Below, one piece after another: positions 1 through 64,000 of a stretch of DNA of 64,000 bases (positions are counted from its first letter, which is position 1; the number at the start of each line of letters is the position of its first letter). The stretch lies in NCBI GenBank assembly GCA_043228905.1, contig JBHGNT010000015.1:6820001-6884000 (forward strand). The letters run 5' to 3'. This stretch comes from Azolla caroliniana (taxonomy: Eukaryota; Plantae; Polypodiophyta). Both the position numbers and the translations under genes were made by a program. Under the pieces are notes generated by a model. It searched no databases. It worked only from the letters and a program-made list of their open reading frames with translations, and had not been told where the DNA came from.

Positions 1-2001
1 CGACTCCGGACTTCACGTCCAATCCGATTTTTGAAGAAGAAATTAGTGAGGCTGAAATGCCTCCGCACGATGAAGAAATCGGAGCTCTTAGAGAGAGTCT
101 GATCTCATTTCAGCTAAGCGGGCCGAATGAGGTGTTCGGCCGAGATGACCACCCAGATGATGAGATGGTGAATAGTGGAGACTCGGTCGTGATGTCCCTG
201 TGTAAAGAACCGAGGAGATGGTTTACGTGCACGGAGAAGGGGGAAGAAGAAGACGCCAGAATACGATTTCGGTAGTGCCGAGTCAGTTCGAAGCGAATCT
301 GACCTCGAACCAGTCGAGAAGGAACCTCCACAAAAGAGGTCGAAATCGACCGAAAAGGTCATGAAATCGGGTAATCACGAATTACACCGATCCACCCGCC
401 AGAAGAACCCCGTAAAGAGATACGGGTATAATGAGTACATGGCGCACCATTACGCGTACATGACGCGAGTGGCGGAAGTGCGTGAGCCGGAGAGCTAAGC
501 AGAAGCGGCGAAGGACACAAATTGGCGTGCCACAATGGAGGAAGAGATGCGCGCCTTAATGCAGAACGAGACATGGGACTTGGTTGATGCACCGAAGGGT
601 GTGAAGATGATCGGTTGCCGGTGGGTGTATAAAGTGAAACACAACACGGACGGCTCCATCAACTGCTACAAGGCCCGGTTAGTAGCAAAAGGCTACGCGC
701 AGAAGCACGACGTGGACTATGACGAGACCTTCGCGCCTGTCGCGAAGATGACGACCGTCCATGTTTTGCTCGCGGTAGTAGCAGCAAAGGGGTGGCACTT
801 ACATCAAATGGATGTAAAGAACGCGTTCCTGCAAGGTGATCTTGAGGAACATGTGTACATGGTACAACCCCCCGGATTTCTATCCAAACAAAACACCTCT
901 GCAGTTTGCCGATTGAAGAGATCCTTGTATGGACTAATGCAAGCCCCGCGAGCTTGGAACGTAAAGATTACGCAACACTTGCGTAGGATGGGGTTTGCGT
1001 CGTCGAAATCAGACTCTTCTCTATTTGTTCGGCAAGGACAATATGGATTGGTCAGCCTACTCTTGTACGTTGATGATTTAGTCATCGCCAACGTCAACCT
1101 TGACGAAATCCGCCACGTGAAGTCTCAGCTTGCGGCATCGTTTGAAATGAAGGATCTCGGAGACCTTCATTACTTCCTCGGGATCGAAGTGATCCGTACC
1201 CCCGAAGGCATATTGATAAACTAAAGTCATTACGCGCTGAATGTGCTCTTCAAGTTCGGAATGGCAAACTGTAAGCCCATCTCGACCCCTCTGGATAGAA
1301 ACGTGAAGCTTCGCCCAGCTTCGGGCGAGGCGTGCGATCCAACACTGTTTCGACAGATTATCGGGAGCCTTATCTATTTGACGATTACTCGGCCGGATCT
1401 TAGCTACCCTGTCAGCTTAATCAGTCAATTCATGTTGCAACCTACGGCCGAACACTTTCAATGCGCGCAACGGATACTGCATTATGTTAGCGGCACGAAA
1501 GATATGGCGTTATTTTATCGGGCAGGCGTAGCCGAACAGTTAGTCGGCTACACAGATGCCGATTGGGCCGGAAACACCAGTGATCGTAAATCCACATCTG
1601 GATACACATTCTCATTAGGAAGTGCGGTGATCGCGTGGAGCAGCAAAAAGCAGCCGACAGTAGCACTATCGAGCATGGAGGCTGAATATCGAGGGGCAAC
1701 TGTCGCTACATGCGAAGTCATTTGGATAAAACGGCTATTACGGGATCTGCATGTAGAGGTGTCTGATTCGATGACGATCTATTGTGACAACCTCAGTAGT
1801 CTCCACCTTGCAAAGAACCCCGTCTTTCACGCCCGAACCAAGCACATTGAGGTGCATTACCATTTTGTCCGCGAGCGGGTCCTTTCAGGAGAAGGCGAAC
1901 TAGTGCATGTTTCGACTGATCGGAAGATTGCCGACATCTTCATAAAGCCTCTTGGTGTCGAAAGGTTGCGGCATTTCTCGGGTGCGCTTGGGTTGCATCA
2001 T
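1..2001 (+). mobile_element. Ty1/Copia pol fragment (RT + RNase H), decayed
   Basis: ORFs 535-1224 ([24 protein letters not shown]) and 1243-2007 (GYTDADWAG, CDN, TKHIEVHYHFVRE), with in-frame stops. Confidence 0.95.
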
Positions 2002-3557
2002 GAGTGAACCGAACTTGCATTCCTTGATCCACGATCTGCCCGATCGACATCGAGTTCTTGGTGATCGTCGGAACAAGCATGATGTTCCTCATGATTCCTC
2101 TCTGGCCGACATGGCTAAGAGGGACATCCTCAATATGCTCAATGGGATATGGGGTGTCGTCTCCGGTTTTGACCACCCTTGATTTCTCCGACTTCTCAAG
2201 AAAGGAGAACCACTCTTTGCGGTGCATCATGCGATTGAAAGCTCTGGAGTTCACATACCACACCTCTTTCGACTTTGAGGTGGATACTCCCATCTGGTTG
2301 GCCTCATGCTTCATTACGAGGGCCGTTCCCGATCCAGCTCTCTCCAAGCCTTCGGCAAAATGCGATCGATGACGCCTATCTACGTCTCTCTAGCTCGATC
2401 TGGCTTTGTCCGAATCCACCCTCCTTTTCCAGCATTCGCTTTCTCTGTAGCCCTTTCGGCCACAATACCAATAGTCCATTTCGGCCTTCCCTTGCCGGCT
2501 TCCGACGCCGCCTTGACTCCCCTTGCTTGTGGAGGGTCCGGTACTGATGTCGGAACCATCTTTATGCCTCCGATTTTTCTCTTGTCGGCCGTCTCCATTG
2601 CACGCCGACCCACCTCATCCGCCATGACCACGGGGCCTCTCAACCTCTGTGTCCAACATCTTCCTTTTTTCCAACATGCCTTTTTGTCGGACGTTGCTCA
2701 ACTCCTGCTTGAGTTGCAGTTTCTGGGCCATGGTGCTTGTGGTGAAAACCTTTAAAGGTTTGTCCAAGCTTCCTTCGGCGTCTTGGCATCCTGGATATGG
2801 CTGAGCAGCTGATCACCGACACTGGGCGCGAAGCAATACATTACCTTGTTTTCCGCTTGTTCCCAAGCTAGAAAGTTCCTGTGTGTCGCATCCAGTGCTA
2901 TATCATTAGCTTCACCTACATAACTCTAGTAGCCATGCCTGATCAGGTACTGGTGCATCTTGTACAACCAAGATGTGTACTTGGTTCTGTTGAGCTTCTC
3001 TGTCGGGAACGAGCTAGTCATTCCTCTGTCCATTCTTTTCTTTTTGTTCTTTACTGTGTATTAGGGTTTGTCTGTAAGTGTCGCTTGTTAGCAAGAGAGC
3101 ATTCTCAACCCTCGTGCTCTGATATCGTGTAAAAGTTAGTGTGCGGAAGCATAGACAAACCGGCTCAGCCGGATAGCAACAAAAAATACACAGAGAGGGG
3201 AGAGACAGAGAGAGTCGAACAAAACTTCTATTTCAAAATAAACTCAATACTCTATACATACACCTAGTGTTTTTGACCACACTATTTATACAAGTCCTTA
3301 AAGGACTTACTAAAGTACTGACTAAAGTACTGACAAGTACTTTAATGCTCGTACTAAGCGACAAACACTAACTCCAAAACTTATGCCTATGTACTAGGCT
3401 AGAGTCGTAGGCTTCTAACGGCCTACCGGTTACAATCTGATCCGGATTATGCTCCGGCTCTCAGTTCCGGATACTGATCCGGTTCTCCGTTCCAGACACT
3501 GATCTAGCTCTGGCTTACTCAACCAATCTGGATCAAGTTGAGCTTGTCCACTCAACA
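1996..3557 (-). mobile_element. Ty1/Copia 5' part: LTR (~3128-3557), degenerate tRNA-Met PBS, gag remnant and protease
   Basis: On the minus strand: TGTTGAG starts at 3557, and ..TTTTACA is followed by CGATATCAGAGC (degenerate PBS). Protease-region VWYVNSRAFNRMM and KNSMSIGQIVDQGMQVRF resemble the 49492-54411 family. Confidence 0.85.
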
Positions 3558-3559
3558 CT

Positions 3560-4297
3560 TCTCAAATGTTGCATTGGCATATCAAAGAGAAGCGAAGATC
3601 TCAATTCAATCATTTATTTTGATTGAGTGTTGTAGATTTGGGAGATGTGGTTGATAATAAATCTCAAAGGTTGTCGGAATTTGAAGATTGCCAAATGATG
3701 GTTATGTATTCCCCCAAATTATGGATTTATTTTGGAGAATGATAAGATATGCTATTGTTGCATGGATGATGGATCTTTCCCAATGAAAACAAAAGTTGCA
3801 CCTTGGGTGCATTGGTGGTTACAAGATGGTAAATGTTTGTTACAAGTCACCACAAATATAATGTATCATCATGCAATGACATTATTATCTTGGCTATCAC
3901 CCAAAGCGGCAAAGTATGGAATGTATATAACTCAAATGCAAGGTGGTGGCAAATATTCCATTTTCCATTTCGTGCAAAGGTATTCATATGGAGAGTCATG
4001 ATTGGTGGGCTCCCATTAGATTCAACCTAAAAGAGACAAGGATTAGGGTTAGGTACGTGCTTCTTTTGCACCATTCCATTGGTAGATAATACACATAGGT
4101 TCATTGAATATCCCATAGCACATATCAGTTGGAAGAACTTATCAGACATTTGGCAAGTTTTATTTTAACCCATTGTTATTTGAGCCCCCAACAATCGGTT
4201 TTTTCTCAATATGTTCATAATGGTCGAAATGACGAGCTGGAGATATTGTTCCAATTTTATGATATTGGGGTTACAACACATTTGGAACATGCATAAT
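3560..4297 (+). mobile_element. L1-like LINE 3' fragment (zf-RVT region), decayed
   Basis: WQIFHFPFRAKVFIWRVMIGGLPL..CFFC motif; homologous to 17215-17800. Confidence 0.7.
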
Positions 4298-6615
4298 TGT
4301 TAGAGCTAGATCCTAATGTAAGCATATGATAAGGAAATATAAATGAAATAGATAAGAGAGGAGAGAGAGAAATAAGGGTGCCTATTCACTTGATCACCCC
4401 CAAGCGAAGGGATTGAGACGGACTTGAGCCTCGATCAACGTCCCGTACCACCGTTGTGGCCTCGAGTTGTACCTGGTACTGCACACTCGCTTCAAGAGTT
4501 GATCACCACGAGGACAAAGTATCGATGTAGTTGATAAAAATGTCAAATGAGGGTAGCTAGGCCTCATATTTATAGCTAGACCTAAGGGCCCCAAGCAAGT
4601 TCTTGTTGGTCCTCGGGCTCGATATCTCCTCTTAGCGCTCGTTGTATCATATCCCGCTCATTATGTTCTCGCGCTAGTTGGTCGGAGGCGTATTTGAGTC
4701 GTTTTGTCAACTAGTCGACCAACTCATAGGACGTGCCAAATTGTAAAATTGCCGCAAATTCATGGGCCGCTGGTGGGATATTTGGAATGGCCAAAACTTC
4801 TTGTGTAGCTGTTGTTGAGGACTTTCCTTTTTCTGTGACGATAGTGAATGTTGTCAGATATTCTACTTCCCACACTTGTGTGGTGGTCGTCACCTCTTCT
4901 TGATTTGTTTGTTGCTTCTTTATGTTTTTTCTCTTCTTTTTCTTTGGTTGGTTTGATTCGGTCTTTGGTTCCTTTCACTTGATAGGCTCTCGATTGACCA
5001 TATGTGATGTATGTCGACTTTCAACTTGCTCCTTTTGTGTTTAGTCGATGTGATGTGAAGTCGGCGACTCGTTTCTTGGGAACCGCAGAAACAACGACAA
5101 GAGCCGACTTCGACCCAACAACCCCATCCTCCCCAAGTTGAGTGTCAATTGGGGGTTGAAGTCTTTCCTTCCATTTTTGTACCTCTACCCTTGCAGTCAG
5201 TTGGCTCTCTGTTGCCTGAGGTTCTTGCCACTCTACATGTGGTCCTGTCATCAGTCGTCTTGCCGATTGTTTTGGCAACGACTGTGAGGACTGCCCCTTT
5301 TACTTCTCTGGGGTCTTATATCTTTGCATGGGTAATGACATGGGACATAATAGGACCAAAATTGGACTAGTCTGTGAACTACCCAAGGAAGTGTCCATAA
5401 GTCGGCCGAGTTGGTCATTTGAATCTAAGAATGGGCTGGTTGGGGTCGTCCCTATCTATGCTTTGAGTATAAAGCCATTAAGTTCCCATTTTGGCAACAA
5501 TTCACCTGCTAATGTGCCTAGTTGGTATGTGTCGGCGTTGCTGTCAACGATCCAATAGGGCCTTGTTCATCTCAATCGTAGCTTCCTTAACATAGAACCC
5601 ATTTTGGTTTGAAATACTAGTATTGGTTTTCCGATGCCGAAGAGCTTTTCTTTGCCAAGTCAGTGTCGATCGACAGAGGCTTTTGTCTTCCTCTACTTCT
5701 GTTCTAAATGCCATATCGACTGTAGTCGACTTTCCTCTAATATGAGGAGATGCTCTTTTCGAATTCTTTTCAACTGTTTTTCATCCGGTCATTCTGCGAC
5801 ATGCACTTGTAAACTCGAAATCTGGAATTAAATTGGCATGACTGTCTCTAATCCGAAGGCCAGTTGAAATGGAGTTGATTGAATTGTGGTTTTCTAAGTT
5901 GTCTGATATGCCCATCATGCACTATGTAGTTTCTGATCCTAGTCAGTACGATTTTCATTGACTATCTTCTTTAGGATCATCTGCAACGTTTTATTGGTCA
6001 ATTTCGCTAATCCATTCGCCTGTGGATAATATGGTGTACTCTTTTTGTGCACCATTGCATAATAATATGTTAATTCATAAATTACTTTATTGATAAAGTG
6101 AGTACTCGGATCGCTTACGAGCTCAATCGGACAACCGAATCTACACCAAATATATTCATACAAGAATTTTGTTGTCGATGTTGTTGTATTATCTTGTACA
6201 ACTCTTGCTTCGACCCACTTAGTACAATAGTCAGTCATGAAAATCACTTATCTATTCCCTGTTCGTGCTGCTACAGGTTTGAATGGTCCGACAAAGTTGA
6301 TACCCCAATTTTGAAATGGTTTGAGTGGCAAAACCGGTTGGTGTGGCATTCGATCCTTCTCATTCAGCTACCCCACTCGCTGACATAAGTCACATCGTCG
6401 ATAATAATTGATTGCATCCTTCAATATTCTCGGCCACCATAACACACTATTCCATATTTTCTGAGCAGTCGTCTCTCCTGCATAATGCCCTCCATCAATT
6501 CCACAATGAGCTTCGCGTAAGGCTACCTCCTTCTCGAAATCTCGGACGCATATCTCCCAAATTTTGTCTGCTCCTTTATGATAGAGTGCTTCCTCAATCA
6601 CAAATGCAGTCGAAA
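4298..6615 (-). mobile_element. Ty3/Gypsy (non-chromovirus, Tat/Athila-like) integrase and 3' region, truncated
   Basis: ORFs 6368-6601 (H..GGH..WWP..CDLCQ zinc finger) and 5939-6247 (TDYCTKWVEA, RFGCPIELVSD, YYPQANG). A probable LTR end TGTTAGAGC at 4298. Confidence 0.8.
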
Positions 6616-9600
6616 TGAGTCGTCATTGGATTCCCGACTTTCACGAAAAAGGAAATTGTAGGCACGTGCGAAGCTTGCCAATTTGGTAAACATCACCAAC
6701 AACCATTCCCAAGGGAGAGGAACATAAGCAAAGCGATCCTGAATGCAATACATTCAGATGTATGGGGACTAGCCCATATGGCAACATTCGGTGGTTGCCG
6801 GTACTACGTAACGTTCATGGACAACTTCTCCAGACATACCTGGATTTATCCTATGCGCCAGAAGAGTGAAGTGTGCTCGCACTTCTAGAAATTCAAGAAC
6901 GAAGTCGAAAAGGCAACTAATCGTCATGTACGATGCCTTCAATCGGACGATGGCAAAGAGTACTTCTCCGACGCCTTTATAGCATACCTTCGACAAGAAG
7001 GAATCCGGTGGGAATTTACTTGTTGACACACACCTCAGCAAAACGGAGTAGCTGAACACAAGAACCGACACATACTTGAGGTGGCAAAGGCAATGATGAA
7101 CGAGAAACATTTGCTAAAGTCATATTAGGTTGAAGCGGTGAATATGGCCATCTATCTGATGAATCGTTGCACAACATTAGGAGTGCACGATGTTGCCCCC
7201 CATGAGAGGTTATATTGGAAGAAACTAGATATATCCCACGTCAAGATATTCGGTTCAATAGCATATGTACATATTCCCGATGAGAAGTGACAGAAGCTCG
7301 ATCCTAAGTCGATGAAATGTATTCTTTTGGGGTACTCACTCGAGCAAAAAGGGTATAAGTACTTCAACCCCTCTACCAAGAAGGTGTGAGTGAGTAGGGA
7401 CATTGTCTTCGATGAGTCGGCATTCTAGTATACAGTCGACTAAGCTCCATCCAACCCAGTCGAAACCGAGTTCGACATAGATGCGGAGGAGGAGGATCGA
7501 CTGAGGCTCCCATCAAAGGTAAGCCCAATCTCTATCAGGTTGAGTGGACCACAAGAGTCTCCAAGCGACCAAAGCACGTCATGGAAAATTCCAAAGATGG
7601 ACACCAAAGGTAAGGCCAAAATACTTGAGTATGAAGACTTAGATGGAAATGAATCGACTCACTCACTCGACAGTGAGCATGGTGGACTGGATGTGCCCAT
7701 CATGAGGACACCCGAGCACCACATCGCTCCACCGGAGAGAAGAATGTAGTAAGCCAATTCGGCTAGAATGATTACATGGCATATCATTATGCATTCATGA
7801 TGAAGGTGGTGGTAGTCTGAGAACCAGAAACCTTTTCCGAAGCTGCTAAAGACCCACGATGGGTTGAAGCAATGAATGAGGAGATGCAAGAACTCTCCAA
7901 GAATGAGACATGGGATCTCGTCCCTTCGTTACACCACCAAAAGGCAATTGGATTCCAGTGGATCTTCAAAGTGAAGCACAACACCGACGACACTATCAAT
8001 CTGTACAAGGCCAGGCTTGTGGCAAAGGGCTACGCGTAGACACATGGTGTCAATTATGAAGAGACCTTTGCCCTAGTGGCAAAGATGACTACCATTCGAA
8101 TTGTGATCGCACTCGCAGTTGCCAAGGGGTGGTACCTCCACCAAATGGACGTCAAGAATGCCTTTCTCCAAGGAGAATTAAATGAGGTGTACATGGTACA
8201 ACCACCAGGCTTCAAGTTGAGCACACACCTATAAGCGGTATGTCGACTGAGAAAGCCTCTCTATGGCCTCAAGCAGGCACCGAGAGCATGACATTCAAAG
8301 AGAATCCAATATCTTCATCAAATCGGCTTCAACATGTCCAAGTCCGACAACTCGGCTTCAACATGTCCAATATCTTCATCAAATCGGCTTCAACATGTCC
8401 AAGGAGAATTAAATGAGGAGGTGTACATGGTACAACCACCAGGCTTCAAGTTGAGCACACACCTATAAGCGGTATGTCGACTGAGAAAGCCTCTCTATGG
8501 CCTCAAGCAGGCACCGAGAGCATGACATTCAAAGAGAATCCAATATCTTCATCAAATCGGCTTCAACATGTCCAAGTCCAACAACTCTCTGTTCATCTAG
8601 AGCAACTCCAAAGGATAGGTATTTACCATTATTTATGTGAATGACTTGTTCATAGGAGAAGAGCACTTAGCATACATTGAGTAGATCAAGAAGGTCCTCT
8701 CCAACCGATTCGAAATAAAAGACATTAAGGAGCTCCATTACTTTCTAGGACTAGAAGTAATTTGGATTCCTAACGACATCATGCTTTCTTAGAGGCACTA
8801 TATCCTCAATCTTCTCTTCAAGTTTGACATGACACAGTGTAAGCCCATCACTACCCCTCTTGATCACAACCTAAAGATAGATGCTAACTCAGGCACAAGA
8901 GAGTGTGAGCCGACACTCTATCGTCAGCTAGTAGGAAGCCTAATCTACCTCACCATTACTTGACTCGACTTGAGTTACCCGGTCGGCCTCCTTAGCTTGT
9001 TCATGCAAACTCCGCGAGACATCCATCTCGATTGTGCTAAGCAAGTGCTAATGTATGTGAGTGGCACCATGGATTACAACATCCTCTACAAATCAGCCAC
9101 ACCGATACGACTCAAAGGGTACACAAATGTTGACTAGGACAACTACAAAGTTGGCAGACGATCAACCTTAGGGTTCGTTATCTCCCTCGACAACGGAGCT
9201 ATATCTTCAAACAATAAGAAGCAGCTGATAATCACACTGTCGAGCACTGAAGCCCAATATAGGGGCGCAACGGTCATCGCATGTGAAGCCGTTTGACTTA
9301 AAAGAATCTTGAAGGATCTGGGCGTTCCTATCATGGATCTGATTCTCCTCTGCCGCGACAATATGCGCAGTATTCACCTAGCTCGGAACCCAATTTTCCG
9401 AGATCATATTTTGGCCGGAGATGTCGACCTCCAACACATCAACATGAACCTGCAAACGACCAACATCTTCACCAAGGTCCTGGGGATTGACAAGCTACGA
9501 CAATTCACGACGAATCTAGGTCTTTCGACAGTCAACCGCCCAAGCTTGAGAGGGAGTAAACAACAGGAAGAGTGAACCGGTCATCCGAAGCCAAAGCTAG

Positions 9601-9976
9601 TGGACTCAAAACCAACCTGAACACCCATTCCGAACCAACGATCTGGCGATCGAAAGTTGTGTTTGAAGGGGCGTGTTGAGAATCAAACTCAACTTCCCAT
9701 GTGTGGGAACACACTCTAGGACACTTAAGTGTGTAAACACCCCACCTCCTTGTATAATAAGTAGCGTGTCATAGAATTTAATATCCTATGACACATATTC
9801 ATTAAGTAGTTAAGGCTTGACCTCTTTCCCAAGGGGCTGGTTTAGTGAGAGAACTTAGAGAGAAGGTGACTATATAAGCATCTTCTCCTTATCTTTGTTA
9901 TGGTTGGTTCATTCTTGCTAGTGTTAATACAATTTTCTGTTTTTCTTGTGTTCTTTGCAATGCCAAAGTTATCATT
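6616..9976 (+). mobile_element. Ty1/Copia, 5'-truncated: INT-RT-RH, PPT and partial 3' LTR (from 9674)
   Basis: Decayed integrase, RT and RNase H. PPT GTTTGAAGGGGCG is followed by TGTTGAGAATCAAACTCAAC, the same LTR start as at 54270. Confidence 0.9.
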
Positions 9977-10070
9977 TGTCAGGGATAGTACTAGAGACAA
10001 GGAGAATTAGTACTAAAGATAGAGGAGAAGAATGAGGATTAGTACTAAGACGGGAAAGAGTGTGTGAGAA

Positions 10071-10120
<50 letters not shown>

Positions 10121-10422
10121 TGACAACAGGAAGTATATTATATTATATGAAGAAAGATACAAGGGCAGCTAGGAGGCTTAAGACTGGCGTTGAACCGAAT
10201 TGGTTCTTAATAATGCCATGTGCCTCTATTTATAGTACTGCCAAAAGTTTCTAGAATGTTCTAGTGTAATCTAGAATATACATGAATTTCCTACAGTGAA
10301 ATAATAAATAAAAATAATATTTTTCGTATTACAATGCATGGTTTAATGCTAAGTAAGGGTTCAAACCTTGTAACACAAGGTCATGGGTTCAAATCCTTTT
10401 GGAGCCATGCCATATCATGACA
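9977..10422 (-). repeat. 3' LTR of the chromovirus, containing (GA)n at ~10077-10115
   Basis: Direct repeat of 14635-15076. Confidence 0.92.
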
Positions 10423-12863
10423 CTACCCCCCCCACCCCCCTTTAAACGACGAGTGTTATGAGTATTCAAGAAGAGTGTGAGCATTCGCCACATTCGTGAT
10501 TGGTTCCCAAGTATGCTCGCTTGGACTATATCTGAGCCAATCGACTAATTTAATAATAGAGCTTGTTGCGAACCATCTTGGAATCGAGGATGGCAACAAC
10601 CTCGTACTCAGGTCCATCTTTAAGTTCAATCGGGGGTGGAGGTGGTGTAATACGATCTAGGATAGTGCTGTCCTGATAGGGTTTTAGAAGAGAACTATGA
10701 AATACCGGATGTATCCGTAGTTGCGGAGGTAGATCAAGGTGAAAAGTGACATCATTAAATTTTCCGTTAATACAAAAAGGCCCTAACCGTCAATAATCCA
10801 GTTTGTCACACAATCGAGTAGTCTTGGTGTGTTGTCGTAATAGCCATACTCGATCTCCAATATCAAAATAGGATGGAAGCTTATGAAGATCCACATAGTC
10901 CTTCTGTTTGTGCTTAGCGCGATGTAGATGGATAGATAGTTCTGCCTGAATTCATTTTGGCCGCTCCAAATGATCGTTTGCACTAGCATTTGTGGGTAAC
11001 TCAGGAGTTTCTAACACACACCAACGAGGATGATAGCCGGTATAAGCGTAAAATGGAGTAACCCTAGTAGAGGAGTGGATAGAATTATTATAAGCAAATT
11101 CAGCAAAGTGTAGAATATCTGCCCAATCATCTTGTTGATAGCTTAGGAAACACTGAAGATATTGTTCCAACGTTTGATTGGTATGTTTTGCTTGTCCATC
11201 TGTTTGAGGATGATAGTCAGAGGAGAGATTGCAAGTAACCTTCAGCATTTTGAAGAGATGCTTCCAAAATTTAGAGACGAATTGAGGTCCACGATCACTG
11301 ATGATACTGTTGGGAAGACCATGATGCCGAAATACTTCATGCATAACAATTTCCTGCTCACTAGTGATTTCTTTAGTACAGGGCACGAAATGTGCCATCT
11401 TAGTATATCGATCTACCATTGTTAAGATCACATTGAAGCCATTCGAATTGGAAGATCTGTGATAAAATCTAGAGAAATAGATTCACAGTTTGCTTGGGAT
11501 CCGTAACGGCTCCAACAAACCATATGGATGATGTTTAGGCATCTTCGCTCTGCAACATGTATCACATGTCTGAACATAGGCTTCGCCAAATCTTCGCATA
11601 TGGGGCCACCAAAATGATCGTGATACTAAATCCAACGTTTTAGTACTACCAAAATGTTTGATTGTGTATGTGTCATGAAAATTTTGTACTATTCGAAGGC
11701 GACAAGATCCATTGAGAACATACAAAAGTTTCTTAAAGAAGAGTAAACCATCATGACATTTGAATTGTCGATAATCCGTACCTGGTTGTTGTGACCGTGA
11801 ACAAGATGCTCGAGAGGGATTGATTTGATCTAGAATAGCTTGAGCAAAAACATATCTCTTCAAATCTTCACGTATGGTATCGATAATGTGGTAATCCAAT
11901 GGACTGTCAAAAACCCATGTTGCTTGAACTGGTGTTGGACCCAAGATTACTTGCTTTTGATTGTCGAAGGCTAGATCACCAAGACGAGGAGCTAGATACG
12001 AGCGTCGTGCTAAGGCATCTACCTTCCCCTATTGCTTGGCCGGATGATATGTAATCTTGAAGTCAAAACGAGTGAGGAGCTGAGCCCACCGAGCTTGTTG
12101 TCTATTTAACACGCGAGCATTCTAGAAGTAGGCAAGATTCTTGTGGTCACTAAATACAGTGACTTGATCAGGAGATTCTTCTAAAAAATGCCATCATTGT
12201 GCAAAAGAGTCCACTATTGCTAATAGCTCCTTGTCATGTATCTCGTAGTTGATTTTGGCGGTGTCAAATTTGCGTGAGTGGAAAGCCATGGGATGTAGCT
12301 TCTCATCGTCGCCTTGCTGTGACAAAATACTATCGAGGGCGAAATTTGACGCGCCTGCTTCAATGATAAATGGTTTTTGCAGATCAACATGAGCTAGAAT
12401 AGGAGCCGATGTAAATGCTTTCTTGAGACCTTCAAAATCCATGTCTGCTTCTTTAGACCAAAAAAATGGTTGTCCCTCCTTTGTAAGTTGTGTGAGTGGT
12501 AAAATAAGCTTTTGAGTAGTCTTGTATAAACTTGCGACAGAAATTTGCAAATCCTAAAAAGCATTGCACATCTCGCAATGAACGTGGAGTTTGCCACTCT
12601 AACATAGATATGCCTTCCGAGGAGAGACATAGCCTAGAAATTCCACCTGGTTACAGTCAAAACTACACTTCTCCAGCTTTGCATAAAGACCATATTCTCG
12701 TAGTCGTCTTAGTACTAATAGTACATGAGAATTAGGCTCCTCCTGTGTCTTTGAATAAACTAGTAGATCATCCAAGTAGATGATCAAACAGATGTCCAAA
12801 AGATTTTAGAATATATCATTTGCCATGTGCTAGAAGATTGTTGGCACATTGGTGAGGTCGAAT

Positions 12864-13580
12864 GGCATAACCGTGGGAGAAATTCTTATCCATGAAGCAA
12901 GAATTGGCTTCAGAATCTAGGAGTGCTAAGACATGTACTAGAGGGTTACTTTTAGTACTAATTGTTACTTGAGCTAGGAAGACATTGCTAACTTGCTTAG
13001 AGGGAATGGAGCCACTAATGGGCTGCACAAATCTAGGGTTGTCCAACCAAACGGCTCCTATTTGGCTGGACTTAGTCGTTTAACTCTTCTTCTAGGTGAC
13101 TAAGGACTTCAAATTTGTTTCATAGGCTTGGGCTATCAGACACTCCTAATAGAAAAAACTCGGGTTTAGTACTAGCGGCTATTTGATTTACTTGTCTTCT
13201 AGGCCTATGAGGACAATTCACTAGGCATAACCGTGGGAGAAATTCTTATCCATGAAGCAAGAATTGGCTCCAGAATCTAGGAGTGCTAAGACATGTACTA
13301 GAGGGTTACTTTTACTACTAATTGTTACTTGAGCTAGGAAGACATTGCTAACTTGCTTAGAGGGAATGGAACCACTAATGGGCTGCACAAATCTAGGGTT
13401 GTCTAACCAAACGGCTCCTATTTGGCTGGACTTAGTCATTTAACTCTTCTTCTAGGTGATTAAGGACTTCAAATTTGTTTCATAGGCTTGGGCTATCAGA
13501 CACTCCTAATGGAAAAAACTCGGGTTTAGTACTAGCGGCTATTTGATTTACTTGTCTTCTAGGCCTATGAGCACAATTCA
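12864..13580. repeat. 360-nt tandem duplication of the gag-end/protease region
   Basis: GGCATAACCGTGGGAGAAATTC occurs at 12864 and 13224. ORFs 12816-13046 and 13221-13439 are near-identical. Confidence 0.93.
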
Positions 13581-14634
13581 TTGCAATATGCCCTGGTCCA
13601 CCGCAATAAAGACATAGTCGATTTGCTCAACGTCACTCCTTTTCCTTTTCCGACAATGGTATATGATGACGTGTGGTGTCAATTTCCATCGGAGTTGGAG
13701 TATTTGCTGGAGACGCATTATATGACTCCCTTGCAAATGGTTTTGCTACGACTAAGGCATATGTGGGCTTTGACCTTGTTCTTGGCATTTGTAGCTAACG
13801 TTCCAAACGTCATTCAAAAAGTCTGTTATTGCAATGTACTGCTTGACTGATTGCCTCTGTGACCAACTTTGGTTCTTTGGGGAAAGTCAGGAGTAAATAT
13901 TTTGACATCATTTCGCTGGTCATATCGAAATGGCTCCATCAATGCTAGGTCATCCAAGGGAATATCGGTGGTGAGTAGATGGAAATCTGCAACGTAAGCT
14001 GAGGCTAGACGATCACCTTGCCACAATCTTTAGATTTTATTGATTGTCATCCTAACGCTATCGGTGTCCCCGAAACAGGTTTTAAACTTGCTAATAAATT
14101 CCTCAAAATTATTTAACAATGGAGATCCTTGTTCTAACAAATGAGCTAACTATGCCAAAGTTGTGCCACTAAGCAACGTGCCTACTAGTCCTACTCGTGA
14201 TGCATGGGTGGGATATCAGGAAGGATGGATTTGAATCACGAGACGTACATGATTAAGGAATCCTCTGAATTGTGAGCACGTTCCATCGAGTTTTGTAGGA
14301 AGACCGATCTTGGGCTCTTTCTGAATTCCTTGAGTACTTGGTCCTTGTTGTTGCAATGACACAATGGTTGCTTGAAGTTGTTGCACACATAACGCCAACT
14401 CTCCATGTTGTTGTTGCGTTTGCTGCTTCTCTAGAGAGATTTGTTGAAAATCCCCCAACAACCGTTGATTTTCTTGTTCTAGTGCTACAAACTTTTCTTT
14501 CAAGCACTGTAGCTCCGAGAAGACAGATTGGTATTCTTGAGCACTAACAATTGCCATAGTATTGGAGAAAGGAAGGATAAGAATATTTGTATGAAGGGAA
14601 TGAGGGATATGAAGATGGGGAATTCGGTTCAAAT

Positions 14635-15076
14635 TGTCAGGGATAGTACTAGAGGCAAGGAGAATTAGTACTAAAGATAGAGGAGAAGAAAGAGGATTAG
14701 TACTAAGAAGGGAAAGAGTGTGTGAGAATCACAAGAGAGGGGAAGCGAGAGAGAGAGAATGATGACAACGGGAATTATATTATATGATATGAAGAAAGAT
14801 ATGTAAGAGCAACTAGGAGGCTTAAGACTGGCATTGAACCAAATTGGATCTTAATATCGCCATGTGCCTCTATTATATAGTATTCTCAGGACTACTCTTG
14901 GAGTTTCTAGAATGTTCTAGAGTAACCTAGAATATACATGAATTTCCTATAGTGAAATAATAAATGAAAATAATATCTTTTTTATTACAATGCATGGTTT
15001 AATGGTAAGGGTTCAACCCTTGTAACAAGTCATGGGTTCAAATCCTTTTGGAGCCATACCATGCCATATCATGACA
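14635..15076 (-). repeat. 5' LTR of the chromovirus
   Basis: Direct repeat of 9977-10422. Confidence 0.92.
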
Positions 15077-17800
15077 TCGGGATGGGCTCATAGATAATCA
15101 ATGTCAATCTCATTTGTTTTTCTAAGCGTTACATCCTAATTATGCTCGATCTAATGAGGTACATGTGAAGCAAGGGGATGAATTGATGGTGAATCCTACT
15201 ACAATACTTGACATATGTGCTCATTACTTTAAGGAGTTGATTGGTCCATAATTGTTAATGAAAAATGAGGTGAGTAGAGCATGTCATGAGTTTTATGATG
15301 TGGTTGGATGTATTGTGTATGACCTCATTAGTCATGAATGGGTGCAAATTTCATTGAGGATGAGGTGGACATGGTTTTAAGGCATCTTCCTAATGAAATG
15401 GTAAGAGCCTTGGTTGGGATGGCTTGACAAATGAAGTTTTTAAGTGACATTTGAACATTTTAAAGGGGTCCTTAACTTTGATGTTTCAACATTCTTGGAA
15501 TTTTGGTTGTATGCCTCAAGCTTGGAAGGTTGTTCTAATTAAATTAGCTCCAAAGGTAGCATCTCCCGAGTCATTTCATGAATAGGGACCTATTTCTTTG
15601 ACGGGGGGGTTGTATAAGATATTTACAAAGGTCTTGGCAAATAGATTACGAAAGTATTTGCCAAAGTTGATACATCCCGTCCAATATGGTTTTATTGCAT
15701 GTAGGAATATATTGCATAATGTGTTGAATGTTCAAATGGCCATGGATTATGCTCGAAACACTCATCAAGAATTGATTATGGTGCAATTAGAAAGCTTATG
15801 ATCATGTTAATTGGTCCTTTGCTTCTGGGTTAATGCATACAATGGGTTTTGGACCTCGTATGTCTAGCTTCATATTTTTATTAGGACAAGATGCAGTGTC
15901 TCGAGTAATGCTTAATGGGGAGTTACATTAGATATTGCCCTCACAAGATCAGTTCGTCAAGGATGCCCACTTAGCCCATTGTTGTTTGCTATTGTTACTC
16001 ATCCCTTGTTGGTGATACTATCAAGGCTTGCAACAAATGGTGACATTGTGGGTCTACATCTTTCGTTTGGAGGGCAACTAGTAGTACAAGCTTTGGTTGA
16101 TGATTCTTTCATGTTTCTACAAGCCTCATGAGAGAATCTTGAGAAGGGGATGCTTATATGGAACCAATTTGCGTTGGCTTCTAGATTACATATCAATTGG
16201 AGGAAGTCTAGTCTCATATCATGTACTGAAATGGATTTGGAATGAGGATGGCAAGGATATGCGGTGAAGAAAGACTCTATTTTTCGAGTCTCGACACTTG
16301 GGTTATCCATTAGGAATGAATGTTACAAATGGTCAATTGATCAACAGTCACTTGTATCAACGATATTTGACCCCGTAAACACCAATCAATCCACTGTTGG
16401 TCTCTTGTTTGTAGAGGTAAAGGGACCTTGCATCAATGCAATATTTTGTAGTTGTTGCTAGATAAACCCATAATTAGGCGAGATGCGTAATAATTGTCGC
16501 GCTTCAACAAACTCCAAAATTCTTTGAGATGGAGCCTCAACTATATATTTCACCTCTTTGACCCCCAAACGAAACAAATGATTAAATTGAGCACGCAATC
16601 TCTCCTTTCCTGGCCACCATAATAACCGAGAAGACACAAGTAACTCTTTTTGCAAGGAATTACAATGCTCTCTACTAAATGATGGTTTCCATACACATAA
16701 CAAGAGTGCTTCTTGCCATGAGGTAACCAAGTGTTGAACACATTACGAGCCCAGAATCCTAATTAAAATACATCCATTCAGTAATTGCCACCATGAAGCC
16801 TTAATCGTTGTCCTCCCATGTGTAAAACTTTTGTTCTCAATGAAATATTGAACAATAAATATCCATGGTTGTGAGTTTGAACACACATGTCTTGTAACAA
16901 TGAAAATCTACGAGCCATCATATGCATAGATAAGTTCAATATTCCAGCTCCCCCTAAGCGCTTAGGGGTTGCTAGATGATTCCACGCAACCCATGTGATT
17001 CCAAACTTATCCCTCTTCTTCCACAACAAATATCAAAGAGGTTGCAAAATAGAATGCAAAGCCTTCTTTGTCCATGGCAACAATGGCAAGTAATATAATA
17101 TCATGAGTTCCATAATACATTGTACAACATTCATGCGTACATGAAATGACCAAGATTGTCAATTCCAATACATGAACTTATCCCTCAACTTACTAAACAT
17201 CATTCAATCATTTTTGCATCATGCTCTATTGAGTCTCTTGGATGGCTATCATCTAAGGCTAAAGAAGAATGGAAAATACACAAATCTGGTCATTTGTAGT
17301 GGCAAATCTTACAAAGTAATTGACATTCTAAATTGTCACTTGTAGAAAAGGTCTTCATTTGAAAAATTTTGATTCGAGGATTGCCTTTGGGACTAGCTCT
17401 AAAGCATCGTGGACTAGCAATGGGTACTCATAGATTTATACAATAATACTCATCGATTTATACAATGTCTGATTGCTTCTCAGATTTGGAATTACATTTC
17501 TCAAATTTGGCAAGTTTTATCACGGTGTTATTTGACACCTAGACAGTGGATGTTTGCACAATTTTCATAAGTTGACCCAAAATTAGAGATGGAGATCGTT
17601 TTCCTATTTTTGAGATATTGGGGATTGCGTAATAATTGGGACATGTGCAACACTTTCGTATTCGTTGGTAAACATGGAGTGAAAGTATATCTACGAAAGT
17701 TGAAGTACTAATGTAGCAATTTTCTTTATTGGAGCAAGTGAAAATTCTTTCCTCAGTGGAGTGCTCATCTTGCCTATTGGCAGTTCAACATGTTCCACTA
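15077..17800 (+). mobile_element. L1-clade LINE ORF2 (RT to zf-RVT), decayed, with internal inversion ~16331-17208
   Basis: YKIFTKVLANRL..QYGFI..R and RQGCPLSPLLF on +. WVAWNHLATPKRLGGAGILNL on -. KVFI..GLPLG again on +. Confidence 0.85.
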
Positions 17801-18843
17801 CCCATGTAGTGTAGTTAATGGGTGACCATACTCCATTGTCACACCCATTGTAAGTAGTGTTTTTCACACACATTACTAATATAATTGTGTGTTTTCACCA
17901 AAGAGAGAGAGAGAGAGAGAGCTCATAATTATCCAATTTCTAGAACTACATGGCTAGCTTCAATGAGTAATGTACTTAAACATGGTAGTGAATCATGAGG
18001 GTGCATGGGGGATTACGATCATCAGGGCCCTAACAACTTCGATTGTAGACTCACCACATGGAGTCAAGGACATTCCCCCATAATTTCTTTCAATCTTAAT
18101 CATACACCTATGGATTTGGGATTATACATCGTAATATTTGCTAAATTACTTGAAACTAGTTGTAACCACAATATTTATAGCTATATTCATTAATGAAAAC
18201 CCTTCATTGCCAAATTACATACACATATTTTAAGTCTACATCATCGCAAACTATAATCCAATCCTTTTGTCTCTTTTTGGGTGATTTGTTAAAACACTTG
18301 GGGGGAATCACACAATATTCGGATTTCCAACAAAAAATTATACACTTGCGTATACATCCCCCACTTTAATAAAAACTATCCACACACACACACAAGCACT
18401 TACACATAGGTGCATGCATACAATACACATAAACATAGTTCAAAAAGACAATTGCACATAAATCATTTCACTCACACAACACATTTTCACCTATACACGA
18501 CAATGCACACTGGAACAAGGAAAATGTTTATAGAGCAGCACCTAATATTTTATCGCAATGTACATGCCTATGCATTTGCTTTCTTTTTTTCTCCATGCAA
18601 ATATCTCTATGCTTGTCCCCCAAGCAAACATGTAAAAGTGTAAGGATTTGAAATAGACAAAGTCTTGCATTGTCATTGAGAAATGCCATAGAGCTTTCCA
18701 TATGGTCATAACATTAGGTTTGGAGAAACCAGGAATTGCATATTTATTGATATGGGTTTAAGTAATCCATGACGTATAACACCCTTCTGTTTTTTTTTAG
18801 TAAACTATCCATTTACGAGGTCTAAGATGACATCGTCATATAA

Positions 18844-18950
18844 TTAAGCTTTCTGTGATGTTGGCATCACAGTTGTCAAGCTTTGATTGGTCGTCTTCCA
18901 TTGTGCAGTAACAGTTTTGAGTTGTGTAAAGAATTGTACACCTGCTTTAC
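18844..18950 (-). CDS. ALDH6B2: ALDH6B exon 19 (stop)
   Basis: (G)[34 protein letters not shown]. Confidence 0.93.
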
Positions 18951-21900
18951 CTGCAATGGAAGTTAACCTCTCCAAAGCTAAGTCACGACTTGAGGAAAAA
19001 TAAATTCATCAAGTTCAATTTTGGTAGAAAATCATATTTACCATAAAAATTTGAATCTCCAGCAAATGAGCCTCTCCAGCCAGTAAAAGAAAAGAAAGGC
19101 AATGGTACAGGGATTGGCACATTTATTCCTACCTGTATTTGAAAAGAATGATTTGTTTCATATAGACAAAGCAAAGAAAAGTTTGGCCTATAAACTACAA
19201 GGTTAGGGTTGTCATTGCTGCCCAGTGGTTGAAGAAATTGTCCAAGGAAAACGTATTAGATTTCGAATGTTTTTTTACACAATTTCTAAAAATGCTGAAG
19301 GTTTTTCTTACATTAAACTAGGTTCCTTTTTGTCCTAATTTACCTGGCCCACATCAATCTCATGCTGGAAAGCCCTTGCAGTGACTCCAGAAGTGGTAAA
19401 TATAGCAGTTCCATTTCCATACCTTTGTAAGAACACAGGTTTTAGTCAAGGGAAAACTTAACCTGATATATTTATTAAATTTGATCTTATGTTCGCAAAC
19501 CTATTTTTATTCACAAGTTCAATAGCTTCAGCTAGGTTTTCTGTCTGCCAGAACATGAAAGCAAGTGAGGACATTCCCATGAAAATAAAGAAAATGTTTT
19601 GTAGTCTGGGGCTAATACCTTCATGCACAAGAGGACTGGGCCAAAAATCTCTTGCTGACAAATTCAAATATAGGCATTAGCTCTCATTAATGTTAGATCC
19701 AGACAAAATTGATCTCAGTTGACAAAACTATACCTGATAGCATTCCATCTCAGGGGTAACATCTGCAAGGATGGTTGGCCCTATGAAGTTCCCCTTGGGA
19801 TAATTAGGGACCTACAAACATGAATATTATGTTGTGGTTCGAGATATAATATCACTATGAATACAACATTGATAAATGCACTGCAAAACTGCATTTGAAT
19901 ATGGTTGGGAAACACATGAAGGAAAAATTGATAATACTGTTTACTTGGTAACTATGACATATTGCACTTCCTTTTATGATAACCGATTTAATAGGATAAG
20001 GCAGCATTTCCTAATACCTGAATATTCCGGCCATCAAGCACAAGCCGTGCACCATTATCCACACCACTTTGTATCAGGCGACAAATTCGCTCCTTGGCCT
20101 GGATGTATGGGAAGGGGAAATGAATGCTAAAGGTAGGATATCATATGGCTTATAATATGAGCTGCTGCCCAAAAACTTGAGCAGATGCCCAAGGAATAAT
20201 GTTGACCATCAACTATACACGAACTTCAAGGTTGGCATAGAAGTTCACCTGTTTACTGATCACTGGTCCGATGTCTGCCATAAGTTCAATGCCAGCTGTA
20301 ACCTTCAACTTGTTTGCCCTCTCCAAAATTTGCTTTTCCCTGACAATAAAATCCTACTTATATTGACTTTTACATGCCTCATCCTTAAATAAAATTTGGC
20401 TTTCCCTAAATGCTTGTCAAAAACCAATAGAGCACATTATAAGTGACCTTAACCAACCAGGAGGCCCTTGGTCCTTTCCTAGATAGGCTTACAAAACTAC
20501 TGGGCTTCGATGGTGATGTGGACATGCAAATAGTGTCAGCTACATTGGATCAACAAATCGCTTTCCAAAAATGATATTTTACAGGAAACGTATGTGCATC
20601 TTTCATAGCCATCTCTTGTCACTGGATGCATTGACCCACTGAGAGTGCAACCAATGAATCATATCATTTTAAATTTCATGTCTGATTCCCTTGAAATTTT
20701 TATTATAACATTGTCATTATGAACAGATGCATGTCCCTGCTAACCAAGACAGCAAGAAGCTACATATTTACAGAAAGCTTACAGACGGCAAGAAGCTTAC
20801 AAAATAATGCTTTATTAAGCGGGGCATTGACACACAGGATTGTTATGATTTTTGTCATAGCAGGTTTTGGATTGAATTAGAATTACCATGTCTGAGAATC
20901 TCCAACAAAAACAGCTGTGCTGATTGCCATACACCGTTGCCCTGCTGCACCAAATGCAGCACCAACAAGTGCATTTGCTGTCATGTCTACATCAGCATCC
21001 GGCATCACAACAGCATGATTCTTTGCACCCATATTGCACTGGTCAAAGGTTCTTTCAGCTCAGAATTGATTTATACATGTCCAACATAAAATATAAAGGG
21101 TTAACTATCCACCTGGACCCGTTTCCCTTTCGAAGCTGCTCTGGAGTAGATGTGTAATCCAGCCTGCAATTCCAAATTACATGATCTCTCTTTCTTTCTC
21201 TTTATTGTCTCACTATTTCAATCATACGAAGTCTGATTAGGACAAGCTATGGAATGAATCGAAACTCAATATGCGCTCTATGATGTGATCAGAAATGAGA
21301 ATATTTTTTAGTAAGAATAGGTATGGAAATTCCAAAACAGCACTTTTTAAAGAGTTTGGCTTTGACATCAGTAGCACTCATCAGGGAGCAAAGTTCGCTA
21401 ATAGAATAGAAAATGTGCAAAGTCTCCAAAGCTTCTTTATCTCAATGCAAAAACATTACCAACTATAGAAACAATGATTACAAGTCATTTAGTGTGTTTA
21501 CATGGTACTAACAACAAGCAAGGTAAAGATTTGCAGCACTCGTTAGAAATATTGAGAATCGATTAGATAGGTATATAGAGTTACAATTACAGAGATGGAT
21601 ATATGAAAACAAAACTTCTATTAAATATAAGAGTAGCTCACAATGGTAGTTTACCCATGCGCTCACACCTTAGAGCTTAGATAGGATATGGACCAGCTCA
21701 CTTCAAAATTAGTGGGGACTGATGATCAATCCAACCACTGTGTAAGAAAGTGGATTATATTCTATGTTTGGTCTGAGTATAAAATTAAACGTGCAAGTCA
21801 GTTGATAGTAGTGGAGATATTCCTTTTCTGTCAACTAACTTGTCATTTAATATGACCCAATTCCCTAGATATAGGCCAATGCTAGATAGTACTTATCTTG

Positions 21901-24900
21901 AAGTCAATGGCACATACTTCAAGACTAAGTACATCGTAACTTGCCCACAAAATATTCTAGTTGACTTGATTAGCCAATCATATTACCTATTTCTCTCTTT
22001 CCTAAATACATTGTGTCCTACACATCTACAGTTTCCTAGATTAACACCTTATCAACCCATATGGTCGAGTTGCACACTAGCCACTCATTTGGGGCGCTAT
22101 CACAAAATGTGCACTCTAAGAGCACATATGGGGATAGATTTACAACTTCAGGCTGATCATTGATTATATCTAACAGCACTCAGTCAAGGTTCTCATTGTT
22201 GAGAATGGGGATCTCAAAAAATTGTTTGAGATGTAATTAACACAGCTCACACAAATTGACAATGAAGCGAAGCAATATAACCAACCTCTTGTGGAGGTAA
22301 CACTTAAACAATATTGAACATGAATATGCAGTGAAAGAAGAGAAATTGTACACCAATCAGCATCATATAAAAAAAATGAAGAATATATGCACAACAAAGT
22401 CATGTGCTGATGTATGCAATGGTGATAATGTTGTTTTCGATTCCCCTATCATGCAAGTTATGGCTCAAGCAAAGAATGTGGAAATATAGAAGCATGTGCA
22501 TTGAAAGAATGGGAGGTACAATCCAAGAACATTGTTATTCATGGGATCCCAGAGGAGAATACAAAAACACATAAAATGGCTTGGAAATGATATTGGTGAG
22601 TTCTTTAATACACACAATAGCATGTCCCAAATGAATGTTTATTGCAATAGCTGTACATAGAGCTGGAAAACAACTTGCCTCTAACTCACGGGAAAGGCCT
22701 ACTGCATGCAATATAGTTACCAATCGAAATTCCCACTTCTGTGATTGGATGCGACATTCCTCATTATGATTCTTATTTTTATGCTTGATTTGATATTAAT
22801 CAGCTTCAAAGCCATGGGAGAGGTTATTATCTTTGGTGACATGAGTACCCACTTACGAATTTTGCAACATGATGCAAAACTATTTTTATGCATATATCTC
22901 AAAGATGTAAAAGACTATACACATGTATGGTCTCTCCTTTATGCATGAAAACGATCTAAATCAGCATAGAAAATTTATTCTACAAATGTGAAATAGTATC
23001 AAACGCTAATTGCAAATGGTGTATATTTAGGAATGACATTGATGACCTTACATGTATAAAACATAATGAAATAGTGTGATTGATTATATGTTATTCTCAG
23101 AAGGACTTCAAGACTGGAATGCGGAAATGGACTGGAAAGGAAACACGTGATTGGATAAATGATATTTTTAATTTCACATTGCAACATGACATGCCTCAAG
23201 ACTGGCATACAAATTGGATCAAATGTTTACATAAAGGGTGAAACATAAATATTGTACACAACTATTAGACTATCATAGTGAGGTTTTTTATGAAAAAGCT
23301 ATTTGGATGTACAATGGAAGCTATGTTAAGTGCATGGGCTCAAAAGAATGATGGTTTCAAAATCATCGCATCATCCATCACCTTGTAACCTTTTCAAGTG
23401 CTAATGGACAAAGTCTTCAAAACTTTACATAAATGGGAAGACATAAATAATGTAGAAAACTATCATATGATCATGATTTGTTCTCTTATCACAAATCTAT
23501 TTGGATGTATAATGAGAGCTAAGCTAGAGCATGGGCTGAAAAGAATGGTAAAAAGCATTACGAACAAGTTGGTTTAAAAGGGAAATTACTTGCTGCTTCC
23601 CAGACTTCAAGAAAACTTTTGACAAGATGCCCTATAAGCATCTTTGGAGATGCATGGAAAAAATCAAGTTACAAACTAACTATATGCTTGCAATTACTGG
23701 AATTGATATGACGTGTAAAAAGAAGGCTTTATAATGCACCATCTTCCAACAAAGAGCCATTCTAGGAATGATCCATCTTCTTTCACTATCCATTTTAATG
23801 ACATTGGTTACAATCACTCTATTCTTTTCCACTTTGGGGATAGTTAAGATCGGAAAAACTAAGGTATAGTGGAACAGAGATAGTGCATTTATAGTCACGG
23901 CATGTGATTAGAACCATTCTTGCTTTTCAGCATGCCAACAATGATTATCTTCAGTTCAGCCAGTGTTTCCATGAATTAAGTGCTAGTCATGATTACTTTT
24001 GCTTTAGGGGTTGCCAAATACAGTGGATACCAATCACTGATCAAAATAGTGCTTGGATCACTATTGGGGCTGCTCCAATTTCTGGCCAGATTATATCATG
24101 GAGCATTGATGCGTTACTCCTCATCATGTGGTCTTTCCGGATTTGCTCAGTTATCTGCTCTATGAAAGCTTCTACTCCATGAGTTTGTGATCCTTGGAAC
24201 TGTATATGTGCACATTGTCTTTCAAGGACAGCAAGGGCTGCATATCCACTTGGGTGGTGGTTAGAATTATTCCTTCTTGAGGGAGAGCTTGACACTCACA
24301 GACCCACCTAAGCAGGGAATTTCGACAAATTTATTTTACATAGGTACTACTAAGGATACTCATCATGATGCACATGCAAATGTCCTGGCTAAAGTTGAGT
24401 CACCAATCAGAGAAGTGACAATTTCTAGACCCAGCCCTCTTCGTTGTGGATGTTTTTGATGCCATCACAAACCACAACTCTGATGTGATATCATCTTGAT
24501 ATGCTCAATGGCATCAACCACAACTCTGATGTGATACCTGTCTTCTCCCACTGACCTTTCATTACTCGATCACCTCAAATATTCATAGACAGCAATTTCA
24601 CATCAAGTGAGTAGGCACATCGAGCGAGTAGGCATCAAACTGATAGTTGGTTACCCATGATTACATTTCCAGCTGTTTTGTTAGGACGATAGAGTAGAAA
24701 GAAAATTTTCACTTATCACTAGTGTTGATGAGTCAACATAAAGTTTTTTGCAATCTTTGTGACGGGGCTCACAGGCCATAATAATGTTTTAGAGAAGTTG
24801 TTGAAGGACAACAATACAATCACACTAGCTCATCAACAAAGAACAGTCACAACTTTCTATAACCCCATCACTCCTACTCATGCTACAAGTCAATCAAGGG

Positions 24901-27900
24901 CTACACATGTAGGCTTCTGACCAGGATATTGCAAAGGAGTTAGTTATTTCAAAGAGAGAAATTTCAATTTATTTGACTTGAGAATCTTAATAGTATTGAT
25001 AACGAGTTTTTCTTTGCTTTTATACTTACATTGATTTTGGTTTTATCTGAAAGATTAGACAACATTTTCAGATGGAATCCCCAGTTTGGTCTTATTGCCC
25101 ATTTTGGCTTCTTAAAAAGACATTTATATATATCGATAATAATTCTACGTATGCAGTATGACAAAATATATCAGTGAAAGAAAAATATATTAATGTCTTT
25201 ATAAGAGGCCAAAACGGCCTGTACTACCACGAAATCAGAGATTATATCTGAAAACGTTTTGAGAACAAACCAAAATAAATGTAACTACGTAAAAAAGTCT
25301 GAAAAAGAGAAGCTATATCTTGTTATTCTTTTCCTCACCTTGGAAGTCCCAAATAATGACAGAAATAATTCTAATGTGCAAGTAAAGAAACAACTTTGTG
25401 TATTGATGAGTTTGAATATTACCACATCAGAACCGACAAAAGAGACTGCCTTGATGTCTGGATGATCACATAGAAGATTGACCACATCCTAATTGCAGAA
25501 AATCAGGGAATTAATATTCAATTGAACAGCATCCCAGATATAAAATCTGATTATACAATTTACAAGGAGCGATTTTTCTATAATGATAAATATTACATAC
25601 ATGAGTTCCATGTACAATATTTAACACACCAGGAGGCAAACCAGCTTCTGCTGCAAGTTCTGCCAACATCATAGCGGCACCTGTTCCAAGTGAATGTCAC
25701 ATTAGTTCGCTATCTTCATAATTAAATAATTCAAAACAGTACAAACTGTTTAACACAACTAATTTTTCAGATATTTTGACACAAGGAATATATTATAAAT
25801 TGATTATTAAACAAGCATGTTGATTAAGAATTGGCATGCCTGTAGACAGATACTCATATCCCAAATGTGGTTTAAGAATGCACAAGATAATGGTCATGCT
25901 GATTTAAAGATAAACTTTAATGCTTCAAAATTGAAAATACAAACCAACTGTGGCATTAAACTGACCTGGATCCTTTTCTGATGGTTTCAAGACGAACGTG
26001 TTTCCACAAGTCACTGCAATTGGGAACATCTGAATAAAAGCTCAGTTCAGACTGTATCAAGTTTGCAAGAGCTCTGTCAACACAGTACACAATAAACTTA
26101 TTTACCCAAAGTGGAATCATGGCAGGAAAGTTGAATGGACAGATGCCTGCACAAACACCTAATGGCTGCCTGATGCTGTATGTGTCAATGCCATTGGATA
26201 CATTTTCAACAAATTCACCCATTTGAAGAGTTGACATATTGCAGGAATGCTCAACCACCTCTGCATCCAAAAAAACCATTTTATGCATGGGTTTAGTATA
26301 TTGAAATCTTAGGTTGTATGCTGGTCCATTAAGAGACCAATTTCCTGCCATCTCTTACCCTCTTTCTCCTCTCCAAGTAGGAGTTGGCATTGATCTATTT
26401 ATAGGGTTTAAAGATTAATCAAACATGAAAATTATTCTATTAAATCTTTCTTAAACAATCTTTAATTAAAGTTCTAGAAGAAAAATATCTTAGCATAGAA
26501 CACGTGTTTAAGGTTTTGGCCAAATCCCTAATGTTTTGATTCAGGTATATCTCTTTTAAATACTTCTAATTAAACTTCTAAGCAGAATCTCTTAGTATTG
26601 GACACTTAGATTAGCTAATAAAGAAATCTCTACAGTTTTCATTTAGGCGTATTTATCACTTTAAACAAACTTTCTATATGCTCATTTTTGTTTATCTATT
26701 AAACATATACAATATAAAAAGTTGTTGGTCCTGAAATATAATAATAACAAACTTGATACCGATAACATTTTAGCAGATTAGTGTTCCTAATCTCTAGAAA
26801 ACACAGTTAGGTACTCAATCCCTGAGAACCCCTGATCCAAAGGTTCGTGGTTGGAGAAATGGATTAAATCGGACCACAATAATAAACACTGGCCAAATCG
26901 GCTATTACAATTCGGTTACAAGCACAAAAGGATTCCGCAACAGCTGAATCGGCTAATACACACAACACAGTCCAAATCGGCTAAACCAACGATTGGCTAT
27001 TAATCAACACGGCAATTACGAACTTGATTAAGAATTATCAATGGGCACAAAGGGTATTGTATACACAAAACTCTTCGATATTAAACTCTCAATATATATC
27101 CCCTGTATCGCTTCATATCTAATATTATTTCAGCTACATCAATATTTATGCTATTAACATTTTGGCTATTAATAATCTCCGGCTTCACACTGCTAGCTGT
27201 CCGATTTGGCTTCGGCTTCAGCTTTCATACACTAGCCGGCTTTCATATGTACCTAGGGTGGGAGTATCACTACCTGACCTTCGATAATCAAGTATACCAA
27301 CAAATCAAAGGAACAGCCATGGGCAGCAACTTCTCAGTTGTCTATGCATGCCTTTTCTTATCACACTTAGAAAACTCACAAACCACACCCCATCTCTTCT
27401 ATTTTACTAGGTACATAGATGATGCCTTCGGGGTTTGGACTGGTACGAAACCCCAACTCTTAGAATACCTCGGTTTCTATAGCCGTATGACCAATAACTC
27501 CATTAAACTTACGATCCATACGCCCCCCACTAGGCTCCCTTTCTTGGATATTTGGATTAATCTAGAGAACTCTAAGTTCTCTTTCAATTGTTTCCAAAAA
27601 CCATTAAATTCCTATCAATATCTTCCCTTCTCTTCAGACCATCCCATACACGTTAAACAAAATTTTATTTCAGATGAATTAAAATGCTACCTAGTTAGAG
27701 AAAGCACACACCTATAGGGTACTTAGAAATGAAAAAGCGTTTCTTCCTTAGACTCATTAGCCGAGGTTACCCGCCCCATTTCATCCTTAAGGCTTTTAAA
27801 AAACATCCTTTCTCCCTTAGGAATAATCTCCCTTACACCTACCATATTCAAGCTTAGGTACTCGAAAAACTCCCCTAAATTAGGCATCCACTCGTTTTTA

Positions 27901-29694
27901 TAAGACTTACATGTTGACCTTAGGCTAGATCCCCAACTAAAAGACATCCCTAAGCCTTTTATATGTTGGACCAAGTCAAAATCACTCTATTCTTATCTAG
28001 TCAAAACTAAATATATTGGATCCCCAAATCCCCATTAAAATGTCACACTTATCATTGGTATTTATCTAGTATAACTAAATATAACAAATCCCCAAAATCA
28101 TCCCTTCCCATCAAACTCATTAAGCTATCCCTCTCTACTATAACTACCTCCCTAACTCCCACATCCTCCTTTATACACATTCAAAAACCCTCTCTCCTCT
28201 TTTCTCTCTCTCTCTCGTGGATATGCAGCCCTGGGTGCTCTCGAAAGACAATGTGCACATTTGCAGTTCCAAGAGCCACGGACTAAGCTGTGGTTATTTG
28301 ATACACTTGTCACACCAACTCTTCTCTATGGAGTAGAGACATGGGGACCGAGTCTTAACAAGGCAAATCATTGGAAAGATTTAGAGAGACCTTTAGTGTC
28401 AATGATTGCTCGCATGATAAGGAGCAAAGCATCGGTGCCCCATGATATAATCCGGGCAGAGATGGGAGCAGCACCTATAATAACCGAGGCATTGTTCCGA
28501 TCAGTGACATTTATCCAACGTCTTTGGGAGCTCCCTAAACGAAGGTACCCAAGGTTGGCACTTATGTCATCAAGACAATTGGCTGAAAATGGAGACACTC
28601 ATTGTTGGTATGCTGAAATGCAGCAATGGTTCGAGTCACATGGCATGAGTATAAATGCACTACCCCCGTTCCAATATAGCTTGGACTGTCCCCATCTAAA
28701 TATGACCAAAGTGGAAAAGAATAGAGTGATCCGAACTGATATTATTAACTTAGAAAACAAGATAACATGGATCAGCCCCAAAATAGCACTTGGTACAAAG
28801 ATGGCCCACTATAAGACACACTTCTTACATACATCGGAGGATGGATTTGTCATAAGGCCACCTTATATGGACATACATCTATCCTATGAGTTGCGTAGTG
28901 TGATAGGGCAGCTGCGAACCTCATCACATCAGCTACAGATTGAGGTGGGCAGATATACACGACTACCTCTAGAAGAGAGAATTTGCCAATTGTGTCATCA
29001 AGGAGTGGAATCTGAAGAACACTACGTTTGTCATTGTAGTGTCTTTTATGAAATCAGAGGGAGATACCATTGCCTCTTTAAACAAGGCTTTGGCCCACTA
29101 CGCAAGGTAATGGAATATGAGGACCAAAGATGCCTAGGACTTTTCTTGCTCGAGCTCAAGAGACATCGGGAAAAGTTGTTGAAGAATACAGCCACACAAG
29201 CTCATCCACAAAGAACAATCACAACTTTCTTTAGCTCCATCACTCCTAATGCTAGAAGTCAACCCCAGGATACAGAAATGGGATCCAGACCAAGATATAA
29301 CAAAGGGGTTACGATTGATCGGGCAATGGCAATTTGCCGTGCACGTAGGCCCCGGCCCCATGGACCACGACCCCGACACCCTTGTCATCGAAAAATAAAA
29401 GCCATTATCTCCCGCCATCGTAGGTGCTTCCCTCGCTTTGGAGACATTTCCATTCTAGATCGACCTATGATAGAGATCTTTCGGAGACAAAGGCTACAAT
29501 ACACCTAACTTGAGAATCTCGCATGTGCCAAAAACCAGATTCTCTCGTCTCTTTTCTCTTCATCTTATTTACTTTTATATTTATTGTGTAATATTTACTT
29601 TATTTTGATTTGTTCTCAAAGACGAGAAAACATTTAAGATGTAATCTCTTATTCGGTCTTATAGGCCATTTTGGCCTCTTAAAAGACGTTAATA

Positions 29695-29755
<61 letters not shown>

Positions 29756-29918
29756 CTCTCTCTCTCTCTCTCTTCCATCCCCACCACTCCCCATTCTCTC
29801 TTCTTTCCTCTTCCCCTATATAAGCCTCTAACATTTTTGTATGGTCTTTAGCACTGATGAGCTCATATAGAGCGAAACATGTTTGCCATAAGACCTATTT
29901 CTTACATAAATTGAAGTT

Positions 29919-29991
<73 letters not shown>

Positions 29992-32900
29992 TTCTCCTCC
30001 TCCGATATTCTCTTTTGAACTATTCTTTAGATACCATACTATCTAACCTAATTATTCAACCGCCGAAGGTTATTCGCTCGCACTCCTTGCTTAGGCCATA
30101 AGGCCAACAACTACCCAAGGAGTGGAATCCGAAGAACACTATGTTTGTCACTGTAGTGTCTTTTATGAAATCAGAGGGAGATACCATTGCCTCTTTAAGC
30201 AAGGCTTTGGCTCACTACGCATGGTAATGGAATATGAGAACCAACGATGCCTAGGACTTTTCTTGCTAGAGCTCAAGAGACATCGGGAAAAGTTGTTGAA
30301 GAATACAGCCACAGAAGCTCATCCACAAAGAACAATCACAACTTTCTTTAGCCCCATCACTCCTACTAATGCTACAAGTCAATCACGGGATACACAAATG
30401 GGCTACAATAGCTACAATATATCTAACTTGAGAATCTCACATGTGCTGAAAACTAGATTCCCTCGTCTCTTTTTATCTTATATACTTTTATATTTACGGC
30501 GTATTATTTACTTCTTTTTTATTTGTTGTTCTCAAAGACGAGACAACATTTAAGATGTAATCTCTTGTTTTGTCTTATAGGCCATTTTGGCCTCTTAAAA
30601 GATGTTAATATATCTTTCTTCTTTCTTCTAACTGTATTAATGCTCTGCTCGACCATCTTATAGAATCCTTTGCTGGTCTTTTACCGATTTTCATAGTTTG
30701 CAATTCAATCGCTAGTGCCGACCATTACTTCCATACTGCTGCCGAACTTTCTTCAATTCTGTTCTCCAGCCAACTGCGATGACGCTCGACAATAGGATTT
30801 ATTTTTTTTGTATGCATTTCATCATGTGCCTGCACTGCCTGTTTCTCTTGCTTCAGCCACTTGATCATCCTTACTGCCGATTGAGGCTGCACTTCATAGG
30901 CCTTCCGCTCCATTTGAAAAGTTTCCTGCAGCTGGTCCAATGTCCGCTTGGACATTTCACTAATTTCCTCTCTGATCGAAATCGGCTTTCAATTCCTTGT
31001 GCTCCTTGTACAAGCCGTTCGATTTCTGCATTGGCAAGTTTCTGTATCCTCTCTCTTTGTTGCCATAATTCCTCATTTTCCTCCGCCAGTTCCCTGTTTT
31101 CTGCATTTAACCGATCATTGTCCTCCGTCAGCTGCCTGTTTTCTTCATTGAACCGATCGTTTTTCTTCTTCAGCCGAGTAAATCCCTCGTTGAGCCACTC
31201 AACTTCTCCTTTTAGCTTAGTAATTTCCTCATCAGCCGCTTTCCTCAGCTTCTTCTCCTTTTCCGCGACGTCCGTTTGCACTGCCAGCTCTTCTTTTAAG
31301 CCCTCAATTCGGGTATCCTGCCAGCCCCTTCTCTGTTTGTGCCACGTCCTCATCAGCCCGCCCGGCTGGCACAAGATTCAATGAAACTCCGTTGGCCTGA
31401 GCCCCTGCGACTATCCTCAACTTTTCCTCCAATAGCTGGATTTGGTTCTTGGACCCTATCCAACCTTTGGATACCTGATTGGCCACCTTTCTGGTGTTCT
31501 TAACCCTTTCGACCATATCTTTTGCTACACGCCGGACCGTGGAGAACTCCTGTATTTTGGCTAACGCCATATTCAATGCCGGCATCCCCTCATGCTCGAA
31601 TTCGGTCTGGCCAGGCCTATTCGGCTTCATGACTTTCCTATCCATTTCTCTGTTATTAACTTGGAAAACAAGATAACATGGATCAGCCCCAAAATATCAC
31701 TTGGTATACACGAATAACTCTAGAAGAAAGAATTTGCCAATTGTGTCATCAAGGAGTGGAATTCGAAGAACATTACGTTTGTCATTGTAGTGTCTTTTAT
31801 GAAATCAGAGGGAGATACCATTGCCTCTTTAAACAAGGCTTTGGCCCGCTACGCAAGGTAATGGAATATGAGGACCAACAGTGCCTAGGACTTTTCTTGC
31901 TAGAGCTCAAGAGACATCGGGAAAAGTTGTTGAAGAATACAGCCACACAAGCTCATCCACAAAGAACAATCACAACTTTCTTTAGCCTTGTTATATTAAC
32001 TGTTATATTAGTCCTATAGTATCAACAAATTCAAAAACTAGCCTTGTTCGTGCTGGTTCGTATCTCGAGGTTGATTCGTACCTGCCCTAGTCAACCTAGT
32101 CAAGTCGGCCCATTTACTTCCGACACTTGCCAAATCGGCTACGGGGTTTAAAAGGCCTCCTTTTCGGCTTCCGCCGATTCGGCTGATACACTTCGGCCCT
32201 TATCTTTGTCGACTACGGCCGATTCGGCCGAGTCTTCTTTTCCAGGCTTAGTCTGCTATCGGCAGATTCCTTCCGGCTCGTTTTCAGCCTGTCGGCAAAC
32301 AGACTCATCGGTGTAGCTAGGACCTATAGACAATGACATGTCATGATAACAACATTCGGAAAAGAAGCAGACAGAAAGCTCATGAAATGCACATATGAGT
32401 TGGATAGCAGAATAAGCTTCAAGTTGGTACCATGAATCTCTGAACGAAGACTGGAACATCAGATATCCCAATTGCCGCAGCACAAGAGGGGGAAAAGATG
32501 GCTCTAGACTGAATTCTTCACTCATCCTTCTCATAGAAAAAGAAGAAACTTGCTTTATTCTCCAATAAAAGGGCACTCAAGAGCAACAGGATATAGGTAG
32601 ATGAAGAGATCATATCAGTTCCAGTAGCACACAACAAAGAAAACATGCCATGAGTGATGGATGCAAGAAAGGCAGGAAAACAGGTTGTTTATGGACATGG
32701 TTGGATTATTATTACTGAGAAGAGAACCACAGACAATGTTATGGCCTATAAGACCAGGCACATGACTATAAGGAATTGCAATGGCTCCCACAAGACAGAA
32801 GGTTTTTTGAACATACCTTCAAGGATGCACATTGAGATGAATACAAAGCTATATTAGGGCATTGTAGCAAACTCCCCGATGTACATGGATATAGATACTG

Positions 32901-35900
32901 GTCTATTCCATCCTCGACCATGCACACTAGAAAGTACTAGAAGTTACGGTAAGCAGATGTGTTGTACTGAAAGAAAGAATATCTTAACGTCTTTTAAGAG
33001 GACAAAAAGGCCTATAAGACTGAATAAGAGATTAGATCTTAAGCGTTGTCTCGCCTTTGAGAACAACAAATCAAAAGACGAGACAACACTTAAGATGCAA
33101 TCTCTTGTTTGGTCTTATAGGCCATTTTGGCCTCTTAAAAGACGTTAATATATCTTTCTTTCTTTCTTTCTTCTATCCCTTATACCCAAGATAAAAGAGT
33201 TCATTACCTCTAGTAGATTTCTTGTCTTCGCTGCAGATCATGCATATATAGACTTCAAAGGAAGTGGAGAACTATACGAAGATACTCTTGAAAGGAAGTG
33301 GTGGGCTGTCTTCCCAGAGTGGTTGGCTTTCATTCTCCGATGTATCTTCCATGGATTTCATTAAGTCAAACCATTGAAATGTGCCTAAACTTACATCTAA
33401 CCATTGTGAAGTAAGAGATACAGATAGACAAATATGCACGGAAATCTATGGAAGAACAGATATGTCAATTGTGTCATTGTAGCATGGAATCAGAAGAACA
33501 CCATGTCTGCAATGTTCTATTTTTTATGAAATATGACGGACAATAGTACAGCCACAATAAAGACCCGATCACAACTTTCGTTAGCTCCACTCCTTTTAAT
33601 GCTACAAGTCAATCGAGAGTCACAAGTTGCTTTCCACGCTTTGGAGACCTTCTATCTCGGATCAGCCCAAGTTGGAGATCTTTAGAAGGCAGAACTTTAA
33701 ACTTCTAAGCTCAAAATCATAGCTGTTTAGGTTATGAGAATCTTTGGTACCTTATATTTAGTTGTAAAGATGTTAGTGTTTCCTATAATCTGCAGTTTTT
33801 ATTATGCCTAGGTATTGAGAGCTATTGAAATGAATTTATGAAGTCTCTATTAAATTTGTGTATTAAAATCTAAATCTCGTTTCAAACTCCTTCCAACTTG
33901 AAACTAATTGAAATTGCATTACATAGGTGTAAATGTTTAGAAATTCTCAATTAAACAAATTAACAATTTACTCTATTAGTACAGACAATAGAGAAATATG
34001 AAGATAAAAATAAATAGAAACAATTGCAAAATAGAAAAACATTCTATTGGGGGAAATTACCATCCGAAGGAGACCTTGTTTAGAAGAAGAATAGGTAATT
34101 TTCACTCACAAAATGTCTCACTTGAGATATTTATTGTTGGTTTACACAAATCCAAATCCTAAAGAACTAACCTAAACCACGAAACACATCACCACGTGCA
34201 TCTGCTAACGTCTTCCCTTGCTCCAAGGTGATATTCTTTGCCAGCTCATCCTGCAATCATATGGTTTAAAGTAACATGATATACCTATTCGTTTCAAGGA
34301 AAAGTATTGTTTCTGTTAAGTAATCTCACCATGTCTCTCCTTATGAGCTCTTGAAATTTCAACATGATCCGCTGCCTGGTTGTCACAGGAGTGTCTCTCC
34401 AACCAGGATATGCTTGTTTAGCAGTCTCAACTGCTGTTTTGAACTCATCATCTGTTGTTAAAGGAACTCTACAAACTGTATCTTGTGTTGCCTGCTTGAT
34501 GCATATGAAGCATCTACATTAGGTTTTGGGAGTAAAGGGATAAGTATATCCATAATCGATCAAGTTTTTCCAACTGACCGGATTAATGACATCTATCCAT
34601 TCCTTGGCCTGTGAGTCTAAAAACTCTCCACCTATCAGTAATTTTACCTTTGGCTGCAGCATAAATATTAGATAACTATGTATCAATAGAGAAACAAAAC
34701 TTCACATGTAATAGGAAAGTATAATATTTAGGTTTCCCTTACGTTTTAACTGCTTTACACAAAAGAGGAATTTATGCTTTCAATGGATATGGAACCAAAC
34801 CATAAAATGAATAGGTAAGGACATAAATTAGGAGGCATAATATGTTTTCATACAAATAGGTAAGGACATAAATTAAGATGCATACTAGGTTTTCAAACAA
34901 ATAGGTAAGGACATAAATTAAGGGGCATGCTAGGTTTTCATACAAATAGGTAAGGACATCAATTAAGAGCCATGCTTCATACAAATAGGTAAGGAGAATT
35001 TGAGAGCTAAATTTGCAACGATAGTTCCAATAGAGTCAGGGCAAGATATGAACTCTTGTTATGTGAAAAAAATTAAGAGACCCCACTTGTGAGTCATGGA
35101 TTGATGCTTAGACCCCACTGCAAAGGCAATATCAGGGCGTGTAGCAACCATCGCATATATCAAACTGCCAACAGCTGAACCATATGGAACCTTAGCCATT
35201 TCAGCCTTCTCATCATCAGATCTAGGGCTGTCTTCTGTACTAAGTTTCAAATATGGAGGCAATGGAACCCCAATTGTTTCCCCCCCTCCATATTGAAACA
35301 CTGCAAAACCTTAGAGATATACTCCTGCTGAGATAGAAAGAGTACCCCTTTCGACCGGTTTCGGAGTATTTGCATGCCAAGGATGTGATTTGCATCACAT
35401 CCTTGGCATGCAAAACCTTCAGGCTGCTGCATATATATGTCTTCATGTAGATCGCCATGTAAAAAGGCGGTCTTCACATCCATCTGTATGAGCTCCATAT
35501 CTTCAGCTGCAACTAAGCCCAAAATGATTCTTAATGTAGTCATCTTGACTACAGGCGAGAAGATCTCATCAAAATCAACTCCATATTCCTGCTTGTATCC
35601 TTTTGCAACCAATCTTGCTTTGTACTTTGGCGAGGAATCAGAAATGACCTTCATTTTATAAACCCATTTGCATGGAAGTGTTTTCTGCCCTTTAGGCAAT
35701 TGCACCAAATCCCAAGTGTCATTTTTCTCAAGAGATTCCATCTCTGACAACATGGCTTTATACCATTTCTTATTGTCATGTCTGTCCATTGCTTCCTTGA
35801 AGCAAGTCGGTTCGCCACAATCAGTTACCATGACATAATCAGCCACACTATTTGCATCAGGAACAAATCTGTCAGGCTGTCTAGTAACTCTAGACGATCT

Positions 35901-38900
35901 CCTAACCCAATGTTCATTGTTTGGTAGCTGTTGAGCCTGCAAATCATCATTTTCAATTTGCAGTCAAGGCATTTCAGCCTGCAAATCGGCATTAACAGCT
36001 TGCTGTTCTAGCTGTTCCTGCACATTTGGTGGCTCATCATTATTGGCAAAGGCTGGCTGATCATTTCCAACCTCATTTTCTGCATTTGCAGGTAAGTTTA
36101 CAGCAGGTGTTTGCTGCTGTACAGCGGGCACATTTTCCTGTCTAAAAGGTATTTCTTCTCGGAATACAACCCTACGTACTTCCTCAGTCTTTTCGGGTTG
36201 TTTATGCATGCGATTTTCCCGGAAGATAACATCATTGCTGCGTACTATTTTCCTTTTCTCAAGATCCCACAATCTATACCCCATTTCACCCTCGTCACCA
36301 TATCCTAGGAAAATACATTTGCAGGACTTTGGCTCAAGTTTGTTGCGTTCTTCTTTACGAATGTGCACAAAAGCCTCACAGCCAAACATTCTCAAGTGAG
36401 CATATGAAGGTGGCTTGCCCGACCACGCTTCTTGGGGTATTCCCCCTCCCAAAGACCTGTTAGGTGACCGATTAATCAAGTGAATAGCTGTCATAACAGC
36501 CTCTGCCCAAAAACCATGGGGTAACACAGCATGAGACAGCATAGTACGGACCTTATATTGAATAGTCTGATTCATACGCTCTGCAACTCCATTTTGGGGT
36601 GGATTATAAGGGGCAGTGAGTTCCCTCTTTATCCCTTTGCTGTCACAAAATGCTTGAAAAGCCTTGGACACATATTCCCCACCATTGTCAGAGTGAAGAC
36701 ACTTAAGTGTCTTATCAATTTGATTCTCAACTAATGCCAAAAATGTTCGAAACTTGTCGAGCACTTCATCCTTGCTACAAATAGGGTAAGCCCATACCTT
36801 CCGTGTAGCGTCATCGACAAAAGTGACTAAGTATTTCTTTCCCCCTAATGATAGCCCTGGCATCTGACATACATCTGAATGTACTAACTCAAGCAGGGAC
36901 GACTTCAGCGAAAGAGACTTTTTATGAGATGTTTGTACATGTTTACCATAAATGCAATGATCACAATGTTCAAAATCAGCATAACGAAGACATGGCAAGT
37001 AACCCAAACGAGACAATACTTTCATACCAGTTTCACTGATGTGTCCCAACCGGCCATGCCACAAAGAAACACTGGGCTGCTCGTTATGGCAACAACATGG
37101 TCACTCACACTAGATACATGGAGAGGATACAAAGTATCACTTTTACTACCCTTGGCAATAACTCTAGATCCCTTACAAATCTTCCCTTTCCCATCACCAA
37201 AGATTGTGTGAAATCCATCATCATCTAGCTGTCCTGTGCTAATCATGCTCTTCTTGAGCTGGGGTACATTCCGTACATGCTGAAGTGTGAAAGCAGAACC
37301 ATGCTGAAACTGTAATTGCACAGTGCCAATACCTGCAATTTCACATGCATAGTTGTCCCCAAGATGGACAACACCATGTCGACCCCTTGTGTAATCTGAA
37401 AACCACTCACGATGAGGGGTGACGTGAAAAGAAGCACCGGAATCGAGTATCCAAGTGTGCATGTCACCATCCGTATCTGCAAGTAAAGCATGTTCTCTAT
37501 GGCATGATGAAACAAAGAGTATATCATTTCCACTATCACTATCATGAGTGACTATATTCACCTCTTCAATTTTAGTATTGCCTTTCCTCGGTTGAATGTC
37601 TCTCTTTTCTTCTATGAAATCATCTATCTTCTTGCCCTTTCCTTTCTCTTTCTTCCATTTGAAAAATCACGTTTAAAGTGACCCTTTTTGCCACAGTGAT
37701 GGCATTCTACATCTTTACCATGTGATTTACTACGGCCATAACTATCAGATTTGCCTCTTTGTTGTGACCTACCCCTCATATGCAACGCACTAGAGGACTT
37801 ATTGGATGCATTGTTTTGCCGACTCATCTCTTCCATGAGTAGAGAACACTCTACATCGGCATAAAGAAGCATCACATTTGAATTGCTCATAGCAGTCCTG
37901 AAAGTATCCCAACTTTCTGGCAAGGTGCAAAGTAAAAACGTGGCCTTAAACTCATCATCAATGATGAATTTCAAGGCAACCAGCTGGCTGAAAATGGAAT
38001 TGAACTCACTCAGGTGAGTTGACATGGGTGTGCCCTCTGTCATACGCAAATCCATAAGTTTCTTAACCCAATAAACTTTGCTAGCTGCCGTCTTTTGGGC
38101 ATACAATTCCTCTAGTCTAGTCCATATAGAATAGGCGGAGTCCAAACCTTCGATATTAAAAAGCAAGGCATCAGAGATTGACAACTCAATAGTCAAGCGT
38201 GCAAGCTCGTTCAACTCTTGCCAATCATCTTGGTCCATATTTGTAGGCTTTACCCCTTTGACTTTTATAGGCTTTGCATGCTTCTTTTGCAACAGGATGT
38301 TATAGCATTGCTTTTTCCATACCGCAAAGTTATGTGCACCCTCAAGCTTCTTGATGTCCATAAGGTGGCTACTATCACTGCTGCTAGTCATGATTTCTTA
38401 GCCCAAACAAAGGACCAAACCTGCTCTGTAGAAAACATGACCTGCTATGCAAAAAACCCTAAACTCTGCTTTGCAGAAAACCTTAAACTCCGCTCTACAA
38501 AAATCCCTAAACTCTGCTCTGCAAAAAACCCTAAACTCTGCTCTGTAGAAAACCCTAAACTCTACTCTGTAGAAAACCTTAAACCTTGCTCTGCATAAAA
38601 CCTTAAACTTTGCTCTGCATAAAACCTTAAACTCTGCCTGTAGAAAACTCTAAACTCTGCTCTACAGAAAACCCTAAACTTTTCTCTACATAAAACCCTA
38701 AACCCTGCTCTGATACTAGTTTGAAGGCAGCACGAGGATTAGGGTTTAGGTCCAAAACAATCGGGGAGAGAGTTTGAGTGAGAGACAAAGGGAGAGAGAG
38801 AGAGAGATGTACGCTGTCTTGGGTACAAAGAGTGTACCTCGTTTTTTGTTTTTAGATATTATGTATATACAAGTCAAAAGTGTGCTACGAGTGTGTTCAC

Positions 38901-41900
38901 ACTCATGCACTAATAAAAGGCACGATGGCCCTTTATTCCCAACATCCATTACAAGGTTTGGATTTAAATGTGTACTTGCAGAAAACTTACTTTGTAGGAA
39001 AAAGGATTCCAAGATGTATGGAAACAGAAAGAAACAAAGAAACAAAGATATATTAACGTTTTTTAAGAGGCCAGAATGGCCTATAAGACCAAACAAGAGA
39101 TTACATCTTACGTGTCGTCTCATCTTTGAGAACAACAAATCAAAACAAAATAAATGTTACTAAGTAAACATAAAAGAAAATAAGATAAAAGAGACTAAAG
39201 AGTCTTAGTATCTCCATCTTAGTTCATAAAAGACACTACAGTGACAGATATAGTGATCTTCGGATTCCACTCCTTGCTGACACAATTGGCAAATTCTTTC
39301 TTGTAGAGGTATTCGTGCATATCTGCCTATCGCAATCTCTGACTAATGTGATGAAGTTCACAGCGCCCTATAACACAGCACAGCGCATAGGATAGATGTA
39401 TATCCATATAATGTGGCCTGATGATGAATCCATCCTCCGATGTGTGTAAAAAGTGTTTTGTAGTGGGCCATCTTCGTACCGAGTGATATTTTGGGGCTGC
39501 TCCATGTTATCTTGCTTTCAATATCAGTTTAGATGGGGACAGTCCAAGTTATATCGGAACGGGGGAAGTGCATTTATCCTTATGCCATGTGACTCGAACC
39601 ATTACTGCATTTCAGCAAACCCAACAATGAGTTCAACCAGTTGTCTTGATGAAATAAGTGCTAACCTTGAGTACCTTCCTTTAGGGATCCCAAAGGCGTT
39701 CGATACAGGTCACTTATGAAAACAGTGCCTCAGTGATTATAGGGGCTGCTCCCATCTCTGCCCGATTTATATCATGGGGCACCTATGCTTTGCTCTTTAT
39801 GACGTGCACAATCATTGACACGAAAGGTCTCTCTAAATCTTTCTAGTAATTCTTCTTAAGACTCTATGATACTTTATCGATATAGAGACTGAAGCAAGTG
39901 GGTGATAGTGTGCATCCTTGTTTCACTCTGATTGTGCTAGCCACCGCCTCTGACAAACCCTTGGAAGACCTCACTTTTCTTGACATGGATTCATATAGTG
40001 CATAGACTCCCCATTGCATATTTGTAGGGACACCAAGGGCTTCTAGCCATTGCATAACCGGAGCATAGGGCACATTGTCAAAGGTTTTTCGGAAATCCGC
40101 AAAGCAGCAATAAATCCTCTTTATATGGGTTCTGCCCTCTTCGATAAGGGCTCAGAGGGTCAATATGTGATCCAAAGTTGTGAATACCTGCCGAAAGCTT
40201 GCTTGTCTCGCTCAAAGACATCAATTTCACTCTGCCCATATACTCGATTATGACTCTAGAATCATGTGTTAGGTGTAAAGGCCCATAGTTCACAAATTAG
40301 GTAATTATTCGTATATATGAACACATTGTTCACCTGGACAGGACACCTCCTTTTGTAATGTGAACACACCTCTTTCTTTGTAGGGTTAACTAATATAATA
40401 ACCTTTTTTTCTTGTGTACCAATCAAGGCTGTTGGGTACACCCAAAAATCTGTGTCTCTACTTTCATCTCTACTCCAGTCTTGTTTACTGAACGTCATCA
40501 ATCAATAGTTGCTCCCTCAAACATCCCTCTTTACCTTTAACTGGTATCAGAGCCAATTCTCTTTCCTCTGCTTTGCTGTTTTTTTTTTAGATTCAGAATC
40601 AGCAAAAAACACAGTTTAAATAAAATAAAATAAAATCTGTCAAACCCTTTCCTATTGGTATTCTGCTGAATTTTCTGAAGGCATCTGTCATAAATCTTGG
40701 TAGCAATGGCCTCCACTTCAACTGAAATGAAAAACCTCTTTGAAATCAAGAGATTTGATGGAAAAGGTTTCGAATTATGGAAAGAGCGTATGCTGGGCAT
40801 CCTCTTTCTGAGAGATTGTGAAGATGCTCTCGTGGAAAAGTAACCAGAGAGCATGGAAAATGATGCTTGGAACACTCTGAATAAGAAAGCCATTACATAT
40901 ATTAAAATGGCTGTTTCTGATGAAATTCTTGTAGATATAAAGGGCTTGATTACTGCCCATAAAGTTTGGGAGAAACTTAAGACAACTTACGAGAATACTA
41001 CGCCTATGAATCAGGTGCATTTGATGAGAAAACTTGCCAGTATGAGGCTTGATGAGTCAAAAGGTGCAACAGAGCATCTATCGTTATTCACATGTACTCT
41101 CTCCCAACTACAAGACTCAGGATTACCAGCTTTTGATGACAAGCTCAAAGCTATCTTCCTACTTATGACTTTACCCGATTCGTGGGAAACATTAGTTGTT
41201 TCACTATCTAATAGCCCCACCTTGACCTTCGATGGTGTGCGGGGCTCTATTCTCAGTGAAGAGATTAGAAGACAATCTAGTGGAGAAGGTAGTGGTTCAG
41301 CATACAATATTAGGGGGAGATATGATAAGAGCAACCCAAATGTAGGACAAAGAAATAGAAGTAAGAGTAGAGGGAAAGGAAAGCAACAAGATATCACATG
41401 CTATCAGTGTGGCCGTAAAGGTCATAAGAAACCTGATTGTAGATATTGGAAGATGGAACTAGAAAGGAAGAAGAATGTAGGAGAGAAGAAAAATAAAGAT
41501 GATAAATTTAATAAAACAAAGAAAGCTAACATGGCTTCAAATGTTATCATCAAAGACCTATCTGGTGAAGATGGTGATGTACTTTGTATTATAGGTGATG
41601 CCTTCATAGCTCATGTTCAAGACATACAAATCACCAAAACAGATGTTATTGATGCTTTATTGTCAATTGATGATGGATTGACACAGACATGGATAGTAGA
41701 CTTTGGGGCTTCTTTTCATGTTACTCCATGTTTGGAGTGCTTTACCACATTTGACGCAGGCAATTATGGAAAAGTTTATCTTGGTAACAATAGTGCTTGC
41801 AATATTGATGGTATTGGAACCATACACTTGTCTTTGGATAATGGTCAAGAGCTCGTGCTCAAAGATGTTAGGTATGTACCTCGCATTAAGAAAAGTTTGC

Positions 41901-44900
41901 TATCTGTAGAACAGATGGATTTGCATGGTTACACCACATTATTTGGTGGTGGATTGTGGAAACTAAAGAAAGGATCTATGGTTATTGTGAAAGGTTGCAA
42001 AAAGGGCACTTTGTACTGTTTGCAATGTAAAGCTTTACCTGGAAAGTGTCTTGCTATTGCTGAATTTGACTCTCGTTTAGAGCTTTGGCATAAGAGATTA
42101 GGACATATGAGCCAAAAAGGACTTGAAGTCCTTTCTGCTCTAAAAAGATTTGATGTTAAAGGATCAAAGCTGATTTTTTGTAATGATTGTCTATTTGGCA
42201 AACAAGCGAGAAATTCTTATTATTTTGGTGTCTCTCGTAAACCAAATGTGCTAGATTTGGTGCATTCTGATGTATGTAGCATGCCTGTAAAATCCTTGGG
42301 CGGTGCTGCATATTTTATTTCCTTTATCGATGATTATTCTAGGAAGATTTAGGTGTACTTGATGAAAAAGAAAGGTGATGCATTTAATGCATTTAAATCT
42401 TTTCATGCATTTGTGACTACCCAAAAAGGGACAAAACTGAAATGTCTCAGAACAGATAATGGGGGTGAGTTTACATCTGCAGAATTTAAGTCCTATTGTG
42501 ACTTACATGGTATTAAAAGAGAGCTTACAGCTCCATATAACCCTTCATCAAATGGTGTGGCACAAAGATATAATAGGACCTTGTGTGAGCGAGTACGGTG
42601 CATGCTGTCCACAGCTAATCTCCCTCGTGAATTTTGGGGAGAAGCATTAAAAACCGCGGTTCATATATGTAATCATTCTCCCAACAAGTCCTTAAAGAAT
42701 GGAATCCCTGAGGAGGTTTGGTCTAGCAAACCAGCCTCATATGACCATTTACGAATTTTCAGTTGTGATGCATTTGTACACATTAGAAGTGAGCTGAGAA
42801 ATAAGCTCGATGCTAAGTCCACCATGGGCATTTTTATGGGCTATGGTGATGAAGGTGAAATGGGCTATAGGATTTGGTTACCTCAGTCCAGAAAAATTGT
42901 ACGCAGCCGGGATGTTGTTTTTAATGAAGAAAAATTGCTGAAAAATGCTTGTTCCTCTGTTGGGAACTCTAAGAGCGTTACATTTCAGCAATTACAGCCA
43001 TCCACAAAATCTGAAAATAAACCTAATGATGCTATACCAAAGGTTGAATATGATGATCGACCGGTTATCTTTGAACCAAAAGAAGTTGGACAGCAAAGAG
43101 ATGCTCATGAAGGTATTGGTCAACGAGATGAAGGTACTGAAGAACAAAATATAGATGTTGAACAACATGTTGGACATGGTTTGCAACAGCCAGAAAGTGC
43201 TGAAACTGATTTTCCTCCAGATTTAGAACCAATCCCAGAAAATACTGATCATTGGGTACGCAGGTCTAATCATTCAAGGAGGCAGGTATATAGATATGAC
43301 CCCTCTTTGCATTATGTCATGCTATCAAATGAGGGTGAACCTCTTACTTATAAGGAGGCAATGTCATGTGAACTTAGCAGTAAGTGGGAGCTTGCAATGC
43401 AAGAAGAAATAAAATCTTTGTATGCAAATGATACATGGGATCTTGTGTCCTTACCTCAAGGAAGAAAAGCTCTTCCAAATAAGTGGGTCTATAAGGTAAA
43501 GGAAATTGAAGGTAAACCAAAATACAAGGCAAGATTAGTTGCCAAGGGTTATGCACAGAAGGAAGGTATTGACTTCCAAGAGGTCTTCTGTCCTGTTGTG
43601 AAGATGACCACACTTCGTGTGCTATTTGCTCTCACTGCAATGCTTAATTTGGAGTTGTACCAAATGGATGTAAAGACCACTTTTTTGCATGGTGATATTG
43701 ATGACGAGATCTACATGAAACAACCTGAGGGTTTTGTAGTCCCTAACAAGGAGCATTTGGTATGCAAACTAAAACGTAGCTTGTATGGCCTAAAACAAGC
43801 ACCACAACAGTGGTATAAGAAGTTTGATACTTTTATGCTTTCTCAAGGCTTTGATCGTAGCTATGCAGATCATTGTTTATACACGAAAAAGGATATTGAT
43901 GACAGTCCCATCATACTTGTTCTATATGTGGATGATATGTTGCTAGCTAGGAAAAGAAAGACTAGCCTTGATGCTCTAAAAGATCAATTGAAATCGGTCT
44001 TCTCTATGAAAGATTTGGGAAATGCAGAGCATATTTTGGGCATGAGAATTAGTAGAAACAAAAAGGACAATTTGTTGTATTTATCACAAGAAAAGTACAT
44101 TGAAAAAGTGCTTAACAGATTTAATATGGCAAAAGCAAAGTCTCTTGGAGTTCCTTTACCGCCATATCTTAAACTTAGCAAGGCTGATGGTCCAAAGGAT
44201 GTGATAGGAGACTTGCTGAAGATATTGGCATGTCTGTTAGTACTCCTGTGTTAGGATGTGATAGCCAGAGTGTTGTGTATCTGGCTAAGAATGCCATGTT
44301 TCATTCGCGCACTAAACACATTGATGTGCGACATCACTTTATCAGACAAGTTTTGGAGGATGGTCTAGTCACATTGACCAAGATCAAAACACAAGATAAT
44401 CCTACAGATATTCTCACCAAAAGTCTTGGCAAAGCTCAACATGAGCATTGCATACAGTTAGTGGGAGTTACTTGAATGCTCACATCGGACCTTTAAGTGG
44501 GAGGTTGTTAGGTGTAAAGGCCCGTAGTTCACAAATTAGGTAATTATTCGTATATGTGAACACATTGTTCACCTGGACAGGACACCTCCTTTTGTAATGT
44601 GAACACACCTCTTTCTTTGTAGGGTTAACTAATATAATAACCTTTTTTCTTGTGTACCAATCAAGGCGGTTGGGTACACCCAAAAATCTGTGTCTCTACT
44701 CTCATCTCTACTCCAGTCTTGTTTACTGAACGTCATCAATCAATAGCTACTCCCTCAAACATCCCTCTTTACCTTTATCATGCTATATAGTTTAGCCAAG
44801 TAATGGCCAATATTAACTGTTCTAGAGTTGCTTGGCATATGGGGTCTCCACTCTTGAGGATTGGCACAATGGTATGCTTTGTACATCTAGTAGGGAAACC

Positions 44901-47900
44901 TTCACATGTAGCTCTATTAAAGGTGTGTGGTACAAGGAGAGCATGATGTCATGGGCATAGATAAAGTGTTCACCAACTAATCCATCATGATCCTGGGCCT
45001 TCGCAAATTGTAAGCGATCAATAGCATTTCTTACATTTTGTGGAGTAAAAAATGGTGGATTAATGTGGGCATGTGGGTGGGGAAGAGGAGGTTGCCCAGG
45101 GATATCATATAGGAACTTTGCATACTCATACCACACCTGATGTGAATTTAACATCTCAGGAAGTCAAAATGGCCCTTAAGACCAAACAAGAGATGACATC
45201 TTAAGAACAACAAATCAAAATCAAATAAATGTTAGTAAGTGAACATAAAAGTAAATAAGATAAAATATGGCTAAGGAATCGCATTATCAATACATTTAGG
45301 ATTCTCAAGTCAAATAGATTGAAATTTGTATCTTTGAAAGATCTCTAGCATAGGTCGATCCAAAATGGAGAGATCTCCAAAGCAAGGGAAGTGCCTGCAA
45401 TGGCAAAAGATAATGGCCTTTATCTGTTGATGGTATGGGTTGGTGATGAGATTGTGGTCCATGGGGCCAAGGCCTATGTGCACCACAAATTGCTATTGTC
45501 CGATGTACTGTAACCCCTTTGTTATGTCCTGGTCAAGAGCCCATATGTGTCGCACTTGATTTACTTGTAGCATCAATAGGAGTGATGGGTCTAAACAAAC
45601 TTGTAATTGTTCTTTGTTGATGAGCTTGTGCAACTGTACAATTGTGCTTCAACAACTTCTCTTTGTATCTGTTGAGTCTATCAAGCATAGTACTAGACAC
45701 CATTGGTTCTTACATACATAGCATTCTTCGGATTCCACTCCTTGTTGTCGCAATTGGCAAATTCTTTCTTCTAGAGGTATTCGTGCATATCTGCCTACCT
45801 CAATCTCTAATTGATGTGATGAAGTTCGCAATTGCCCTATAACACTGCGCAGCACATAGGATAGATGTTTGTCCATATAAGGAGGCTTGATGATAAATCC
45901 ATACTCCGATGTGTAAAAAGTGTCTTGTAGTTGGCCATCTTCATATCAAGTGATATTTTGGGGCTGATCCATGTTATTTTGCTTTCCAAGTTAATGATAT
46001 CAGTTTGTATCACTCTATTCTTTTCCAGCTTTTCCTCAAACAAGAAGAATTTTAGTTCTAATCTTGTTATCCATGCTTGAGTGGTGTTAAACACCATTGC
46101 TATAGTTTTATCCATGTTTATCGACAAGCCTTTGTCCGTACAAAATGTTTTGAAGGCATTTAGATGTCTTTATCGTCCCTTGGGAGAGTCAAAAATCAGC
46201 ATAATATCAACAGCATATAGTAATATTTGTACCCACTAGGCATGCTCAAAAAAACCCCAAATCTCTGTGTACATTGGTGATATTTGTACATCGGGGAGTT
46301 TGCTAGCCATACATTGGTGGGTCTCTATGTACATAGCAATATTCATGATTTTGAAAGTATCTTTAAAATACCTAACATTTGTCTATAGAGAACCGTTCCA
46401 ATTCCATATAGTCATGTGTAAGGTCTCATAGGCCATGCATCGTCATGCGGTTCTCTTATCTCTAATAATGACCTTACCGTCTCTGTATACAACCCAATTT
46501 CCTTCCTTTCTTGCGTCAAGTACTTGTGGCATGTTTTCTTTGCGATGTGCCACTTGAGCTAGTGTGAGGCCGTCATCTAAGTATCTTTTATCACCCTTGA
46601 GTACCCTTCTTTTAGATATGAAAGCTTTTTTCTTTTCCATATCTATGAAGTGGATAAACAAGGCTTTAGCTCTAGACTCATCTTTTACCACCCTTCACGA
46701 TGAGACAAATAGAATATTTGATGCCCCAATCTTTGTTCTTAGATTCTTGGCATCTTCTTGTGCACTTCCTTTTTCAGCCCAAACATACACTCGTACATGC
46801 AATGCATGAGTTTTCCTTTTGGCTTCTTTTTCTAATGTAGCAGCATTCATCATTTCCATCCTATCCACTAATGTTCCTTTTTGCCATTTCATTACCTCTA
46901 TCCAAGGACCATTTGCTTTAATTTCTTTTTGAGCATGCATACCTTGAGTTTTGGCATCTTCGGCCATCTCTACCCATCTTCACATTTCCTTGGTTACATT
47001 GGGTTTAACTGTGGAGATGCATTTTTGCACTACTTATTGTCCTTTTTCTAAATTGACTTCTATAGCTAATAATTTAACCTTATTTGAGGATATTTCATTC
47101 TTAAGGTATTGCATCCAATCATCCTTGAGCTCTAAGTTTGATTTCTTGACATCGCTCTTGATGTCTTTTAGTATCTCTTCTAATAACTCTGAGAATGTGG
47201 AATAGCACCAGATGGTAGTGTGTTTGTTGAAGCCCTAATAAGGACTTAGCATAGGATTCTTGCATCCATACAAATCTTATGGCTTATAACTCCTATCTTG
47301 AAGAAAGTGATTCTCGATTCCTCAGTTAACCACAAACTTGATACTATTTTTCTTGTTCCATGCACCTTTATTGATGTCTCAACATACTCCAAAAATAAGT
47401 ACCAAAACCTATCTTCAAATGTAAAGTTTGAAATTAATCAGTTTTAAGTGTTACAAATATTGCTACCAGAACCTTTCAACTACGCAATCTGCTTTTTGCA
47501 TGATGAATGAAGGAAATGGAAAAATGTTGTTATACTCAAGCTTTGATACATACAACTTTCTCTGAATGAGAAGAAAGATCCACTGCTCCTCCAGCGGCGA
47601 ACGACCGAAAGGTTGATCTATGATATGATGACTGTAGGCCATTTTGCTTTACTGATCCTGAATTATCAATCAAACCATATTTTAAAAGGTGTTTTCAAAT
47701 TTCCTACATCTACACACTTGTGGTCTCTTCTCTTCATAGAAAATCAAGCTTTTCCCATGCCAGAGAAATTCTAGGAAAGCTTACTGCCATTCATAAGTAC
47801 AAACTATGAGGTCAAACAAAGGAAGCAAAATTTCATGTTTCAATTGCAGCTAGTATATTTTCAACCAGAAACTGCAAAATTAGAAACTTAATGACTATTT

Positions 47901-48963
47901 CCAGCTGGCAACGCCGATTTTACTTTCAGTTGGTTTAAGTAATACGAAATAAAGAGGATAAAGTACAACAAAATTATAGGTTTAGCATAAAAGTTCTGCC
48001 GGATTCTGGCCTCTTTACAAATTCCTATAATCTCTAACTGCAAAGGTTGATTTTCTTTTCCAGGAGAGATATAGAATACTACGAGATTTCTGAGATGATG
48101 AAATAATAAAGACGTTTCTTTGTAAATATTTCCAACTGAAGATTTCAAAAAAATTACATGAATAATTCCTCCAACAACTGGAGCTCTAATGAGAACTTGT
48201 ACAGTGTTTCAAAGTCACATCTAAACTGGACGGGACAATTCACGGAATTGAACTTGATTTCTAAAACTGAGTTCAAAAATCACAAGATCCATGGGTCAAT
48301 CAATACAATTTGCGAAGAATGCATTTGCATGGCATGTGTTTAACAAAGAATGCAATCAATGAATTGGTTGATAGTGGACACAGTTATTGCATTTCCAAGT
48401 TGACTTCAAGAATACATGTGACAAGGTGAGCTTCGAAACAAATACGCTGCATGGACCAGGTGATACAAGATACAAAGATTCTATATTTACATGAGTATTT
48501 CAAAGGTTCGGAAATGTACTTTGAGCTTCCAAAAGAATGAGATTCTTTGGATTGGTCCCATACTACTAGATGCAAAGGTTCGGAACGCAAGACATCCCAT
48601 GGATTATATGATACAAGATGCACAGATCGTATTTAGGAGATGCCTTGAGCTTCCAAAAAACATGAGATTCCATGGATTAAACCAAGACACCTAGATACAA
48701 AGATTATAATAATTTGCATGGAATGTATTCCAGGAAGAATGAGTTCGTAATGAAAAGAGGCTCAGAAAACCAGGAGAATGTAAGGAAAAAAATTTGACAC
48801 AAAGAAGAGAGAGAGAGAGAGAGAGAGAGATCAGATCGATTGGAATACCTGTGAACGTTGGAGGTGTCGTGAGGTTAATGTGAGGAACGCGAGAAGATGG
48901 TGAAGGAGCGGGAGGTGGAGCTGGAGCTGGAGCTCTGATGCGACGGAGAGAAGCACGGAACAT
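18844..48963 (-). CDS. ALDH6B2: Methylmalonate-semialdehyde dehydrogenase [acylating], mitochondrial (ALDH6B/MMSDH), 19 exons, 569 aa
   Basis: Manually spliced: join(48963-48849,47657-47554,34653-34579,34491-34330,34250-34172,26260-26106,26029-25966,25680-25601,25488-25423,21163-21113,21038-20887,20339-20249,20098-20018,19811-19734,19654-19619,19544-19501,19422-19344,19132-19042,18950-18844) = 1710 nt. All introns GT..AG with consistent phases. ALDH6 motifs: [40 protein letters not shown] (catalytic Cys), [23 protein letters not shown]. Confidence 0.95.
19042..19132 (-). CDS. ALDH6B2: ALDH6B exon 18
   Basis: [30 protein letters not shown](G). Confidence 0.95.
19344..19422 (-). CDS. ALDH6B2: ALDH6B exon 17
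   Basis: [26 protein letters not shown]. Confidence 0.93.
19501..19544 (-). CDS. ALDH6B2: ALDH6B exon 16
   Basis: [14 protein letters not shown](R). Confidence 0.9.
19619..19654 (-). CDS. ALDH6B2: ALDH6B exon 15
   Basis: [12 protein letters not shown]. Confidence 0.9.
19734..19811 (-). CDS. ALDH6B2: ALDH6B exon 14
   Basis: [26 protein letters not shown]. Confidence 0.93.
20018..20098 (-). CDS. ALDH6B2: ALDH6B exon 13
   Basis: [27 protein letters not shown]. Confidence 0.93.
20249..20339 (-). CDS. ALDH6B2: ALDH6B exon 12
   Basis: [30 protein letters not shown]. Confidence 0.93.
20887..21038 (-). CDS. ALDH6B2: ALDH6B exon 11 (catalytic Cys)
   Basis: [50 protein letters not shown](W). Confidence 0.95.
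21113..21163 (-). CDS. ALDH6B2: ALDH6B exon 10
   Basis: [17 protein letters not shown]. Confidence 0.93.
21541..22175. mobile_element. Solo LTR in ALDH6B intron 9
   Basis: Termini CGTTAGA..TCTAACA (TG mutated to CG), flanked by a perfect 5-bp TSD GCACT at 21536-21540 and 22176-22180. Confidence 0.8.
23680..24250 (-). mobile_element. RTE/RTEX-like LINE fragment in intron 9
   Basis: [31 protein letters not shown] and KVEKNRVI match ORF 28261-29508. Confidence 0.85.
25423..25488 (-). CDS. ALDH6B2: ALDH6B exon 9
   Basis: [22 protein letters not shown]. Confidence 0.95.
25601..25680 (-). CDS. ALDH6B2: ALDH6B exon 8
   Basis: (G)[26 protein letters not shown]. Confidence 0.95.
25966..26029 (-). 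CDS. ALDH6B2: ALDH6B exon 7
   Basis: [21 protein letters not shown](G). Confidence 0.95.
26106..26260 (-). CDS. ALDH6B2: ALDH6B exon 6
   Basis: (E)[51 protein letters not shown]. Confidence 0.95.
28217..29753 (+). mobile_element. RTE/RTEX-like LINE, 5'-truncated, with an open 415-aa ORF2 C-terminus and (TTTC)n tail
   Basis: [51 protein letters not shown]. The 3' UTR is shared with other copies, the tail is at ~29696-29753, and the element sits in a (CT)n tract. Confidence 0.9.
29843..29895 (+). ncRNA. Type I (minimal) hammerhead ribozyme
   Basis: GGTCTT-TA-GCA CTGATGA GCTC-ATATA-GAGC GAA ACATGT T TGC-CAT-AAGACC. Conserved core CUGAUGA/GAAA, 4-bp stem II, palindromic ACAUGU stem III, bulged stem I. 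Confidence 0.85.
29924..29978. repeat. (CT)n microsatellite
   Basis: Read directly from the sequence. Confidence 0.95.
30115..30628 (+). mobile_element. RTE/RTEX-like LINE 3' fragment
   Basis: Near-identical to 28999-29700 with an internal deletion. Confidence 0.9.
30725..31645 (-). pseudogene. Frameshifted coiled-coil ORF of unknown (probably TE) origin
   Basis: Three overlapping minus-strand ORFs (31304-31645, 30871-31374, 30725-30955) with E/K/N-rich heptads ([30 protein letters not shown]). Confidence 0.45.
31655..31986 (+). mobile_element. RTE/RTEX-like LINE fragment with internal deletion
   Basis: [29 protein letters not shown], as in ORF 28261-29508. Confidence 0.9.
32969..33172. 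repeat. Fold-back (inverted) pair of LINE 3' ends
   Basis: 32969-33058 is the reverse complement of 33073-33170; the (TTTC)n tails point outward. Confidence 0.85.
34172..34250 (-). CDS. ALDH6B2: ALDH6B exon 5
   Basis: [26 protein letters not shown](E). Confidence 0.95.
34330..34491 (-). CDS. ALDH6B2: ALDH6B exon 4
   Basis: [54 protein letters not shown]. Confidence 0.95.
34579..34653 (-). CDS. ALDH6B2: ALDH6B exon 3
   Basis: [25 protein letters not shown]; CAG|..|GTCAG. Confidence 0.92.
34805..34995. repeat. ~42-nt tandem repeat (about 5 copies)
   Basis: AAATAGGTAAGGACATAAATTA recurs at ~42-nt spacing. Confidence 0.8.
35110..39020 (-). mobile_element. Ty1/Copia, 3'-truncated, in intron 2 (same strand as host gene)
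   Basis: gag 37624-38391 (CHHCGKKGH), protease [10 protein letters not shown], integrase 35964-37064, RT 35247-35942 with an internal deletion. PBS complement GCTCTGATACTA at ~38706-38717, with the LTR distal to it; its outer boundary is uncertain. Confidence 0.9.
38420..38710. repeat. ~22-nt tandem repeat (about 13 copies) in the Copia leader
   Basis: Unit AAAACCCTAAACTCTGCTCTGC/TA. Confidence 0.9.
39022..45150 (-). mobile_element. RTE/RTEX-like LINE, decayed, interrupted by the Copia at 40267-44777
   Basis: [12 protein letters not shown] at 39864-40073. The reading AKLYSMILES is restored across the Copia TSD. Family 3' UTR at 39040-39180. Confidence 0.85.
40267..44777 (+). mobile_element. 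Ty1/Copia, near full length, with both LTRs and a TSD
   Basis: LTRs 40267-40539 and 44506-44777, PBS TGGTATCAGAGC at 40542, PPT AAGTGGGAGG, TSD TCATG. gag-PR-INT-RT has stops at ~40841 and 42350 and a deletion at the RT/RH junction (~44200). Confidence 0.96.
45165..47300 (-). mobile_element. RTE/RTEX-like LINE with ORF1 remnant (46443-47200) and deleted ORF2
   Basis: [16 protein letters not shown] and [12 protein letters not shown] on -. Upstream ORF1-like [35 protein letters not shown]. Confidence 0.75.
47554..47657 (-). CDS. ALDH6B2: ALDH6B exon 2
   Basis: TTCAG|(G)[34 protein letters not shown]|GTATGT. It bridges phase 1 to phase 0, and RSF-A resembles a mitochondrial processing site. 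Confidence 0.75.
48849..48963 (-). CDS. ALDH6B2: ALDH6B exon 1 (start codon, Arg/Ser-rich transit-peptide-like N-terminus)
   Basis: [38 protein letters not shown], donor ACAG|GTATTC, phase 1. Assigned by phase and composition, not by homology. Confidence 0.75.
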
Positions 48964-49491
48964 GGTGTGGTGGCGTACTGGCGGGGCAGGAAATGAGGAG
49001 GATCGGAGTATGTATGTATGTATGTATGTAGTTTGAAGAAGAAGAAGAAGAAGGCTACTGCCGCTCCTGCAGGCTACTGCATTTCCATTGGAACTCTCTT
49101 TCCCTAAGAGTTGGCTGTGGTTGTGCACTCTCTTTTTTTTCTCTTTTGTTTTTTGTTTGTCGTCCTTGTCGTCAAAGATTCCCTTGTTTTCTTGGGGGAA
49201 AAAAAACACCTTGAAAGTCGAGATGATGCTCCACGCTTTCCACTCATAAAGCATGTAAACGCTACGTTTCTATTTTGCTACCAGATAATAAAGAGGCCTA
49301 GTGTGGGAAATCACGGTCACCGACGGTGCAGAGCATGTTTCGAAAGGCGTGTGCGATCTCTATCCACGAAAGGCGTGCGCCTAAAACCCAACCTGGCTCT
49401 GATGAGCCTATCTCATGTTTAACCCGAGCAGTGGCATTTTGCAACCTGGGCATTGTAATTTCTAACCCGAGCACATCTTGCCATGACATTA

Positions 49492-52400
49492 CGTTGAGAA
49501 TCAAACTCAACCTAAGTCTAGTGTGTGAACACACCTTTTCTTGAGAATGTATGAACAGTCAAAGGTCAAAGGTCACCACTGCTACCTTCTAACATTAATT
49601 ATGTGTCATAGAATCATATTCTATGACAGATAACTAATGAGTTTCCACATTCCTCATGACACATGAGCTTCTATAGCTGCTAGAGAGTGAATGAATGGTT
49701 TAATGAGAGGGTGATATTATATAAAGCACCCTCCTACTTTGTAACAGTCTGGTTAATCTCCCTTGTAATGTTATTATCTTTGTACTTGCTATTCTCTACT
49801 CCTTGTTAATATACATCTTGAGTATTCTATTTTCCTATCTATCTTGTGTTTAATCTTCTCTTCTATCTCCCACACACACACACAAACACACATCTACAGT
49901 CTATTCCGCTGCATAGAATCAAACTCGATTCTTTACATGGTATCAGAGCGATTTGGTAGCTCAACCTAGCTCATCCTCATGTGTTGTGTTCTACGTCGAA
50001 GATCCAAGAAGAACCGATTCATTGCTATCGTACTGCCAATACATAGCTCGTGCCTGAGAGTGAAGAAAAAAAAGGAAATCTACATCGACCATCATGAATA
50101 CTCAAATGGGTAGCTCTCTTCCCAGCGAGAGAGTTGGATCGAAACAACTTTGCATCTTGGGAATACAAGATGCACCAATACCTTGTCGGACAAGACTATT
50201 GGGGCTACATTCAAGGAGCACAAGAAAACAAACCCGGCCCCAAGGACGCCAACTACTCAACATGGGATCAAGCGGCAAGTCGAGTGATGTATTGCTTGGC
50301 GACATTTGTCCATGACCACATGCTTGACGACATTCGGGAAGCCAAGATGTCGAAAGAAGCTTGGGAGAAACTTAAGAAAATATTCGCCACCAATACAACG
50401 ACACGAAAGCTTCAACTCCGCCAAGAGTTGAACAATGTCCAACAAAGGGACATGTCCATCACAAGCTACACCTTGAAGATCAAGGAGCTTTGTGATTCAC
50501 TTGGCTCAATAAGCATCAATGTGGAGGATGATGAGATGATGCAAATATGCATGGGTGGCCTCGCACCATGGTTCGGCGCAATGAGAACCACCATCCTAGC
50601 AAGAGAAAATCCTCCCTCTTTCTTCGATCTTCAATCAATGTTATTGGTTGAAGAAAACCATGTTCAAACTGAGAGCAACACCTCAAAATGCCACATTCTC
50701 TATACACACTCAAATAAGGGAAGAGGACGCGGTTGTGCAAGAAGAGGCCATATATAGCCAAGGATGAGGCGAACAAGGTCCGATCTATGAAAACAACTCC
50801 CATTACCGTCAAGACTAAACTCATGAGGTATGTTCGAAAAAATGGGGAGCTTCCATGCTGTACCAAGTTAGAAACACAACCCCATTGAATGCGGATATTG
50901 GGGCAAAATCGGCCACCCTAAAGAGGAGTGTCGAAAGAAGTAACGTGAGTTGGCTTCCACAAGCCGACAACTCACCAATTACACCACCAACTCAGACTAT
51001 GACGACCATGGTGGAATGTTTGTGATGAGACATAGAGCAAATTCCATGTCGGCCTCTACTTCGACTACTGCCTCCAGTCCGGAAGACGTATGGTTCGTCG
51101 ATTCCGGTGCCTCAAACCATATGACATCTCATCAAGAATTGTTTTGAGAATTGTGAGAGCCAGATCGACTCGGCTATGTCGAGACCGGAGATGATACCAC
51201 TCATCCAATATGGCACATTGGCAATGTCCCATTCGGCAAAGAAGTCAACCAGACATACATTAAAAATGTCTTGCATGTACTGACCACCATGAAGAATTTG
51301 GTCTTAGACGGCCAAATTGTGGAACAAGGCATGCAACCAATTCAACCAAGGCAGTTGCTTCATTGAGAAGGAAGGCCGACTCATCGCCATGGTTAAAGGG
51401 AAGGGTGAATGTTCATCCTCAAGTCAAACGAGGTAAAATCGGTCATGTTCACAAAAGGCCATAAAACTGACGCCGACATTGAATTGTGGCACAAAAGAAT
51501 GAACCACATCAATATCCAAAAGTTGAAGGGGATGCAATAAAAAGGAGTCGTCATTGGACTCCCTACATTTAAAGAAAAGGAAATCAATGGAGTATGTGAA
51601 GCTTGCCAATTCGGCAAGCAACATTGACACCCATTCCCGAAATAGAGGAACATGAGCAAAGGCCTATTCGACGTAATCCACTAAGATGTGTGGGGACCTG
51701 CTTAGATGACAACATTCGGAGGATGTCGATACTATGTTACCTTTATCGACGACTTTTCCAGGCACACCTGGATCTTCCCCATGAGATAGAAGAGTGAAGT
51801 GTTCACACACTTCCAAATTTCAAAAGTGGAGTAAAAAAGGAAACATGTCGTCATGTTAGATGCCTTTGGTCGGATGGAGGAAAAGAGTACTTCTCCAACT
51901 TATCTTTGAAAAGAAGGAATTCGGGGAGAGTTTATGTGCCCACACACACAGCAACAAAACGAAAGTGGCCGAACATAAAAATCGGCACATCCTCAAAGTA
52001 GCAAGGGCCATGATGAACGAGAAGCACATGCCAAAGTCATATTGGGTTGAACCAGCATGCACATTCGTCTACCTAATGAACTGATGTACAACATCCGACA
52101 TGCATGAGGTCACCCCTCACGAGAAGTACTATGGAAAGAAGCCATATCTATCCCATGTAAGGATATTCGACTCAATTGCATTTGTGCACATTCCCAATGA
52201 AAAGTGATAAAAGCTAGATCCCAAGTTAGAGAAATGTATCCTCGTAGGATACTCACTAGAGCAAAAGGGGCACAAATGCTTCAACCCCTCTACTCGAAAG
52301 GTTCGCGTAAGTGAGGACGTAATTTTTGACAAATCAACATCTTGGTATGAACCCGATCCGACTCTACCCGAACCATTTCTAGTCGACATTGACAACACAG

Positions 52401-54411
52401 AGCATAGTGATCAACTAAGGTCAATACCCGAGGAGAGTCTGATCTCAACTAGATTGAGCAAATCACAAGAGCCTCCCAGCGAGCAAAGCATGTCACGGCT
52501 AAGTCCGAAATCGGACAAAGGAAAGGAAAAAAAGCCGGAATATGAAGACGATCAATCCGACGTCAATGAATCGGCTCACTCACTTGACCATGAGGTTGAT
52601 GGCTTTGATGTGCCTATTATGAGGAAACTTAGTGTGTAGAAAGCCATTGCCATGACAAATGAAAAACTCCAACGCGCCACCCATGAAAAGAATCGAGCTA
52701 GTCGATTTGGCTACAATGATGAGATGGCATACCGCTATGTCTTTATGATGAAGGTGGTAGTTGTTCATGAATCGGAAAGCTTTGCCGAAGCCGCTAAAGA
52801 TCTGCGATGGGTCGAAGCGATGAATGAGGAGATGCAAGCTCTTAGTAAGAACGAGACATGGGATCTCGTCCCTCACTCACCTCACAAGAAGGCAATCTAT
52901 TGTAGATGGATATTCAAGGTGAAGTATAATGTCGATGGCTCTATCAATCGCTATAAAGCCTGACTCCTAGCGAAAGGATACGCACAGACACATGGAGTCG
53001 ACTATGAAGAGACCTTTGCCCCGGTGGCAAAGATGGCAACTATTCGAACCATGATTGCACTTGACGCGGCAAAAGGATGGCACCTCCACTAGATGGACGT
53101 AAAGGATGTTTTTTTCCAAGGCGAATTAGAAGAGGTGTACATGGTCCAACCACCTGGCTTCGAATCCAACAACCATATGAAAGTAGTCTTCCGACTCAAG
53201 AAACCTGTCAACAACCTCAAAAAAACGCCCAAAGCATGGCACTCAAAGATAACACAATATCTTCATCAAATTGGCTTTAGAATGTCAAAATATGACAACT
53301 CCCTCTACGTGAGAAGTGATTCTAGAAGCCCAATTGTCATCATCCTATGCGTGGATGACCTGGTCATTGACGGGGAGCATTTAGTCGACATCTGGTTGAA
53401 GTACTTCGGACCCCAAACGACATTATGATCTCCCAATGACACTACATCCTCAACTTGTTATACAAGTTCAGGAGGACTAAGTGCAAATCTATGGCAACCC
53501 CTGTCGATCAAAACCTGAAGCTAGATGTCGACTTCAGCACAAAAGAGTATGAGCCGATTCACTATCGTCCGCTAGTCGGAAGCCTAATTTACCTTACGAT
53601 CACTTGATTCGAGCTCAGCTATTGGTCAGTCTTCTTAGCCAATTCATGCGAAATCCATGTGACATTCATTTGGATTGTGCTAAGCGAGTGTTACGATATG
53701 TGAGTGGAATGATGAACAGATGCCGTCTGGGCGGATATACAGATGTTGTTTGGGCCGACTACAAAGCTAATCAACGATCGACTTCAGGCTTCGTATTTTC
53801 AATCGGCAGTGGAGCCATATCATGGAGCAGTAAGAAGCAGCCAATTGTCGCATTGTCAAGCACAGAAGCCAAATACAAGGATGCGATTGTAGCTACATAT
53901 GAAATCATATGGCTCAAGAGGATACTTAAGGATCTGGAAGTCTCCATCAACAATCCAATCTTGCTCTACTGCGACAACCTCAACAATATCCATCTTGCTC
54001 GAAACCTCGTCTTCCATGCTCGAACAAAGCACATCGAGGTGCATCACCACTTCATCCGGGAACGTGTCATTGTAGGGGATGTCGGCCTTCAACATATCAG
54101 TACCGATCTTCAAACGGCCGACATCTTCACGAAAGCTTTGGGGACTGACAAGCTTCGGCAATTTTCGACCGAGCTTGGTCTTTCGACCTACCACTTGCCG
54201 AGCTTGAGGGGGAATGATAATTGACCTTATAGTTGACTCAGTCATGACATGGTTGAGCTTGACGGGGCGTGTTGAGAATCAAACTCAACCTAAGTCTAGT
54301 GTGTGAACACACCTTTCTTGAGAATGTATGTACATTCAAAGGTCAAAGATCACCGCTACCTTCTAATATTAACTATGTGTCATAGAATCATATTCTATGG
54401 CACATAACTAT
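49492..54411 (+). mobile_element. Ty1/Copia, decayed: 5' LTR 49492-49937, PBS, gag-pol, truncated 3' LTR from 54270
   Basis: PBS TGGTATCAGAGC at 49938, gag 50134-50757, WFVDSGASNHM, RT/RH remnants, PPT GACGGGGCG. The LTR start GTTGAGAATCAAACTCAACCTAAG is repeated at 54270. Confidence 0.93.
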
Positions 54412-56710
54412 TGAGAGACGAGCTCAACATGGGCCGAATCGGCTGAAGAAGAAGACAGCTGAATCGGTTGGAGACTGTTTGACTAGGCCTGAATAGACTA
54501 AAGAAGTAGAGAGCTAAGAGCCGAATCAAATAGAGTACGATTCGGGTGTGCCGAGTCAGAGGGAATCTGATAGGCCATTAGGAGCCTATATTGTTAGCAT
54601 AAAAGGTCGACTCCTTCCAAATTGTATCCGTCCGAGTGTGAACTCGTTAATAAGTTAAGGCTTAGTATATAAACTAATACCTAACACTGTAGTGAGTGAT
54701 GACGAGCAGAGTATCATATCTCTGAGAAAGAACGAAGTAATAAGAAGCTCCCCATTAAAGCTCCATCTGTGTGTAAGTCTCCACGCCTATTCTATTTTCT
54801 GTATGTGTTGTTTGCTATCCAGTACCGACTATAGATCCATACACATTTTCCGCACATAGCACTCGTACCCCACAACTGGTATCAGAGCCGAACCTTTGTT
54901 GTTCAGCGGCAATAGACAATAGAAGAAGCTAAAAGAAAAGACCAGGTCAGAAATCTCAAGTTCACAAACAGAATATGGCTTCAACATCCGGAACATTAGT
55001 TGAAATTAGAAAATTCGACGACAAAAACTTTGCCTTGTGGAAGGAGATGATGCAGGATGTGCTAATCATTCAAAGATAGGTCGAAGCCATTTGGCACAAT
55101 GAAAAACCTGCTTCAATGACAGCCGAGGAGTGGAGATCAATGGACGAAATCGCACGCTCCACCATCCGAATGCATCTGGCAAAAAATGTCTATTTCAGCA
55201 TGGCGAAAGAGACGACAACGTTCTCATTGTGGGAGAAGCTACATGCCATCTATGAGAAGAAGTCCTCATCTTCGAAATTGATCTTGATCAAACAATTGTT
55301 CAACATGAAGATGAAAGAGACTGATTCGGAAACCTCCCACATCAACACCTTTAGCCGAGTGTTGTTAGAGCTCTCGTCACAAGGGATCAACTTCGAAGAA
55401 GAAGTGAAATCCCTTGCCCTCCTATCGAGCTTGCTGGCGAGCTGGGAGATATTCTATACGACTTACGCCAATAGCCGACCGATCCTAAATTTGGATGAAA
55501 AAATCGGCCAAATCCTCACAGAGGACATTAGGCGAAAATCGATGGGACTAACCATCAATGGTCAGTAGAAGCCCATCACTAGACCGAGTCATTCGACCGA
55601 AAGAATCAACGAAAGAACAAGCCCACAGAACCAGTCGACGCTATAGTCGATCGAAAATAAGGGGTGACCGACAACAATTGAAGTCGAGAATGGGTCGAAC
55701 AAGTGAGTATTGCACACACTGCAGGAAATCTGGCCACAATGTTTCCGACTGCTGGTCAATAAAAGGAAAAAAGAGTGGTCGGCGATCCGAGCGGAATCGG
55801 GGACGTTCCGACTCGGACCACTCTCCAGTTGACAACCAGATCAATGTTGCCGACACCCGATCCGGAGAAATCCTCTCCCTAGAGGATTCGATGATCGGAG
55901 AAGTCCTCTATAGTGCACAAGTTGCACACACGTGGCTACTAGACTCTGGTGCCACATTTCACGTGACCCCCAACGTTGAATGGTTCTCGAACTATTCAGC
56001 TGACACCAATGGTACAATCTGACTGGGAAACGGGCAAGAGTGCAAGATAGCCGGAACCGGGGAGGTTCCCATCATATTGCCAAATGGCAACACAATAACC
56101 TTGCACCGAGTTCGACACGTACCCGATCTAAAGAGGAGTCTGGTCTCCATCGGCATGTTAGCCGAAGACGGGTATTGAACGACTCTACACGACTTGACAT
56201 GGGTGATCAGTCGAGGAAATCTCAAAATTAGTAGTAACCGAGGAATATGCATGGCCGGGTCTTCGGATCTAGTTTTCCTCTCCGGTCCTTAGCTACATGC
56301 ACATACGCAAGACACCCAAATACCTTAAAATGCCGATAGGACACTTCCTTACCGATCTAGACTCTCTGTGGCGTGTCTCTGTCCAAGGGTACTGAGGGTG
56401 ATCTGTTTATCACATATGTCGCCGTCGACAGTGCCTCAACCCAAAACTTCTTGGGTAGTTTTGCATGCGCCAACATACTCCGGACCCTCTCCATTATAGT
56501 CCGGTTCATCCTCTCGGCCAACCGTTTAGTTCCGGCGTCTTCGACACGGTAAATTCGAGCCGGATTCCCTTTGAGCGACAGTACTCCTCGAACTGCCCCC
56601 GGTATTCACCTCCGTTGTCTGTTCGAACTGCCTTTAGCTTCCTACCGGTTTCTCTTTCCACTCTCGCGTGGAGCTCTTTGAAGACGGATAACACCTGATC
56701 CTTCATCTTC
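54412..56710 (+). mobile_element. Second Copia inserted in the preceding 3' LTR: LTR 54412-54874, PBS, gag-PR, then an inverted integrase piece
   Basis: PBS TGGTATCAGAGC at 54877, gag 55116-55568, CTHCRKSGH, WLLDSGATFH. Integrase RTDNGGEY and KLDPKTRPCIFLGY lie on the minus strand at ~56232-56710. Confidence 0.88.
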
Positions 56711-57016
56711 AACGGTGTGCTGCAAAATCTCGTCTGCAACCACATTATGAGTCCACCTATAAAAAGATATCCAACTGCCTTGCAACGATGAATGTTTGAT
56801 CTTCAACAAACGATCAACTGTAAACTCCAAATGATAACATCCTTTGCCCATGAATTGGATGTCCACAATACTACTGATTTCTTCTAGGAAGGATGCGTAC
56901 AACATTCGATGCAACTCAGGCCTATTCGGCCTTGATCCTTCCATATGCGCCACCAGAGAGACCGCCTCCAGCCGCTCTACTTCTACCAACACAATGGTCC
57001 TATCATAATCTAACAA
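56711..57016 (-). mobile_element. LINE ORF1-like (DUF4283-like) fragment
   Basis: SLVAHMEGSRP..DIQFMGKGCYHLEF..ISFYRW resembles the N-terminal domain of plant L1 ORF1. Confidence 0.5.
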
Positions 57017-57273
57017 GGAGAGTGAGATGAACTTACCTCAAATATGGGGAGAGGTAGAAGGTGGATCGAGAGGAGTTGCACCGAAACCCCCTTTGTGCAT
57101 CGAATCAGATATCCATCTTTGTTCAGTCATTGCTCCTCTCTCTTTATTTACTGCTGCTCCTCGCTCTCTAACTCCCAAGTTAATTTTATGGTTGTCATTG
57201 CCAGGTCGCTTGCTTTATGGGTTGGATGAATCCATTTTCAAATGTTTATCTATTTCTTCTTTGACAGGAGCCG

Positions 57274-57525
57274 CTAGTTTGGATTCATGTGATAACGTTG
57301 CTGTTGGATGGGCTTCATGTCTGTCGCAAGGTTAATCTCGTGCTGGTGGAATTTCAGATCCAACCCTTTCATATCTTGGTGGGACCATGCGAACACATCT
57401 TTATATTCGTGTAGTAATTTGATCATGGTCGCCTTTCCCGAAGGTAGTAAATCCTTCGCAATCGAGAGGGGTCGCAATGTGTCGGAAGTTCCAACATTGA
57501 TCTCTTCCAGTGCTGACACCGTGAC
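57274..57525 (-). mobile_element. Ty3/Gypsy (Tat-like) pre-RT fragment
   Basis: LLHEYKDVFAWSHQDMKGLD..HEINL..KPIQQQRYHMNP. Confidence 0.75.
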
Positions 57526-57529
57526 ACGT

Positions 57530-58657
57530 TGTCGTGAAGATTTTCGGCAATGGTGTGAAAATCACATAAAACATACGAAATCGAGTATGAATCATATAAA
57601 ACAATAATAATGAAAATAATATTTTAAATAAGTTTAATATCTTAGTGCAAAAAGATGGAGGTCTTCAAGAGCTTTCGAATACACTTTACTACATAAGAAA
57701 CGGACATCTAAGTCTCAAGTTATGTGGGTAGGAAGTTTGCAAAGAAAAAGAGAAGGATAAAACTGTGAGATATCCCACATAGACAGGACAAATAAGGATC
57801 TCACCATATATAAGGCAAAGCAAAAGCTATTATCTTTGTGTTTATGTGTGGAGCATAGAGAGTTCAAGGTGACTTAAACTAAGATAATTGGATGAGTGTG
57901 TGTGGCCTAGTTACTTGTAAGGTTTTTGGCCAACCAAAACTGGTGGCAATCGGCGATGGAGCCGGTGAGCCGGCAACGGCTGCGAAACCGGTGATCGGCA
58001 AGCGACTTCGGATGCGGACCGAACTGGATCGGGATGCGGACTGGGCCGGACCAAACGAATGCAAATCGGACGGATCGGTTGGGTCGGTTGATCGCGGTGC
58101 ATGGTGTCTTAAAGATATTTGGTCCAAAAGCCTAATAGTATTTTGTGCATAAAAGAAAAACATCTAAGCAAGACTCGAACTTTGCACCTCCAAGATAGCA
58201 GACAATAGACTTACCACTAGACTATGTCATTTCTTTAAAAATATTTTTCCTATCATTATAGTTTTACATGTAAATTCTCATATTAGAGCTTGATTGAGTG
58301 ACATGTGATGCATGAGCGCCAAATGGCAAACATGCATCACATGCATTCCATGCATTGTATGCATGTCTTGTACCCTCACATGCATCATATGCATGGGAGC
58401 ATTTATAAAAGGATGGATGAAAAAGATCAAAGAGAGTGATGTATTAATCAAGAAATTAAAAGTAAGAAAATTCGTCATCCAATTGATGTATCAATCTTGT
58501 TCTTCAATTCTAAAATCAAGAGTTCAATCTTAATCTCTCTCTCAATCTAAACTCAAGCGTTCTATCCTATCTCAATCTCTGTCTCTTTTAATCTATCTTA
58601 AATCCTTTCTCGCTAAAGCTAGTGCGTACTTCGAGTCCTTTCAGTCCAGAACCCCTA
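57530..58657 (+). mobile_element. Probable solo LTR, related in inverted orientation to 59900-60992
   Basis: Begins TGTCGTG. 57620-57790 is similar to the reverse complement of 60780-60960 (GAGATATCCCACATAG, GTCTTCAAGAG). No TSD confirmed. Confidence 0.55.
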
Positions 58658-61370
58658 CGGTTCTGCCTCACGATCCACACATAGTGATGGATCTTCACCA
58701 CAACATCGGGAAATCTCCATCTCTTGCTCGAATGCTTCTTGCACCCTACGGAGTTCCATGAGTGCTTCCATGTCCAGTTCGCATTCTTCGTCTCCGGCTA
58801 TCATCGGAGTGGTATAAACCCTCGCGGTTTTGATGATGTCTATGTCGAACAAGGGGGCAATGCGAGGGTTGTCTTGCAAATAATTTTCTAATTCCTCATC
58901 GTCTAGTCCCTCTGATAGGCTTTTGTGAGTGGTGCACTTTCCTGCGTCGGCACCCAAATCTTTGCTCTGCCTCAGCAAAAGCTGATGTTGTTGTATTGCA
59001 AATTCTGCTTGATGTTCGCTGAGCGCAACCATGGTCTTCCTCGTACTAAGGGCTATGCTCCCGGCGTGTCAACCATGGTCTTCCTAGTAGCACTACCGCC
59101 ACGATTTCGAACATATGTCCGCCGATTACGATCGCTAATTTGTGCAACAATCTTAATGGACAAATGGATCGGGTATCCGCCATGTGTAACCAGAATGGGC
59201 ATGCTTCCCACTTTGCGATGCCCAGGCAATTGCAAGTGGCTTTGCTGATGACATTAAAGCCAGATCCGCCTTCGATGATGCAACCCGAAATTTCTTCCCC
59301 TTGTAGGATGACCTTAATGGCCGGGTTATGGTGGTCTACCATTGTCGGCTCTATTGCTGATTCGGAAAAATTGGTAGGAATAATGACCTGGTCTGCCTTG
59401 CGTAGCCGAAACCTAGGGACTAAATTCAACGTGTTATTCATCGTCATTATGATTTGGCAAACGGTGAGATCTTGCCATATCGGGTCGTCTTGTGTCCCAG
59501 TGTCCTTGGTTCATGATGGCAGCGCTTCGGTTGTTCAATCCTTGCACATCCGTTCGACATTTGCCTTGTTAGCTTTTTCGACCCAGGCTTTCATGGCTTT
59601 GCAAATGTCGTCTTGGGCTTCCCAATCGGTTGCCTTTGTGTGGCTTTGGGTGGTCACTTGTTGAACCTCCATGGTGATCGTACTGACTGTCGATTCCTTC
59701 CCTTTGTCATGTTGTGGGCACTAGGTCATGTAGTGCCCTGGCTGTTGGCATATAAAACAATGCACGTTGGACTTGCCTCTTGCTACTACTAGTGGAGCCA
59801 CTAGCTCAGGCTGCTGTGTCTTAGGCTTATTGCATGGTCACGATTGGTACTGGTAGTGCCGCGTGTTGCGGGATTTCCTGCGGTAGTCACGTCAGTTGTT
59901 ATTGTTTAGTTCGCGTTGTCGCGAAAATACGACGAAGACATGTGAACTTCAGGCAGGACCCCGGGGCCTCCGACCAGAGGATATAAAATTCGTGCATTTA
60001 TACTTTAAGAATTAACGGAAACGAGAAAATTTAATAAATTTCATTAAGAAAGGGAAAGAAAAATTACAATCTATCCCAAGATTGGGATTATAGAAGCTTA
60101 GATTTAAAGAGATTAATAGATAAGAAAAATTAGGGTGTATATTTTTTTAGAGATATCTTCCGATAGGAAAATTAGGGTTTATATGACAGATAGCTTTCAT
60201 AAGGAAAATTAGGGTTTATGAGAGATAGTTTTCATAAGGAAAATTAGGGTTTATGTGAGAGATAACTTTTGTAAGGAAAATTAAGGTTATTGAGAGATAA
60301 CTTCCGTAAGGAAAACTAGGGTTTATGGCTCTGATAAAAAAATTAGGGTTTTTTCCCCCAAAAGATGGCTTCGATCCCCTAAGGACCATTAGGCTCTATG
60401 GATGGAGCATCGAGAGCTAGCTTTTCTCCTCCCTTCTCGCACTTGCATGAAGGAACTCTAGTTTCCATCTTTAGTTCAATTGCATGCATCCACATGACCT
60501 TTACTTTACAAAATGTTTGACTTTAGTTGCATGCATTCACATAACGTTTACTTTACTTTACTTTAGTTCGCCGCATGATCCGTCCGGCCTAGTTCCGTTG
60601 CCGTCGGTCCGGTTCCGGTTCCGTCGCCGTCCAGTCCGTCCAAAACCATTAGCAATAATTAAGCCACATCCATCCATTTGGACAATGTAACCCAAGTCCA
60701 ACCTTGTACATTTTGTGCTTCACTCATAGACATAATGTAATAGGTTCTATCTCTCCTTATATACTCTGGGATCCAATGTTGTGCTATCTATGTGGGATAT
60801 CTCACAATTTTGTTTTCCTCTTCTTCTCAAACTTCACACACACGTAACTTAATACTTGTTTATCCGTTTCATGTGTAGTAAAATGTGTTATGAATCTCTT
60901 GAAGACATCTATCTTTCCATATCAAACCATTAAGATAATCTTAAATAATTATTTTACTAGTTTTCATATCGTGTGTGAAAAACCACACGACAATGCCAGA
61001 CTTCCTCCGAACTGTCGTCGTGTGGGTGTACACCCACGGTTCGGCTTGCCCACCTCTATCTGGTGGGACATCATCAACAATGGCACTCGGTGGGGTTGAA
61101 TCAAGGTTCTAGGATTCGAAGAAATGTTGCATCAAGTGTTCAAAAACACTATTGTTATGAACCTCAGATTTACATGCTGGGTCGAGTATTTCATGGCTTT
61201 TCACAACGTTTCCTAATTCAATACAATATTCCAAAAGAATAGGGTGAAGCAGATCTGAAGGAGATGTGATAGCAAGACTCTCACTTTCAGTCATTTTGCC
61301 AGCTATCTCCTCATTGGTTGCGGTGTCATCGGCACTAGACACCTCATGCAACCTCCTTAATCCACGAGAT
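58658..61370 (-). mobile_element. Ty3/Gypsy gag-protease remnant, interrupted by an LTR-like insert (~59861-60992)
   Basis: Zinc knuckle CFICQQPGH..CP (~59715-59765), protease GCIIEGGSGFNVIS, LLGRPWL. The insert ends ..CACGACA and contains GGAAAATTAGGGTTT repeats at 60120-60350. Confidence 0.7.
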
Positions 61371-61384
61371 TCTACAACAACATG

Positions 61385-62052
61385 TTAGCTAATTAGCGAC
61401 TTCTCTTTAACCAATTAGCTACTATACCACTCTTAATACTGCTTAGCTAATTAGCGACTATACTTTAGTTTGCTAGTAGCTAATTAGCTACACTCATGAT
61501 ACTTCTTAGCTAATTAGCTACTACACTATAGATTGGCAGTAGCCAATAAATTACCACTCTTGATAGTACTTAGCTAATTAGCTACTATACTTAGTTTGGA
61601 GGTAGCTAATTAGCTACACTCACGATACAACTTAGCTAATAAGCTATATCATAGCTAATTAGCTACTATACTTTAGTTTGCTAGTAGCTAATTAGCTACA
61701 CTCATGATACTGCTTAGCTAATTAGCTACAACTTAGCCAATTAGCTACTACATTATAGATTGGCAGTACCTAATAAGCTACCAATCTTGATACTGCTTAG
61801 TTAATTAGCTAATTAGCTACAACTTAGCTAATTAGCTATTATATTTTAGTTTGGTAGTAGCTAATAAGCTACCACTTTTGATACTACTTAGCTAATTAGC
61901 TACTACACTATAGATTGACAGTAGCTAATTAGCTACCACACTTTATACTACTTAGCTAATTAGCTACTAAACTACAGAACCACAATAGCTAATTAGCTAC
62001 CACACTTTATATTGCTCAACTAATTAGCTATGTTGTAACTAATAAGCTACTA
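61385..62052. repeat. Array of the palindrome TAGCTAATTAGCTA (more than 20 copies, ~30/63-nt periodicity)
   Basis: Read directly from the sequence. Confidence 0.95.
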
Positions 62053-62075
62053 CACTATAGAGACAAGCAGTAAAT

Positions 62076-63377
62076 TTATACTGTTTGTTTTCTCCACTCA
62101 TAAGGGAGAGTTGTATTGCAATCCCCCAAACATACTGTAGAAGTGTGACATGCACATGCAAAACAAGCGATATGGTTTGTATGCTGGCATGGTCGTAGGT
62201 GTACTAGTAGGGTAGCAGTTTTGTCCTCTAGGGCTAAGCCGCAAGCGATGGAACCTGCTTGAATAGTCAATATATTGTTGCCTGGTTCTCCTACTTTTGG
62301 TAAGGGAGCAAGAATGTTGAGGTCCAATTCTTGCCTACACCTTACCCCTCCACAAATTCTAGCTGCTTCTTAAGGCAGCTAACTACGTGTTCTTGATTTG
62401 TGTATTGTTCCTACAATGCAACCGAAAATTTTACTGATTTATCATTCGTTAATGAGGAAGAATGAACAAGAAACAAGAATCATTAACTTAGTTGGAGGTT
62501 CTCCACATTGTTATCAACGATAGTATTAACCCCTAGAAGATCTAGGTTCATTGAAAGGATCTGAATATCCGTCCGTAGCTATATTTTACGTTGGGGATCC
62601 AACAACCCCTCAGTTTCGAGCTCATGTTGAGCAACCTGTTCCAGATAATGCCTCACTGAGCACATTTTCATGTACAAGTTATTTATAACATACTAGCAAA
62701 AAAATAGCTACCTGAATCTTGTTTCTAATTGTTGTCATTGCCAAAGTGACCTCGCTTTCCATCACAACAACCAAAGTTGCTTTCTCTAAAGCAGACTTTG
62801 TTGCCTCCAATGTCTCACTGGCTTCATGGACATTTTTCAGCATATAGCTAATCAATGTCTCACTTGTAGCATTGACATTTGCTTTCACGTTGTTTCTTGT
62901 GGCATCTCCTTGTGGGTTTGCTGGGAGTCAACAGTTGCCTCATCAACTGCCATGCTCCAAAATCGTGCCATATTTTGTTGCAAGTTCCCCATCTTCTGGC
63001 ATCGTTCTACTGACACCTCACCTACGCGAGCCCTAGCTACCCTGTACATTTTAGGGTTAGTTGCTTCCTTCGTTGTTTTGCAATACTCGTAGGCAAAGGT
63101 CTAGCAAATGCAATAGATAATTTGTTGTTGACCGGGATCTCTTGATGTACTTTTTGGTGGAGCCTCATGCAGTCGTCATACAACTGTGGTCATACATGCT
63201 TCAGCTTCACCTTGCCTTTCACTCTGGGCACTTTATAGATGACAACCAATGTATATAATTAATCAATTTATCTGTTAGCACAACATGGTCAATACCCTCT
63301 AGTGACAGACCATATACGTGGTTGAAGTCCTCATTTATCTCGCAAAACTTGGCAAAGGATATGGAGGAACGCGCCAC
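62076..63377 (-). pseudogene. Decayed spliced gene with a RING-like C-terminus, probably TE-associated
   Basis: Candidate splice sites TTTAG|63377, 62712|GTAG and CAG|62635. The last exon reads IACG..PCQHTNHIACFACAC..VCLGDC, a degenerate RING-like pattern. Stops and frameshifts are present. Confidence 0.4.
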
Positions 63378-64000
63378 CTAAAATAAAAAATCAATACATG
63401 TTACCTTTGCTCTACTAGGACATGTGTATTTAAAATCATAATTAGTAGGGAAGAAAAAAAATTAAAAATCAGGCAACTACATCAAAATCCTAAATCAAGT
63501 TTGGGTGAAATTTGCAGACAAACAACCATTGTAATAAGAAATGTGTATTGATGCAAAATTTCAAACCTAAATAATAAAAAAATCAACCGTAATCAGAAAT
63601 CAACTGCTTAAAGAAATCAAAAACCCTAATTAGAAACCTTAATTAAAAACCCTAATCAGAAACCCTAATTAGAAATCAACTACTTAAAGAAATCAGAAAT
63701 CCTAATCAGAAATATGTATGAAATCAACCTAATCAGAATTATTGACCAGGAACACACCTGCTACCACACCTCGATTTTTGTGATATCCTTGTATTGGATT
63801 CCAACGACGTCACCCTTACCATTTTTTATAAAAGATGAACAAGCAAGACAATTATCAGAAAGGGAAAGAAAAGAAGATTTTTGAATGCATGTAATGTGTA
63901 ACTGATTCATACCTGGACGAGGATCGAACTAGTGTGTGTTGGTGCTCTAAAGGTGCAATGTCTATATCAGAGTTTTTGTGTTGTTGCTGGAGCTTTGTCT

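What the first reader, a model, noticed from the sequence alone, without database searches (positions are those of the whole stretch)
29843..29895. Hammerhead ribozyme hidden in intron 5 of ALDH6B
Seen: stem I GGUCUU/AAGACC plus GCA/UGC with a bulge, the invariant core CUGAUGA (29854-29860), stem II GCUC-AUAUA-GAGC, GAAA (29874-29877) and a self-complementary stem III ACAUGU. The predicted cleavage is after U29883, a GUU triplet that may be a C>T-decayed GUC. Established: minimal type I hammerheads with a palindromic stem III, which often cleave as dimers, are a hallmark of Penelope-like elements. Inference: this ribozyme belongs to the PLE RT at 27257-27720 and was pushed ~1.5 kb away by the LINE at 28217-29753. 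It is antisense to the host gene, so the ALDH6B pre-mRNA does not contain it.
Basis: partly seen in the sequence, partly recalled or inferred. Interest (0 to 1): 0.85.

Follow-up and report, generated by a model that had tools for sequence, protein, structure and literature searches.

The report
Ribozyme of telomere-escaped fern retroelement
This intron, in what is likely a fern, holds an intact hammerhead motif (likely a self-cutting RNA) belonging to a broken jumping gene with no detectable DNA-cutting enzyme; its family sits in ordinary DNA while a sister family is joined to chromosome-tip repeats, so it likely inserts at internal DNA breaks instead.

Summary
The hammerhead is real and belongs to the Penelope-like element (PLE) upstream. 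Relatives with an intact RT (94-100% identical) carry it 241-243 nt after the RT stop; here a 1.54-kb LINE split that spacing. Stem I and the stem III palindrome covary between families.

Two claims fail. GUU is not a decayed GUC: position 17 is U in 16 of 16 loci with the motif. The motif is canonical-like, not a minimal hammerhead.

The element has two ORFs, no detectable endonuclease, and an RT related to Selaginella Sm/Coprina RTs. A sister family carries CCCTAAA repeats and ends on telomeric arrays just before ORF1. The window's family lacks those repeats, often ends at the same position, and sits on non-telomeric DNA, including this intron. It likely primes at internal DNA breaks. One contig begins exactly at the predicted cleavage site, a weak hint of activity. 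Cleavage is untested, and GUU creates a 10-nt palindrome predicted to compete with the active fold.

PLE hammerheads are known, including in Selaginella. I found no fern report, but three key papers were unavailable. Earlier scan notes describe similar elements elsewhere in this genome.

The parts
29843..29895 (+). Type I hammerhead motif: 6-bp distal and 3-bp proximal stem I, intact core, 4-bp stem II, 2-bp stem III with palindromic 2-nt loop; predicted cleavage after U29883 (GUU)
29875..29884 (+). Perfect 10-nt palindrome spanning A13-A14, stem III, U17 and U1.1; it exists because N17 is U and is kept in all four families checked
29817..29823 (+). TATA-box-like motif 37 nt upstream of core C3; 37-39 nt in five copies from four families; likely the pLTR promoter (inferred)
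27262..28038 (+). 5'-truncated 3' part of the PLE RT ORF (RT core to thumb, stop at 28036-38, no C-terminal endonuclease); 14 mismatches to L003, a 2-nt insertion near 27705 and deletions near 27823-27828, so non-coding
28039..28216 (+). PLE 3' UTR / pseudo-LTR, first part, ending in a CT tract
28217..29753 (+). 5'-truncated LINE with a (TTTC)n tail, inserted in the PLE's CT tract; same family occurs several more times in the window
29754..30119 (+). PLE pseudo-LTR, second part (TATA, hammerhead, CT tract, 3'-end motif); ends 15-20 nt before where ORF1 of the next tandem unit would start
30079..30105 (+). Invariant 10-nt motif (11 of 11 aligned copies) followed by a short hairpin, just upstream of the recurrent 3' end; covariation test inconclusive
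30116..30627 (+). Second 5'-truncated copy of the same LINE, abutting the PLE 3' end with a 4-nt microhomology
26261..34171 (-). Host intron (7.9 kb) of the ALDH6B/MMSDH gene, probably intron 5

Best explanation
The motif is the intact, family-consensus type I hammerhead in the 3' pseudo-LTR of a dead, 5'-truncated copy of a Penelope-like retroelement with no detectable endonuclease, in what is likely a fern, pushed 1.54 kb from its RT by a LINE; its family likely descends from telomere-attaching Selaginella/Coprina-type elements and likely now inserts at internal DNA breaks, with the ribozyme predicted to trim the RNA's 5' end under dimer or protein control. Shown: the element's anatomy in relatives (pLTR with TATA, hammerhead and 3'-end motif; ORF1 of about 745 aa; RT ORF2 of about 620 aa in the -1 frame, with a slippery heptamer and hairpin at the overlap). 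Also shown: the covariation, invariant GUU, telomeric joins in the sister family and non-telomeric joins in this one. Inferred: transcription from the TATA box; RT initiation inside the RNA, 11-20 nt before the next ORF1 start, the position where the sister family base-pairs with telomeric DNA; use of chance 3'-OH ends; and cleavage after U17. Because U17 extends the palindrome to 10 nt, the ribozyme is predicted to be weak alone.
For: Linkage: the same motif follows the RT stop on the same strand in L001, L005 and L007 (241-243 nt), L006, L013 and L024 (479-485 nt, with a partial pLTR duplication), L011 (386), L014 (1060) and L021 (214). It precedes ORF1 in L002, L003, L008 and L009. Structure under selection: 4 of 16 pairs change on both sides, including the palindrome swap AU to UA; 95.8% of cells pair, against 28-45% for slid controls. 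Loose ends in two runs show a further family with another compensatory stem I change. No endonuclease: the RT ends after the thumb, with only RVT_1 in Pfam and no GIY-YIG-like motif in any of the 24 plant-clade rows, while the same regex hits 6 of 35 outgroup rows. ORF1 has no significant Pfam or PDB match, and its conserved domain is all-helical in a low-confidence model (pLDDT 53.5). Lineage: P0001 is 37% identical over 581 aa to Selaginella moellendorffii P0264, the best hit of the profile search outside the close fern-type and gymnosperm set. In a quick tree Selaginella is sister to gymnosperm plus fern-type RTs (SH-aLRT 98/96), and the telomeric family branches outside the 9-row group holding families A and B (97). 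Telomere contrast: arrays of 3 or more CCCTAAA occur in 2 of 27 loci, both from the sister family. L017's 3' end runs into one just before the ORF1 start, and L018's 5' end is capped by one. Between hammerhead and ORF1 that family has 10 CCCTAAA; families A and B have 0. Family A ends at the equivalent site on unrelated flanks in the window, L007, L013 and L024, two X14 contigs and three X9 contigs. One X9 contig starts exactly at nt 1.1, the predicted 3' cleavage product, on an unrelated flank. Literature precedent: internal RT initiation without target homology, and a protein-assisted hammerhead, in an Anolis PLE (PMC11167929).
Against: No cleavage was tested, and Rfam gathering is not reached. 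Cofolding prefers a dimer through the 10-nt palindrome (-33.2 kcal/mol), which sequesters A13, A14 and U17, over the active-like double hammerhead (-30.2). The cleavage-site junction is one contig among 13 'before' loose ends shown, with 18 rows hidden. Not all copies end at the ORF1-proximal site: L001 and L021/L022 end in the CT tract, L011 about 75 nt inside ORF1, and X10/X13 contigs at 1559-1590. The loci are 1.6-8.4 kb stretches from unnamed assemblies, several probably the same genomic copy, so subtelomeric positions cannot be excluded except for the window copy. Covariation rests on about four families, and related sequences inflate the shuffle test; L008's 3' stem I strand is one column out of register in A2. 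The tree is a quick one, midpoint-rooted, with unnamed outgroups and no fungal Coprina reference. In the Anolis PLE, hammerhead mutants did not affect insertion in vitro and no RNA reads ended at the cleavage site (PMC11167929).
Confidence: 0.62

Rival explanations
1. Same element, but the hammerhead is catalytically silent or nearly so. It is kept as a structural or dimerisation signal for RT binding, with U17 selected because it makes a 10-nt self-complementary patch.
For: The 10-nt palindrome is kept in 4 of 4 families checked, and the extended dimer is predicted more stable than the active-like dimer. Hammerhead cleavage was dispensable for Anolis PLE insertion in vitro (PMC11167929). PLE min-HHRs cleave poorly in vitro (PMC4209133). 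L021/L022 have a broken core.
Against: The catalytic core is intact in 14 of the 16 motif-bearing loci while flanks diverge. GUU is an active NUH triplet (PMC3138052 passages) and is the listed site in 10 of 26 Hydra-clade PLE hammerhead rows (Craig File S2, counted by eye). One genomic copy starts exactly at the cleavage site.
Confidence: 0.2
2. The element reaches internal sites by borrowing a LINE endonuclease, through trans-mobilisation or template switching from LINE RNA to PLE RNA, rather than by using chance breaks.
For: In the window the PLE 3' end abuts a 5'-truncated LINE with a 4-nt microhomology, the geometry of a template-switch chimera. The same LINE family also inserted in the PLE's CT tract.
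Against: The 3' flanks of L007, L013 and L024 do not match this LINE. No convincing target-site duplication was found for the window copy, L010, L011, L013 or L024, though that test used the PLE ends and not the LINE tail.
Confidence: 0.14
3. One reading: a minimal hammerhead whose GUC decayed to GUU in this copy.
For: The RT of this copy is dead, and GUC is the textbook triplet (recalled).
Against: U17 in 16 of 16 loci and 5 letter-identical copies. In runs X9, X10 and X13 every counted T>C place is accounted for elsewhere, so none is at N17; in X2 one T>C place is not shown, and contigs drop rare variants.
Confidence: 0.02
4. The motif has been co-opted to regulate ALDH6B, for example through an antisense transcript.
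For: The TATA motif and ribozyme are intact inside a host intron.
Against: It is antisense to the pre-mRNA. Intactness is explained by youth, since the RT is about 98% identical to L003. No orthologous insertion was seen.
Confidence: 0.02

Closest known systems
Telomere-associated EN-minus PLEs of Selaginella moellendorffii (Coprina-group Sm1/Sm2; 'Selagine1' in Craig et al. 2021 Fig. S1) with canonical type I hammerheads (Cervera & de la Pena 2014, PMC4209133)
   Same: RT lineage (37% over 581 aa to Selaginella P0264; about half the residues identical by eye to the two Selagine1 rows seen), no endonuclease, hammerhead in the pLTR, partial tandem copies; sister family C shows the telomere join and 5' telomeric cap.
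   Different: The window's family has no telomeric repeats near its 3' end and sits on non-telomeric DNA, including a gene intron; GUU with a 10-nt palindrome. I could not see the Selaginella hammerhead sequence (figures not held).
Coprina-1_Alen of Ascochyta lentis (PMC13159263) and Athena/Terminon elements (PMC6431247)
   Same: Two ORFs (helical, disordered ORF1 plus RT-thumb ORF2), no GIY-YIG, terminal repeats; ORF1 frameshift noted as optional in Craig Fig. 1 legend.
   Different: Those attach to chromosome ends through complementary telomeric repeats next to the hammerhead; in family C the join lies about 450 nt downstream of the hammerhead, and families A/B lack the repeats.
PLE-X of Chara and Selaginella (Craig et al. 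2021, PMC8557442)
   Same: Precedent for EN-minus plant PLEs with hammerheads at non-telomeric sites.
   Different: PLE-X belongs to the Chlamys clade (CxC motif, insertion-in-fingers, long N-terminal extension; rDNA targeting in Selaginella); none of these features is seen here, and the listed hammerheads differ.
Rfam Hammerhead_HH9 (RF02275) and canonical metazoan type I hammerheads
   Same: Near-identical core and stem II, short palindromic stem III, internal loop in stem I.
   Different: Proximal stem I only 3 bp, U17, 25.3 bits against a gathering score of 52.
Poseidon PLE of Anolis carolinensis (Frangieh et al. 2024, PMC11167929)
   Same: Recurrent 3' end at an AC-rich site next to a stem-loop; hammerhead near the pLTR-ORF junction.
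   Different: That element has its own GIY-YIG endonuclease and a single ORF, and initiates inside the ORF.

Membership tests
Type I hammerhead ribozyme | Core CUGANGA / GAAA / NUH with stems I-III in type I topology | tested here: met
   (0 of 300 shuffles)
Type I hammerhead ribozyme | Compensatory changes in the stems | tested here: met
   3 pairs of distal stem I and the palindrome pair; stem II and proximal stem I never vary; about four families only
Type I hammerhead ribozyme | Self-cleavage after N17 | not testable with these tools
   one contig starts at nt 1.1; folding predicts a competing dimer
Rfam HH9 (RF02275) | Gathering score 52 bits | tested here: not met
   25.3 bits; 0 hits in 20 of the 27 loci scanned
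Minimal PLE hammerhead (min-HHR, Cervera & de la Pena 2014) | [quoted passage not shown] | tested here: not met
   4-bp helix II, no extra nucleotide, 2-bp helix III
Penelope-like element | PLE-type RT with DK motif and thumb; pseudo-LTR or partial tandem structure with hammerhead | tested here: met
Coprina/Sm EN-minus PLE | RT groups with Selaginella Sm-type RT | tested here: met
   quick tree, no fungal Coprina reference included
Coprina/Sm EN-minus PLE | No GIY-YIG endonuclease | tested here: met
   (ORF1 model is low confidence)
Coprina/Sm EN-minus PLE | Reverse-complement telomeric repeats near the 3' end and attachment to telomeres | tested here: not met
   absent in the window's family A and in B, present in sister family C; so filed as a derivative of the lineage, not as a telomere-associated member
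Naiad/Chlamys/PLE-X | N-terminal GIY-YIG and/or CxC motif, insertion-in-fingers domain | tested here: not met
   P0001 has no CxC and the same RT3-RT4 spacing as Selagine1, by eye; no GIY-YIG
Non-LTR retrozyme | Small non-coding tandem repeat with a hammerhead per unit | tested here: not met
   single motif in the window, embedded in an RT-coding element

The most novel reading that the evidence does not exclude
A fern lineage of telomere-type, endonuclease-less Penelope-like elements has left the telomere. It kept the ancestral RT initiation site just before ORF1 but lost the telomere-complementary repeats there, and it now spreads through genes and repeats by capturing internal DNA breaks. 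Its invariant GUU hammerhead works as a dimer- or protein-gated switch that sets the RNA's 5' end. The telomeric sister family in the same plant group gives a natural before/after pair.
Probability: 0.4. Interest if true: 0.75.

Novelty: new variant of a known kind. Interest (0 to 1): 0.5.

Why it matters
How endonuclease-less, telomerase-related retroelements obtain a primer, and what PLE hammerheads do, are both open questions (PMC8557442, PMC11167929). Closely related families (about 68% RT identity) that differ in telomere-complementary repeats but share the 3'-end position would let one test which RNA features switch priming from telomeres to internal breaks. They come with intact ORFs and a short ribozyme that is easy to assay. 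The finding also extends the Selaginella-type lineage to ferns, with RT relatives in Ginkgo and Cryptomeria. The hammerhead by itself is an expected PLE feature and has no apparent role for ALDH6B.

Tried and rejected
No whole genome is held, so copy number and chromosomal distribution could not be measured. Rfam at gathering: 0 hits in the window and in 20 of 27 loci. Pfam on the window RT fragments: 0 families. Viral contigs: 43 pattern matches, none confirmed. Expression: no RNA holder listed; the one raw RNA run laid gave 8 reads, none at 95% or more, from about 12% of the run, which is no evidence either way. Target-site duplications: none convincing in 5 copies. Missing host exon 2: not located. 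Covariation of the 3'-end hairpin: inconclusive (189 of 500 shuffles reach the pair count; family C is misaligned). ORF1: no atlas hit, no PDB hit, 3 homologues, all unnamed; the model was too poor for a fold search, so none was run. The RT profile has no PDB hit. My first guess of Chlamys/PLE-X was rejected on motifs and tree. The idea that (CT)n replaced the telomeric repeats as priming site fits only some ends (L001, L021/L022, L023) and was not adopted. The L008 energy is invalid (register shift), and the family B/C ORF1 translations were out of frame (redone). The careful tree did not finish. Literature searches listed no paper on fern PLEs; the 40 listed of 178 papers had 0 occurrences of 'penelope'. 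Gladyshev & Arkhipova 2007, Arkhipova 2017 and Lin 2016 are not held.

Full report
Observation. The motif is present as described. A full type I descriptor finds it once in the window and in 0 of 300 shuffles, whereas the bare core pattern is common by chance (43 of 100 shuffles). Rfam's best match is HH9, E = 0.0046 but 25.3 bits against 52. The host is an ALDH6B/MMSDH gene on the minus strand. One exon is 96% identical to Ceratopteris and Adiantum proteins, 92-94% to gymnosperm proteins and up to 90% to angiosperm proteins, so the source is likely a fern. Seventeen exons map from 34654 down to about 18850. Exon 1 ends in phase 1 and the next mapped exon starts in phase 0, so at least one short exon is unseen; with exactly one, the intron 34171-26261 is intron 5.

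Link to the PLE. The RT fragment has 36 longer relatives, the best a 620-aa protein at 96%. A scan of metagenome contigs gave 27 loci. Window 27262-28216 and 29756-30119 align as one continuous stretch of these elements, with the LINE 28217-29753 in between. RT stop to core is 241-243 nt in L001, L005 and L007, and 282 nt here once the LINE is removed. The motif occurs in 16 of 27 loci. Of the other 11, most end or are truncated before it, and L020 has it deleted. Several loci are probably the same genomic copy, so independent evidence is about four families (A = window type; B = L008/L009/L011; C = L014-L018; L021/L022), plus one more seen only as loose ends.

GUU and covariation. N17 is U in 16 of 16 loci, and five carry the 53-nt motif letter for letter. 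In three of four runs laid, all counted T>C places lie elsewhere; in X2 one is not shown, and contigs drop rare variants. The decayed-GUC idea fails. On 15 sequences (9 distinct), 4 of 16 pairs change on both sides: three in distal stem I, and the palindrome centre AU to UA. Slid controls pair at 28-45% against 95.8%. Relatedness inflates the shuffle test, and L008 is one column out of register. U17 extends the palindrome to 10 nt in 4 of 4 families, and the resulting dimer (-33.2 kcal/mol) is predicted more stable than the active-like double hammerhead (-30.2). GUU is an accepted NUH triplet and common in Hydra-clade PLE hammerheads (10 of 26 rows). One X9 contig begins exactly at nt 1.1 on unrelated DNA: a single case among 13 such loose ends shown, with 18 rows hidden.

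The element. Intact relatives have a pLTR with a TATA motif 37-39 nt before the core, ORF1 of 745-934 aa (35-49% identical between families), and ORF2 in the -1 frame, with a conserved slippery heptamer in families A, B and C and a hairpin after it. No endonuclease is detectable. The profile search over 1.84 billion representatives gives, after the close fern-type and gymnosperm set, a Selaginella moellendorffii protein (37% over 581 aa). Its motifs match the 'Selagine1' rows of Craig et al. Fig. S1. A quick tree of 59 rows places Selaginella sister to Ginkgo, Cryptomeria and fern-type RTs, and family C outside the group holding A and B. It is midpoint-rooted, the careful search did not finish, and it lacks fungal Coprina references.

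Telomeric versus internal. Family C has 10 CCCTAAA between hammerhead and ORF1. L017 runs into a perfect array at a short repeat just before the ORF1 start, and L018 is 5'-capped by one. This is the pattern described for Coprina/Athena (PMC8557442, PMC6431247, PMC13159263). Families A and B have no such repeats, and none of the other 22 loci, nor the window, holds an array. Family A copies end at the equivalent site, 11-20 nt before ORF1, in the window, L007, L013, L024, two X14 contigs and three X9 contigs. Other copies end elsewhere: L001 and L021/L022 in the CT tract, L011 inside ORF1, and X10/X13 contigs at 1559-1590. An invariant 10-nt motif and a small hairpin precede the site (11 of 11; covariation inconclusive). 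An earlier scan note (e1-10619883) pointed me to this motif as a possible initiation signal; I had already mapped the recurrent end. The loci are short, so only the window copy is shown to be far from a telomeric array (none in 64 kb).

Mechanism. Inferred: transcription from the pLTR, frameshifted RT, and initiation inside the RNA at the ancestral telomere-pairing site, primed by internal DNA ends. Internal initiation without target homology, and a protein-assisted, dispensable hammerhead, are shown for an Anolis PLE (PMC11167929). Rivals are a silent, structural hammerhead (0.2) and LINE-assisted insertion (0.14); the latter is suggested by the LINE abutting the 3' end here but not seen in L007, L013 or L024.

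What is known. PLE hammerheads, including canonical ones in Selaginella, are published (PMC4209133), and EN-minus PLEs at internal sites have a precedent in another clade (PLE-X, PMC8557442). Nine searches listed no paper on fern PLEs. Gladyshev & Arkhipova 2007, Arkhipova 2017 and Lin 2016 were not available. I recall that Lin 2016 may mention EN-minus PLEs in gymnosperms, and note e1-10599046 names conifer ones, so the gymnosperm extension may be known.

Papers seen. PMC4209133: parts 1-2 of 4 of the text, no figures or supplements. PMC8557442: outline, passages, section 9, supplement parts 1-2 of 59 and two supplement searches. PMC11167929: abstract and main text. Passages only: PMC13159263, bioRxiv 10.64898/2026.07.22.740005 (66), PMC12477314, PMC6431247, PMC3138052, PMC9370799, PMC11539532. 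The unseen Cervera figure 3A and supplements bear on how close the Selaginella hammerhead is. Hammerhead numbering and TATA spacing are recalled.

Verdict. A real, intact PLE hammerhead of a known kind. The more interesting object is its carrier, a non-telomeric derivative of a telomere-type, endonuclease-less lineage with a telomeric sister family. New variant of a known kind; interest 0.5.

Noticed in passing
L002:3683-3760, L007:2418, L008:4882, L014:2792: Conserved -1 frameshift-type slippery heptamer and long hairpin at the ORF1/ORF2 overlap, with compensatory-looking differences in family C; L012 has a variant heptamer.
   Followed up: partly
proteins P0018, P0136-P0142 (Cryptomeria japonica); P0017, P0022, P0023 (Ginkgo-type gene ids): Intact RTs of the same lineage are annotated as uncharacterized proteins, mostly on 15-52 kb scaffolds with neighbouring locus numbers, which suggests tandem or terminal arrays.
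   Followed up: partly
window 29817-29850: The TATA spacing would put the start site near or inside the 5' strand of stem I (recalled spacing), so a transcript's first hammerhead may lack distal stem I while the read-through copy is complete.
   Followed up: no
L014:445-1530, L015, L017: Family C ORF1 encodes long Asn-Pro-Lys repeats made of telomere-like CCCTAA units.
   Followed up: no
L021:1-191: Inverted 5' RT fragment next to a family member, the inverted arrangement typical of PLE insertions.
   Followed up: no
window 30628-31700: Minus-strand ORF remnants with coiled-coil-like matches only, between LINE fragments; origin unknown.
   Followed up: partly
window 26850-27260 and 32060-32330: Both sides of the PLE/LINE cluster hold repeats of a shared 12-19 nt motif, possibly a split non-autonomous DNA element.
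   Followed up: partly
window 23700-46000: At least eight further fragments of the same (TTTC)n-tailed LINE, several in the ALDH6B introns on both strands, plus two near-complete copia-like elements at about 35200-38400 and 40800-44300.
   Followed up: no
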